Shown piece by piece: positions 1-64,000 of a stretch of DNA of 64,000 bases. The first letter of the stretch is position 1, and each line of letters starts with the position of its first letter. Location of the stretch: NCBI RefSeq assembly GCF_000007005.1, contig NC_002754.1; one strand, given 5' to 3'. The notes below the pieces were generated by a model, which saw nothing but the letters and a program-made list of their open reading frames with translations, made no database searches and was not told the origin of the DNA. The translations under genes were made by a program, and so were the position numbers. This DNA comes from Saccharolobus solfataricus P2. GTDB taxonomy: Archaea > Thermoproteota > Thermoprotei_A > Sulfolobales > Sulfolobaceae.

Positions 1-306
1 TGCTTTTATCTACTTGCTGGATGCGTAGAAAGAGATTTTTTCCTCCTCTTGAGCTTCTTACAAGTTCTAAATAAATAGGCCTCAAGACGTTTGCTGTCGA
101 AAAGACCTTTCATGATTATTAAATTTCATTCATATATTGTAATATTAAGTTATTAATACTGAAGCTAAACTAACTTATTAATCTTTATCTTATATGGCAG
201 TAATTGACCTCCTTTTTATCGTGATAAATTATATTTATAGAGATAATAACGAGAAAAATATCGTGGATAAAAGCGCGTAAGAACTTTTGTATTATGAATT
301 ATACAA

Positions 307-314
307 TATAAATA
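307..314 (+). promoter_or_regulatory. Putative TATA box (TATAAATA) of the cmr operon
   Basis: TATAAATA lies 23-30 nt upstream of the cmr7 ATG (337), the spacing expected for a leaderless archaeal transcript. Inferred from position only. Confidence 0.4.
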
Positions 315-336
315 TCCGATTCAATCAACTATTATT

Positions 337-930
337 ATGACTAGTGGAGCTGGATGGGAAGAGCAGGTATTTTTACCAATAACAAATTCTATTTCTTCTG
401 AGGATAATAATCAAATAAAAATTGGAAGTAGTGTTTCAATAGAATATAATCAGAATGGACAACATGTCAGTCAAATCGATGATAAGGGGCTTCATAATAT
501 CTTAGTACTTACAGGTTATGCAATAGATGAAAGTACCGGCGAACTAGTACCTACTTTTGATCCTTGTGATTACGTAAAAGGAATTTTGATAAGTGGTAAA
601 ATTTTAAAAGGTAACCATTTTAAGATTATCGGCATTCCTTCAAACAAATTATATATAATTCGCAAGAAGGACGTGCATGGAAATATAACTTTTAGTCTTC
701 CAATAAAAAACTTTAATACGGGAACCTATCAAGTAGATCTAAGAGATAAAGTCACATCGTTTGTAAGTTTAGACCGAGATGTCGCTAAGACAATTGTTGA
801 CAATGTTTTAGCGAAAATCTATGCGAAAATCTATAATAGTTTAAATAAAGAGCAAAAGGATAAGCTTTATAGGGATGTAGAAGAAATATTCAACTACTAT
901 TCAATAAAAAGTTTAAAATCGAATCCCTAA
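337..930 (+). CDS. cmr7: Type III-B CRISPR accessory subunit Cmr7
   Basis: 197 aa, first gene of the cmr operon; sequence recognised as the Sulfolobus-specific Cmr7. Confidence 0.85.
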   Translation: MTSGAGWEEQVFLPITNSISSEDNNQIKIGSSVSIEYNQNGQHVSQIDDKGLHNILVLTGYAIDESTGELVPTFDPCDYVKGILISGKILKGNHFKIIGIPSNKLYIIRKKDVHGNITFSLPIKNFNTGTYQVDLRDKVTSFVSLDRDVAKTIVDNVLAKIYAKIYNSLNKEQKDKLYRDVEEIFNYYSIKSLKSNP

Positions 931-952
931 GATATATTGCTAAGTGATTATA

Positions 953-1870
953 ATGACTTATTACACTTTTGTTAAACCTTTTTTTATTAAGGCAGTAACT
1001 CACTTGCATGTAAGTTCTGGAACATCTGTAGAAGAGGAAGTAGATTTACCTTTTCAAAGAGATGAGTTAAACTATCCCACAATATTTGCATCTAGTCTTA
1101 AGGGTGCAATAAAATCGTTCCTACTAAAGGAATATAGTAATGCAAGAGAAATAATTTATAAGGTTTTAGGTTCTGACGAAAATCCTGACGAAGCCTCTCT
1201 AGGATCTTTTTTGGATGCAGTTCTTTTTGCTATTCCTGCCAGAAGTATAGGCGTTAGCGGTCTCGATGAAGCATGGGTTTATGTTACCACGTATGAACTT
1301 CTCAGGAAGGTAAAATCACTTCTAGAATCGATGAACACTTTATCCGCTACACAATTTACCTCTCTTCTGGACGCTATTAATAACATTCTCCAAGAGAGTA
1401 AAAATTTGATAATTTCTGATAATGCGGCTAGTGTGATCTTAAACGAGGACTTTTACGTAGAATTGAGTAATATTCAAAACGAGTATATTCAGTCTCTTTT
1501 AGGAGACATGCTAATTGAGAATTCAACGTATAACCAGAGTAACCAAAATTCTCAGTCTCAAGGAAACCACTTAGTAAAGCCTTTAATAGTCCTTAAGGAT
1601 TCAATAGGTAGGGAAGTGATTAATAGGTCATTAATAAGAGTGAGAAGGATAAAAATTAAGAGAAGTAGTAAAACCGTGGAAGAAGGTGGTTTATGGTCTG
1701 AAGAATATGTTCCAGTGAACTCATTGTTCTTTTCCTCTTTTTTAGCTAGAGGAAGTAAGGATACCGCATATTTTGCTGACTGTATTTTAAGGAAAACAAG
1801 ATACTTAATTTTAGGAGGTAAGGAAACTATAGGTAAAGGAATTGTTGAATTGAGGTGGTTAAATGACTGA
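953..1870 (+). CDS. cmr4: Type III-B RAMP Cmr4 (target RNA cleavage subunit)
   Basis: Motifs THLHVSSG, VDLPFQRD..YPTIFASSLKGAIK, LWSEEYVP and G-rich loop LGGKETIGKG. ATG at 953 preferred over GTG at 944. Confidence 0.93.
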   Translation: MTYYTFVKPFFIKAVTHLHVSSGTSVEEEVDLPFQRDELNYPTIFASSLKGAIKSFLLKEYSNAREIIYKVLGSDENPDEASLGSFLDAVLFAIPARSIGVSGLDEAWVYVTTYELLRKVKSLLESMNTLSATQFTSLLDAINNILQESKNLIISDNAASVILNEDFYVELSNIQNEYIQSLLGDMLIENSTYNQSNQNSQSQGNHLVKPLIVLKDSIGREVINRSLIRVRRIKIKRSSKTVEEGGLWSEEYVPVNSLFFSSFLARGSKDTAYFADCILRKTRYLILGGKETIGKGIVELRWLND

Positions 1871-2333
1871 AGTACAAGAGGAGAAAGATTATAAACTAGC
1901 TATTGAGGCATTTAACCTAGTCTATAATGCTCTAGATAAGAAGGCTAGAGAAAAATTTAGGAGTAGGGCAAGGGATATGGTGGAGGAGATATATACTTCT
2001 GGGTTCATCCCCACGTTGTTTTACATAATATCAAAAGCTGGGTTAGAGAATAATAATGATAAACTAACCGCGTTATTAAATTCTCCCTCTTCAAAGAGCA
2101 TTGATCTGGGCAGTAGCGATGAGGCTTCTTATATGGCCTATTTGTTTGTCATTCTGTACTATCTGTCTGAGAGAAACATTATAAATAAAGAGTTTCTAAT
2201 TAATAAACTCAAGAATAACCGTTTAGAACTCATAGACAAGTTGTATGAGTTGTCTCCTATAATTTCCGCCAGGATAAAGAGGTATTTAATGGCAATAAAG
2301 AGATTGGCTGAGGCTTTAATAGAGGTGAGGTAA
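1863..2333 (+). CDS. cmr5: Type III-B small subunit Cmr5
   Basis: 156 aa helical protein overlapping the cmr4 stop; GFIPTLFYIISK motif and C-terminal KRLAEAL. Confidence 0.88.
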   Translation: MTEVQEEKDYKLAIEAFNLVYNALDKKAREKFRSRARDMVEEIYTSGFIPTLFYIISKAGLENNNDKLTALLNSPSSKSIDLGSSDEASYMAYLFVILYYLSERNIINKEFLINKLKNNRLELIDKLYELSPIISARIKRYLMAIKRLAEALIEVR

Positions 2334-3737
2334 ATGGAGGAGTTGTTAATGTCTTTTAAGCTAAAGGCTATTTATCCGTTAACCGGAGGTTATAATAGGC
2401 ATAGTATAAACGAATTTTATGAAGAGAACGTTAGGCCTACTGAAATTAAGGGTTTATGGAGGTGGTGGAATAGGGTTTTATTCAATACAGTAAGTTATGT
2501 GAAAGAAGGAAAGCTTTACACTTACGACTCTATAGATAGGCTATTTGAGGACGTTTTCGGAAGTGAAAACAAGAAGTCTGCAGTAAGGTTAGAGGTGATA
2601 ACTGATGAGGGAAGCGATAATCATTTTGAACTATCTAATGTTGAGTTAGATAATGTGATAGATTGCCTAAAGGCAAATAGGGAAGAAAAAGTGAATTTAG
2701 ACTTTAGAGATAATACGCTAATTATTGAAATAGAAGGCTCAACTAAAATTCCCATTTCTTTTAAATCTAATTTAGATATAGATAAAATTAAGGATCTAGT
2801 ATATAAGAATAAACTTCTTAGCTTTGAGCTCTTAGGTTTTAAGAGTATTAAAATAGATACAAAGATTTCTGATAAGGAAGTAATTAAGGAAATCTTGCGT
2901 GATCTAATTACAAATTATTTAGAATACTTTAATATTAAGCAAGAAGTTACATTCACTCTTAATATTTATCTAGATAAGAGTCTTAAGCATAAGCAAAACT
3001 TTGATGCTAAGCTTAAGTTTGCGCTACATAGTCTATTAGTTTTTATACTGTTAGGAGGAATTGGAAGGAAAACAAGTAGAGGATTTGGTGGTTTATCAAT
3101 AGTTAATGCAGAATGTCACGACGGATTATGTGGTGAAATATATGGAATAGTAAATAATATGGAGTCAGAAAAAGAAAAAAAGGATCTCGCTACAGTTCTT
3201 CCAAATATCATTTTTTCGCAAACTATTGAACAATATTTTAGTGAGCTAATAAATAATGAAAGCTATAAATTGAGATCATGGAATAATAACTCAGATTTTT
3301 TTGTTTATTATTTTATAAAAGATATCAATATATTGAGAATTAATAGAATAGACACTAACGTTAACAGAAATGGGATAGAAAATATCTTAAATAGGATATC
3401 TAATGAACTATCAGCCTCTGGTAACTGCCTTAAAGACCTCATAATGCAAGAAATGAGAAGGAGAGCCTTTGCTTTAGCATTTCTTGGAAATAGAAAATTT
3501 AGAAATATTCATGAAATTTATCCTAGAATATTGGAATTTCTATACGCTAATTACATCAAAAGAGAATTTGTAAATTTGATAGGAAAAGAAAGAAGGTTAT
3601 CCAACTTAAGGTTTAAGATTCTTGAGATCAATAATACTTATTATATAATTTCATATTTACTTTATTCCAGTTATCTTAAAGATCCAAATTCGAGCATAAA
3701 GGATACGTTATATCAGTTTGCTAGATGTGTGATTTAA
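2334..3737 (+). CDS. cmr1: Type III-B RAMP Cmr1
   Basis: RPTEIKGLWRWW motif, FGS, G-rich loop LGGIGRKTSRGFG. Confidence 0.9.
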   Translation: MEELLMSFKLKAIYPLTGGYNRHSINEFYEENVRPTEIKGLWRWWNRVLFNTVSYVKEGKLYTYDSIDRLFEDVFGSENKKSAVRLEVITDEGSDNHFELSNVELDNVIDCLKANREEKVNLDFRDNTLIIEIEGSTKIPISFKSNLDIDKIKDLVYKNKLLSFELLGFKSIKIDTKISDKEVIKEILRDLITNYLEYFNIKQEVTFTLNIYLDKSLKHKQNFDAKLKFALHSLLVFILLGGIGRKTSRGFGGLSIVNAECHDGLCGEIYGIVNNMESEKEKKDLATVLPNIIFSQTIEQYFSELINNESYKLRSWNNNSDFFVYYFIKDINILRINRIDTNVNRNGIENILNRISNELSASGNCLKDLIMQEMRRRAFALAFLGNRKFRNIHEIYPRILEFLYANYIKREFVNLIGKERRLSNLRFKILEINNTYYIISYLLYSSYLKDPNSSIKDTLYQFARCVI

Positions 3738-3738
3738 A

Positions 3739-4593
3739 ATGAAAATGAGTATAAGTACTCATTTACCAAGAATTTTAGACACATTAAATAGAAATAATAT
3801 TAATCTATTCTCGGCACTGAGTTTAACCAGCATAGTATACAATAACTTTGGAGAATTTCTCTCGAATAAACAGTCATATAGTGCTAATAACCCACTATTA
3901 AAGTATCAAATTATAATCCTAAAAGATAAAAATAAAACTAAGGATGTCGAAGAGAAGAAAAGCCTATTTAAGAGGGAAATAGCTGAACTTGTCTCAAGGA
4001 ACTTTAAATTAGAGGGCGAAAAAGTAAAGAAATATTTTGATAATCTCAAAGAAATACTAAAGTCGTTAAAATACACGATAGTAGACTTTGAAATAACTAC
4101 TAGGACGAGGGCTTTAATAGGAGTTTCAACTTCTTTAGGTAAGCTGATTTTTGACTCTGGGATTTCTTTCGATCCATACATGAACTTGCCTTACATACCT
4201 GCATCTGAAATTAAAGGTATTGTGAGAAGTTATATTGAGGATAAACTAGGCGAGCAAGATGCTGAGGAAATTTTCGGTAATGAGGAAATGGAAGGTAATG
4301 TAAACTTTACAGATGCCTATCCTACTAGGCCTGAGAATTTCTTGTTTGTACCAGACGTAATTACACCTCATTATAATAAGAAGAAGTCTGAGGCTGATGC
4401 TGAGCCTAAGCCGGCTATTCATTTAACTATAGCTCCTAAAGTTTCGTTTAGATTTTTAATTTACTATAAGAGGGAAGATGTAGGAAAACCAATTTGTGAT
4501 TCCTTACCTCTGGTGATTATGAAAGGTTTAGGTGCTAGATCTTCTGTTGGATATTCCTTATTTGAATTAAGTAAGATAGAGGTGATTAGATGA
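3739..4593 (+). CDS. cmr6: Type III-B RAMP Cmr6
   Basis: PYIPASEIKG, FTDAYP, PDVITPHY, GLGARSSVGY motifs. Confidence 0.92.
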   Translation: MKMSISTHLPRILDTLNRNNINLFSALSLTSIVYNNFGEFLSNKQSYSANNPLLKYQIIILKDKNKTKDVEEKKSLFKREIAELVSRNFKLEGEKVKKYFDNLKEILKSLKYTIVDFEITTRTRALIGVSTSLGKLIFDSGISFDPYMNLPYIPASEIKGIVRSYIEDKLGEQDAEEIFGNEEMEGNVNFTDAYPTRPENFLFVPDVITPHYNKKKSEADAEPKPAIHLTIAPKVSFRFLIYYKREDVGKPICDSLPLVIMKGLGARSSVGYSLFELSKIEVIR

Positions 4594-7500
4594 GTACTGA
4601 TGATAATTCTAGAGAAGAATTCTTAAACTACAAAATTATGGCATTACTTCATGATCCTCCAAATAAGGCGTGGGTGATAACAAGTCGTGCACATAATCTA
4701 ACAGTGCAGTTAAGAAGCGTAAGAGCTAGGAAAAGTCATGAAAGAGTGGCTAAGTATATAATCAATCAATTATTCGGCGATATTAATTCTAAAACAGTTG
4801 ATAATGCAGACAAATTAGCTAGTTCCATAGATAGATATCTAGGTAGTATCGTATATAAAGAATATAGCTTATTCAGAAATAGATCAATATTCTTAAAGAA
4901 CATACTTCTATCAAATATTCAAAGGGATGTAGGCAATTTATTTCCTAAAGATAAATCTAAACTAGATAATTTAATATCAGAATATAAAAAGCTATTAAAT
5001 GTTACAAATACAACTAATCTTAATATTTTGAAATATCAATTGTTTTATCTAATTTATGAACTAATATGGATAGATTCTAGATATGAAAATACTCCTGCAG
5101 AGACTAGAAACCCTACTCACACAATATTTGACCATTTATATGCAACTGCTGCAATGATGAACTGGATATTTAGTCTAGAGAAAGAAGCAAAAGGTTACTT
5201 ACTAGGAATAGATACTATAGGAGTTGCGGACTTCATAAGCAAGGGAAAGAAGACTAGGGACTTATGGATTTCTAGTTATTTAGTGTCAGCCCTACTCTGG
5301 TACGTAATTACCTGGTTTATTGAGGAGTACGGCCCTGACGTTATACTTTTCCCCTCGTTAAGGTTTAATCAATTTTATGCGTTTTACCTTTTAGAAAAAT
5401 TAAGAAAAGAAAAAATATCAGAGGATGTTATAGATGAAATAAAGGAGTTAATAACTAAGTACATATTTAATGGTGACGATCTGTTTGAGAAATTGGAAAT
5501 CCCGCCCTATCCGATAATACCTGGTAGGATTACGTTAATCTTACCGGGGTTAATAAGGGAAGGTGAAGAATATACGCAAGTTCCAGACGATAATTACTTC
5601 ATTTCTAAGGTAAAGGAGAGATATAATGAAGGTTGGCGTAAGCTAATTGAGGGATTAAAGTGTTATTCTGAACTAAAGAGGGAAGATGGTTTCTGGAATT
5701 TAGTATGTAGAGTGTTAAAACTGACGGAGGATTTACTTCAAACTACTCCTTTAAACATTCGTGTGAAACAAGTGAGTGTAACTAAGGATGAGATATTTAA
5801 CAATAGCAAATTACGCTCAGATTCGTGGAAGATTTACGACAATAAATATCGTCAATTAGTTAGTGAGTTTAAGAAGAGTAAATTAGTGAAAGTTACTCCC
5901 GAGTCACGCTTAAAATTATTTGAATTAACTAAATTTGACAAGTTACCTCAAATTGGTGAGAAATCTAAAAGAGGTTACGAATTCTGTACTTCATGTGGTG
6001 TTTTGCCAGCGGTAATTATAATGCCCAAGGAAGACGAATTCGAGAAAAAATTAATTGAGCTCGGAATTGCGAGAGACGAGAAAGACGTAAGATCTATAAA
6101 GAATATGATTTCACCAGGTGAGAGGCTTTGCCCATGGTGTTTAGTGAAAAGGGCCTTAGGTGCTGAGCCCAGACTTATGAGAATTCTTTTGCTAGGAGAT
6201 CTTTGCAGCGTTGAGAAGATTGTAAATGAAATCGTTAGTAAAGATGTTAAGATAGAAATTCCGTCAACTAGTGATATTGCATCGATTAAAACTTTTGAGG
6301 AAATGATTGAGAAGAAAAACGAAATCTGTGAAGATCTAAAGGAAGAGGAAGTTTGCGAGAAGCCTAATGAGAGTATGCTTTCTATGTGGCAGCGGTTTAA
6401 TAAAAATTACTATACTGGGATAAATCTTACTATAGATCCTGAGGAGTATTGGTTTAGTGAAAAGAGGAGGAGATATTATTTCTCTCTCTTTAGAAGACAT
6501 AGAATAACTTTTCCATCACCTTATTACGCTTTAGTTAGGGCTGATAGCGATTACTTAGGGGATTTGTTAGAAGGTAAGTTAACTCCTTATTTGGCTGGAA
6601 TTATTGATTCTGGAGATTATGCTAATATTAGTGAGAAGAAAGAGGAAGTAAATAAATTATTAGAGGAATATTTAGTAAATGCCGGAAGTGGGCCAATAGT
6701 AGATTACGTTAAGACAGTATTAGAGTGTATAAGGGGAAATTTAAATAAGTGTTCATGTGCAGTGAAAATTTATTCTAACGAAGTTGCCGAAGTAATGTTT
6801 AGGGCAAATCGTCTGTTACGTAAAAAACTCGAAAAGATAGACGTAGAGAGAGAAGTCGAAAACAGTCTTAAATATTTTAGAACTATTTTGAAAGAGGGAA
6901 GGATAATAGTTACTCCCGCTTGGCATGTATCGATTTCTTCAGCACTCAATAGGGGGCTTCTCGTAGAATTAGAATTGATTAATAAACATAAGGGATTTGT
7001 AATTTATGCGGGGGGAGATGATTTATTGGCAATGTTGCCAGTAGATGAAGTTTTAGATTTTGTTAAGGAGAGTAGGAGGGCATTTGCAGGAGTTAGTACT
7101 GGAAGATTAGGTAACATGTGCTTAGAGAATGGATTCGCTAGAATCAATAATGCTTACTATCCTTCATTACCTATAGTAGGCAGATCGTATTCTGTAATTA
7201 TAGCACATTATGCCGATCCTCTATTTTTCGTCATAAATGATTCTTATAATCTTTTAGAGGAGGGGAAGGAAATGATAAGATATAGAGTAATGTATAACGG
7301 AGAATATAAGGACGCTAAGAAGGATGTTGCAATATTTAGATATCAAGGTTTAACATCAGTAATTCCATTATCGTTAAAGAGACCTATAGTTAACTCTGTG
7401 AGTGACTTTAATGAAATAGCCTCTATCATAGACTTAATATTAGAATTAAAGAAGAGGATCGATGAGGGTCATATTTCCGTGTCCTTACTTTATGATTATG

Positions 7501-7727
7501 AGGAGTATAAACACTTAATCGTAGCTAGTGATGAGAAGTATTTAACTGAATTCTTAGTAAAGGATTGGATAAAAAGAAATTCTCTTAGAAAACACGTTGA
7601 GTTTACTATAGACGAGAAGTTATACGGTGTTAGGTTAACTATTGAAAATTATCCGATTAAAATTCCTAATGACCTAATTTCTAACATTGTTTATACTCTT
7701 AGAATAATTTACGGTGGCGAGAAGTGA
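4590..7727 (+). CDS. cas10: Cas10/Cmr2 large subunit (HD nuclease plus Palm cyclase domains)
   Basis: 1045 aa; N-terminal LLHDP HD motif, PAETR..HTIFDHL, CxxC...CPWC zinc site, ADSDYLG and YAGGDD Palm motif intact. Confidence 0.97.
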   Translation: MSTDDNSREEFLNYKIMALLHDPPNKAWVITSRAHNLTVQLRSVRARKSHERVAKYIINQLFGDINSKTVDNADKLASSIDRYLGSIVYKEYSLFRNRSIFLKNILLSNIQRDVGNLFPKDKSKLDNLISEYKKLLNVTNTTNLNILKYQLFYLIYELIWIDSRYENTPAETRNPTHTIFDHLYATAAMMNWIFSLEKEAKGYLLGIDTIGVADFISKGKKTRDLWISSYLVSALLWYVITWFIEEYGPDVILFPSLRFNQFYAFYLLEKLRKEKISEDVIDEIKELITKYIFNGDDLFEKLEIPPYPIIPGRITLILPGLIREGEEYTQVPDDNYFISKVKERYNEGWRKLIEGLKCYSELKREDGFWNLVCRVLKLTEDLLQTTPLNIRVKQVSVTKDEIFNNSKLRSDSWKIYDNKYRQLVSEFKKSKLVKVTPESRLKLFELTKFDKLPQIGEKSKRGYEFCTSCGVLPAVIIMPKEDEFEKKLIELGIARDEKDVRSIKNMISPGERLCPWCLVKRALGAEPRLMRILLLGDLCSVEKIVNEIVSKDVKIEIPSTSDIASIKTFEEMIEKKNEICEDLKEEEVCEKPNESMLSMWQRFNKNYYTGINLTIDPEEYWFSEKRRRYYFSLFRRHRITFPSPYYALVRADSDYLGDLLEGKLTPYLAGIIDSGDYANISEKKEEVNKLLEEYLVNAGSGPIVDYVKTVLECIRGNLNKCSCAVKIYSNEVAEVMFRANRLLRKKLEKIDVEREVENSLKYFRTILKEGRIIVTPAWHVSISSALNRGLLVELELINKHKGFVIYAGGDDLLAMLPVDEVLDFVKESRRAFAGVSTGRLGNMCLENGFARINNAYYPSLPIVGRSYSVIIAHYADPLFFVINDSYNLLEEGKEMIRYRVMYNGEYKDAKKDVAIFRYQGLTSVIPLSLKRPIVNSVSDFNEIASIIDLILELKKRIDEGHISVSLLYDYEEYKHLIVASDEKYLTEFLVKDWIKRNSLRKHVEFTIDEKLYGVRLTIENYPIKIPNDLISNIVYTLRIIYGGEK

Positions 7728-8668
7728 TGAAGAGAGTGTTAATAAAACCATTAGAACCGTTAATGTTTAGAAGTCAGGGGGAATTTGAGCCCTTAATTAC
7801 CGGTTCCCACACTGCAGCACAGTCTTTAATAATACCAAGACCTTCTACAATTGCCGGAATGTTAGGTTATATATTATTTAACAAGAGTTCTGGGACTGGG
7901 GACTGGTTATCGGACTTAACGAATTTGCTAGATACTATATATGGAACTTTCATAGAGACTAATGGAGAGTATTTATTTCCTCTCAGAATGGGCAATCATT
8001 TAGCTTTAGTAGACCAACAACATCTTATAAATCTACCTATTTTGCTAGAAAAAGAGTACGAACAACGGGAGAAGGGGATTTATGAACTTTTTTATGATAA
8101 AAATAAACTATTCCAGATCATAAATCATCAAGATAGGATAGGAATAAGTATAGATAAAAGTACCAGAACTGTTAAGGAACATTATCTTTACTCAGCTAGA
8201 TATTTAGCATTTAAGAAGGAGGTTAATTACGTAATATTCATAGATAATGATGCGATAAGTGATAAGATAAATGGTAAAATAGTGAACTTTGGAGGAGAAA
8301 ATAGAATAGCTAAGCTTGAAGTTGATGATTATAAAGTGGATACAAGTATTGAAGAAGAGTATTACTTAACACTATCTCCTATCTTAATTCCCGATGAAGC
8401 TTTAGATGATTTACTTGATAACATAAGCGATTATGTTACAATGGGTAAGGTGGATAAGATAAGCTTAGGATTCGATATTGCTAATACTAAAAGAAAAGAG
8501 ATGCTAACGGCTATTTTAGAGGGTAGTATAGTCAAGAGAAGTATTATTGATTTTATTAAAAAGGAGATTAACAACAATTTGCTAGATAGGTTTACTAAAT
8601 ATGAAAAAATAGGATATAACACTCTTATGAATCTTTGCAAGTTAGCGTTCAGAAAGATATTAAGCTAA
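7724..8668 (+). CDS. cmr3: Type III-B subunit Cmr3
   Basis: IKPLEPLMFR, PRPSTIAGML, RIGISID...VKEHYLYS, FGGENR motifs; follows cas10. Confidence 0.92.
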   Translation: MMKRVLIKPLEPLMFRSQGEFEPLITGSHTAAQSLIIPRPSTIAGMLGYILFNKSSGTGDWLSDLTNLLDTIYGTFIETNGEYLFPLRMGNHLALVDQQHLINLPILLEKEYEQREKGIYELFYDKNKLFQIINHQDRIGISIDKSTRTVKEHYLYSARYLAFKKEVNYVIFIDNDAISDKINGKIVNFGGENRIAKLEVDDYKVDTSIEEEYYLTLSPILIPDEALDDLLDNISDYVTMGKVDKISLGFDIANTKRKEMLTAILEGSIVKRSIIDFIKKEINNNLLDRFTKYEKIGYNTLMNLCKLAFRKILS

Positions 8669-8773
8669 TTAATGCTATTACATTCCTACGTTTGTCCCTA
8701 CACTTTCATCTCACTCCTATCCTTAGAAAGCCTATATATGGAGTGAATTATCGAATATTGGGGATGTCCACAA

Positions 8774-9262
8774 TTAAGGGTCATTCAAGGTTTTCACAAT
8801 TTTCTGAAAAACTTCTAATTTATAGACCGTATTTAAGTCTATGTTTCTTATACGTTTAGGTAAGTCACTCTTTTCATATCTATCATGCGTTCTCAAATAT
8901 TCTAACGGATTGTTCTCTTGTGGTGCTAAGAGTATTTCAATATGAGGATTGAAAACAATGATACAAACTCTATTCATATCTACACCATTTCTTTTTAACA
9001 TATCTTTTATCCTATTTTCCAGTATTTGGGAGTCTTCATTATCGCTGTCCACAAAGATCATGATTTTGTCGTATCCTTTAAAAATGGAACTTTTTACAAT
9101 TCTTACTGTCTTTGCAGAGATTATATTTCCTTTTCCGCCCATAGAATGACAATCTAATTTGATTTCATTTTCTATCTTTTTGTTCTCTTCAAGTTTTCTG
9201 ATTAATTCAGCGATTGCACTGCAACCGTATTTATCTTCTGTAATTGCTAGAATTATTTTCAT
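8774..9262 (-). CDS. Small TOPRIM-like protein (DUF4276/DUF3226/RloB-like), partner of the upstream ATPase
   Basis: N-terminal beta-strand with acidic TED, later FVDSD (DxD) and HIEILL; starts 11 nt after the reconstructed ATPase stop. Family assignment is inferred from the motif layout. Confidence 0.6.
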   Translation of the reverse strand: MKIILAITEDKYGCSAIAELIRKLEENKKIENEIKLDCHSMGGKGNIISAKTVRIVKSSIFKGYDKIMIFVDSDNEDSQILENRIKDMLKRNGVDMNRVCIIVFNPHIEILLAPQENNPLEYLRTHDRYEKSDLPKRIRNIDLNTVYKLEVFQKIVKTLNDP

Positions 9263-9272
9263 TATTTTTCAC

Positions 9273-10365
9273 TTAGTATAATAACCATTCACTTAACAAG
9301 ATACCGTTCTCAGTCAACTTTTCCTTCAATTTCTCTGGCTCTTGTACTTTATTAACTTTAGTCTCTCCTCTTTCTTTATCAAGAATTATTATTTCTGAAG
9401 GGATCCATGAAGTCGATAATTAGTGGCGAATGTGTAGTTGCTATGAACTGTGAGTCGGAATAGCGCATTATATCAACTAGTCTTTCAATGTACTTAAGGT
9501 GGAGGGAGTTCTCTATTTCGTCGATAATGATTGTCGACATTTTTAACAGATACACAGCTATAATGATTGTCAACATTTTTATAAAACCGTCAGGCACTGA
9601 TGCGGGCAGTAAAATCAGCTCTTTGTTGTTTTCACTCTTTTCAATGAAATGTAGTCTTATATTTCCGTCCTCAGTGAAAACCGGTCTTAGAGAGATGTTG
9701 TTTTCAACTAAGAAATCATAAACTTGTTTAGTCTCATTAATTCTAGACAAGTTATTGCTTATCACCTTAACTAACCCGCGACCGTTTTCGTCTAACGCTT
9801 CTGGGAATGTGAAATGGACTGGAGATACTGCTATTTGAGGAACTATTCTAAACACTCCTACGTCATTTAGGAAATTCGTCATAAAATTCAAGAGTTCAGG
9901 TGGAAGGGTGAAATTGAGATTATATGCTATTATAAAAGGTTGTGCAAAAAATAAGTTAAATACACTTAAATTATCAGGAATTGTCATCTCTTTATTTTCA
10001 TATCTTATTACGTTGCCTCTTCTTTCCATACTGTAAGAGTCAAAATTTATAATTTCCTTTTTTATCTGCAACTTATTTAGCGAAATCTCATAATGGTAAT
10101 CTTTACCCTTATATTCACCATCGATCTCAAAGGAGATGTCCAAATTCTCATCTTGCATAAATACAACGTTCTTGTAATCTCCCCATCGAATGAAAGGATA
10201 AGGCGGGTAAGATAGAGGTCTGATAAGTTGCTTTAGAAAACTAAAAGCGTCGACAAGATTAGTTTTACCAGAACCGTTAGGCCCTACAACGATACTTACT
10301 TTCTCAAACTCAAACTCGCTGTCACGGTAACTCTTGAAGTTCTTTATCTTTAATCTTTTTATCAC
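9273..10365 (-). pseudogene. ABC/SMC-like (AAA_15/AAA_21) ATPase with a +1 frameshift near the C-terminus
   Basis: IKNFKSY start, Walker A GPNGSGKT, signature-like SVPDG, Walker B IIIDEIENSLH, H-loop ATTHSP. The ORF track stops at 9379, but removing one G of GGG at 9400-9402 restores MDPSEIIILDKERGETKV...ENGILLSEWLLY* ending at 9273 (363 aa). Confidence 0.85.
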
Positions 10366-10537
10366 ATGATAAAATAAGAAATCTCGTTTAAAACTCTTGC
10401 TTTGTTGATGACTTTACGCTTTAATATTTTCTGGCATTAAGCTCTAGGGTTTGGGCTTCATAGGATTTCATAATATTTAATATCAATCCTCAGCCCTTGG
10501 ACTTCACCAGAGTCACGGGGACATTGTCCCCTTCACA

Positions 10538-10553
10538 CCCCTCCGCCCCTTTA
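10538..10553 (+). mobile_element. Left arm of a GC hairpin; probable IS200/IS605-family right-end relic split by the IS insertion
   Basis: Removing the IS and one TTTA gives CCCCTCCGCCCC-TTTA-GGGCGGGGAGGAAGTCA (right arm 11748-11764), a hairpin-plus-GTCA layout resembling IS605-type ends. Family call is an inference. Confidence 0.45.
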
Positions 10554-11743
10554 CGGTAGACCCAAAATCGTATTATGAAAAATAATTCTGACAGAATAAT
10601 ATCGATTCATGATAGATAACAGGATTTATATGAGTATTAAGAATTCAGTTGAAGAAAGGTTTAAGGTGAGGGAGATGTGGTATTACCACGTGAGTAAGTG
10701 AGATGGTAACACCGGTACTCCCTCACCAAACATTCAACAAATAGGATATAAATTACTTTCCATGTTGAACTTCCAAGGGGAAAAGGTAGAGAAGGTAGCG
10801 AAAACTCTCATCCCCGCGTGTTTGTGGAACAACTCTGTAGAGAACAAGTCCAGAGCGTATGACGTATCCCCACAGACCGTGAGGAATTACGTAGAGAAAC
10901 AAGGGATGGAAGTGATTGAAAAGCTATTGGAAAGAGCTAGGAAAATATCCTTGAAGGTACTGAAGGGAGTCAAGGAGATAGATCTTTCAATAGACTGGAC
11001 AACCAAGACGTGGTATGGGAAACCAGTGAAAGGGAGCTCTGAAAAAGGAAACTCGTGGAACTACGCAACAACCAAGTATAAGGGGAAAGTACTTTTACTT
11101 GCCTTTATTCCGCAAGTGAACGGTATGACTAAGGACGAGATAGTGAAGGTTCTTGTGGAGCAAGTAATGGCAATGGGATTCAAGATAAGGTTGATAACTC
11201 TTGACGCTGGTTTCTACACAGTTGATGTGCTCAATTTCATTTCACAGTTTAAGTATATAGTTGCTGTGCCTGTTGGGGATGTTAAGGTGTATGAGGAGTT
11301 TGACGGGGATTACAAGACTAATAGTAAGAGGCATAGGAGGGATGAGCAGGTCAAGTTCAGGCTTCTCGTGTACAGCAAGGGAAAAGTGAGGAGAAAGAGT
11401 CTTGTTTATTTTGCTAGGGCTACTAACCTAGACCTATCCAAGAGGGAAGTGTTGGATTTATACAATAAGGTAAGAGGTCCCATAGAGACCTCTTATAGGA
11501 ACATTAAGGCTTTTCTTCCATTTACTGGTTCTACTAAGTTTGTTTTCCGCACGTTGATCTTCGTGCTGGCCCTTGTACTCTATATACCATATTCAAGGGG
11601 GAGGTGGGGAGAGAGGAGTTTAGATTATTATTAATTCTTTTATTTCCTGATTTATTCAATCCAGAGAATTTTACATTTAATCTAGTAGATACACTTATTT
11701 ACACTATAGATTTATTTTTAAGGAGGTGATTTTGGGTCTACCG
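10554..11743 (+). mobile_element. ISH3-family insertion sequence (ISC1200-like), 1190 bp, transposase decayed
   Basis: Perfect 16-bp terminal inverted repeats CGGTAGACCCAAAATC (10554-10569) and GATTTTGGGTCTACCG (11728-11743); TTTA target duplication at 10550-10553 and 11744-11747. Transposase (IDWTTK, LDAGFY, IETSYR) starts at ATG 10703 and is frameshifted near 10730 and 11580; natural stop at 11729. Confidence 0.9.
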
Positions 11744-11771
11744 TTTAGGGCGGGGAGGAAGTCATCTTCTA

Positions 11772-14700
11772 CTTTCAATTCTATAGTAGATTAGCAACAC
11801 ATTGCTCATATAACTACACCATTCACTATTGCCTCCTTTCAATTCTATAGTAGATTAGCACAATGTATGACTATGGATATCAATGGAGCGTCGGCTTAAC
11901 TTTCAATTCTATAGTAGATTAGCCAAATAATCTAGCATTTTCTTCATAAAGTTCATTACATACCTTTCAATTCTATAGTAGATTAGCCTTAAAAGTGTTG
12001 GAGTTTGTGCAGTTAGTTGAATTTCACTCTTTCAATTCTATAGTAGATTAGCGTTATTCCTAATTGTTTTCGGAAATTATTTTGAGAATGAACTTTCAAT
12101 TCTATAGTAGATTAGCGCCGTACTGACTTCTCCCCTGCCAGCGAGGGTTCTCCTCATCTTTCAATTCTATAGTAGATTAGCTTCCCCACCATTATGTACC
12201 ACTATTATGCTTCCATTTATTCTTTCAATTCTATAGTAGATTAGCATGTTCTTTTTCCAGAACTGTAACTATAATTTTGTTGATACTTTCAATTCTATAG
12301 TAGATTAGCTATTTTTGCGTATTTACACGATTTATTTATTTCGCAGAATTCTTTCAATTCTATAGTAGATTAGCAGTGATGGTACTACGACCGTGAAAAT
12401 GAGTTGAAAAAACTTTCAATTCTATAGTAGATTAGCCATCACGCAGAATAATGGTTCAGGTAACTTTTTAAGGCTTTCAATTCTATAGTAGATTAGCTGA
12501 TTATATTCAAGGACAATATGTTGAAACGCCGATTTTATCTTTCAATTCTATAGTAGATTAGCAGATGCTATTGGAGGATTTCACCAGGTTGGGTTATAAT
12601 GTCAAATACTTTCAATTCTATAGTAGATTAGCTCAGAGTTTTTTTATTTTTTCTATTTGAAATTAAGCACGCTTTCAATTCTATAGTAGATTAGCTTGGG
12701 TGTTTTGTTTAGGTTTGAAAAAGATTATCTTATTTTCTCTTTCAATTCTATAGTAGATTAGCCCAACGGCTCTTACGCCCTCCTCGGCATGTACAACGGG
12801 ACGCTTTCAATTCTATAGTAGATTAGCAAGATACCACAACACTTGGAGTTAATGCATTATTGAATATGGATACATCTTTCAATTCTATAGTAGATTAGCG
12901 GAAAGGCTAATGGAGACAAAAAGAAGTCTAAAAAGCAGCTTTCAATTCTATAGTAGATTAGCTTCTTCAGCTTCTTCCCAACGCTATATGTGCTATTAGG
13001 TGTAACCTTTCAATTCTATAGTAGATTAGCCGGCACAGTACTACTATCTGAAAGTGTTGCATCTCCAAATACTTTCAATTCTATAGTAGATTAGCAACAC
13101 GTCCTTTTTCATTTGTAATATCTGAACCTGGAACTTTCAATTCTATAGTAGATTAGCCCTAATATCCTCGGGTACTTATAGAACCCTCCTTCTGGTCCTT
13201 TCAATTCTATAGTAGATTAGCCTGTTAGTAAGCCCCTTGCTACAACTCTATAGAAGTGCGGGTTTTAAACAGCTGTTTGAGAATATAAACATGGGGTAAA
13301 AAAGCTACAACTCTATAGAAGTGCGGGCTTTCAATTCTATAGTAGATTAGCATATTTAAAGTTTTTGCTCAACCAGTTAGGTAACAAGTATTCTCTTTCA
13401 ATTCTATAGTAGATTAGCAAAGCGGTTGTTTTCCAGTTCCAGAAACTGGAATTCTTATCTTTCAATTCTATAGTAGATTAGCGGATTTTTAAATGGAGTG
13501 AATTGATAAAATGATAAAGCCTTTCAATTCTATAGTAGATTAGCTTGGTGGGGCGATGAACGGCAACGATATGTTGGACGTCATCTTTCAATTCTATAGT
13601 AGATTAGCCTGGAAAACAAATTGAAGAAAGTAAAAAAATTGAAATTTTAACTTTCAATTCTATAGTAGATTAGCGATAGAGAAAAGTTTATAAAGGAGAG
13701 TGAAGATATGTATATCTTTCAATTCTATAGTAGATTAGCTCTAACACTTTATGATTTCAAGAACTTTGCAAGAAATAACTTTCAATTCTATAGTAGATTA
13801 GCTTAGCATGCGAAACAAATGAAGAATTCAGAAGAGAGTTAGCTTTCAATTCTATAGTAGATTAGCAAAGAATGAGGAAAGAGGCATTGGAAGGCATTGA
13901 AGAAGGTACTTTCAATTCTATAGTAGATTAGCTGGAGATTTAATTAGATATCATCACTTCGTTCCTTTCTCTCCTTTCAATTCTATAGTAGATTAGCCTG
14001 TTACGCCGGTGCTGGAGGGTAAGTTAGTTGGAGAGCTCTTTCAATTCTATAGTAGATTAGCTTTCCCAGACTTAGTAAAGGACATTTGGAAGGTTCTAAT
14101 CTTTCAATTCTATAGTAGATTAGCATGAAACAGAAAAAGTTAACATTTTAGACCACCAATTAAACTTTCAATTCTATAGTAGATTAGCAAGACCCCGACT
14201 TTTTAAGGTTTACAGATCCCGCAGAAAACTTTCAATTCTATAGTAGATTAGCATGAGGTTCGTCGTGTAGGGATTAATCCCGTGTCTAAAGCTTTCAATT
14301 CTATAGTAGATTAGCTAATTATCAATGGCAAACCGCATATAATTGGATGAGATTACTTTCAATTCTATAGTAGATTAGCTTTACTACACATGTAATAAGT
14401 ATGTTGATTATGGAATAGAATCTTTCAATTCTATAGTAGATTAGCTTGAACACGTGATATAGAACCAGTTGTTCTAATACGTTCTTTCAATTCTATAGTA
14501 GATTAGCAACAATAGCAATAGCTTTGCTTATAGTCGGTGTAATAATCTTTCAATTCTATAGTAGATTAGCTTGTAAAGACTAGGTAAAACTTTGTTATCA
14601 TAATAGCAGTACTTTCAATTCTATAGTAGATTAGCAGGAGGGGCTATACGTACGATCACGAATGTAACATTATCGTGACTTTCAATTCTATAGTAGATTA

Positions 14701-17557
14701 GCAGTATCTGGCTTTTCGACACAAAACTTCCTTTACCAACCTTTCAATTCTATAGTAGATTAGCACGACGATGCTATGTGTTGCACTGTATTTGATCACG
14801 GTTATCTTTCAATTCTATAGTAGATTAGCTACGGTTAAAAGTTGGCAAAAAGCTTAAATTTTTGCATCTTTCAATTCTATAGTAGATTAGCCTTATGAGC
14901 CTCTTTGAGATGTGTCTCTGACTTCTGACTTTCAATTCTATAGTAGATTAGCATAAATAAACTAGGTTTGTATTTATCACCTCCAACAATTCACTTTCAA
15001 TTCTATAGTAGATTAGCAAACGATAAATTAGCACTATATTATAACTATGATTCTACACACTTTCAATTCTATAGTAGATTAGCAACTGTAACTGGTAGCC
15101 TTGGTCAGGTGTTACTGACAGTGTCGATGCTTTCAATTCTATAGTAGATTAGCCAAAATGATATACATATAGTACCATCACCTAGCGCAAGACCTTTCAA
15201 TTCTATAGTAGATTAGCGGATATCCAGCAATTGCAACAGGTGGGTCGGGGATATCATTGCCTTTCAATTCTATAGTAGATTAGCTTTAACTATGACTTTT
15301 CAGAATACAACAATTTCGCCAATTCTTTCAATTCTATAGTAGATTAGCATGTATACAATAGATCATATGTTATATATAGAGAATGTACCAATCTTTCAAT
15401 TCTATAGTAGATTAGCTCTTGTACAAACTCTCATACACGTTCATTGCAAAACAGTTCATCTTTCAATTCTATAGTAGATTAGCTACACTGTTGCTTTCCT
15501 AACGCTCTACATCGCGTTGTCTTTCAATTCTATAGTAGATTAGCTGCAGGAGGGCGAGGAAGAATGATAAAGATGGAGGAAAACTTTCAATTCTATAGTA
15601 GATTAGCTTGTCCCTTCCATGGGCATTTGTCACTTTCACAAAACCTACTTTCAATTCTATAGTAGATTAGCATAAAAAAAGAATTATAACTTATTCATCA
15701 TTCTTTTAATACTTTCAATTCTATAGTAGATTAGCTTATAATCCCCGTGACACAGAAAGAATTTTAAATATCATAATCTTTCAATTCTATAGTAGATTAG
15801 CTAAACTAACAAGTAAAATTATAACTCCTAACGGAATTGCCTTTCAATTCTATAGTAGATTAGCTGACGATTATAACACTGAACATGAGTATGCAGTAAG
15901 TGAAGTCTTTCAATTCTATAGTAGATTAGCAGAATAATCAGTGATGAACAGTGTGAGAAACTTGTCCAAGTTTTCTTTCAATTCTATAGTAGATTAGCAT
16001 GATGTTGAAAATGGACTAAAACTTTTAGATGAAAAACTCTTTCAATTCTATAGTAGATTAGCTGAACGGAACATCTATTTTTACTCCTAACATCATTCAA
16101 TCACTTTCAATTCTATAGTAGATTAGCAAATAATGATAAATAAGGATGAGGTGATAGTACAATGAAATTCTTTCAATTCTATAGTAGATTAGCAGCCCTC
16201 CAAAATCGTAAAACCTTGAATATATGAAGTTAAATTTACTTTCAATTCTATAGTAGATTAGCGTGCTGTAGGCTGTAGGACTGTCGAGGTAGCGTTTGAA
16301 GCTTTCAATTCTATAGTAGATTAGCAGAGTTAATAAACATTTCGAATCCCCACGCTAACGAAAAGCTTTCAATTCTATAGTAGATTAGCACAAATAACGA
16401 AACGAATAAATATAATAAATTATGAATACTTTCAATTCTATAGTAGATTAGCTTGGTGAACCGGTGATAATATTCGTTACGGCGTCCAATACTGTCTTTC
16501 AATTCTATAGTAGATTAGCCCTTACCCTTCAGGAAGCTGCAGAAGATGGTGGAGTACACTTTCAATTCTATAGTAGATTAGCCATCCGTTACGCTGAGCA
16601 TACTAAGATCTGTCCTATTTGCCATACTTTCAATTCTATAGTAGATTAGCTATGGGGGTCAGTGACACTTATTCCACCGTTCAGTATTTCTTTCAATTCT
16701 ATAGTAGATTAGCTGGAATTTTGAATTTTTTGCACCGCTCCAATTATTATTTGGCTTTCAATTCTATAGTAGATTAGCTTGTCTGTCGGTGAAGCAGTAG
16801 TATTTCTAAGAGGCCGTCCCTTTCAATTCTATAGTAGATTAGCTCTACTTCTGTCTTCTTAGCCATTCAGCTCACCTTTGCTTTCAATTCTATAGTAGAT
16901 TAGCGTAAGAATAATTTTACAAAATCTTAGTAATTATATAGTTTATATCTTTCAATTCTATAGTAGATTAGCCCTCGCTTTAACCGAGGTGTCTCGGTGA
17001 CGCTTGCTCCGTCTTTCAATTCTATAGTAGATTAGCAGATTGGTGTATAGTAACAGAAAAGCAGACAACGAAAGGACTTTCAATTCTATAGTAGATTAGC
17101 ATGTTAGTTATCGGCGTTATAATGGGTATCGGAATCGGTGTAGCTTTCAATTCTATAGTAGATTAGCCTATTTTTGTCAATAATTTTTTTATTTTTGCAT
17201 TTTTCGAAATCTTTCAATTCTATAGTAGATTAGCGTAATCTTATTTCTGCGGTAAATTGAGATTATAGATGGTACCTTTCAATTCTATAGTAGATTAGCA
17301 TCATTTATGCACATTTCAACTCCATTTCCAATATGAATCTTTCAATTCTATAGTAGATTAGCCCACGTTTTTTGTCTTAACTTTAATTGATTTATTAGAA
17401 TCTTTCAATTCTATAGTAGATTAGCAAGGTCAATCCATTCTGGGGGCGTTAAACCCGCATCCCTGTCTTTCAATTCTATAGTAGATTAGCGGCAGTGTTA
17501 GAATACTAACGGGCGAAGAAGAATGGGTTTATTCTTTCAATTCTATAGTAGATTAGC
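11772..17557 (-). CRISPR. CRISPR array, 89 repeats / 88 spacers; repeat GCTAATCTACTATAGAATTGAAAG (CTTTCAATTCTATAGTAGATTAGC on +); no leader
   Basis: Counted by eye: 89 invariant 24-bp repeats, spacers 37-48 bp except spacer 23 (106 bp). Orientation from the conserved ATTGAAAG 3' end. The leader side (>17557) runs straight into csa5 coding sequence. Count and repeat agree with my recollection of S. solfataricus locus F. Confidence 0.99.
13239..13327 (+). repeat. Nested 24-bp direct repeat pair GCTACAACTCTATAGAAGTGCGGG flanking a 41-bp spacer-like segment inside spacer 23
   Basis: Identical copies at 13239-13262 and 13304-13327; 15/24 identity to the host repeat but on the opposite strand. Confidence 0.95.
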
Positions 17558-17580
17558 AAGAAGAGAAGGAGGGTATCATA

Positions 17581-17970
17581 GTGAGGGTAGCCAACTTGTT
17601 GGCTGTGGGCTTCCTCTATAGCGAGTCTCCAACACTAGTGGATAGGTTTGCTAATGCCTTATCCAAAGAGGCTGTGACTAAGGTTCTATATGATGTTCAA
17701 AGGATTGTACAGATGGGTATTGATAGGGGTGAGATAGTGAGCACGACAACTATGATTCAAGGAAAGGAATATCCCGCTGTTAACGTGTCTTCAAGTGAGG
17801 GGAAGTACACGGTAGTGGGTTATCTACCGACTAACCAAGATATAGAATATTTTCTTAGGATGATTGAGGAAGATGTGTATTATGCTAGGAAGGCTGGTGC
17901 GTTAGCCATGAGTATAGCAAATAGGACTAAGTTAGTTAGTAAGAGTGAACAAGGTGGTGAAAAGAAATGA
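17581..17970 (+). CDS. csa5: Type I-A small subunit Csa5 (Cas11), probably 5'-truncated
   Basis: [25 protein letters not shown]...[13 protein letters not shown]; first gene of the I-A cassette. The frame is open upstream to a TAG inside the last repeat (17554-17556); GTG 17581 has GGAGGG upstream. Confidence 0.8.
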
Positions 17971-18932
17971 TAGGCGGTTCAGGTAGATTTTTAGTAAATC
18001 TGGAGTCGCTGAATGGTGTTGAGAGTATAGGGAACTTAACCAAGCACAGAACCGCTCCAGTTGTGTTAAAGACTTCAACCGGTTATTTAGTGAGATATGT
18101 TCCAGTGATTTCCGGAGAAGCCTTAGCTCATGCCTATCAAGCAAGCCTAGTGGATATAGCTAAAAAAGAGGGATTGCCTGTAGGTAATTTATCTTCTCAA
18201 TACGAGTTCATAAAGTTCTCAACCGATGAGGCGTTAAAGATTGAAGGGATAAAGGAACCCAAGGATTATAATGATGCGAGGAGGTTCGAGGTAGAGGTGA
18301 TGCTTAAGGACGTCATTGCTGATGTTGGAGGTTTCATGTACGCTGGAAGTGCTCCGGTGAGAAGAACATCAAGGATAAAGTTAGGTTATATGATACCGGC
18401 TTTAAGGGGAGACGAAATACCTGCACAACTAGAAGCGCAATTTCACGTGAGATTCTCAAATAAGCCTGTTAAAGGTTCTCAAGCTATCTTCAACGTGGAA
18501 GTGTCCTCTGCTCTCTACACGTTTTCGTTTGAACTTGACGAAGATTTGATAGCAGTTCCATCTACTGTGGGGGAAAAGGTTAAAGGCGAAGAGGAGTTAG
18601 AGAGGCAAAAGGCTCGAAGGGTTGACTCTGCAATTAAAGCCCTTTACTCTTTGCTAGCGGGTAATTTCGGAGGGAAGAGGTCTAGGTTCTTACCATCCAT
18701 GAAGTTGATGTCTTTAGTAGTGGTGAAGACTGATTTCCCATTCATACCGGAACCTGGGCATGACGATAGTTACATTAAGACCACTGTTATGAGGTTAGAG
18801 AAGGCTAAAAGTGTGTTGAACGGAAATGTAGCTAAGGTCTATGTGATTAACAATGAGGGTATAGAAGTGGGTGAAGGAGCTACAGTACTGTCAAGTGTTG
18901 AGGATTTGGTAGCTAAATTAAAGGAAAAGTAG
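17967..18932 (+). CDS. cas7: Type I-A backbone subunit Cas7 (Csa2)
   Basis: [53 protein letters not shown] motifs. Confidence 0.95.
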
Positions 18933-18947
18933 TGAGGCAGGGGAGAT

Positions 18948-19653
<706 letters not shown>

Positions 19654-19670
<17 letters not shown>

Positions 19671-21155
19671 TTTCTATAACGATTTCATAACTCGTCATGG
19701 CTTTGAGGAAAGGAAGGGTATTGAAGAGACTTTACTAAATTTGGAAAACGGGCATAGCGTTATACTTAAGGCTCCCACTGGTTACGGTAAAACAACGTTA
19801 ACTATGATTTTAGCTAATGCCGTTAGTAGTGATATTGACCTAGGTAGTAGGGTTATTCACGTATTGCCGTATAGGGCTATTGTGCAAGATTTGTATCTAA
19901 AGCTGAAAAATTACGCTGATAGAGGGGTAATTTACACTAAGAATATTGGTGCCCAAGACATGGATTATCAAGATTCCCCTTTTTTCATGAAGAAAGTTAA
20001 CGTTACGACTCTAGATACCTTCATTCTCAATTTGTTTAAATTACCTACTGTTGATTTTAAGTTAATTTTTAAAAATTACGGTTCTCATTATGAGTTCCCT
20101 AGGGCGTTAATATATAGTAGTATTGTAATATTTGATGAATTTCACTTATTGGGAGAGGATGGTAAGAGTTTAGGAGCTGGACTTGCCGCTTTAGAAGTTT
20201 TGAGGGATGCGGGTGTTCCGATAGTAGTTACTTCAGCTACAATAGATAAGGGGTTGGAGAGGGTTTTGATGAACAAGCTGGGTAAGAATGTAAAGGTAGT
20301 TAACGCGGATGATTTTAAAATTGATAGAAAGATATACGTTAACGTATTGGAGAATGATGAGATTTCCATTACTGAGGAAAAGGTAAAAGAGGGTAAGAGG
20401 GTTCTTTTGGTTTACAATACGAGAATGGGGGCAATTGAAGCCTATAAGAAGTTAAAGGGAAGGGGGTTATCTCCTATTCTAATTCACAGTAAGTTCAGTA
20501 AAAAGGATAGGATAGATAAAGTGAACAAGATAAACGAGGCAAAGCTGGTAGTTTCAACTCAAGTTATAGAGGCCGGTATTGATACTTCTTTTGACGTTTT
20601 AATAACTGAAGCTTCTCCCTCTCATAATCTAATTCAAAGGGCTGGTAGGGTTGCGAGGTATGGGAAGGGAGGAAGAGGGAAATTAGAGGGCGAGGTTTAC
20701 ATTTTCCCGTTTAGTGGAAAGGTTTATGATGAGAGGGAGGTTAAGGAGACTGTGGAAAGGGTAAGGGAACTAAAGACTATTGATGAGAACTTACTCATTG
20801 AAAGGGATTACACAGAGGTGATTGATTCGATTCTGGCTAAGGATCTATCTGTAATAGATAACTCCGTTTTCGTGGACTCTAAAAAGGTGAAGTCGATATA
20901 CGAGAAGATTTGTTCTATTACTAGGAATGCAAGTATCATATTGGGATTTCCGCCAAACAGTAATGACGTTAATGATGCTATACCCTTAACTGAGGAGGAG
21001 GCAATTAAAATAATAGAGAGTAAGGGAAGTTCTGCGTTTGTTGGGAATGGTAATGTTAAATTATATAACAAGAAATGCCTTCAATTGGAAATGTTGAAGA
21101 ATGATATTTTAGGAGTTAGGATTCAAGATTATAATAGTGAAATAGGTGGTGTGTA

Positions 21156-21159
<4 letters not shown>
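19654..21159 (+). CDS. cas3: Cas3' SF2 helicase
   Basis: APTGYGKT, DEFH, SAT, STQVIEAGID, QRAGRVAR. Start moved to in-frame ATG 19654 (MLSLADFY), overlapping the cas5 end. Confidence 0.95.
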
Positions 21160-22892
<1,733 letters not shown>

Positions 22893-22893
<1 letters not shown>

Positions 22894-23762
22894 TGCCATT
22901 AATTTTTAAGATAGGGTATAACGTTATCCCTCTACAAGACGTTATTTTGCCTACTCCATCATCTAAGGTGTTAAAATACTTAATACAGAGTGGAAAATTA
23001 ATCCCTTCGTTAAAGGACTTAATTACATCAAGGGATAAATACAAACCAATTTTTATATCCCATCTCGGTTTCAACCAGAGGAGGATTTTCCAGACTAATG
23101 GAAACTTGAAGACTATAACCAAGGGAAGCAGGCTTTCCTCAATAATAGCCTTTTCTACACAAGCTAACGTTTTGTCTGAAGTTGCAGATGAGGGTATCTT
23201 CGAAACTGTTTATGGCAAATTTCACATAATGATTGAGAGTATAGAAATAGTGGAAGTTGAGAAGCTAAAGGAAGAGGTTGAAAAGCACATGAACGATAAT
23301 ATAAGAGTGAGGTTTGTTTCCCCTACATTGCTTTCGTCTAAGGTTTTACTTCCTCCTTCCCTTTCTGAAAGGTATAAGAAAATCCATGCGGGTTACTCAA
23401 CTTTGCCATCAGTTGGCTTAATTGTTGCTTACGCTTATAATGTATATTGCAATTTGATTGGGAAGAAGGAAGTTGAGGTCAGAGCGTTTAAATTTGGCAT
23501 TCTTTCTAATGCCTTATCTAGAATTATAGGTTATGATTTACATCCAGTTACCGTTGCCATTGGTGAGGATAGTAAGGGAAATTTAAGAAAAGCGAGGGGT
23601 GTTATGGGTTGGATTGAGTTCGACATTCCAGATGAGAGGTTGAAGAGGAGAGCTTTGAATTATTTGTTAACATCTTCTTACTTGGGTATAGGAAGAAGTA
23701 GGGGTATTGGGTTTGGTGAGATAAGATTGGAGTTTAGGAAAATAGAGGAAAAAGAGGGTTAA
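22893..23762 (+). CDS. cas6: crRNA-processing endonuclease Cas6
   Basis: C-terminal G-rich loop YLGIGRSRGIGFG, FVSPTLL, GVMGWIEF. Confidence 0.95.
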
Positions 23763-23973
23763 ATATACTTCCTCAGACTTTAAAGGTTAAGGTCAGCATT
23801 GCTTTGTGGACTAATTCAATTTTCTAAGATGTTAAGCTCATCAATCTTTCTTAAATTCAAAATCAAGCGTTGATTTAAAAGTAAGCTTAACGTTAGCTTT
23901 GATAAAAATTGAAGAAATCCATAAAGTAGGTCAGCATAAGTCTACTCATAAGTTATTAGTTCACACGTTATCA

Positions 23974-24300
23974 TTACCCAATTTTACCTTGCCCTTTAAT
24001 GGTAATTAGAAAACCGTGTATATCATTACATACGTTTTCAATCGCTTCATTCTCTGATGTTGCAGCCTTTGTATCATCTAATGTTGATTCTAGTTTATAT
24101 CCTCTGAGTCCAATTCCAGCTTTACATAATTCATTAGCATGTTTACCACCTAATGTTATATAGACTTCAGCAAGATAGACTGAATGCCAATGCTTTAGTG
24201 AGTTACCAGTTAATACGGGTATGTCATAAACTCTAATTTCAACTACTATTCTAGCAGTTGTGTTAGTATTTCCAAAAAGTTTATAGACTAGTATTTCCAA
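23974..24300 (-). pseudogene. cas7: Internal fragment of a second, divergent Cas7 (Csa2/DevR-type)
   Basis: DIPVLTGNSLKHWH and NDIHGFL match the conserved Cas7 P.[IL][ST]G..L.H and D..GF[LM] motifs (compare [11 protein letters not shown] and DVGGFM in the intact cas7); both termini missing. Confidence 0.7.
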
Positions 24301-25267
24301 ATTGAATTATACAAGATTTGGTTCAAGCTTATGAGGAAGAGAAGGACGCTAGGATTAAGGAGAGAATTCTCTCAGTAAAGTTGCACTTAGTTGACGGTAA
24401 ATCGGAGAAGAAAGTTTCGAAAATGCTGAACAAGGGTTATTCCACAATAAAATTGTGGGTTGGCAAGTACAAGAAAGAAGGTCTTAATGGACTAAGAGAC
24501 AAGCCCAGATCGGGAAGACCGAGAAAAGCTGAAAAAGGAAAAATAAAACAAATTCTAGAAGACCAGCCGCAAAAATATGGAATACAAGAAGAGTACTGGA
24601 CAATGAGAACATTCAAGATAGCATTACAAGAACAAGGAATAGAATACAAGAAATCCAGGCTATACGAGCTAGTTCACGAACTAGGATATAACTTGGTAAA
24701 ACCTAGGCCTACTAACGTTCAAGCAAAAAAGGACATGTGGGACGACTTTAAAATTGGAAGGAGAGGCTCTCTTCTTTCTAGACGAGAGTAGGATAGTCAT
24801 TAGTACGGCAATTAGGAAGGTTTTGGCTAAGATTTATAGTAAGCCAGTAATGCACGTTAATATGGGTTTTTCTTCACTTCACGTTTTTCTCGCTATAAAC
24901 GCGTGGACTGGTGAAGTGGTTGTTGGTATTCTTAGGAGGACTAATTCTGAGTCTTTGAAGTACTTCTTGAGGTACTTTAAGATGGTAATGGGAGGGTCTA
25001 CATGGTTATGGATAATTATTCTCCTCACAAGACTAGGCTTGAGGTTTGTCGCAGGAAGGGCATTCATCCCATATTTACTCCTCCCTATTCGCTTTAGCTT
25101 AATATGGCAGAGGCGGTCTTCAAGCCCTTCAAGATATACATAAGTAATAAAGTATTTCACTCGATAGATGAGGTTGTAAATTGTATTAAACAGTTCTTTG
25201 AGGAAAATAAGTATAAGTTTAATCTTAAGGCAATAAAATACTTAGGATTAGATAAAATTGAGGTCTA
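24301..25267 (+). mobile_element. IS630-family transposase relic (5'-truncated, multiple frameshifts and a stop)
   Basis: HTH with GLNGLRDKPRSGRP, winged-HTH (YWT..., LGY...KPRP), then LDES, MDNYSPH (in a shifted frame) and TPPYS*LNMAE DDE motifs across three frames. Confidence 0.85.
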
Positions 25268-25351
25268 AAGACTTTCCGGCGTTCTATATAGGAAATACTA
25301 GTGATGTAAGTTCCCCGAAAAACATTAATACTAATATCGTGAGTATGAAGT

Positions 25352-27286
25352 GTGAAGTGTAAGGTTGCAATCGATATTGGAGGAACTTTTACTGATTTCA
25401 TAATACTCTCCGAGGTAGGTGAAGTTAGTACGATAAAATTTTTAACTAATCCCAGAAATCCTGGTGAGGTAATACAAAATGTAATAAAAGGCTTAAACTG
25501 CGAGGTAGAGGAGGTAGTGCATGCCACGACATTAGCTACAAACGCTTTATTAGGGCAGGAGAATCTTAACATTCCCAGAACTGCTCTTCTTACTACTAAA
25601 GGTTTTAGAGATGTAATAGAAATAGGGAGACAAAATAGGCCTAGATTGTATGATCTGTATTTCGAAAAACCTAAACAAATAGTCCCCAGAGAGTTAAGAA
25701 TAGAGGTAGATGAGAGAGTTAATGCAGATGGTGAAATTTTAAAAGAGGTAGATGAGATAGAGGTAGAGGAAAAGGTAAGCAAGATAAAAGCCGAAGCCGT
25801 AGCAGTGAGTTATTTACACTCTTATATTAATCCACATAATGAATTAAAGACTAAGGAGGTCTTAAAGAAATATTTTAAGTATATCTCAATATCCTCAGAA
25901 GTAGCTCCAGAACCACGAGAGTACGAAAGAACTTCTACCACGGTAATTAATGCAGCTTTAATGCCAATAGTCTCCTCTTATCTTGAAAATATCCAGTCTT
26001 CTTTACCGACTGATAATTTTTATATAATGTCAAGCTCTGGAGGGCTAGTAGATATTAATGAGGCTTTAAATAAGTCCGTCCAATTAATAGAATCTGGTCC
26101 TGCAGCTGGAGTGATAGCGTCAGCCAGTTTCCTTCCCGAGGAGAACTTAATAAGTTTTGATATGGGAGGGACTACAGCAAAAGCGGGAGTCGTAATAAAC
26201 GGCAAATTCGAGATAACTTCTGAGTATGAAGTAGGAGGAGAGGTTCATCACGGTAGAGTGGTTAAGGGTAGCGGGTACCCGATAAGGTTTCCCTTTGTGG
26301 ACTTAGCAGAAGTTTCAGCTGGAGGAGGTACGATTATATGGAGAGATGAGGCTAACGCTTTAAGGGTGGGACCGATAAGTGCTGGTGCAGATCCCGGACC
26401 GATATGTTATAACAAAGGGGGAAATAAACCAACGATAACTGATGCTAATTTAGTCTTAGGTAGACTTGGAGAGGAATTATTAGGAGGAAACATGAAACTT
26501 TATAAAGAGAAGGCCTTAGAGGGCTTATCTAGACTAGGTGATCCATATGAGGTAAGTAAAGTCGCGTTAGATTTAGTCAATTTAGAAATGGCTAGGGCTA
26601 TAAGGTTAGTTACTGTTGAGAGGGGCTTAGATCCGTCAAATTTCTCTCTTATAGCTTTTGGAGGGGCTGGTCCTCAACATGCGTTATATTTAGCCGATGA
26701 GATAGGTATAAAAAGGGTAATAATTCCACCTTATCCTGGACTGTTTAGTGCATTAGGACTTTTACTTGCTGACTGGCGTTTTGAGGCTAGGAAATCTTAC
26801 CCTAAAGACTTAGAGAGGGACTTCAAGGAGTTAGAAAATAAATTAATTGAAAGGCTCAAAAAGGTTGATTACTTCATTAGATATGCCGATGTTAGATATA
26901 AGGGGCAGGGATGGGAACTGACAATTCAGGTTCCAGAAAACGTTAATGAAATTAGAAAGGTGTTCGAGGATAAACATTTAGCTACATATGGTTTCGTTAT
27001 GAGTGATAGGGAAATAGAGATAGTTACTATAAGGGTGTTCGCAATTAGAAGGAGAGTTACGCCAAAAATATCACCTACATTTGGGAACGAAAACAAACCT
27101 AAGGAAATTAGAAAGGTTCTAATAGAAGATGATTGGGTTAATACAGAGGTCTACGTTAGGGAGAAGTTACCTAAGGGATTTGAAATAAGGGGTCCGGCAA
27201 TTATTGAGGAGTATAGCTCTACTATCGTGGTCAAGCCAGGTTGGAAGGCTTTAGTAGATGATTCAATTATAATGGTGAGAGAATGA
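25352..27286 (+). CDS. Hydantoinase/5-oxoprolinase ATP-binding subunit (HyuA/OplA-like)
   Basis: [50 protein letters not shown] motifs. Confidence 0.93.
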
Positions 27287-28815
27287 CGAGTTGGGAAATA
27301 ATTCATAAGGCTTTTGAATTTATTGCAGAAGAAATGGGAGTTATGTTAAAGAGATCGGCGATGTCACCTAATATTAGGGAGAGAATGGACCACAGTTGTG
27401 CCATTTTAGACGCTGAGGGAAATATCATAGCTCAGGCTGAGCATATACCCGTTCATCTAGGTTCCTTCAGTGTAGGAGTTAAGAATACTCTGAAAATCGT
27501 TAATTTAGAAGAGGGCGATATGGTTATATTAAATGACCCTTACATTTCTGGTACTCACTTAAATGACGTAATGCTGTTAGCCCCTATTTATTATAACGGT
27601 AAACTCATAGGATACGTTGTTAATAAAGCTCATCATGTAGACGTAGGAGGACCTTCTCCAGGGAGTTTAAACCCTTATGCCACTACAATATATGAGGAGG
27701 GACTTGTAATACCTCCAGTAAAGATAATTAAGAAGGGTAAGCTAAACGAGGAGATAGTTGAGATTATTAGAGAGAACTTTAAGGTTCCAGAAGTATCCTT
27801 AGGTGATTTAAATGCTCAGATCTCAGCTAACTTAAACGGTGTATTGAGAGTAAAGCAGCTAATAGATAAATACGGCTTAGATAGAGTTTTATCTTCCTGG
27901 GCAAAATCAATTGAATACGGAAGATCCTTAGCTCTTTCTGAAATTTCTAAATGGAATGAGGGTTCATTTGAGGATGAGGATTACTTAGAATTGGATACTT
28001 TAAAGAGAATAAGGGTTAAAATAACTATTAGTGATAAGGGAATAATTGCAGACTTTAATGGAACTGATAATCAAGTTGAAGCTCCATTTAACGCAGTATA
28101 CGGTGTTACTTTTTCTGCAGTGAGTTTTGTGGTTAGGTCTTTAATAGGGAAGGACATTCCTACTAATGAGGGGTTTTATAGCGTAATTAAGGTAATAGCA
28201 CCAGAGGGTACTATAGTTAATCCATTAAAGCCTGCAGCAGTCGGAGGAGGAAACGTTGAAACTTCACAGAGGATTGCAGATGTCACATTTAAAGCGTTTT
28301 CACACTCAATTCCAGTACCAGCTGCAAGCTCTGGTACCATGATGAACGTAATGATGGGGGGCACTTATAAGGGAAAATATTGGGCTTACTATGAGACTAT
28401 AGGGGGAGGTATGGGGGGAAGACCAAATAAGGATGGAGTGTCTGGGGTTCATGTAAATATGACGAATACGTTAAATACTCCCATAGAAATAGCTGAAAGG
28501 CATTATCCAATACTTTTCACTACATATAGAATAAGAGAAGGAAGCGGAGGAAAGGGTATGTATAGGGGAGGAGATGGAATAATAAGAGCATTTAAGGTTT
28601 TAGAGAAAACTAAGCTCTCAATAATGGCTGAAAGATTTAAGGTTCCACCTTGGGGATTAAAGGGAGGAGAGAACGGAAAGCCAGGGAGGGTTACAATTAT
28701 CAGAAAGGGTAATGTTGTAGAGGAAATGCCCAGTAAGTTCTCCACTATTTTAAATCCGGGAGATGAGGTAATAATTGAAACCCCAGGGGGAGGAGGATAT
28801 GGAAGCGAGAAATAG
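27283..28815 (+). CDS. Hydantoinase/5-oxoprolinase B subunit (HyuB/OplB-like)
   Basis: [54 protein letters not shown]. Confidence 0.93.
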
Positions 28816-28937
28816 TGATCTATTACTCTTTTTTCATTCAATTTTAGCTAAACATTTTAAATTATAAGAGGCATGTAAGTAACAGTTTATGGCTATAAAA
28901 TTAGAAAAGTTAATTTTCTTTCATAATTTTACTATGC

Positions 28938-29064
28938 TTCGTAAACTGCCCACCCAGATACTCACCATCGTACCTAGCAAACTACTTCAAGGGGAAATCA
29001 GCCAGACAAGTCTTGAAGAAATTCCCAGAGTTAAGAAAATACACAAACCCCGTCTGGGTGAGGC
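28938..29064 (+). mobile_element. IS200/IS605 TnpA (Y1 transposase) fragment
   Basis: Frame missed by the ORF track reads FVNCPPRYSPSYLANYFKGKSARQVLKKFPELRKY, the segment that follows the HUH motif in TnpA. Confidence 0.75.
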
Positions 29065-29117
29065 TTGTCATTCTTTGTCAGAAAAAGTTAAAAGTGTGTT
29101 TTATAATGTTTATTGTA

Positions 29118-29495
29118 ATGAGTATAAGTACTAGTGCAGAAATATATTACGAGGAAGCGGAGGAGTTTTTATCTAAGGGTGATCTTGTTCAAGCTTGTGA
29201 GAAGTATTATAAGGCTGCTGAGGAGGCTATAAAGCTTCTTGTTATAGAAAATAACCTAAAAGAAATAATAAATGAGGCAGAAGAGCACGGGTGGGATTCT
29301 AAGACATTAAATGATGCGGTAACTGAACTGTCTTATAAGCTTGGAGATAATATAATAGACATGTGGGCATCAGCGGTAACACTTTTTACTGCAAGGAAAT
29401 TTATGGATAAAGATTTAATAGAGAATTATAAGAAAGACATTAAGACGCTAATTGAGGAGGCCAAGCAAAGATTTAGCATTAAAGTTCTTAAATGA
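29118..29495 (+). CDS. PaREP1-family (HEPN-like fold) protein
   Basis: AEEFLSKGDLVQACEKYYKAAEEAIK motif. ATG 29118 chosen because the upstream extension is TnpA-derived. Confidence 0.85.
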   Translation: MSISTSAEIYYEEAEEFLSKGDLVQACEKYYKAAEEAIKLLVIENNLKEIINEAEEHGWDSKTLNDAVTELSYKLGDNIIDMWASAVTLFTARKFMDKDLIENYKKDIKTLIEEAKQRFSIKVLK

Positions 29496-29823
29496 GGCTG
29501 AGGAGTTTTTATCTAAGGGTGATCTTGTTCAAGCTTGTGAGAAGTATTATAAGGCTGCTGAGGAGGCTATAAAGCTTCTTGTTATAGAAAATAACCTAAA
29601 AGAAATAATAAATGATGTTGAGAGCAAGGGAAGATGGGAAAGCGAAAACTTGTTTAAAGCTTCCAAATTATTACGAAGTAATAATCTTGAAATACTAATT
29701 CTATGGAAAAGCGCATGGACTCTTCATGTGGAAGGATTCCATGAGCTTAGTTTAAACGAGAAGGAAGTTAAAAAACTTAAGGAAGATGTTAAGAAACTAG
29801 TTATATTTGCCATTAATAGTTAA
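29452..29823 (+). CDS. Second PaREP1-family protein (tandem paralogue)
   Basis: Same N-terminal motif, plus GRW and AWTLHVEGFHE; TTG start inside the upstream gene. Confidence 0.8.
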   Translation: MRRPSKDLALKFLNEAEEFLSKGDLVQACEKYYKAAEEAIKLLVIENNLKEIINDVESKGRWESENLFKASKLLRSNNLEILILWKSAWTLHVEGFHELSLNEKEVKKLKEDVKKLVIFAINS

Positions 29824-30144
29824 GGATTTTACTCCTAATTATAGCTTTTTTCCTTAACCTTTCTTCTATACTTGATAATACTAAACATAAAATATTACTA
29901 GTAAGAATAAACTGCTTTTGAATTGTTCTTTAAGTGTTTACTCATAATTTATCTATATATTATATGAAATAATTATTTTTAGATATTTTATTAAAAATTT
30001 ATCTCTTCCAAAGGGAGTGTGGATAACAATTTTGTTAATTCAGTATAAATTATATAAAGTATAATTTTATTTTCAATTCACCACAAGATTTATCAGTTAT
30101 TAAAGTATGGTGCTGTAATTTTAACCTTATTCAAAATTTTTATT

Positions 30145-31068
30145 GTGAATCAGAGGTTTATAATGATATATGGCTTTTTTGGTGCTTTAATAGGAAACGA
30201 AGTATTGGTAGCATTAAGTGTCGAATGGAGTGGAAAAACTACTGATAATAGGCTAATAGCAGTTTATTTATCGTCTGCCATCTTAGGTTCAATTTCATTC
30301 CTTTTCCTTAGTCAACAATTGGGACTTATTTCTATCCTACTTAGTATGGGAATCCTCCTTTATCATTCAAAGGAATACTTAGGTGTATCAAAAATAGGCT
30401 TGTCACCTACAACCTACAATTGGTTACTATTTTACTCTATCATGATATCATCTGCTATAGTAGCGTTCCAACTTGGATTGGGATGTACAATACCTTACAT
30501 AAACCTAATATTCCCTGCTAGCATGATTTTGGCAGTGATGGATAGAGATATCGCCCTTGTAACTGGAGTAAAAATTGCTAGACATTGGGAAAACGTATTG
30601 GCTTTCATACTATTAGCTATTGGGATGGGAATTTACCCTAATGGTAGTATTTTAATGATTTTAGCGTGGATTTTATCGTTTCACGCTTCTGGGTTATACA
30701 GATTTAAGGGAAGGAGGTATCCGATTCTCCACTTGGGCATTGCTTGGATATATCTTTTGATTGCGTCAATATTAGTTTTCAGTTATGATATATACATTCA
30801 CGCAATAGCAGTGGGTTTTCTCTTCAACACAGTATTTGGAGTTGATGTAGTAATGATGGATTTGTTTGTCAATGCCTTCAATAGAAGGATACACGTAAAA
30901 CCTTCATATATTCCATTTATCTTGTTAAATGTTGGTTTAACAATGAGGTTCTTGTACAATTTCGGATTATCAATACCAATTCTTTTATTGGCCTCTCCAT
31001 TACAAGGAATTGGAATACTTTCATTTTTTGTATTAACACTTAAACAAGTGGTGAGGCTAAATGAATAG
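30145..31068 (+). CDS. Multi-pass membrane protein (possibly NnrS-like)
   Basis: 307 aa, about 10 hydrophobic segments, YIHAIAVGFLFNTVFG; family guess is tentative. Confidence 0.55.
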   Translation: MNQRFIMIYGFFGALIGNEVLVALSVEWSGKTTDNRLIAVYLSSAILGSISFLFLSQQLGLISILLSMGILLYHSKEYLGVSKIGLSPTTYNWLLFYSIMISSAIVAFQLGLGCTIPYINLIFPASMILAVMDRDIALVTGVKIARHWENVLAFILLAIGMGIYPNGSILMILAWILSFHASGLYRFKGRRYPILHLGIAWIYLLIASILVFSYDIYIHAIAVGFLFNTVFGVDVVMMDLFVNAFNRRIHVKPSYIPFILLNVGLTMRFLYNFGLSIPILLLASPLQGIGILSFFVLTLKQVVRLNE

Positions 31069-31792
31069 AGGTAAAGTTAGAAATCATGCGTTATATTTCC
31101 TAGGAGTACTCACTTATGTAGTTGCTCTACTACCGTTCCTCAGTGTTAATTTAGTAAAGGCATTGGTACTTATTCCAATAATAGCTTACACTTTACCTAT
31201 AATGGAATATTTACAACCCTAAAATTATGTCCCTTAAAGATAGGATATAAGGACATTCTGGTAATGAAACCTCCGATTATCCCCTTATGTATTTCTCCCT
31301 TATAACGAGATAAGGATAGTCTACGTTTCGATACCGTTAGTGCTAATGTTACTCACATTGACATTATATCTTACAAAATACACCATGTGGGGGAACGTAA
31401 TAGGTACTGCATTTGAAGCATCTATATCGATTGTATGGGGATTATTCATTAATAACCCTCTCTTCCTTATACCATCAATATACTAGCTTCTCTACATTTT
31501 TACTGGCGCATTATACGTGGAATATAAGATACCGTATAGGAAACTAGATAGGAGGGTTGTACAGATAAGTTGGGTTATCTCATTAGTTCTACTAATAGTG
31601 CTGAGTTTAAAGAACCCAATCACTCTAATAACGTTAATTGAGCCGTCAACTAGATACCTAATACCGGGAGAAAAGCTGAAATCTCCTAAGGAAATAAGGG
31701 AATTAGGCAGGAGAGGATCAAAGAAGGATATACTCTTTGTAGTGTTGTTAATGATAACTTATACTTTATCAAGAATATTTCTCACCATCTAG
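31061..31792 (+). pseudogene. Disrupted membrane-protein gene (YwiC-like?)
   Basis: ATG 31061 overlaps the upstream stop; hydrophobic coding segments continue through frameshifts and an in-frame TAG (IY*LLYIFTGALYVEYKIPYRKL) into ORF 31517-31792. Confidence 0.5.
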
Positions 31793-32099
31793 TTTCTATA
31801 AGGGAAGTATTTGATCTGAGCAAAACTTTCGCTGTTGTTACCTTTTTCCCCCAACTTTTCCCTAAGTTAAATGACTAAGCATTCTACCTTCTGGGTCTCT
31901 AACCTGAGCCTAAGTTAAAGCCAATTATAAATATCAGAGTACTAGTCTATTAGAAAAATTGCATGACTTATAAATACAATCGACACTAAATATATTCAGA
32001 GAAAGTAAGAAATAACTCGATTAATGGGATAAGAGGTACTAAATTAAAAAAATTTGCATATATAAGAAGTTTTATAAACCATAAGGAGAATCTTATATT

Positions 32100-32342
32100 A
32101 TGTCTCAAGAGGTTAGGATTGCAAAGACGTTAGATGCTAGGGGGATGTATTGCCCCGGCCCAGTTTTAGAAACTGCAAAGGCAATTAAGCAAATAAATGT
32201 TGGTGAGGTTTTGGAAATACTTGCAACTGATCCTGCTGCGAAACCTGACATTGAAGCGTGGGCTAGGAGAACCGGAAACCAAGTAGTTGACATACAACAA
32301 CAAGGAGGAGTAACAAGGATATTAATTAAAAGAATGAAATAA
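32100..32342 (+). CDS. TusA/SirA-family sulfur carrier
   Basis: LDARGMYCPGPV, VLEILATDP, DIEAWA; 80 aa. Confidence 0.9.
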   Translation: MSQEVRIAKTLDARGMYCPGPVLETAKAIKQINVGEVLEILATDPAAKPDIEAWARRTGNQVVDIQQQGGVTRILIKRMK

Positions 32343-32356
32343 TTAGGAGTAAGTAA

Positions 32357-33514
32357 TTATTGATTTCCTTTTTTTATACCATTTTCTTTAAATTTCGGTA
32401 TTAAATTGATAGGATAGGATTGCCTTATATTCCATTTGTCAGTCTTAAATGGTTCTCCATCTATTGTAATTACTCTTTCAGCTATGATATCACAATATTT
32501 ACATTCCTTGCAACTTCTCGTATCGCAATCGTTGGTAAGGAAGAACTTTATCCCATCCTCAGGGAACTTTGTATTGTCTATCTTCACTTTAGTTAGTACA
32601 GAATAGGATGATGGCCCATTAACCATCTGAATAGCCTTTGTTGCCGCTCTCCCTTGAGGGTAGCTAACAAGATCTAAGAGATCTCCTTCATACATTCTCT
32701 CGGTAAAAGCCTTAACCACGTTCAATATCCATTCTGTCTTTTTATTTCTCCCAGCGATCTTAAACCTATTTATCCCTATCTCCTCGTAGTATTTTATATC
32801 CTCTGGCCTAATCCACCTACTCCTTATCAAATTTACTGGATCGTTTAAGACATCAGTTGCACATAATAATATAGGATACTCAAACCAAACGTCATTTACT
32901 CCGTTTACCATAGAAGTAATTGATGAAATTCCGTCATGTGTAAGCCTAAACGGGCAACCGTAAAGACAAGAATTGTTGAGTATTAACTCCACGTCGAATT
33001 TATTAGTTTTAGATAATGAAGCAATCTCCTTTAATAATTTGAAATCCCTATTTGCATCCTCATGCATAATAATAGTGTTTACACCTAAATTCGCATACTC
33101 CTCAACTTCCCTCACATTGTGAATTCTAGAAAACGATGAGGCTGATACTTCTAAGTCAGGGTATTCACTTCTTATTAGCCTAATAAGAAAGGGTACTGCT
33201 ATTATGAAACCATCAACTCCTAGACTTACTAACTTGTCGATCTCTTTCATTACTTTACCAATAAATTCTGCGTCATATTCCTTGCCTAATAATGTGTTAG
33301 TATTCATTGTGTAAAGAAATTTTATGCCATAAGAATGTGCTATACTAATGTGATTCTTGAACTGTTCTTCCTTAATATCGGGTATGATAAAACCAGCCCT
33401 ACCGTGTCCAGTTATTGTCCTCTTAAAACTTCCAAAAATGTATTTAACCTCTGGATACTTTTTTAATTCTTCCAATAGGGAATCATCGAAATTTGTAGCA
33501 ACTACCAGCTTCAT
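32357..33514 (-). CDS. Peptidase U32-family (Fe-S hydroxylation-type) protein
   Basis: U32 TIM-barrel features (FLYTMN, GVDGFII, SASSF, C-x3-C at [14 protein letters not shown]) plus a C-terminal C-x4-C-x2-C-x2-C cluster. Confidence 0.8.
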
Positions 33515-33628
33515 ATGATATCAGACTTTTTCCATTTAAATAAGATTGGCTAAGGAAAAACATGTGGGAAATAGTTTAACGGGGTTTATTAGGAAAAAGT
33601 TATTTAGGAACTTCACATCCAGCGGTCG

Positions 33629-34441
33629 TTATTTCCCTTTAAATACTGGTCTCCTTTTTTCAAAGAACGCCCTAGCTCCCTCCTTAGCGTCTTCTGACGC
33701 TAACGCTTGGTTTTGCATTTCCCTTTCTAGGGCAAACGCATTATACCAAGGTAAATCCATTCCTTCGTTTACCGCTAATTTCGTAAATCCTACAGCTAAT
33801 GATGGACCTTTAGCCACTTGTCTTGCAAATTCAAAGGACTCTTCAAATAGTTTTTCGGGTTCTATTAATCTGTCCAATATTCCGAGTTCATAGGCCTCTT
33901 TAGGAGAGAGCGTCTTTCCGGTTACTATTAAGTATATTGCCTTAGATCTACCCACTAACCTAGCTAAAAACTGTGTTCCACCCTCCCCTGGTATTAGGGC
34001 CAAATTGGCTACTTCTGGCATACCAAATTTTATATTTTCATCGTTAGCTCCAAATCTTAAATCACTCGCCAACGCAAGTTCTAACCCACCTCCCATACAA
34101 TGCCCGTTTATGCTAGCAATTATTAGTTTCTTAGTGGACATCATCCTAAGCATAACCTCCTTACTAAACTGACTCGATAATCCAATATACTCGGGGGACT
34201 TATCCTTTATTTCATTTATATCAAATCCTGCAGAGAAGAACCTAGGAATATTACTAGTTATGAGTATGGCTTTAACGTTTTGGTCGAATCTCGATTCAAC
34301 TATTATATTATCTAATTCCCTCAACATCTCAAGATTATGTGCGTTTGCTGGAGATCTATTTAATTTAATAATTCCTACTCCGTCTTCGACTTCTATTTTG
34401 AAGTACTTTGGATTTAACTCACTTAAGCCCATCAGTCTCAC
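33629..34441 (-). CDS. Enoyl-CoA hydratase/isomerase (crotonase) family
   Basis: FSAGFDI, IASINGHCMGGGLELALASD, FGMPEV, PGEGGTQ, AKEGARAFFEKR. Confidence 0.92.
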   Translation of the reverse strand: MRLMGLSELNPKYFKIEVEDGVGIIKLNRSPANAHNLEMLRELDNIIVESRFDQNVKAILITSNIPRFFSAGFDINEIKDKSPEYIGLSSQFSKEVMLRMMSTKKLIIASINGHCMGGGLELALASDLRFGANDENIKFGMPEVANLALIPGEGGTQFLARLVGRSKAIYLIVTGKTLSPKEAYELGILDRLIEPEKLFEESFEFARQVAKGPSLAVGFTKLAVNEGMDLPWYNAFALEREMQNQALASEDAKEGARAFFEKRRPVFKGK

Positions 34442-35212
34442 CTAATATACCCTTCTATTCCTATTTATATCTGGTAACTCTAAACCTAGAGGAGTAATTA
34501 GTTCTTTAATATCCTTAATGTATAACTGTCTCATTTCATCATTCCTCATTTTCTTTATCCCATACTTGTATGCCAAATCTATTGTAATCGACTTAGAGTG
34601 GCCAAACATGTCCAAGCCTCTAGGGAACCACTTATTTATTAATGCCTGCGCTAAATCCCTCTTGCCTTCCTCAACTAGCTTCTTAATACCAGTATATCCA
34701 AAGTTGATATGAAATTCCTCCTCCATCATCATGGTGGGTATTATCCTAGATAAGGGACCAAAACTAGAATCCTCAAAGGCTAATAGCTGGAACATTCCTA
34801 CTCTATCTATTAAAAAGGTGAAGCCTAAGGTATCTTCCCACATATTGAATGGAATATTAAATGCGTCGAGCTTATGTCTACCCATTCGCCTAGATAGTAG
34901 ATCTTCAGCTATTTTCTTTCCCTCCTCACCGAATTCCTTTAATATCTGAATTACTTGCCATCCGTGCCTCATCTCATCTACCATAATTCTCGAGATAGTT
35001 ACCCTATCAGATAGTTTTGGTGCATGAATTAACCAAGGCATATGCTGCTCTATTGACGCAAATTCTGTATCCCCTTGAACTGACAATAGCTTAAATAAGA
35101 CTTCAACTGCTTCTGGTGGAAGATCATATATTGACTCAAACTTTCTTAATCCCTTATACTCTCCCCATCCAACGACTCTTTTAGGCTTTTTGTATTCCAC
35201 AACTACCATCAT
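34442..35212 (-). CDS. Ferritin-like di-iron aryl-CoA epoxidase subunit (PaaA/BoxB-like)
   Basis: QGDTEFASIEQ...AP...DEMRHG and DRVG...EEEFH give two ExxH iron motifs; QGDTE.ASxEQ resembles BoxB. Confidence 0.8.
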   Translation of the reverse strand: MMVVVEYKKPKRVVGWGEYKGLRKFESIYDLPPEAVEVLFKLLSVQGDTEFASIEQHMPWLIHAPKLSDRVTISRIMVDEMRHGWQVIQILKEFGEEGKKIAEDLLSRRMGRHKLDAFNIPFNMWEDTLGFTFLIDRVGMFQLLAFEDSSFGPLSRIIPTMMMEEEFHINFGYTGIKKLVEEGKRDLAQALINKWFPRGLDMFGHSKSITIDLAYKYGIKKMRNDEMRQLYIKDIKELITPLGLELPDINRNRRVY

Positions 35213-35313
35213 TATACCAATTGTACTTAAAAGTATATAACGTTTTCTGTACGTAGAAAGAAAAAAGCGAAAAGCATAAAAGTTTCTAAAAAATAGATAC
35301 TTAATGAGTTACT

Positions 35314-36018
35314 ATGCAAAAATTTAACAGTGTAAGGGAACTGTCACAAGATCTAAAAAACACCTTAATAGAGATAATAGTGTTAAGGGCAGACTTCGAA
35401 TTAGGCATGGTAGAACAAATTTCACCCTGGCTAGTTAACGCGCCAACAGTAGATGATAGATTATTTACGGCTAAGCTAGTTTCAGATGAGCTGAATCATG
35501 GTTGGCAACTAGTGAGATTACTGGAAGAGTTTAACGTTAAGGATAGAGTAGTTAAAATTGAAGAAGCTAGATTGGGAATCCATATGTTGGATATATCTAA
35601 TATGCCTCTATTTAACTGGGAAGATGTCATAGCGTTTGTATTTCTAGTAGATAGAGCTGGGTTATATCAGTTGAGAGTAATTAAGGATTGTTCATTTGAA
35701 CCATTAGCCAATTTGGCCTCTAGCATGATTAAGGAGGAAGAGAGCCATTTATTTTTCTCTAAAAACGTATTGAAGGCCTATCAGAATAAGAATAGGTTAC
35801 AAGCTGCGCTCAACTTCTGGTTCCCTAGAGCCTTAGAGATGCTATATAAAGTGAAATCCCTAAATGAGGTTCATCTTAGAGACCTTAACGTTTCCGAATT
35901 GATAAGTGATAAACTCATTGAAGACTACGTAAGATCGACTAATGATGAGATGAGGAATTTTGGATTTGTTGAAGTAAACTACGATAAAAATCTCCACTAT
36001 AATATTGTACTAAAATAA
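35314..36018 (+). CDS. Second ferritin-like epoxidase subunit (PaaC/PaaA-like)
   Basis: ADFE..., NAPTVDDR, DELNHG, DRAG, EEESH, NFWFPRAL; paralogous to the divergent 34442-35212 gene. Confidence 0.78.
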   Translation: MQKFNSVRELSQDLKNTLIEIIVLRADFELGMVEQISPWLVNAPTVDDRLFTAKLVSDELNHGWQLVRLLEEFNVKDRVVKIEEARLGIHMLDISNMPLFNWEDVIAFVFLVDRAGLYQLRVIKDCSFEPLANLASSMIKEEESHLFFSKNVLKAYQNKNRLQAALNFWFPRALEMLYKVKSLNEVHLRDLNVSELISDKLIEDYVRSTNDEMRNFGFVEVNYDKNLHYNIVLK

Positions 36019-36087
36019 ATTGCGAGATTTTAACGTACTAGATTAACAGCGTAAACTATATAAATTGGTTTAAAAAATTAAATAATA

Positions 36088-37682
36088 ATGACTGCTAAGT
36101 ATGGTAGAATTTTAAATGTAACTGATGCGTTGTTTTCAAAATGGGAAGATAGTGAGGCAGATAAAAGAATAGCAATTTATTATAAAGATGAAGTTTGGTC
36201 ATATCGCAAGGTAATAGAGGAAATAAATAGGGTAGGTAATGCCCTAAGGGAATTAGGAGTGGAGAAAGAAAATAGAATATTGATAATAGCGTATGATACA
36301 CCGTTCTTTATATCGATTTTCTATAGTGCCATGAAAATTGGTGCGATCCCGGTACCAGTTAACACTTATTTAAAACCAGAGGAGTATCTTTTCCTTTTGG
36401 AGGATACTGGAGCTAAGGTATTGGCAATTGAACCAGACATTTGGCCCAAGTTATCTCCATACCTTAAAGGTAGAGCTGATAAACTTAAACATGTTATAAT
36501 TTTGCCCAGTATATCAGAAACGCAGAAGATCACTTTCGAGGATCATAATCACAAGGCAGAGTTGAGTTTTTATCATGGACTTGTTTCTACAGCCTCCACT
36601 CACTTAGAAGCTGAAAAGACTTCTCCAAACGATATGGCGTTTTGGCTCTATACGTCAGGGACTACGGGACATCCTAAAGCAGCAGTTCACTTACATAAAG
36701 ACATATTAGTTGTTCTCGATACCTATGTGAAAAACGTTCTCAAAATCAGTGAAAAAGATAGACTATTCAGCGCCTCTAAACTATTTTTCGCTTATGGATT
36801 AGGAAATGGATCCTACTTCGCCTTTGGTAACGGTGCCTCGACAGTTCTGATGCCAGATAGAGTAGAACCAGAAGGGTATTGGAGACCATACATAAATACA
36901 AGCCTACTATCTTCTTTGGAGTGCCTACTTTATATAACGCAATGCTACATGTAGAGGATTGGAAGAATTACAACTTAACTAGTTTAAGATTTTGCGTTTC
37001 TGCTGGAGAACCCTTACCCCCGTTAATATATATTAAATGGAAAGAGAGATACGGCGTAGAAATTCTAGATGGTATTGGTTCCACTGAGGCACTTCACATA
37101 TATATCTCTAACATTCCAAGTAATTCTAAGCCTGGATGTACTGGGAAACCAGTCCCTGGATATGAGGTTAAAATAGTAGATGAAGATGGCAATGAGGTTC
37201 CTCCTAAAACTATAGGGGATCTCTACGTAAAAGGAGATAGTGTAGCCATGTTTTACTGGAATGATTACGAAAGTACTAGAAAGAACATGATGGGATCTTG
37301 GTTTAGAACTGGAGATAAGTTTTACAGAGATGACGAGGGATATTATTACTACGTTGGAAGGTCTGACGATATGGTTAAGACTGCGGGATTATGGGTTTCT
37401 CCAATAGAAGTGGAATCTGCGCTATTATCACATCCTGCAGTTCTTGAGGCTGCAGTTGTAGGTATTCCAGATGAAGTAGGATTAGTAAGGGTAGTTGGGT
37501 TTGTTACGCTAAAACAAGGGTATTCGCCAAGTAGTGAATTAGCTGAGGAGATAAGGAATTACCTTAGGGAAAAATTAGACCATTATAAGGTTCCTAAAGA
37601 AATAAGGTTTATTACGGAAATTCCTAAGACTGCAACCGGTAAGATACAACGATATAAGTTTAGGCTAGGGGAGATCAAATAA
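36088..37682 (+). pseudogene. Benzoate-CoA-ligase-family enzyme split by a -1 frameshift
   Basis: FWLYTSGTTGHPKA, FSASKLFFAYGLGN, SAGEPL, DGIGSTE, TGD, KTATGKIQR. Adding one A at about 36873 joins the two ORFs into 531 aa (EPERVLETIHKYKPT). Confidence 0.85.
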
Positions 37683-37794
37683 TTTATAAGGACAGTTAAA
37701 AAAGAAACTAACCCTTTGTAAACATGTCGATGAGCTTTATAACACTTGCTACAACTAAGAAAATTTTTTAGTATTAATTTAAAGGTTATTATTA

Positions 37795-38595
37795 ATGAAG
37801 ATACAGTCATTGTTCTTTACACTCTATGGAGATTATGTGAAGGATTCTGGAGGAACGATAAGTTCTAAAAGTCTAATCGTAATCTTTAAGGAATTTGGAT
37901 TTTCCGAAGGAGCAATAAGGGCAGGATTACATAGAATGAAGAAAGCAGGACTTATAGTAGGAATAAAAGGAGAAAATAGGAAAGTTAGCTACAAATTATC
38001 AGAAAAAGGTATGCTAAGATTATTGGAAGGAACTAGGAGGGTTTATGAAAAAGTTAGGAGAAGATGGGATAATAAGTGGAGGATAGTAGTATATAATATC
38101 CCAGAGAACAATAGAGAACTAAGAGATAAGTTAAGGAGAGAGCTGAAGTGGCTTGGATTTGGTATGTTAGCGCAATCGACGTGGATCTCACCAAACCCAA
38201 TTGAAGATACCTTAAAGAATTTCATTAACGATCACTATGGTTCATCTAATGGTATACAAGTAGACATTTTCGTTGCAAATTATCTAGGAGAACCTAAGGG
38301 ACTAGTAGAAAAATGTTGGAATTTATCTGAAGTTGAACAAGCTTATAGAGCGTTCTTAGAAAAATGGACTGGAGTACTAGAAAAGGTAAGTAGTCTAAAA
38401 AGTAATGAGGCGTTCGTAACTAGGATACTACTTGTCCACGAATATAGAAAATTTTTAAACATTGATCCAGATTTACCTGAGGATTTATTACCTCCAAATT
38501 GGATAGGGTATACAGCATATGATCTATTTATGAAATTAAGGGAGGAACTTACTCCTAAGGCTAACGAGTTCTTTTATAAGGTTTATGAACCATGA
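37795..38595 (+). CDS. paaX: PaaX-family transcriptional repressor
   Basis: SLFFTLYGDY, wHTH with RMKKAG, WDNKWRIVVYNIPE, LGFGML, DPDLPEDLLPPNWIG. Confidence 0.9.
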   Translation: MKIQSLFFTLYGDYVKDSGGTISSKSLIVIFKEFGFSEGAIRAGLHRMKKAGLIVGIKGENRKVSYKLSEKGMLRLLEGTRRVYEKVRRRWDNKWRIVVYNIPENNRELRDKLRRELKWLGFGMLAQSTWISPNPIEDTLKNFINDHYGSSNGIQVDIFVANYLGEPKGLVEKCWNLSEVEQAYRAFLEKWTGVLEKVSSLKSNEAFVTRILLVHEYRKFLNIDPDLPEDLLPPNWIGYTAYDLFMKLREELTPKANEFFYKVYEP

Positions 38596-38632
38596 AACAT
38601 TTTTATCCCCTCACATCATCTATTAAAATAAC

Positions 38633-39319
38633 ATGTGTAGAATGTTAGCATACCATGGAGATGATAAGGAGTACTTAAAGAGACTTACGAATTGCCTAGC
38701 TAAGGCATCACTAAATGACCCATTAACCAATGAAACCCATGGGGATGGCTGGGGAATTGTGGCAATTGCTAGTAATAATTTAATACATTACAGAAGCCAT
38801 CTCCCAATATTTAAGGACGAAAATCTAGAGAAAATCCTAAACTTGCTAGATGGTGAAATGAAAGTAATAATTCACGCTAGGCAAGCCAGTGATAAGAGAT
38901 TAATCTCCCCCTATTATTCCCATCCTTATTTAGAAAGTACTCCAAAATCAATACTATTCTTAGCCCATAATGGTAGTGTCGATAAATACAAATTGGGTAA
39001 TGTACTAGGAATAGACCCCATGCTAATGGTAGACTCAGAACTTGTTGCCAAATATTTTGCAACATACAGCATTAAAGAGATTGACAAGTTGCAGGACGTT
39101 ACACAATCCGCATTAAATCTGCTAATCATGGAGATAAATAGGATTGATAGATCCTCTACTATCTACTTCTATAACTATTATAGAAAGGATAGGATAAAAA
39201 GAAAGGAAGAGTACTATAAGTTATATTTTAATAAAGGTGCTATCTACTCTTCATCTTTAGCCTATACTGGTTGTGAAAAAGGTGAGGAGGTTAAGTTCGG
39301 TAATCTGGGAGAGCTATAA
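38633..39319 (+). CDS. Class II (Ntn) glutamine amidotransferase-like protein (YafJ/EgtC-like)
   Basis: N-terminal MCRML, HGDGWG, HARQAS, HP, LAHNGSV, DSE. Confidence 0.85.
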   Translation: MCRMLAYHGDDKEYLKRLTNCLAKASLNDPLTNETHGDGWGIVAIASNNLIHYRSHLPIFKDENLEKILNLLDGEMKVIIHARQASDKRLISPYYSHPYLESTPKSILFLAHNGSVDKYKLGNVLGIDPMLMVDSELVAKYFATYSIKEIDKLQDVTQSALNLLIMEINRIDRSSTIYFYNYYRKDRIKRKEEYYKLYFNKGAIYSSSLAYTGCEKGEEVKFGNLGEL

Positions 39320-39645
39320 TGAGTAACATTTTACTGAGGATACTCTGGAGTTAGGTTTTAACTAGAGTATCTTTGGAAGAGGCTAGAAATATTAACGCTA
39401 AATTTAGTATTTACGCTAAAAATAGGGAAGGTGTCGCAACAGTAGATCTAGATAGAATAATAGAGGCAAGAGATATGATGAGAGGACCAGTAATTATAGT
39501 TAATGGCGGTTTAGGAAGTAAGGAGCTCATAAAGGATAAGAGTTTTGGCGTTAAGGATTGGGAGGAAGCCTTGGATAGTATAAATGAGATTTTTGAGGAG
39601 GAAAATGAGTTTGAACTCATATATGGGAGATTGCTAAGAGTTTAA
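39319..39645 (+). pseudogene. Hypothetical gene with an internal nonsense codon
   Basis: ATG 39319 is in frame with ORF 39373-39645 but interrupted by TAG at 39352-39354. Confidence 0.35.
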
Positions 39646-39865
39646 GATGGAAAACCACGCCGAAAGGTTAAAGGAATTGATGGAAGAGGCTAGTTTGCGT
39701 TGAGAATAGAGGAGTTAAAAACCAAACCTCCCTCATTAAGAGAATATCTTAACGTTAAACCTTCAAATTTCCCGTCTATATTATTCCTATTTTAAAACAT
39801 ACATTAACTTGAGGTATTTTAACAGATTTCTTAAAATAAATGAATGATATACCAAACTACTAAAG

Positions 39866-40174
39866 GTGGAATATGATGACATGACTTCAGCCTATGAGAG
39901 TAAGGGTAACAAGATTGTGGTTGACGCAGTTACTTTAGACTCTCTTGGCCTAAAAAAGGTAAAATTATTAAAGATTGATGTCGAGCGTGGTGAATTGGAA
40001 GTATTGAAAGGAACCACGAATACCTTAGATATAACTGATAAAATTTTGATAGAAGTTAGGAAGGAGTTAGAAAAAGATATAAACTCGTTATTACGTGCAA
40101 AGGGATTTAAACTAGTTAAAGTCTACATGACTTATGATAATATTGGAAATTTCTTATATAAGAGAGCTTTATAG
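39866..40174 (+). pseudogene. C-terminal fragment of a FkbM-family methyltransferase
   Basis: VTLDSL...LLKIDVERGELEVLKG...ILIEV motif; the N-terminal SAM-binding part is absent. Confidence 0.7.
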
Positions 40175-40291
40175 CAATTATTGAATAGTTAAAACACTTT
40201 TTATATATTACATTCATCTAAGATTTAGTATTTCTATGAAAATACAGAGCCTTACAGTTAACTTTTTAACTATCACATTCTAATATCCCTC

Positions 40292-41959
40292 ATGGATCTA
40301 TCGAAGCTACTGGAACCAATAAGAATTGGAGATATTGTTTTAAAGAATAGAATAGCCATGTCACCAATGATCAGTAATCTAGGTACGCCGGAGGGTTATC
40401 CTAGTGATGCTCATATAGCTTACTTAGCTGAGAGAGCTAAGGGAGGAGTTGGGTTAATAATAACAGAATACACATACGTTAATCACGTAGACGCTAGGGG
40501 ATCAGTTAACGAACTGGGAATGGATTCAGATGAGTTAACGCCAAAGTTCATGAGGTTAACTGAGTTAATTCACGCTTTGGGAAGTAAGATTTTTGTGCAA
40601 CTAGTTCACGTTGGTAGGAAGACTAGAAAGGATATAATTTGGGGTAACAAACCAATAGCCCCTTCTCCCATTCCTATAATGGACGAAGTAAGGGAGATGA
40701 CTAAGGAGGATATAGAGAGGGTTAAAAACGATTTCATAGACGCATCAATAAGAGCTAAGAGGGCTGGATTTGACGGAATAGAACTTCATGGAGCTCATGG
40801 GTATCTATTAGCCCAATTCTTATCTCCCGCGACAAATAAGAGGAATGATGAGTACAAAGATGGTGTAAGGTTTATAGAGGAAATCCTTAAGGGCATAAAG
40901 GAAAAAGCTAAAATCACTGTAGGTATAAGAATCAGTGTAACCGAATTCGACAATGAGGGCTTAACTCCAGAAATTGTTGCTGAAATAGGTAAAAAGTTGG
41001 AGAAGGCTGGGATAGATTATATTCACTTATCAGCTGGAAGAGATGGTCCTTTGGGTTCCAGCATGCCATACTACTATAAGAGATTGGCATTTCTTGAAGA
41101 GGCAAAGGTAGTAAGGGATGCAGTTAATATTCCAATATTTCTTGTTGGATCTGTGATAACTCCAGTAGATGCGATTAAGGCGAGAGAAATTGCTGACGTC
41201 GTTGTATTAGGAAGACAATTATTAGCCGATCCCTATTGGCTAGAGAAAGCTAAAAGGGATCTACCAATAAGACCATGTATTAGGTGTAATCAGACATGTA
41301 GAGGGGTTGTATATAAAGAGGTAAGATGTGATGTCAACCCCGAATTAGGATGGGAGTTGTTACCACCATTAGAGAAGGGCAAGGGAGAGGTTATTGTAGT
41401 GGGAGGAGGCGTAATGGGTTTAGAAGCTGCTAGAGTCTTAGCTTTGAGGGGCTTCACGGTAACTTTATATGAGCAAAACAATAAGTTAGGAGGACAGTTC
41501 CTACTTTACAAGGATCCTTGGAAAGTTAAGGAGTTCCAAGAGTTAATTAATTACTATGAGAGGGAGTTAAAGAGACTTAATGTTGAGGTTAAGCTTAACT
41601 CTAAGATTGAGTGCTCTGACTGTATAATGGCTATACCTGACTATGAAATACCTAAAATGCCCGACGTCAAGGGAGAAAAATTGCTGATAGATTCTAACCT
41701 TTACGTTTATCATGACTATGCGTTTGAGCTAGCTAAATATAATGAGATTTACATTACTGAGAGATCGTTTAAGGGATTGGATAGAACTAGGGAGTACCTC
41801 CTAAGAAAGGAGTTAAGTGAAGTTGGTGTGAAGTTCTTAGAGGAAAAAAATAGTATGAAGTTTGACGTGGAAATACATAATATTGCTGATGACCAGCCGA
41901 GTATTGGTAAGGCTATACAAAGAGGTTATTGGTTAGGTAGAACTTTCAAGTCATATTAA
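40292..41959 (+). CDS. NADH:flavin oxidoreductase (Old Yellow Enzyme / 2,4-dienoyl-CoA-reductase-like) with 4Fe-4S and FAD domains
   Basis: LKNRIAMSPM, ERAKGGVGLII, GFDGIELHGAHGYLLAQF, CIRCNQTC...C, VVGGGVMGLEAA. Confidence 0.9.
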   Translation: MDLSKLLEPIRIGDIVLKNRIAMSPMISNLGTPEGYPSDAHIAYLAERAKGGVGLIITEYTYVNHVDARGSVNELGMDSDELTPKFMRLTELIHALGSKIFVQLVHVGRKTRKDIIWGNKPIAPSPIPIMDEVREMTKEDIERVKNDFIDASIRAKRAGFDGIELHGAHGYLLAQFLSPATNKRNDEYKDGVRFIEEILKGIKEKAKITVGIRISVTEFDNEGLTPEIVAEIGKKLEKAGIDYIHLSAGRDGPLGSSMPYYYKRLAFLEEAKVVRDAVNIPIFLVGSVITPVDAIKAREIADVVVLGRQLLADPYWLEKAKRDLPIRPCIRCNQTCRGVVYKEVRCDVNPELGWELLPPLEKGKGEVIVVGGGVMGLEAARVLALRGFTVTLYEQNNKLGGQFLLYKDPWKVKEFQELINYYERELKRLNVEVKLNSKIECSDCIMAIPDYEIPKMPDVKGEKLLIDSNLYVYHDYAFELAKYNEIYITERSFKGLDRTREYLLRKELSEVGVKFLEEKNSMKFDVEIHNIADDQPSIGKAIQRGYWLGRTFKSY

Positions 41960-42169
41960 AAACATTTCATCACGTTTTTTCAGTCCTGGCCACTTTAATC
42001 ATTCAAATGACATATTGTGTTAACTCTTTTTAAAACTTATGAAGAATATGGTCGGAAACGACTATTTTATTTTGCTAATTATCAGACCAAACACAATATT
42101 TGCTCAACAAAACAACGATATAAATAAGAAAAACAAAAAGAATTTAGCTTTTAATACTCATTCATTAGC

Positions 42170-42370
<201 letters not shown>

Positions 42371-42573
42371 TCAAGATATCCTTATGTTATTCTCTTAAAT
42401 ATACTTTACGGTTTTAACTCAAGTATAACTTAAGGTAATATCATAAGACTAAAAAGAGTTAATCCTTTAAGAGAAGAATATAACTTATTTTCAGAAATAT
42501 AGGTTCTAAATAACAAACATTCAAAAAGCTTAATTTAGAAGAAGATAGAAATTTAAAAAGGTTTTAGTTAAGG

Positions 42574-42768
42574 TTAGGAATACCAGATCCAACCATAATA
42601 AGATTTCTTTTCTTTTTGCAATGAACGCCACTCTTCTGGAAACTCATTTCTCAAGTATTCCTCTGGTAATCTAGCCATGTCGTAAGTAATGGGAGTGTTA
42701 ACTCTAGAATTGTCATTCTTTTTATCTTCTTTCTTGTGACTAATTTTGAGACCTATCATATATTTCAC
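42574..42768 (-). CDS. Small hypothetical protein
   Basis: 64-aa ORF with no competing ORF; no recognisable motif. Confidence 0.4.
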   Translation of the reverse strand: MKYMIGLKISHKKEDKKNDNSRVNTPITYDMARLPEEYLRNEFPEEWRSLQKEKKSYYGWIWYS

Positions 42769-42921
42769 CCTAACTATATATAAGTCTTCTAATTTATAAA
42801 CTTATCTAACATAAGTTAAAAGGGTTAAAACGTATAAAACCTTAGGAATACTTTCCCATCTTCAATGAATAATACTTTCAGTGTACTGGATCTAATTCTT
42901 TTTTGAAGAAACGATAATGAG

Positions 42922-43140
42922 ATGTACCCATACTTGATTGGAATAACTAGGAACACTTATTACATAGCGATGGAATCTGAGAGGAACCCATTAGAGTCAT
43001 ACCTAGTAAGGATAGTGTACAAGGATAAAAGCGTAATCAATTATTCGTGTAGTTGCAAGGGATTTGCAATGAGAGGAAAATGCAAACACATAGCAATTGC
43101 TAAAAATAAGGTGAGATTTATAAGCGAGGAGAGGGTATGA
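42922..43140 (+). CDS. SWIM zinc-finger protein
   Basis: YSCSCKGFAMRGKCKHI fits CxCx(n)CxH. Confidence 0.8.
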   Translation: MYPYLIGITRNTYYIAMESERNPLESYLVRIVYKDKSVINYSCSCKGFAMRGKCKHIAIAKNKVRFISEERV

Positions 43141-43667
43141 ATCTTGTGAGGCTCAGAACCCATTACATCTTCTCAACCGGTTTATTAACGCTTCTGGACT
43201 CTGTACTCTTTCATGAATATTTTTACTACGCTTTAATCTTGAGCGGAATAGTTTCGGTAATAGGTAATTCCTTGATTGATAGGATTGGCCATAAGGAGAT
43301 TGCCACTAGGTATGGGTATATCCCGGTAAGGACACCTTTAACCCATACAATTCCTAGAAGTGTAGTTTGGGGTATTGTCTCCGTAGTCCCGGTCTTTATT
43401 CTCTTATTGATTTATTATTATGGGTTTAGCTATCACGAGTACTATTTCTCCCTTAGCAATAAGGTGGTGTTGTTAATATTGTTAAATGGTGTAGTTGTTG
43501 GGCCCTCTCATTTGTTCCTGGACGTATTTACGGAAAGGGGAATTTACGTTAAAAAATACGGTAGATGGAGAAGATTTGCCTTGGCACATTTCAGATATGA
43601 TAACCCCTTAGTAAACGGTTTAGCAATAATAGCTGGTGCCGTAATGATATATCTGGCTTATCTCTGA
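43137..43667 (+). CDS. DUF1286-like membrane metal-dependent hydrolase
   Basis: RLRTHYIF, LIDRIGH, RTPLTHT, SHLFLDVFTE; overlaps the SWIM gene stop (ATGA). Confidence 0.7.
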   Translation: MNLVRLRTHYIFSTGLLTLLDSVLFHEYFYYALILSGIVSVIGNSLIDRIGHKEIATRYGYIPVRTPLTHTIPRSVVWGIVSVVPVFILLLIYYYGFSYHEYYFSLSNKVVLLILLNGVVVGPSHLFLDVFTERGIYVKKYGRWRRFALAHFRYDNPLVNGLAIIAGAVMIYLAYL

Positions 43668-43760
43668 GAGCTTCGCCTTTAAGAAAAAGCTAGTTCTGAT
43701 ATCTTCCACGCCTTAAAAGGCAAGAGTTACGCTTATCCATTCGGGTCTACATCTTTAATA

Positions 43761-44330
43761 TTAACTAATTTGTTGCACTACAGCCCATCTCTCCATTAAA
43801 TTCTTTCCTTCTCTTATTATCTTAAATTGACCAAGTATTTTCTTCCATTCGTCTCCACTAACATCCATTTTATCCTTTATGAGAAAGCTTCTTGTAACGC
43901 TTATGTAAGCTAAACCATTATCCTTTAGAATCCTCTTAATTTCCTTTATAGCGCCATTGTGGTCTGAAGTACAACACAGCATTAGGTTAGAGAAAACAAA
44001 GTCAATACTTTTATCTTTAATAAATTCCAGTTTTTGAGCTGGAGCTACATACGGTATAACGTTATTCAAAGACAACTTTTGGACTTTTTCCTTTAATCTT
44101 CTTATTGCCCTCTCGTCAGGATCTACTGCGTAAACGGTTTTCACAATTCTAGCGAGGATTGTAGTGAAGAACCCAGGACCACATCCCAAATCCACTACCG
44201 TGTAGTCTTCTTTTAGATATTTCACGAATCTTGATAGTATCCTATTAGGAGGTGAAACCAAAGACCTTAAAGAATTATCAAGAACTAGTGGATTAATGTA
44301 TCTATCGTTTTTGCTCATTAATGTGTACAT
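43761..44330 (-). CDS. Class I SAM-dependent methyltransferase
   Basis: [22 protein letters not shown]. Confidence 0.88.
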
Positions 44331-44408
44331 TTCTCTCTATCTAATTAAATTTTTCCCAATATTTAAAGGGGAACAAAAGTATATAACCTTAAAAATTAGT
44401 GAAAACAC

Positions 44409-45047
44409 GTGTATAGAGCGATTTTCGTAGACTTTGGAAACACGCTAGTTGGTTTTAAACCAGCATTTTATGAGAAATTACAAACTATTCTGAGAGAACA
44501 CGGTTATGATGTTGACATTAGAAGGGTCTTCAGAGCTTATGTGAAAGCCATGGCTGTTAATAACTATTCCCAACCAACTGATATTAAGGAATTCCTATAT
44601 AATTTGAATATTCCTCCAAGTGATAGATTGATCAGCCATATAAGGGGTTCTGATATAAGGGACGGGGAAGCGTTCATATATGATGATGTGATGGAATTTT
44701 TAGAAACTATTAGAAGTACCAACACTAAATTAATCTTATTAAGCAACTCATCACCTAGGACTAAAAAGTTGTTGGAAGAATTGGGATTAGTAAAGTACTT
44801 TGATGACTTAGTCTTATCTCACGAGATTGGTATTGTTAAGCCTAATCCTAAAATCTTCGCCATTGCAATTTTAAAGGGCGGATATCCAGCTTTGCATATA
44901 GGGGATATATATGAAATTGATTACGTGGGAGCTAGGAGAAGCTATGTAGATGCGATATTGTTGGACAGATACGACTTTTATCCAGAGATCAAGGAAAAGG
45001 TAAGGAATTTAAGAGAGATAATTCCAATGGTCACGAAAAATCTCTAA
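44409..45047 (+). CDS. HAD-superfamily hydrolase
   Basis: DFGNTLV motif [24 protein letters not shown]. Confidence 0.9.
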
Positions 45048-45136
45048 ATTTCAGGTAGATATTACCAAAAGTAAACTATATAGTTTATAATATCAATATA
45101 GGAAATCCTTTTAAATATTTGTGCCAGAAATTAAAT

Positions 45137-45885
45137 ATGGCATTCAATGGGATAAAATTCGATACTTCTGTTCCAGGTATGGTGCCTTGGGAGATAGTTA
45201 CTATCTACTTTATAGTAGGGCTTGCAATAGTATTTTACTTCGCTAGGAGATTCGGCTTAAAGAGTTTTACAACAATTGATTTAGTTTACATTGCAGTGGG
45301 AGCAGCTTTTAGCGTGGTTTGGGAATTCTATATAGGTAGTTTCATTGGTAGATTTTTACCTAGTACACCTTTCATAGGAGTAGGATTTTGGGGGAGAATG
45401 TTCATTCTCCTTATTGTAGCTGCCTTAGTTAGAAAACCAGGTACTGGGATACTGAGTTTACTGATCTTTAATATACTGTCAGATTTATTCTTCTATGGTT
45501 TTGGCGGAGAACCCATGTATACAATTTATGAAGCCCTAACTTATGGATTATTTCTTGACCTTGTAATTGTAGCTAGTAGGGGAAAATTATTCGGTATTGG
45601 ATATAAAAGTAGCAATGGGTCATCTGTGTCAACTAAAACTGTTGTGGGATTGGCAATATTAGAAGGTATAATAATTGGTATATTGTTTGCAATTCCAGAC
45701 CCAATCTTTTATCAATTCCAGACCCAATCTTTTATCTTGGCTTCTTTAGGCCCTTAATAAGTGGGGCTATAGTGAACTGGGCTACTATACAATTTGACTT
45801 TCTAGCCTTTATACCTGGAGATGTGGTCATAGGAATTTTAGGAGCTTTAGCCGGGCAGAGGATAGCTAAAGCGGTGGGACAGTGA
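45137..45885 (+). pseudogene. ECF-transporter substrate-binding (S) component, frameshifted by a 23-bp tandem duplication
   Basis: AATTCCAGACCCAATCTTTTATC occurs at 45691-45713 and 45714-45736; removing one copy gives a 241-aa membrane protein whose TGA (45883-45885) overlaps the ATPase GTG. Confidence 0.85.
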
Positions 45886-47474
45886 AGTTTGTGGAGATTA
45901 GGGATCTCCAAGTAACCTATATGGGAAAAGATAAGCCCAGCATAGTGGTAGATAAGCTTGATATAGAAGAAGGAGAATCCGTTTTAATAACTGGTAGGTC
46001 GGGAAGTGGTAAGTCGACGCTAGTAAGTGTAATTAATGGCGTAATTCCACACTTAATTAACGCTGAAATAAAAGGAGAAGTTAGAGTTTTTGGATTTGAC
46101 GTTAAGAGTACGCCAATACATGAAATATCTAAATATGTGGGTACACTATTACAAGATCCGGATACTCAAGCTTTTAATTATACTATAATAGATGAGGTGG
46201 CTTTCGGCGTCGAGAACTATATGATAAGTAGGGATGAGATGATAGAGAGAGTTGAAGAGTCAATGAAGATATATGGCATTTCACACTTAAGGGATAGGGA
46301 GATTAATACTTTATCTGGAGGGGAACTTCAAAGAACTATCTTAGCGTCAGTTTTAGCCATGAGACCTAAGGCGTTAATTTTAGATGAGCCAACTTCCAAT
46401 ATAGACCCTCAAGGTACTAGGGAAATTTTAGAACTAGTAAAGACCTTTAGATCTGAGGGAATTAGCCTAGTTTTAGTTGAGCATAAAATAGAGAGAGTAT
46501 TACCCTTTGTTGATAGAATAATTGTAGTAGAAGAAGGAAAAATTGCTGTAGATGTCAGAAAAGATGAGATTGTGGATAAGGCCGATTTTCTCTACTCTTT
46601 GGGTCTTGAAATACCAGATTATATGCTATTTTTAAAGAAAAACGGTTTTAGGAAAATAGATTACGAGTATTTAAGGAAAACTTATACTTATAGACCACCT
46701 TCTAGAATTGGGGGAAAAGGAGAAGCGCTATACGCGAGCGTAAAGGTTAAGACGAAAAATGGAATTTATCTGATTAATACTAAAATATCATTAAAACAAG
46801 GTACTATAACAGCGTTAATGGGTAAGAATGGCTCTGGAAAAACTACTTTATTGAAGGTAATTGTTGGTTTAATAGACAAGAAGAGGCTGATCGTAGAGGA
46901 GGAGAAGGTCATAGTCAACGGTGTAGATTTAAGTAAGACTAAGCTGGTGGAAAGGGGAAAATTCATAGCGTATTTACCTCAGTTCTTTGACGTTATGTTT
47001 ATAAAGAGAACTGTTGAGGATGAGATTAAGTTCTCAATGAAGAATAGAGGTACATACGACGAGAAGAGGTTAGGAGAGGTTTTGAAGATGTTCTCTCTAG
47101 ATGCCTATAGGAAGGAAGATCCTTTAGTTCTCTCCATGGGGCAAAGGAGAAGAGTTGCAATGGCCTCAGTACTAGCAGGTGGGGCTAAGGTTATACTAAT
47201 GGATGAGCCGACAAGTGGACAAGATTGGTATCATAGGCAAATCTTGGGAAAAGAACTCTTAGAATTGAGAGATAAGGGATATACTATACTGGTTGTGACT
47301 CATGATTCCAGATTTGTTGATAGATTTGCTGATTATCTGTTAGTAATGAATGAGGGAAAAATCGTATTGGAAGGGAAGCCAGAAGAGGTTTTCATTAAAT
47401 CACTAAGACATGGCATAGAACCTCCATTAGAATATGAGTTGGGAGGATTGATAAAAAATGAACACTTTAGTTGA
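45882..47474 (+). CDS. ECF transporter duplicated ATPase (A-A')
   Basis: Two ABC cassettes: GRSGSGKST/LSGGE/LILDEP and GKNGSGKTT/LSMGQ/ILMDEP. Confidence 0.93.
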   Translation: MKFVEIRDLQVTYMGKDKPSIVVDKLDIEEGESVLITGRSGSGKSTLVSVINGVIPHLINAEIKGEVRVFGFDVKSTPIHEISKYVGTLLQDPDTQAFNYTIIDEVAFGVENYMISRDEMIERVEESMKIYGISHLRDREINTLSGGELQRTILASVLAMRPKALILDEPTSNIDPQGTREILELVKTFRSEGISLVLVEHKIERVLPFVDRIIVVEEGKIAVDVRKDEIVDKADFLYSLGLEIPDYMLFLKKNGFRKIDYEYLRKTYTYRPPSRIGGKGEALYASVKVKTKNGIYLINTKISLKQGTITALMGKNGSGKTTLLKVIVGLIDKKRLIVEEEKVIVNGVDLSKTKLVERGKFIAYLPQFFDVMFIKRTVEDEIKFSMKNRGTYDEKRLGEVLKMFSLDAYRKEDPLVLSMGQRRRVAMASVLAGGAKVILMDEPTSGQDWYHRQILGKELLELRDKGYTILVVTHDSRFVDRFADYLLVMNEGKIVLEGKPEEVFIKSLRHGIEPPLEYELGGLIKNEHFS

Positions 47475-48423
47475 TCAAATAATAAGTTGGATAATTGTTC
47501 TCTACGGATCCGCAGTGCCAGCTTTATTCGTAATTTTCTTGATAGGAATAACAGGTTTAAGGGAAATAACGCGTTATGAGACTGGAAATACGTTTCTATA
47601 TAAGTTAAACCCCGTTACGAAGGTAGTACTCACAATAGTAGTTATGACTGTAGCTGCTACTACGATATGGTGGATAGGCGCCATATTAACCCTAGTTCTC
47701 TTATTATCATATCTTACGCTAAACGATGGAGTAAGGAAATTCGGATATGCGTTTTTCTTAGCGCTTTCAACAATATTGGGTGGAACGTGGAGCATTGCTC
47801 CTTACACTCCACCTAGTACACTACAGTTAGCCTTCCCTAGTGTGAAACAGTTTACGGTAATTTGGACATTCCCATCTTATTTCCAAGTAATGGGGTATGA
47901 GCAACAATTAACGTTAGAAGCTCTAATTTACGGCCTTCAGACTACCTTTAGAGTAGCTCCAGTATTATTGTCAGCCTTACTGTTCATTACTACAACAACT
48001 GGATCCGATATCTTCAGGATGTTCACTAAAATAAAGATACCTATAGCAATTACGTTTTCAGTGTTAGTTGGCATAAGGATGATACCTAGGATATTTGAGC
48101 TGTTAGACACTTCAGTGAAGATGCAGTATATAAGAGGTTTAGGGTATAGTAGACCGAAAATAGTTTCTTCACTGTTAATAGTTTACGCGATTTTTGAAGC
48201 AATAATACCAACTATGGTGTATTTGTTTAGGGGAGCTAAGAACTTGGCAATTTCAGCTGATACTAGGGGATTTAGAGCTTATCCAAGTAGGACTAGTCTA
48301 GTAGAACTTAAGTTTACAAGAGTTGACTACTACGGTACTGCAATAATTGCGGCATTAATAATTATAGCAATTGTAGCTAATTTACTTGGATTTGGGAGAA
48401 CGATACCATACGTTGGACTTTAA
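47458..48423 (+). CDS. ECF transporter transmembrane T component (EcfT/CbiQ)
   Basis: LYKLNPVTK, RMIP, ADTRGF motifs. Confidence 0.9.
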   Translation: MNTLVDQIISWIIVLYGSAVPALFVIFLIGITGLREITRYETGNTFLYKLNPVTKVVLTIVVMTVAATTIWWIGAILTLVLLLSYLTLNDGVRKFGYAFFLALSTILGGTWSIAPYTPPSTLQLAFPSVKQFTVIWTFPSYFQVMGYEQQLTLEALIYGLQTTFRVAPVLLSALLFITTTTGSDIFRMFTKIKIPIAITFSVLVGIRMIPRIFELLDTSVKMQYIRGLGYSRPKIVSSLLIVYAIFEAIIPTMVYLFRGAKNLAISADTRGFRAYPSRTSLVELKFTRVDYYGTAIIAALIIIAIVANLLGFGRTIPYVGL

Positions 48424-48927
48424 TTTTTTATAATTTTATAATAATTTATCACTTTTAGATTAAGATATTAATTTTAAAGCTTCTTTTATCTGGTAATTAA
48501 ATAACAAAAGGAATCTGGTTAAGGCGAGAATACCAAGGAGGTATCAAGGAAAGTTGAAATATATTGAAGAGGAAACAAAAGAATTATTAAAGAGAATACT
48601 GACATTGTAGTTATTGAGATAGTAACTATGGCTATTGCTATAACCACTGGAATTAGGAGTTTCCTTTTTATATCATGAAGATGTTTGACAATATTTAAGA
48701 GTCTTTTCGAAGGATGCTGGTCGTAATTTAAGCTAACCTCCCTTTGTTCTTAGGCTTTCTACGTTATTCCTTACAAACTCCTATCTTTCTAAATCCTAAA
48801 CATGCTTCACTTCCTCTACATTCCTAGCTTAATTTGATCATCGTCAATGGATGGCATTTGTTAATAGTTGTAATTTCCATTAATAATCATGTATTAATAC
48901 GGGAGTGTATAGATGAGTTAATGAGAT

Positions 48928-49458
48928 TTAAATGTTCAAGTAGCTTAATATCTCCTTTACCTGAGCAAATGAAGCTTGATACCCATCTAAGGTTATTTCT
49001 ACTAAAGTTGAGCCCTTATAAGCAACTATAATTGTTTTAGGATACGTAAAAGAAGTAGCTGAATAAGTAATGTAATATCCGTTATATTTATAATAATTGG
49101 TATTATTACCGAAGATTTCACTCCAACTACTATTTGAAGAGAATTTTACGATAACTATAGTCATTTCCACTTTAGTATTATTTACGTCTCCCACAAGTAC
49201 TTCTTCTTCAATTGATTCGACTTCTAGTGAATGTTGTGTAGTAAGATTTGTACTATTAGCATAATATATTGTTATCGTACCAATAGACTTTAAATTAGTA
49301 TTGTTTTGCAGAACCTCCCAATTTCCCCCAAAGATAGCTTCAGCCTCTTGAGGAGAGAACAAAAGGTCTTTTGAGGGATATACCATTATTAAAGCAAAAG
49401 ATATTATAACTATTAATACTATAAAAATCAAGATTTTCTTATCCATGTGGATATGCAC
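48928..49458 (-). CDS. Hypothetical protein with an N-terminal membrane anchor
   Basis: KKILIFIVLIVIISFALIMV followed by an Asn/Thr-rich extracellular-type region. Confidence 0.6.
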   Translation of the reverse strand: MHIHMDKKILIFIVLIVIISFALIMVYPSKDLLFSPQEAEAIFGGNWEVLQNNTNLKSIGTITIYYANSTNLTTQHSLEVESIEEEVLVGDVNNTKVEMTIVIVKFSSNSSWSEIFGNNTNYYKYNGYYITYSATSFTYPKTIIVAYKGSTLVEITLDGYQASFAQVKEILSYLNI

Positions 49459-49492
49459 AGCCTTACAGTTATTTAAATTTTCATCTCTTAAC

Positions 49493-50550
49493 TGCTTTGT
49501 GGATTGCTTCAGAATTGTACAAAAAGTTTATAAATTATTCGTTTAAGTATTACCTATGGGAAAGAGTAAGTACAAGAGGGACTGGAGCAAGTACGACGAG
49601 AACGTCATTACTAGATATAAGTTGATGTTCCCCTTCTACGTATTCGAACATTGGTGGGACTTATTAGCAGAGGAGAACAGGAACGCTAGGACAAAGTATA
49701 AAGCTCCGAAGGAGTTCGACGAATTCCTAGCCTTCCTCCACATCTTCCTACCTTACAGAGCAATAGAAGGAGTATTAAGAGCCTTAGAACAATTGAAGAT
49801 CATCCCCACAAGCCTCGATTACTCAACAATATGGAAGAGAGTGAGGAACATGAAAATAACCTTCCCCGAGGCAAGTGACGAACTTGAAGTAATTGCAGAC
49901 GCTACAGGCATTAGCACAAACACGGGAGGACAATACATTGTTGCCAAGTGGGGTAAGACTAGGGATTCAAAATTCCTCAAGATCGAGATAGTAATGGACA
50001 ATAACGAATTCAACGTGATAAACGCTGAGGTCACTAGCAACGAGGTTGAAAGCGCTGTAAAAACAGTTAAGGATCTTCAAGATAAGGGAAAGAAGGTCAA
50101 GAAGTTTTATGGAGATAAGACATATGACGCCAATGAGGTTTACAAGACCGGAGTTGAGGTTGTAGTTCCTCCCAAGAAGAACGCTTCTACTAAAAGGGGC
50201 CATCTTGCTAGACGTAAGGCTGTGCGGGAGTTTAGGAAGTTGGGTTATGATCGTTGGAGGGAGGAGAAGGGTTATGGCGTTAGGTGGAGGGTCGAGTCCT
50301 TGTTCTCTGCGGTGAAGCGTACTTTTGGGGAATCGGTTAGGGCAACAAGTTTTGCTGGACAAGTAGTTGAGGCTAAGCTCAAGTTCTGGGCTTACGCGTG
50401 GATGGTTCACTTGGCGAATTCTGTAGTCGGTAGGGCTCCGGGCATTAGGGTGTAAGCTTGAGAGGAACGTTGAAATAAATATTAATTACTGAAAAATTAG
50501 TGTTATACAATATCGTTTTAATGAGACAAATTGAACAAATCAACAAAGTA
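49493..50550 (+). mobile_element. ISC1058 (IS5 family), apparently intact; transposase at 49556-50455
   Basis: Exactly 1058 bp between 9-bp target duplications TCTCTTAAC (49484-49492, 50551-50559); imperfect TIRs TGCTTTGTGGATT and TACTTTGTTGATT; DDE motifs ADATG, YGDKTYD, RWRVES. Confidence 0.93.
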
Positions 50551-51708
50551 TCTCTTAACCATAATATTATCATTCCAAAACATCTTGAAGAAAGCTACTG
50601 CAGTAATGGCAACTGGTATTATTAGGGCTGAAATGGAGAGTGATAATCCAACTATCTCTGATACAAATCCAATTGTAGCTGGTACTACTAAGAACAATAA
50701 ATTGTTATAAGCTAAGAAATAGGAATTTACTGCATTCCTCTCAGCTATACTTGTAGCCCTACTTATCATTATGGTAGCCATAGGAAATATTGAACCGTGA
50801 GGTATTCCCAGTAGTGCTATAACTGCTAAGAAAATAGAGTAATTTGGGGCGTATAGGATTCCAAATAACCCCAAAATTGTTATAATGATAGAAATTAACA
50901 TTGGCATTCTGAGGTTTTCGAAAGGTCTTATGGTCATCGTAAGTCTAGTTAAGAAAGACATTATATAGAATGGCAAAAAGACAAAGTAGGCATCGAAATT
51001 AGGTAAGTTGAATCTATCCTTTGCCAATATTGCCAAGAATGTGGTAAATGCTGCGAATGGCACATTATACGTGGTAATTGATAGTGCAGCAGCTGTTAGA
51101 CCCTTATTTTTAATCACTGAAATCCCACTACTTTCTCTCTTAACATCTGGGAATCTAATACTCGATGAAATTATAATGCCTATAACTGCTATTGGAATAA
51201 ACCATAAGAATACATCCCTATAGTCGTATTTAGTTAGTAAATAGACTTCAATTGCAGGACCTAGAATCAAACTGGTACTAAGGCTAGTTGAGTACAGGGA
51301 TAGTAGCCTCTCAACTGATTTCTTATCATTTGCCAAACTCGCTGCTGTTATTAGGTTAGGCATTACTAAACCGAATGCGATTCCGGCTAAGATTGAGATT
51401 ATCCATATTGATATTGCGTTAGACAGATAATAGAGTGGTAACGAAAATAAAATTATAACATTGGAAATTACAAATACTCTCCTTCTTACCCTCGAATTAA
51501 GTTCAGGATTAATAAATGTTGTGGCGATAAAATTGAAGGTAAATAGTAATGCCGATAAAAGTCCAACCAGAGAGTTAGATAGTTGAAGACTATACTTTGC
51601 TAATAATGGAACCGTTGTAGTAACCATGTTATTTGTAGCTCTGGCTGAGATTGTCATTAGTACAAGAATTATGGCCGAGTAAATCAATGAATGTTTTGAG
51701 CTGTGCAT
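50518..51708 (-). CDS. MFS transporter (C-terminus extended into ISC1058)
   Basis: 12-TM MFS pattern; the last 10 residues and the stop come from the IS terminus. Confidence 0.88.
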   Translation of the reverse strand: MHSSKHSLIYSAIILVLMTISARATNNMVTTTVPLLAKYSLQLSNSLVGLLSALLFTFNFIATTFINPELNSRVRRRVFVISNVIILFSLPLYYLSNAISIWIISILAGIAFGLVMPNLITAASLANDKKSVERLLSLYSTSLSTSLILGPAIEVYLLTKYDYRDVFLWFIPIAVIGIIISSSIRFPDVKRESSGISVIKNKGLTAAALSITTYNVPFAAFTTFLAILAKDRFNLPNFDAYFVFLPFYIMSFLTRLTMTIRPFENLRMPMLISIIITILGLFGILYAPNYSIFLAVIALLGIPHGSIFPMATIMISRATSIAERNAVNSYFLAYNNLLFLVVPATIGFVSEIVGLSLSISALIIPVAITAVAFFKMFWNDNIMVKRYFVDLFNLSH

Positions 51709-51826
51709 TGCAGATACATAGTTGACAAGTTAAATTTAAACTTACTTACAAAAGTAGTAAACGTGTTAATTTTTTATGATTCGAATAAGCATAGCTTTAT
51801 TAGACCATCAAGAGCAGTTACCCAAT

Positions 51827-52858
51827 ATGTTTGAAAATTTAAGTGAAGATCTAAGAAAGGCTTTGAATGAAGCCGGTTACATTAAACCTACCAGAGTCCA
51901 AGAAGTTGTTATTCCAGAATTGATGAACGGTAAAAGTGTAATAGTTCAAGCTAAGACCGGATCTGGTAAGACTGCAGCGTATGTTATTCCAATTTTAGAA
52001 AGAAATAGTACCGCTTTAATTTTATCGCCTACTAGAGAATTAGCAACGCAAATTCTAGATGAGATAAAGAAACTAGGAAAATATAAACAAATTGACGTTA
52101 GCTTGATAATAGGTGGGATGAGTTACGACGATCAAAGACAATCCAAAATAGTCGTTGGTACCCCAGGAAGACTTTTGGATCTGTGGAGTAAGGGCAAGAT
52201 TGACTTCTCTGGTTACGATTTCGTTATAGTTGACGAAGCGGATAGAATGCTGGATATGGGTTTTATAGATGACATTAGAATGATATTGAATCATTGTAAT
52301 GCTAAAATTGCAGGGTTCTTCTCAGCTACAATACCAGATGAAATTATGACCCTTGCCAAAGAGTTCTCCAAGGATCTTAGAGAGATCGTATTGGATGAAT
52401 ATAAACCGGTAGAGGAGGTTAAACAGAAATTCGTGAAGGTTAGGAATGATTGGAATGATAAAGTATCGAAATTACTGGAGGAAATAAACGGTGAGAAAAT
52501 TCTGGTATTCGCTAGGACTAGGGATAGGGCTAGGAAACTATACTATCTGTTAAAAGGGAAGGGAGTAAATGTGGGACTTTTAAGTGGAGATATGCCTCAG
52601 AGCGTTAGATTAAAGAACTTTTACGGGTTCAAAAAGGGAAAGTACAATGTTCTAGTTGCAACTGATTTGGCTTCTAGAGGAATTGATATAATAGATGTTA
52701 ACAAGGTAATAAATTTCGATATTCCCAGAGACGTGGAGACTTACATACATAGAGTAGGAAGGACTGGTAGAATGGGAAGAGTGGGTCAAGCAATAACGTT
52801 CTATACGTTCAGAGAAGCTGACATGATTAAAAGAATCAATAACTTACTTGCAATTTAG
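51827..52858 (+). CDS. DEAD-box RNA helicase (minimal core)
   Basis: Q motif [45 protein letters not shown] 51827 preferred. Confidence 0.93.
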
Positions 52859-54560
52859 GAAAACGTTTTTATTTTTGAACATTCATTTCCCTTACGTGCT
52901 AAGGAATACATTACTAATCCTCCTTTTGCTCTTACCAACACCATTACTGGCCATTTCATTACCAACTGGAGTAGTAGCTTATGACGGTCCTATATTCACA
53001 AATCAAGTATTAGGTTACGTGAATATAACATCACTTCAGGCTTATAATGCATCTGGTTCAAAATTTGGAGTTCCACCTTATGGTGCTTCGCTGCAATTAA
53101 ACGTCATGCTACAAGTGAATACTAGCAATGAGGAGTACTATTTTTGGCTACAAAATGTAGCAGATTTCATTACAAATGAGAGCAAGATGTTCTTTAGTGA
53201 AAATATTTGGAACTCAACTACTCCATTAGCTGGAATAAATAACGTAATTGGCAAGGGTGAAATATACTCCACCTCAGACCTTTTCTCTCATTCTTCATAC
53301 TACGCTTACGGCACTTATTATATTAAATACGATTTCCCATTTTCGTTTTACCTTATAGTAAATGAAAGCCATAATAATCAAGGAGTATATGTTAGTTTCG
53401 GTTACGTTATTCTTCAGAACGGAAATATAACTCCACCCAATCCAACGTTTTACGATACAGTTTTCATCCCAGTTAATAATTTGACCTCTGCCTCAATTAT
53501 AATAGCTAATCAGACTACTCCTAATTTAAACTTAGGTATTATAACATATTTGGGAAGCTACTTAGATGCTGAATTGGTATGGGGAGGATTTGGAAATGGT
53601 GCATCTACAACGTTCTTAAACATGTCCTCTTATCTAGCATTACTGTACATGAAAAACGGTAAATGGGTCCCATTTTCACAAGTATATAATTACGGGAGTG
53701 ACACAGCAGAGTCCACTAATAATTTACGTGTTACCATAGCAAAAAATGGAGATGCATACGTTACAATAGGAAAGCAGAATCCAGGATTGTTAACTACTAA
53801 CTTTAACCCTTCAATCCCTGGTTTCTTATACTTGAATATTAGTAGTAAAATACCGTTTCTAGTTAATAACATCATTTCACGTACTTTCTCTGGTTACGTT
53901 TCAGCCCCAATTAAATTAGGCTTCTTTATGAATTATTCCATTAACTCATCCTCCTTTGCAGTCCTCAATGGAAACTATCCTAGCTTAATAGAACCTAACG
54001 TCAGTTGGTTCAAGATTTTGAACATTATCCCTAACTACACATATTACTACTTGGTGAGAGTAAACTCATCTATTCCAGTTATTGGCACGATAAATGGTAA
54101 ACAAATTACCTTAAATGATACAAATTGGTTTGCCCAAGGTACTCAAATCAAAATAGTTAATTACACGTATTATAATGGTAGCGATGAGAGGTATGTTATT
54201 TCATCAATTTTACCATCGCTATCGTTTAACATTAGCTCGCCTTTAAACGTTACCATAAACACTATAAAACAATATCGAGTTATAATAAACTCCGATTTGC
54301 CAACATACTTAAATGATAAAAGGGTAAATGGAAGCATATGGATTAACACTGGTACAATTGTTAAATTAAGTGCAAGTATCCCCTTTTATGAAGTGGGAAG
54401 GTTTATCGGGACTTATAACTTAACACTAGGAGGGACCATAGTAGTGAATAAACCGATAGTTGAAAAATTGCAATTATCTATTAATAATTTACTATTAGAA
54501 ATAACGGCTATAATAATAGTAATAGTTATTATCATGTTAATACTGAGAAAGAGAAGATAA
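52848..54560 (+). CDS. Thermopsin-family (peptidase A5) surface protease
   Basis: [38 protein letters not shown]; signal peptide and C-terminal TM anchor with RKRR. Confidence 0.9.
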
Positions 54561-54562
54561 AA

Positions 54563-55435
54563 TTATAGCGTGACTTTTTTAAACCTAAGTCTTACGTGAA
54601 TATAAGCCAAAAATAACCCAACAAGCATTGAGACTATTATAAGAACTAATGTATTGAAATTGATTATGGGTTTCATGGGCGAATACAGATTTATACCTTG
54701 AAATAGAATGAGTGATAGGCCTAAAGCCATTACGCCAAGTATTACATATTTCAATTTACTATTTAAATTTTGAAACTGCAATCTTCTTCTCCATAATTCT
54801 CCTGTGAAGTAAAATAGCACTATTCCGATTACAATAAAGGTAAATTTTACAAACACAGTGTATAGAAATATTTTCCACCATTCAGCAAGATGATTTAACT
54901 CATATAATTGGATGAACACGAAAGAAGAATAGAATATCATCCAATCAACTAGTCTACTGTTTTTAAAGGGACCATAAATTCTGATCCAAGGCATCTTAAC
55001 TACTTCTTTCAACCCAGGATCTGCCGTCTTATTTATTATTCTCATTGGATCTTCAAGATACCACATTATCCCCCTGCTTTTCCTTATATTACCGTCGTAG
55101 TCCAGTTCATAATTTTTAACCAATCTACCTAAAGGGAAAAACAATTCTACACCCCTATCCGTAGGTGATGTAAGTAGATCCAAAGCCATATGAAGAAATA
55201 TTCCCAATCCTAAGTAAAAGTTTAAATAGACCATTGCAAGAGCGAAAAAGATGTTATGGAAGAGAGCTCTGTGTAGTTGATATTTTGCAAATATTTTCCT
55301 CTTAGTTAATACATATTCCCTATCCAGGTCAGGTATTGCCGCTCCAATCCCTACTAACACAGCTAAGGTTATGTCATTGTGGAAGAAAATTAGCCCAAAT
55401 GCCAAGGCTAATATTATGTGAGTGTGTAAATTCAT
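54563..55435 (-). CDS. Membrane-bound metal-dependent hydrolase (YdjM/DUF457-like)
   Basis: HTH, IPDLD, HRALFHNIF, LHMALDLLT, GVELFFP. Confidence 0.8.
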   Translation of the reverse strand: MNLHTHIILALAFGLIFFHNDITLAVLVGIGAAIPDLDREYVLTKRKIFAKYQLHRALFHNIFFALAMVYLNFYLGLGIFLHMALDLLTSPTDRGVELFFPLGRLVKNYELDYDGNIRKSRGIMWYLEDPMRIINKTADPGLKEVVKMPWIRIYGPFKNSRLVDWMIFYSSFVFIQLYELNHLAEWWKIFLYTVFVKFTFIVIGIVLFYFTGELWRRRLQFQNLNSKLKYVILGVMALGLSLILFQGINLYSPMKPIINFNTLVLIIVSMLVGLFLAYIHVRLRFKKVTL

Positions 55436-55781
55436 ATAAAATTATTACCTTTTCTCATTCTAATAAATTTTATGACAGCATGAAATTAATAAAAAGCTTG
55501 GTTCTAACCTTCAGATAATTAAGTTAAAATATTCACTTAGTTAATAATAAATGTTAAGATTGTTTAAGATGAGGAAAAATACCTAAAATAGTAAACTATT
55601 TATAAAATTTAGTAGAAAATCATCTCTTCTATAAAATAACGAGATTTTTAGATCCTATAATTTATCTATAATTTACTTAAAAATTTTTCAGTTATATTGT
55701 AAAAGTCTCTTCATTATGATAGAATACTGTTTAACTTTTAATGAGTAAAAAATTGAAGGAAGAAACAAACGATTGTAAAAT

Positions 55782-57065
55782 ATGAAGGAAGAAACAAAAG
55801 TTTCAATCGCAGCAATGATAGGTATAGCATTCGAATTCTATGATTTTTTGATATTCGGATTCGTAGCTGGCATCTTGGCTAACTTATTCTTCCCATCTGG
55901 AAATAAAATAGTGTCGCTTCTTGACACGTTTGCAGTATTTGCTACAGGCTTTGCTGGTAGACCGCTGGGAGCAATAGTGTTTGGTCATCTAGGTGATAAG
56001 ATAGGAAGGAAATATACATTAATAATTACTATGACATTAATGGGGCTATCGTCATTATTTACGGGTTTATTACCAGGTTACGCTATATTAGGTGTTTTAG
56101 CACCCACGTTGCTGACGATTTTGAGATTACTTCAAGGATTTTCACTAGGAGGCGAATTTGGAGGAGGAATTACTCTCTCAGCGGAATTTGCAGAACCTGG
56201 GAAAAGAGCTTTTTATACCGGAATTGCTCAAATGGCCCAAGGTATAGGCCCGCTAATGGCTACTGGATTAATATTCGTCTTTAGTAGTATTATGTTACCT
56301 AGTGCTTTCGCATCTATTGGTTGGAGAATACTTTTCATAATTGGCGCATTTATCGCAGTAATAGGAGTCATGATAAGACTAAAAATTTCTGAATCACCAG
56401 TATTCAAAAAAGTTAAGGAGAAGAATGAGATTTCTCATTTTCCACTAGTTGATGCTTTCAGAATTTATTGGAAAAGGATACTATTGGGTTTAGGATTCAT
56501 AATAGGTGGTACTACAATGACATATGCTACTAGTGTTTTCGCATCATCATATTTAGAAAATGTGATAGGAGTACCTGCACGACTCGTTTCATTAGCCTTG
56601 ACTATAGGATACATCGTTGAGGCAATATCTATACTCTTGTTCGCAATGTTGGCTGATAAAGTAGGGAGAAAGCCATTAATGGTTGCAACTGCAGTAGGTT
56701 TATTAATCCTCGTATACCCGTATTTCTTATTAATCTCTACTGGCCAATTCTCACTAATATTGTTAGCTCAAATAATGTACTCCGTTATAGGTTCAATGTC
56801 AACTGGTGCATATGCAACTGCCTTAACTGAGTTATTCCCAACCAAAGTAAGATATACAGCCTTATCCTTCGACTACCATGTGGGAGTTGCGGTATTTGGA
56901 GGAACCACGCCATTCATTGCAAGCTATCTGATTTACGCTACTGGTTATAAATTAGCACCTGTTTATTGGGGAATAGCTGGAATGATCTTAACATTAATAG
57001 CTTATTTATTGTATAAAGAAACTAAAGGAACAGTATTTGAGGGACAAGAAGTATTGAAAAGATAA
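55782..57065 (+). CDS. MFS metabolite:H+ symporter (MHS family)
   Basis: FEFYDF, RPLGAIVFGHLGDKIGRK, RLLQGFSLGGEFGG, SESP, ELFPTKVR. Confidence 0.92.
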   Translation: MKEETKVSIAAMIGIAFEFYDFLIFGFVAGILANLFFPSGNKIVSLLDTFAVFATGFAGRPLGAIVFGHLGDKIGRKYTLIITMTLMGLSSLFTGLLPGYAILGVLAPTLLTILRLLQGFSLGGEFGGGITLSAEFAEPGKRAFYTGIAQMAQGIGPLMATGLIFVFSSIMLPSAFASIGWRILFIIGAFIAVIGVMIRLKISESPVFKKVKEKNEISHFPLVDAFRIYWKRILLGLGFIIGGTTMTYATSVFASSYLENVIGVPARLVSLALTIGYIVEAISILLFAMLADKVGRKPLMVATAVGLLILVYPYFLLISTGQFSLILLAQIMYSVIGSMSTGAYATALTELFPTKVRYTALSFDYHVGVAVFGGTTPFIASYLIYATGYKLAPVYWGIAGMILTLIAYLLYKETKGTVFEGQEVLKR

Positions 57066-57074
57066 GGGATAATC

Positions 57075-58301
57075 ATGGAGCTAGCCATAAGAAACGGGAT
57101 CGTTTTTAACGGAAAAGAAATAATAGGAAAAACTAACATCTATGTGAGAGAAGGAAAAATTGTAGAAGTCTCTAGAGAAGATCACAGTGCGAAAATGGAA
57201 ATTGATGCCAAAGACATGTTTGTAATGCCCGGATTAATTGACGCTCATATTCATCTTTCTGGAATCAAAGGTGGTAGTCTATTAAAGATAATGTTTGAGA
57301 AACCAGAATATAGGGTACTTCGCGCTGCTAAATGGCTAGAAAAGCTACTGTTAGCTGGATTTACAACTGTCAGGGACTGTGGAGAAACAGTGTCTTTAGC
57401 CTTAAAGAGGGCTTTAAATGACGGAATTATAGGTGGGCCTAAGGTAATTGCTGCCGGCAAACCTATTACACAGACTTTTGGACATGGGGAATTAAGTCAT
57501 GATGTACCGTTAGAGTTCTCAAAAACCATGAGCTTTTCTGAATTTTGTGACGGAATGGAATCATGTATTCACGCTGCCAGGAAAGTTCTAAGGGATGGCG
57601 CTGATTTCATCAAAATATTCGCAACTGGCGGAGTGCTATCACAGAGGGATAGACCAGAACATCCCCAGCTAAGTTACGAGGAGATTAGGGCAATAGTTAA
57701 CGAAGCTGAAAAAGTCAATACTTACGTAGCAGCTCATGCTCATGGAGATAGAGGAGCAAGGATTGCAATAGAGGCTGGAGTAAAAACGTTAGAACACGGT
57801 ACCTTACTTAAGGATGAGACGCTAAAGTTAATGAAGGAGAAAAACGTAACGTTAACTCCAACATTGACGATTCAAGAGTTAATATTCAAATATGGTAAAC
57901 AGATTGGAGTCGATGAGTGGGGACTCCAAAAGATCACTTCCGTAAGGGAGAATATTGCAAATGTTGTTAGAAAAGCTAAGGAGTATGGAGTTACGATAAT
58001 AAGTGGTACTGATTTGGGTTTTGAAACGGGATTAGAGGAGATTGATATGGGAAAGAATTGGATGGAGACTGTTTTACTTGTTGAAAGAGGAGGGCTGTCT
58101 CCAATAGAGGCTTTAAGAGCCTCAACTTATAATGCTGCGATGGCTATTGGAATTAACGCTGGTGTAATAGAGATTGGAAAAGATGCTGATATCATAATCA
58201 TTAATGGTGATCCTACGCTAAATGTGAGGGAAATATCTAAGATTACACATGTAGTCAAGAATGGAAAATTAACGGTGGAGAATAAGTCAATTAAGGGTTA
58301 G
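57075..58301 (+). CDS. Amidohydrolase (prolidase-like metal-dependent hydrolase)
   Basis: PGLIDAHIH, GFTTVRD, GADFIKIFATGG, AHAHG, EHG, SGTD. Confidence 0.9.
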   Translation: MELAIRNGIVFNGKEIIGKTNIYVREGKIVEVSREDHSAKMEIDAKDMFVMPGLIDAHIHLSGIKGGSLLKIMFEKPEYRVLRAAKWLEKLLLAGFTTVRDCGETVSLALKRALNDGIIGGPKVIAAGKPITQTFGHGELSHDVPLEFSKTMSFSEFCDGMESCIHAARKVLRDGADFIKIFATGGVLSQRDRPEHPQLSYEEIRAIVNEAEKVNTYVAAHAHGDRGARIAIEAGVKTLEHGTLLKDETLKLMKEKNVTLTPTLTIQELIFKYGKQIGVDEWGLQKITSVRENIANVVRKAKEYGVTIISGTDLGFETGLEEIDMGKNWMETVLLVERGGLSPIEALRASTYNAAMAIGINAGVIEIGKDADIIIINGDPTLNVREISKITHVVKNGKLTVENKSIKG

Positions 58302-58347
58302 TTTTTCTTTTTATAAACCTTTTAAGTTTTAAATGTATAATTAACTT

Positions 58348-59844
58348 ATGGCTAGTTATGAAGAAGTTAGGAGAAGTTTTTCGTGGAGTGAGGTAATTAG
58401 ATATTTAGACGAGAACCCATTAGACGTTTTGACTTCTCATGACGGTATAGCAGTTAAGAGATTCACTAAGAACGCTATGGAGGAGATAAGCTTCTCAGAT
58501 CTTAAAAGAAAGGCATTAAGACTTGCCTTATATCTCAAGGAGTTTCATAACATTAAAAAGGGTGATGTAATAGCAATATTAGCTTCAAAGAAGATTCAAC
58601 AAATCATAGTATTTTTAGCAACTCTCTCCCTAGGAGCAATTTATCAACCATTATTTACTGCATTTGGGCCAGAGGCAATTAAGATGAGGACTAGAGATGT
58701 AAAACCAAAAATTATCTTTTGTCAAGATGACCAAAAGGATAAGATAAATGATGCAATACTCTTCTCCAAGTTTGATGAATTATTAAGTTACGGTGAATTG
58801 AAAGAGATTGAAAAGATAAATTGGGATGATGCAATAATTTTACTTTACACTTCTGGTACTACGGGAACACCTAAAGGGGCCCTAATCGCTAAGAGGCTAT
58901 TTCTTAACATTTATGTCTACATGAAATATGGTATAGGTGTTAGGGAAAATGACGTGTTTTGGAACCCCGCAGATCCTGGATGGGCTTATGGGCTATATTA
59001 TGGTATAATAGGACCGCTAATGTTTGGGAAAACTATAATCTTTCTTGACGAACCATTTAACCCAGAAAGGACAATGGAGTTCATGGAGGAAAATAAGGTT
59101 ACTAATTTTGCTTTCGCACCTACGGCATATAGAATGATAGCTGGAACGGTTAAGAAGAAGTATGATTTAGTATTGGAAAGAGCGAGTTCTGCAGGTGAAC
59201 CACTTAACCCAGAAGTTATAAGATGGTTTATGGATAAGTACAATGTTACTATCAAGGATCATTATGGACAAACTGAAGTTGGAATGGTAGTTTATAATGG
59301 CTGGGGATATGACGCAAAAGTAAAAATAGGGAGTATGGGACTACCTGCACCTGGTTATGAGGTCGATATAATAGAGGATATTATAGCTGTCAAGAGAGAT
59401 TCTCCAGGTTTCCACTTCTTGGGATATCTAAACAATCCAGAGAAGACCAAGGAATCATTTCGAGGCGATTGGTACTTGACTGGTGATAATGCGTATAAAG
59501 ATGAGGAAGGATATTTATGGTTTGTTGGAAGGAAGGACGATGTGGTTAAGGTATCTGGTTACAGGATAGGTCCATTTGAAGTTGAGAGCGTACTTCTAGA
59601 ATTTCCCGCAGTACTAGAATCTGCTGTTGTTGCCGATGAAGATCCAATACGAGGACATGTATTACATGCTTATATTGTACTCAAAAGTGGATATACTCCA
59701 AGTGAGGAACTAAAGAAGGAGATTATTGATTTTGTAAATACTAAATATTCTAGGCACGTACATCTAGAAAGGGTTGACTTTGTTGATAAATTGCCAAAGA
59801 CTGAGAGTGGTAAAATACAAAGATATCTACTTAGAAAGAAATAA
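58348..59844 (+). CDS. Acyl-CoA synthetase (ACSM/acetate-CoA-ligase-like)
   Basis: YTSGTTGTPKG, ADPGWAYG, SAGEPL, YGQTE, TGD, LPKTESGKIQR. Confidence 0.9.
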   Translation: MASYEEVRRSFSWSEVIRYLDENPLDVLTSHDGIAVKRFTKNAMEEISFSDLKRKALRLALYLKEFHNIKKGDVIAILASKKIQQIIVFLATLSLGAIYQPLFTAFGPEAIKMRTRDVKPKIIFCQDDQKDKINDAILFSKFDELLSYGELKEIEKINWDDAIILLYTSGTTGTPKGALIAKRLFLNIYVYMKYGIGVRENDVFWNPADPGWAYGLYYGIIGPLMFGKTIIFLDEPFNPERTMEFMEENKVTNFAFAPTAYRMIAGTVKKKYDLVLERASSAGEPLNPEVIRWFMDKYNVTIKDHYGQTEVGMVVYNGWGYDAKVKIGSMGLPAPGYEVDIIEDIIAVKRDSPGFHFLGYLNNPEKTKESFRGDWYLTGDNAYKDEEGYLWFVGRKDDVVKVSGYRIGPFEVESVLLEFPAVLESAVVADEDPIRGHVLHAYIVLKSGYTPSEELKKEIIDFVNTKYSRHVHLERVDFVDKLPKTESGKIQRYLLRKK

Positions 59845-59848
59845 AAAA

Positions 59849-61327
59849 TTAAGGTTCCATTTTCACTTCTCTTTTTCTCTCCAATCCCAAATATATTGCT
59901 ATACTCAAAAATAATCCAAGATACCAACCATAGTCATATAGCAAGGATAGTTTAGGAATTAGAAATCCTATTACTGGTACAGAGAACCCTATGATCATTG
60001 CAACTAACGCATTAACGTTATAGCCTGACACATACCAATATCTTCCATTTGGCTTAAATAGATCTGCAAGTTTAATTTCAGTTTTTCCTAATATCCAGTA
60101 GTGGGCTATCATGACTCCGGCGACAGAACCTAGACCGGCACCAATCAAATTTATCACATTTTCTATACTTGAAGCGTTATTGTACCATAACCATGGGGCG
60201 TAAAGTAAACCCAGAATTGCAGATACAATAGCTGATTTAGACCACGTGTTAAGCTTCTTTGGGAATAAACTTATCAAGTCGTAAACGGGTGATACAATAT
60301 TTGCTGCAACGTTAACTGAGATTGTTGCAATAACTAGACTGATTCCTAAGATTAACGTTATGTAAGGATTGTCAGTAAAGAGATACATTATATTTACTGG
60401 GTTTACATAATTAATTGTGTCATTACTTGGAATATTGTAAATATAAATTACTGCCGATGCTAACCCAACTGCTATGAAGCTGAAAAGCAACGTAAGTATA
60501 GGTAGACCAATAGTTTGTCCTATTAGTTGGTCCTTTTGGCTTCTAGAAAATCTCGTAAAGTCCGGAATGTTTAGGACTAGGGTTGCCCAAAAACCTGCCA
60601 TTGTGGATATTGCTAAGGCTATGTTAGGTAATGAAACGTTATTGCCCCTTATTTGAAACAATGATGATAGACCATTTGCAAGAGTAATTGCGTGAATCAT
60701 CAAACCTCCTAAGATTATTATTACCAAGGGACCAGCAATTAGTTCAAATTTCTTTATATCATCCATTCCCTTAAATAAGACTAATACATTAAGGAACCAA
60801 AAGAGGAAGAACGAAATTGTCAGATGGAGTGGCATTCCTAAGAGGTCTGCTGAGATTGTTGACCATGAGGGATAAAAGATTGAGATTAGCGCATCTAATA
60901 TTAGACCGCCAGCATAGGTCTCAACGGAGAACCAAAACAATGCTGAAATTGCCCTCATTATTACTGGTACTCTAGCACCCCTTATTCCGAACATTGGTCT
61001 AATTGATGAGGGGAATGGAATTCCCCATTTTGTACCTATATGCCCATTTAAGTATAGCGCTATTAGCAAGGTAAAGTAGGCTATTGCGATGATCATTAAT
61101 GCTATTAGTGGGCCGAACTCAAATGTTAATAGCCCCGCAAGCATAAATGCGGGGACGTTATGTATCATTCCAGCCCATATGGTAGCATAATTTATCCATG
61201 TCCATGTTTTTGCGTTTTTAGGAAGCGGTGCTATGTTTGGATTATAGTAACTGTCTGGTACTACAGTCGTTCCTTGATTATATTCCGTTAAGTCTAAATT
61301 AACGTGGTTTATTTCTTGTTCTGACAT
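59849..61327 (-). CDS. NCS1-family nucleobase/allantoin/hydantoin permease
   Basis: WAGMIHNVP, GIPFP..RPMFG, WFSVETY, NIPDFTRF, NVAANIVSP. Confidence 0.9.
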   Translation of the reverse strand: MSEQEINHVNLDLTEYNQGTTVVPDSYYNPNIAPLPKNAKTWTWINYATIWAGMIHNVPAFMLAGLLTFEFGPLIALMIIAIAYFTLLIALYLNGHIGTKWGIPFPSSIRPMFGIRGARVPVIMRAISALFWFSVETYAGGLILDALISIFYPSWSTISADLLGMPLHLTISFFLFWFLNVLVLFKGMDDIKKFELIAGPLVIIILGGLMIHAITLANGLSSLFQIRGNNVSLPNIALAISTMAGFWATLVLNIPDFTRFSRSQKDQLIGQTIGLPILTLLFSFIAVGLASAVIYIYNIPSNDTINYVNPVNIMYLFTDNPYITLILGISLVIATISVNVAANIVSPVYDLISLFPKKLNTWSKSAIVSAILGLLYAPWLWYNNASSIENVINLIGAGLGSVAGVMIAHYWILGKTEIKLADLFKPNGRYWYVSGYNVNALVAMIIGFSVPVIGFLIPKLSLLYDYGWYLGLFLSIAIYLGLERKREVKMEP

Positions 61328-61722
61328 CTTTCAGTATTGCTAAAAAGGGGTATATAAATTAAACTGATTAAAAGAGAGAGTAATTTTTAATCTAATCGTG
61401 AATTAGGAAATACCAAAAATCTCCAATATTCTCTAATTATATTTTTCTAATTTACTAGAGTCAATGTAACTAGATAAGAGGAAAAGTGACTTATACGATA
61501 TTATATATACATTATTTATGAGGTGTGTTTTTTGACATATAATAATTCTGAGAAAAAATTGAGAATTCATCCTAGTTCATCTCTCCTGAGGTCACCAATT
61601 CAGTAAGAGTTCGATACCGCATTTACGAACTACGAAATCATTACCTCTCAAACTGTACGATTAGCGTACGTTTCTTTAGATATTACTTTAAAAAGACCTA
61701 TCTTATTTCGTAAATAATTTGT

Positions 61723-63573
61723 ATGACAAGCGTCAGTAACTCCGATAAGTTGTTAAGGAAAGAGTTGGGCCTCTTGGATCTAACCTTTTTATCTTTAAGT
61801 GCAATGATAGGTTCTGGTTGGTTACTAGCTTCCTTAAGCGTGGCATCCATAGCGGGGCCATCTGGAATTTTATCTTGGATAATAGCTGGGATAATGGTAA
61901 TGTTTATAGGGTTAGCTTATGCCGAACTTGGAAGTTCAATACCTAAAACTGGTGGTATAGTTAGATATCCAGTTTATTCCCACGGAAGTTACACTGGATT
62001 TGTCATAGCATTTCTATATCTTCTCTCGGCAATCTCTACACCTTCTATAGAAGCTTTAGCAACAATCGAATACTTAACTAATGTAAACCCTACTTTGAGT
62101 AAATTGCTTACTAACTCAACAGTTGTTAACGGCACACCAGTTACTATATTGACGCTTCCCGGATTACTGTTTTCCATTCTTTTACTATTTATCTATTTCT
62201 TAGTAAATTATTACGGTATAAAGATCTTAGGGAAAACGAATTCAGCCATAACAGTTTGGAAATTGATCATACCAGTTGTTACATTTATGTTATTATTTTT
62301 CGCATTTAAATCAAGTAATTTTACAAATTATGGAGGATTATTTCCGAAAAGTGTTGCATCAAATTATGGTGGTCCAGTTGGTATGCTGTATGCAATACCC
62401 TCGGCTGGGATAATCTACTCGTATTTAGGATTTAGACAACCCATAGAGTATTCTGGAGAGGCCAAAAACCCTGAAAGGAACGTATGGAGAGCCATAATTC
62501 TCTCAATAGTAATTGCCATACTAATTTACACTTTCCTACAAATAGCTTTTATAGGTGCAATAAATTGGGTATCTGCTGGAGTAACACCAGGCAATTGGTC
62601 AGCATTGCTAAATAGTAAGTGGGCTAACAGTCCATTCTACAGTGAGCTGGAAGCTGAAGGTCTAGCAATAGCTGGAGCTTGGGGATATGTACTTTTAATA
62701 GATGCGGTTCTATCTCCCAGTGGAACTGGACTAGTTTATACTGGGACATCAGCTAGGACGCTTTACGGGTTATCAGCAGAAGAATATTTCCCACTAATAT
62801 TTAAAAAATTAAATAGCTATAGAATCCCTATATGGTCCTTAATCGTATCCTTAATAGCCAGTATCATATTCCTACTTCCGTTTCCAAGTTGGTATTTATT
62901 AGTTGGATTCAACTCCTCAGCTACTGTACTTACGTATATTATGGGCGGTATAGGTTTACAAACCTTGAGAAAAACAGCCCCCGATTTAAAGAGAGGAATT
63001 AAGATACCGTTTGCTAGCATAATAGCGCCAGTTGCTACAATAGTTTCCTTGCTAATAGTGTATTGGTCAGGGTTTACAACATTGTTTTATATCATCTCTG
63101 CTTTATTTATTGGAATTCCAATCTTCTGGATAAATTATGCTGTGAAGATTCTAGGGCTAAAGAAATGGATTGGTATTAGCTTAGGAATATCACAACTAGT
63201 TGTAAATATCATATTAACTATAATCGGATATTATAGCCTAGTTTTGAATAACGATAATCCTATACTATACTTTGCACTATTTATATTAATGGCGTTAACA
63301 CCCCTAGTAGTTGCTTATCTAACTGTAAACACTAATGAGAAAGTACACCTGAAGAGTGGATTTTGGCTTATGGGCTTAATTATTACAATTTACATTATCA
63401 GTTATCCTAGTGAGTTTGGACCATCAAGCAACTCTGCTCCTATAAGATTCCCTTATGATATTGCAATAATTTCGATAATAGGTATAATATTCCATTATTT
63501 AGCCGTTTTAAGTGGTTTTAGAACAAGGGAAATAGAAGAAATTATTGAAGATCAGAAGGAGAGAAGAGATTAA
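61723..63573 (+). CDS. APC-family amino-acid permease
   Basis: SAMIGSGWL, AGPSGILSW, YAELGS...GG, YLGFRQPIEYSGEAKNP. Confidence 0.92.
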   Translation: MTSVSNSDKLLRKELGLLDLTFLSLSAMIGSGWLLASLSVASIAGPSGILSWIIAGIMVMFIGLAYAELGSSIPKTGGIVRYPVYSHGSYTGFVIAFLYLLSAISTPSIEALATIEYLTNVNPTLSKLLTNSTVVNGTPVTILTLPGLLFSILLLFIYFLVNYYGIKILGKTNSAITVWKLIIPVVTFMLLFFAFKSSNFTNYGGLFPKSVASNYGGPVGMLYAIPSAGIIYSYLGFRQPIEYSGEAKNPERNVWRAIILSIVIAILIYTFLQIAFIGAINWVSAGVTPGNWSALLNSKWANSPFYSELEAEGLAIAGAWGYVLLIDAVLSPSGTGLVYTGTSARTLYGLSAEEYFPLIFKKLNSYRIPIWSLIVSLIASIIFLLPFPSWYLLVGFNSSATVLTYIMGGIGLQTLRKTAPDLKRGIKIPFASIIAPVATIVSLLIVYWSGFTTLFYIISALFIGIPIFWINYAVKILGLKKWIGISLGISQLVVNIILTIIGYYSLVLNNDNPILYFALFILMALTPLVVAYLTVNTNEKVHLKSGFWLMGLIITIYIISYPSEFGPSSNSAPIRFPYDIAIISIIGIIFHYLAVLSGFRTREIEEIIEDQKERRD

Positions 63574-64000
63574 TTGAAAAAATGTTATTTCGAATCTTAA
63601 TGGAAACTTTTTAATCAAGAAATTATGCCTTATTTTAGGTCGAAAAATCATGCTAAAATAATGAAAAGTAGAAACTGTTTATTATAATAGTTGTGAGTTT
63701 CCAAACAATTTCTAAAAAGCAAATAACAACTAAAAACCATTTATTACATTTTGGTAGCATATCAATTAATAAATTCCCTTTTTATATCGTTTTGACTTTT
63801 TCACCTAAAGAAAATTGTGAGTTAAGAAAATTTTAAAGCTATGCTGGAATAAATTTTTATTCCGGGAAAACGAATTTATATTGATGGAAGAAGTTCTTAG
63901 TTCGAGTCTGTATACTCAACAAGTCAAAAAGTTATATAAAGTCGGAGAATTATTGGGTCTTGATAACGAAACTTTAGAAACGCTTTCTCAGCCCGAAAGA

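Follow-up and report, generated by a model that had tools for sequence, protein, structure and literature searches.

Organization of the host CRISPR array and its oversized interval

The 64,000-nt stretch of Saccharolobus solfataricus P2 DNA analysed here (the window) contained a CRISPR array of the locus F type, located between type III-B (cmr) and type I-A effector/cas genes. The crRNA sense of this array was the minus strand (repeat GCTAATCTACTATAGAATTGAAAG); no leader was present, and csa5 began 24 nt past the last repeat. The literature describes array F as having 88 spacers and no leader, invariant in P1, P2, and P3, and reports it to be inactive in spacer uptake. The spacers were 37 to 48 bp in length (41 bp being the modal value), except spacer 23 counted from the low-coordinate end, which, at 106 bp, was the sole oversized interval among the 88. 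A 5'-CCN PAM, read in the minus sense, was found in 9 of the 12 spacers with matched targets; a TCN PAM for loci E and F was rejected, as both these data and the literature give CCN.

The 106-bp interval differed from an ordinary single spacer of this array in being over-length and in containing an internal repeat. The layout described originally, i.e. host repeat, 17 bp, 24-mer, 41 bp, identical 24-mer, and host repeat, was confirmed at 13198-13351. The 24-mer is designated here as R' and the inner spacer as S1, and the features are as follows:

11772-17557, minus strand: host CRISPR array of the locus F type, with 89 identical repeats and 88 spacers
13198-13221, minus strand: host repeat CTTTCAATTCTATAGTAGATTAGC, the leader-distal bound of the unit by sequence layout
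13222-13238, plus strand: 17-nt half-spacer CTGTTAGTAAGCCCCTT, making 41 bp together with R' copy 1
13239-13262, plus strand: R' copy 1, GCTACAACTCTATAGAAGTGCGGG, repeat of a mobile-element mini-array family, with exact copies in metagenome mini-arrays
13263-13303, minus strand: inner 41-bp spacer S1, matching a monocaudavirus promoter/5'-UTR element, with a CCA PAM on the minus-strand side
13304-13327, plus strand: R' copy 2, the same sequence as copy 1, with 0 bases between it and the host repeat
13328-13351, minus strand: host repeat, the leader-proximal bound of the unit, which holds a published transcription start site (TSS)

The two R' copies, 65 bp apart, were the only ones in the 64-kb window even when up to 7 mismatches were allowed, and their perfect duplication at the array period cannot be chance. 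As in an ectopic integration product, a 41-bp insert lay between identical 24-mers, and the host repeat was also 24 bp long. The junctions of the unit fell exactly on repeat boundaries, and the array phase of 2 x 65 bp was kept exactly. Hybrid repeats, flanking plasmid sequence, and a leader were all absent from the 106-bp unit.

The originally stated identity of 15/24 between R' and the host repeat on the opposite strand was correct; however, 14/24 was shared on the same strand (differences at 9 to 10 of the 24 positions), because a palindromic CTATAG core is common to both repeats. Identity alone therefore does not fix the orientation, and orienting R' in this way was rejected.

As had been supposed, the irregular interval was probably noted in an early paper, in 2006. 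A review from 2015 placed an irregularity described as "half a spacer plus two atypical repeats" in locus D, and an 899-bp insert in locus F; this insert was absent from array 11772-17557, and the locus labels of the review could not be reconciled with the window.

R' belongs to a family of mini-CRISPR arrays on mobile elements

Exact R' or variants differing by 1 to 3 nt were observed at 35 metagenome loci on hot-spring contigs, always behind a conserved leader. These mini-arrays had 1 to 9 repeats each and spacers of 33 to 45 bp, and the leader, about 120 nt long with a TATA box, was located directly upstream of the first repeat. Exact R' with the same boundaries recurred in several of them (L008, L010, L015, L024, and others), and some of the contigs were SMV1-like or bicaudavirus-like. 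Judged by these copies, R' is a genuine foreign CRISPR repeat, as had been predicted. The position of the leader in the natural arrays also showed that the unit is antisense to the host array, a point on which the prediction was right as well. Exact R' and the R'-family pattern were both absent from 185,579 GTDB species-representative genomes; exact R' had no matches in IMG/VR, where the sole match to the family pattern lay in GC-rich bacterial-type DNA and was rejected on reading as chance. In the collections searched, this family of CRISPR repeats, which possesses a conserved leader of its own, occurred only on mobile elements.

Leader-proximal spacer turnover, seen between two of the arrays (L014 versus L032), fixes the sense of the R' family. 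A CCN PAM was present on the leader side in 11 of 14 spacers and the rule was broken in 2 of the 14, in which the spacer was flipped, m100 being the clean case. Spacers m14 and m100, both from arrays on SMV-like contigs, target SMV1. The CCN PAM is common to the R' family and the host subfamily, and the repeats are not. With the R' family the unit shared a repeat with the same boundaries, a similar spacer length, and a mobile-element protospacer with a CCN PAM; it lacked the leader-proximal PAM polarity and the leader of about 120 nt. The leader motif of the family was absent throughout the 64-kb window, the 17 nt upstream of R' being unrelated to it.

A plasmid repeat ending in GTGCGGG, mentioned in the original prediction, proved to be real. 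The CRISPR locus of the S. islandicus conjugative plasmid pKEF9, which has an "exceptional repeat structure", possessed a 24-nt repeat sharing 17/24 positions and the GTGCGGG end with R' (P about 1e-5 in shuffles), and the solo repeat of pXZ1 shared 21/24. Another candidate for this plasmid, pNOB8, was rejected, its repeat being host-like (23/24) and not R'-like. The pKEF9 locus has an upstream module similar to that of the R' family (GTGGGGCACGCACCCCCACGTG ... TATAAAAACTTTC) and spacers of 39 to 43 bp, and resides on a mobile element without cas genes. In contrast, the unit lies in a chromosomal host array and has one spacer and no leader, and in repeat sequence it is nearer to pXZ1 and the metagenome/viral variants than to pKEF9.

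One further spacer of array F bears on these elements:

14830-14867, minus strand: host spacer 47, with a CCT PAM and a 38/38 match to a sequence found on several metagenome contigs, about 127 nt upstream of their R' mini-arrays

This match shows that elements of the lineage carrying R' mini-arrays have been encountered by array F. Host spacer 16, considered as a second capture from the pKEF9 array, was rejected, the 7 nt aligned to the repeat end being mismatched; it has a target in common with pKEF9 spacer 5.

Targets of the inner spacer and the half-spacer

The target matched by S1 was a multi-copy promoter/5'-UTR element of monocaudaviruses, located immediately before ATG start codons. The match to SMV4 was full-length (92.9%) and occurred at 8 places per genome; other matches were found in SMV3 (6 places), SMV1 (3), and ATSV (1). 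CCA was located exactly at the S1 boundary at two SMV4 sites, this PAM being that of SMV4 (93% identical to S1) and not of the true source. By these matches, S1 is a true virus-derived spacer, in agreement with the predicted role of the inner 41 bp. Its polarity was that of the host array and inverted relative to R'; the simple "antisense adaptation" suggested earlier does not account for this, S1 being flipped against the R'-family rule.

Viruses, plasmids, IMG/VR, and the local target set contained nothing matching the 17-mer half-spacer, and an exact scan of IMG/VR with the variable core of S1 also gave none; comparisons of the outer 41 bp with phages and of the whole 106-bp interval with plasmids gave noise only. 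Read in the R' sense, the 17 nt would represent the 3' end of the spacer that the donor mini-array had ahead of R'. Neither S1 nor the 17-mer occurred in any natural array among the metagenome R' arrays or in IMG/VR, and therefore a direct donor or precursor is available for neither the two-step nor the one-step model considered below.

Transcription of the unit

A "CRISPR F internal sense promoter" has been described, with its TSS at window position 13332 on the minus strand (PMC10883916, Supplementary file 5). The oligos listed in that file were mapped onto the window to place the TSS and the TATA box, giving the following features:

13352-13361, minus strand: TATA box of the internal sense promoter, ATATTTAAAG on the plus strand, in spacer 24 (mapped published oligos)
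13298-13303, minus strand: T6 run, 29 nt downstream of the TSS and at the start of S1 in the minus sense (from sequence only)

The TSS was inside the host repeat at 13328-13351, 5 nt upstream of the unit, the transcript starting with GAAAG followed by CCCGCACTTC. In the published control the TATA box was mutated to ATATGGAAAG, and the promoter was described as cryptic and Cbp1-repressed. The T6 run is a possible archaeal termination signal. Today the unit appears to be a fossil transcribed in the host sense from this internal promoter, and usable crRNA is probably not produced from S1 in either sense.

Possible origin of the unit

The 106-bp interval is interpreted as a fragment of a mobile-element mini-CRISPR array, inverted, inside the leaderless array F. 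Nested integration, preferred in the original prediction, is plausible and still the favoured origin, and we give it roughly even chances of being correct. In this model, a 41-bp spacer was captured from an invader's mini-array; the repeat within it then became the insertion site for a second spacer, added by Cas1-Cas2 with duplication of the repeat. In the first step, the host CCN-type adaptation machinery would take an ordinary 41-bp spacer, X, from the mini-array, with a protospacer whose start coincided exactly with the 3' end of an R' copy, one that by chance preceded NGG; X in the host sense would therefore read R'rc plus 17 nt. The unexpanded allele would be host repeat, R'rc plus 17 nt, and host repeat, with a spacer beginning with CCCGCACTTCTATAGAGTTGTAGC. 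In the second step, Cas1-Cas2 would later insert a new 41-bp spacer at R', the staggered cuts at both ends duplicating 24 bp, as proposed because X held a complete, functional integration target beside the host repeat; one possibility is that X still lay next to the leader at that time. The new spacer has the polarity of the host array, suggesting that the host context, and not R', oriented the reaction.

Several observations favour two steps over one. The half-spacer and R' add up to 41 bp (17 + 24), the modal spacer length of the array; both R' copies are identical, versus 58 of 117 adjacent repeat pairs in natural R' arrays; the boundaries of the duplicated segment are exactly those of the natural repeat; and more than 700 spacers acquired experimentally in S. 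solfataricus were 36 to 43 bp. Ectopic integration is plausible, as internal repeats are used for spacer insertion in locus E, which belongs to the same strain and repeat family (Erdmann & Garrett 2012, PMC3468723), and the intrinsic site specificity of Sso Cas1-Cas2 is weak. Against two steps, the 41-bp allele was not found in unexpanded form, the single further assembly that was retrieved being identical and the locus being called invariant in the literature; S1 is flipped with respect to the R' polarity rule, which would make it a minority outcome of R'-directed integration (2/14 in natural arrays); and specific integration by the Sso enzymes in vitro requires a long leader and host factors, whereas R' has no leader in array F, an array reported to be inactive in uptake.

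One-step capture is possible, although we consider it doubtful. A single 106-bp prespacer (17 nt, R', S1, and R') would have been cut beside NGG and integrated at a normal host repeat, S1 having been acquired earlier, flipped, in the invader's own array. All parts of the unit are typical of natural R' arrays in spacer length (33 to 45 bp) and in targeting SMV-like viruses, flipped spacers do occur in them (2/14, m100 being clean), and a non-canonical integration target is unnecessary. However, such a capture breaks the 36- to 43-bp ruler of hundreds of acquisitions in S. solfataricus, its 106 bp being unique among the 88 spacers, and requires three coincidences: that R' and the remnant to its left add up to the length of a normal spacer (roughly 1 in 8), that the repeats are identical (about 1 in 2), and that S1 is flipped (about 1 in 7).

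Recombination or repair, by which part of a mini-array, from a plasmid or virus that was integrated or co-resident, entered array F through illegitimate recombination or gene conversion, is improbable. CRISPR-locus recombination and a plasmid-like 899-bp insert between repeats have been reported for an S. solfataricus locus (2015 review), and pKEF9-type plasmids integrate into S. solfataricus chromosomes; but the exact repeat-boundary junctions, the preserved phase, and the absence of hybrid repeats, plasmid flanks, and a leader all argue against such an event, and simple repeat replacement fails as R' is out of register with the host-repeat positions.

Conservation for a present function, as a crRNA-like regulator or anti-repeat RNA (CreA/Racr-like, a role raised in the original prediction, or tracr-like), is very unlikely. 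The array lies between type III-B and type I-A effector genes, and transcription from a mapped, TATA-dependent promoter begins 5 nt before R'rc, with the T6 run 29 nt later, so that a short RNA consisting of a partial handle and R' antisense is conceivable. That promoter, however, belongs to the neighbouring spacer and is the one described as cryptic; S1 corresponds to viral DNA along its whole length, with a PAM, instead of matching part of a host promoter; the 64-kb window contained no target in either sense (seed of at least 11/12 with CC upstream); and no toxin-like small gene is adjacent. Finally, identity of at least 14/24 to the host repeat, on either strand, is reached by about 0.5% of random 24-mers drawn from the window, yet the idea that R' is an ordinary spacer end resembling a repeat, with no foreign CRISPR involved, is refuted by the exact 24-mer, with the same boundaries, being the repeat of many leader-bearing mini-arrays.

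Comparison with other CRISPR units and possible significance

In work by Nivala and colleagues from 2018, E. coli Cas1-Cas2 reportedly integrated off target and created neo-CRISPR units. The unit resembles such events and those of locus E in its spacer-sized insert, its duplicated repeat-length target away from a leader, and its PAM-consistent protospacer, and differs from them in that it reflects one ancient event in nature and lacks a precursor allele. Organism and repeat subfamily are shared with locus E (PMC3468723); however, bona fide host repeats were used there, whereas the target proposed for the unit is a foreign repeat within a spacer. In locus E, spacer 5 is similar to a foreign CRISPR leader in inverted orientation (Erdmann et al. 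2013, PMC3839810), not to a repeat, and no duplication of that spacer has been described.

Virus-borne mini-CRISPR arrays, found in the portogloboviruses SPV1 and SPV2 and in ATV, are short, have a leader, lack cas genes, and carry spacers against related viruses (Medvedeva et al. 2019, PMC6858448). R' arrays on SMV-like contigs behave similarly, for example with m14 and m100 directed against SMV1; however, the SPV1, SPV2, and ATV arrays use the host's own repeat families A-D, whereas the R' family is absent from the 185,579 genomes. The unit, a captured fragment in a chromosome and unlike a virus-resident mini-array, falls outside the arrays defined in that study.

If the two-step origin is true, the unit would be the first natural example known to us of a spacer-captured CRISPR repeat becoming an integration site later, and would show how new arrays may be seeded and how far the target choice of Cas1-Cas2 strays from the leader. 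A further reading, in which CRISPR acts against CRISPR, seems unlikely to hold: the first 24 nt of a host guide would be antisense to a repeat known only from viral and plasmid mini-arrays. Were this true, type I-A or III-B complexes could attack elements carrying or transcribing R' mini-arrays, or the attack could proceed through a short RNA (GAAAG, anti-R', and a U-run) from the promoter at TSS 13332, and the nested spacer would also record, in nature, the use of a captured foreign repeat by Cas1-Cas2 as a new integration site. Irrespective of how it arose, the unit shows that viral and plasmid mini-CRISPR arrays serve hosts as a source of spacers, which adds a layer to the virus-virus-host conflict around such arrays.

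Organization of array F and of its 106-bp spacer

The array at 11772-17557 comprised 88 spacers and 89 identical 24-bp repeats (plus strand CTTTCAATTCTATAGTAGATTAGC), the minus strand carrying the host repeat in the crRNA sense (end = ATTGAAAG). Spacer lengths were 37-48 bp in 87 of the 88 spacers, the single exception being spacer 23, 106 bp at 13222-13327, a segment identical in a second assembly, GCA_900079115.1. The surroundings of the array were as follows.

Low-coordinate flank: type III-B cmr genes, an ATPase and an IS transposase
10762-11634: IS-type DDE transposase gene, bordering the old end of array F
17558-17581: gap of 24 nt between the last repeat and the start of csa5, which is followed by cas7, cas5, cas3 and cas6

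With csa5 only 24 nt from the last repeat there is no room for a leader; no leader, adaptation gene or second array was found in the window. The array matches the published locus F of Sulfolobus (Saccharolobus) solfataricus, described in the literature as leaderless, with 88 spacers, and invariant in strains P1, P2 and P3.

The 106-bp interval consisted of 17 bp, a 24-mer designated R' (GCTACAACTCTATAGAAGTGCGGG, 13239-13262), 41 bp designated S1 (13263-13303), and R' again (13304-13327), directly against the next host repeat, which is the layout given in the original prediction. No further R' copy was present in the window with up to 7 mismatches allowed. The opposite-strand identity of R' to the host repeat, predicted as 15/24, was correct, but it does not fix the orientation of R', since same-strand identity was 14/24; the values are nearly equal because a palindromic CTATAG core is common to both repeats, and identity alone therefore gives no orientation.

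R' belongs to a family of foreign mini-CRISPR repeats

Neither IMG/VR nor a collection of 185,579 species-representative genomes contained an exact copy of R'. The repeat of plasmid pKEF9, GTTGCAATTCCCTAAATGTGCGGG, was identical to R' at 17/24 positions on the same strand, both ending in GTGCGGG (shuffling P about 1e-5); the original statement that a Sulfolobus conjugative-plasmid mini-array repeat shares this end was thus correct. The mini-array repeat of pNOB8 was rejected as a relative, being host-like (23/24) and unrelated to R'. A search pattern written to include both R' and the pKEF9 repeat retrieved nothing from the genome collection and 35 loci from JGI metagenomes, consisting of arrays of 1-9 repeats, each R' or 1-3 positions off, with spacers of 33-45 bp. 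These mini-arrays establish the 24-mer as a foreign CRISPR repeat, as had been claimed.

A conserved module of ~120 nt, ...GTGGGGCACGCACCCCCACGTGAA..GCGGACAGATGCGGAC....GGTATATAAACTTTCA and then the repeat, preceded every R' array and was also present in two plasmids.

pKEF9, 18560-19069: array of the R'-family repeat, with the module
pXZ1, 350-373, within 285-377: module and a single repeat, 21/24 to R'

The single pXZ1 repeat overlapped the annotated end of the large ORF of the plasmid, on the other strand. Two metagenome arrays, L014 and L032, were otherwise identical and differed solely in the spacer adjoining the module, which therefore behaves as a leader; the family is accordingly transcribed in the sense GCTACAAC...GTGCGGG, corresponding in the window to the plus strand, that is, antisense to the host array. 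The pKEF9 array has been reported to have an exceptional repeat structure and to be transcribed and processed, but it was said to have no leader, whereas the conserved module was found upstream of it here. Repeats of the R' type (GCTRCAACYCTATASAAGTGCGGG and relatives) form a family with a conserved ~120-nt leader of its own, in which GTGGGGCACGCACCCCCAC occurs as an element together with a TATA box. The family uses a CCN PAM, shows spacer turnover at the leader end, and was found only in viral and plasmid sequences (0/185,579 species-representative genomes).

Carriers of R' arrays included SMV1-like monocaudavirus contigs (L037, about 92% identity; L009; L012; and L048 from IMG/VR) and a contig (L034) with a MoxR-ATPase/VWA pair annotated in SMV1 too, while none was found in the cultured SMV1-4 genomes searched. 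A study of virus-borne mini-arrays had sought only four host repeat families (Medvedeva et al. 2019, PMC6858448). Many carriers held 2-3 R' arrays per contig (L008, L012, L013, L019, L031, L032, L035, L037 and L038), each with a leader copy and sometimes in opposite orientations. The spacer GACTACTTCGACAGTAATAACGACCTCTTAATGCTCCTCC turned up repeatedly across different R' arrays and contigs.

PAM polarity and the target of the inner spacer

Spacers of the R' family, oriented by the leader, were searched against SMV1, SMV-like IMG/VR loci, metagenome contigs and two plasmids. Among the 14 with protospacers, 11 had CCN on the leader-proximal side, two were flipped (m100, clean, 41/42 to SMV1 with TGG downstream; m14, likely), and one was ambiguous. 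Variant target sites had GCA, TCA or CTG, as expected of escape mutations. Homologous target sites of the mini-array spacer m85 differed exactly in the PAM dinucleotide, CCA (L038, L035), GCA (L008) or TCA (L015, L020), a pattern suggesting that these sites escape mini-array spacers whose targeting depends on CCN. Array F spacers in the minus sense had CCN in 9/12 cases and were flipped in 0/12, agreeing with the CCN PAM given for loci C-F in the literature.

A 38/38 match to host spacer 47 (14830-14867), next to a CCT PAM, lay ~127 nt upstream of R' mini-arrays in metagenome contigs of Yellowstone type (L014 14-51, L018 506-543, L019 260-297, L032 2867-2904); a variant site on L033 had GCT replacing CCT. 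Host spacer 16 (12763-12803) and pKEF9 spacer 5 (19011-19044) had ~34 nt in common at about 91% identity, and host and plasmid arrays thus both remember one target.

S1 gave a full-length match of 92.9% to SMV4, with 8 places in that genome, and matched other monocaudaviruses at 6 places in SMV3, 3 in SMV1 and 1 in ATSV. The sites lay immediately upstream of annotated start codons and contained TATA-like boxes; the target is therefore a repeated promoter/5'-UTR element. At both full-length SMV4 sites TGG directly followed the element, equivalent to 5'-CCA on the window minus strand exactly at the S1 boundary, and the plus-strand side read ..ATAT, with no CCN, TCN or GTN. By both PAM rules, S1 is thus oriented like the host array and inverted relative to the flanking R' copies. 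The predicted antisense adaptation needs correction: the R' unit is antisense to the host array, but S1 is not.

Origin of the 106-bp interval

The two-step nested integration originally proposed is the best-supported origin, although unproven, and its chances are about even. An ordinary 41-bp spacer, the reverse complement of R' plus 17 nt, would have been taken up normally; a second 41-bp spacer would later have been integrated at the captured R', which was duplicated on either side of it. The sum 17+24 would equal the modal array F spacer length (41) because the captured spacer was ordinary, the duplicated block would begin and end just where natural R' repeats do because R' was the target, and the copies would be identical because they were duplicated in integration, only 58 of 117 natural adjacent pairs being identical. 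The model also keeps to the 36-43-bp ruler, which hundreds of spacer acquisitions in S. solfataricus follow. Precedent for the irregular step comes from locus E, which shares the strain and the repeat subfamily: spacers enter it at internal repeats, and one of its spacers, resembling a foreign leader, has been proposed as an alternative assembly site (Erdmann et al. 2013, PMC3839810); the intrinsic site specificity of S. solfataricus Cas1-Cas2 in vitro is weak. Against the model, specific integration in vitro requires a long leader and host factors, and the polarity of S1 would be a minority outcome if R' itself oriented the reaction; it fits better with a polarity set by host context, e.g., the captured spacer still beside the leader. 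No unexpanded 41-bp allele was found, the segment in GCA_900079115.1 being identical.

Capture in one step, with a single 106-bp prespacer integrated, would make an unusual integration target unnecessary, but it violates the ruler and requires several coincidences, among them an already flipped spacer, and is rather unlikely. Both adaptation models require a protospacer starting exactly at the R' 3' end and then NGG, an arrangement present in 7 of 161 distinct R' contexts. An origin by recombination is more doubtful still, and the remaining probability falls to other or unknown routes.

A review from 2015, with reference to Lillestøl et al., mentions an irregularity of half a spacer plus two atypical repeats, assigned to locus D. 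In the wording of that review it fits the present feature (24+17+24 = 65; 41+24 = 65) despite the label, and the locus labels in the passage may be swapped. In the literature, with Lillestøl et al. represented by this review, we found no text that connects the atypical repeats with the pKEF9/viral mini-array family or proposes nested integration.

Transcription and possible function of the unit

In array F, a number of internal start sites in both sense and antisense direction have been mapped, and two promoters, those with starts at 13332 and 12495, have been tested in vitro (Blombach et al. 2024, PMC10883916). Two of the features below were placed by the oligonucleotides of that study.

13352-13361: TATA box of the 'internal sense promoter', in spacer 24 (oligonucleotides)
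13332, minus strand: internal sense transcription start, in the host repeat, 5 nt before the reverse complement of R' (oligonucleotides)
12495, plus strand: antisense promoter start, 744 nt before the unit

The sense transcript starts with GAAAG-CCCGCACTTCTATAGAGTTGTAGC-TTTTTT..., and its T6 run, 29 nt downstream of the start, could on sequence grounds terminate some transcripts; T7 and T6 runs lie between the antisense start and the unit. In the host sense, the unit would yield one long crRNA with a guide beginning with antisense R', S1 being too distant from the handle for use, and in the R' sense S1 would have no match on the PAM side, so that the inner spacer appears to be without function. 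The suggested CreA-like regulator role was not supported, as no seed-plus-PAM match for such a target was found in the window. Speculatively, elements that carry R' arrays or transcribe them might be targets of the antisense-R' guide.
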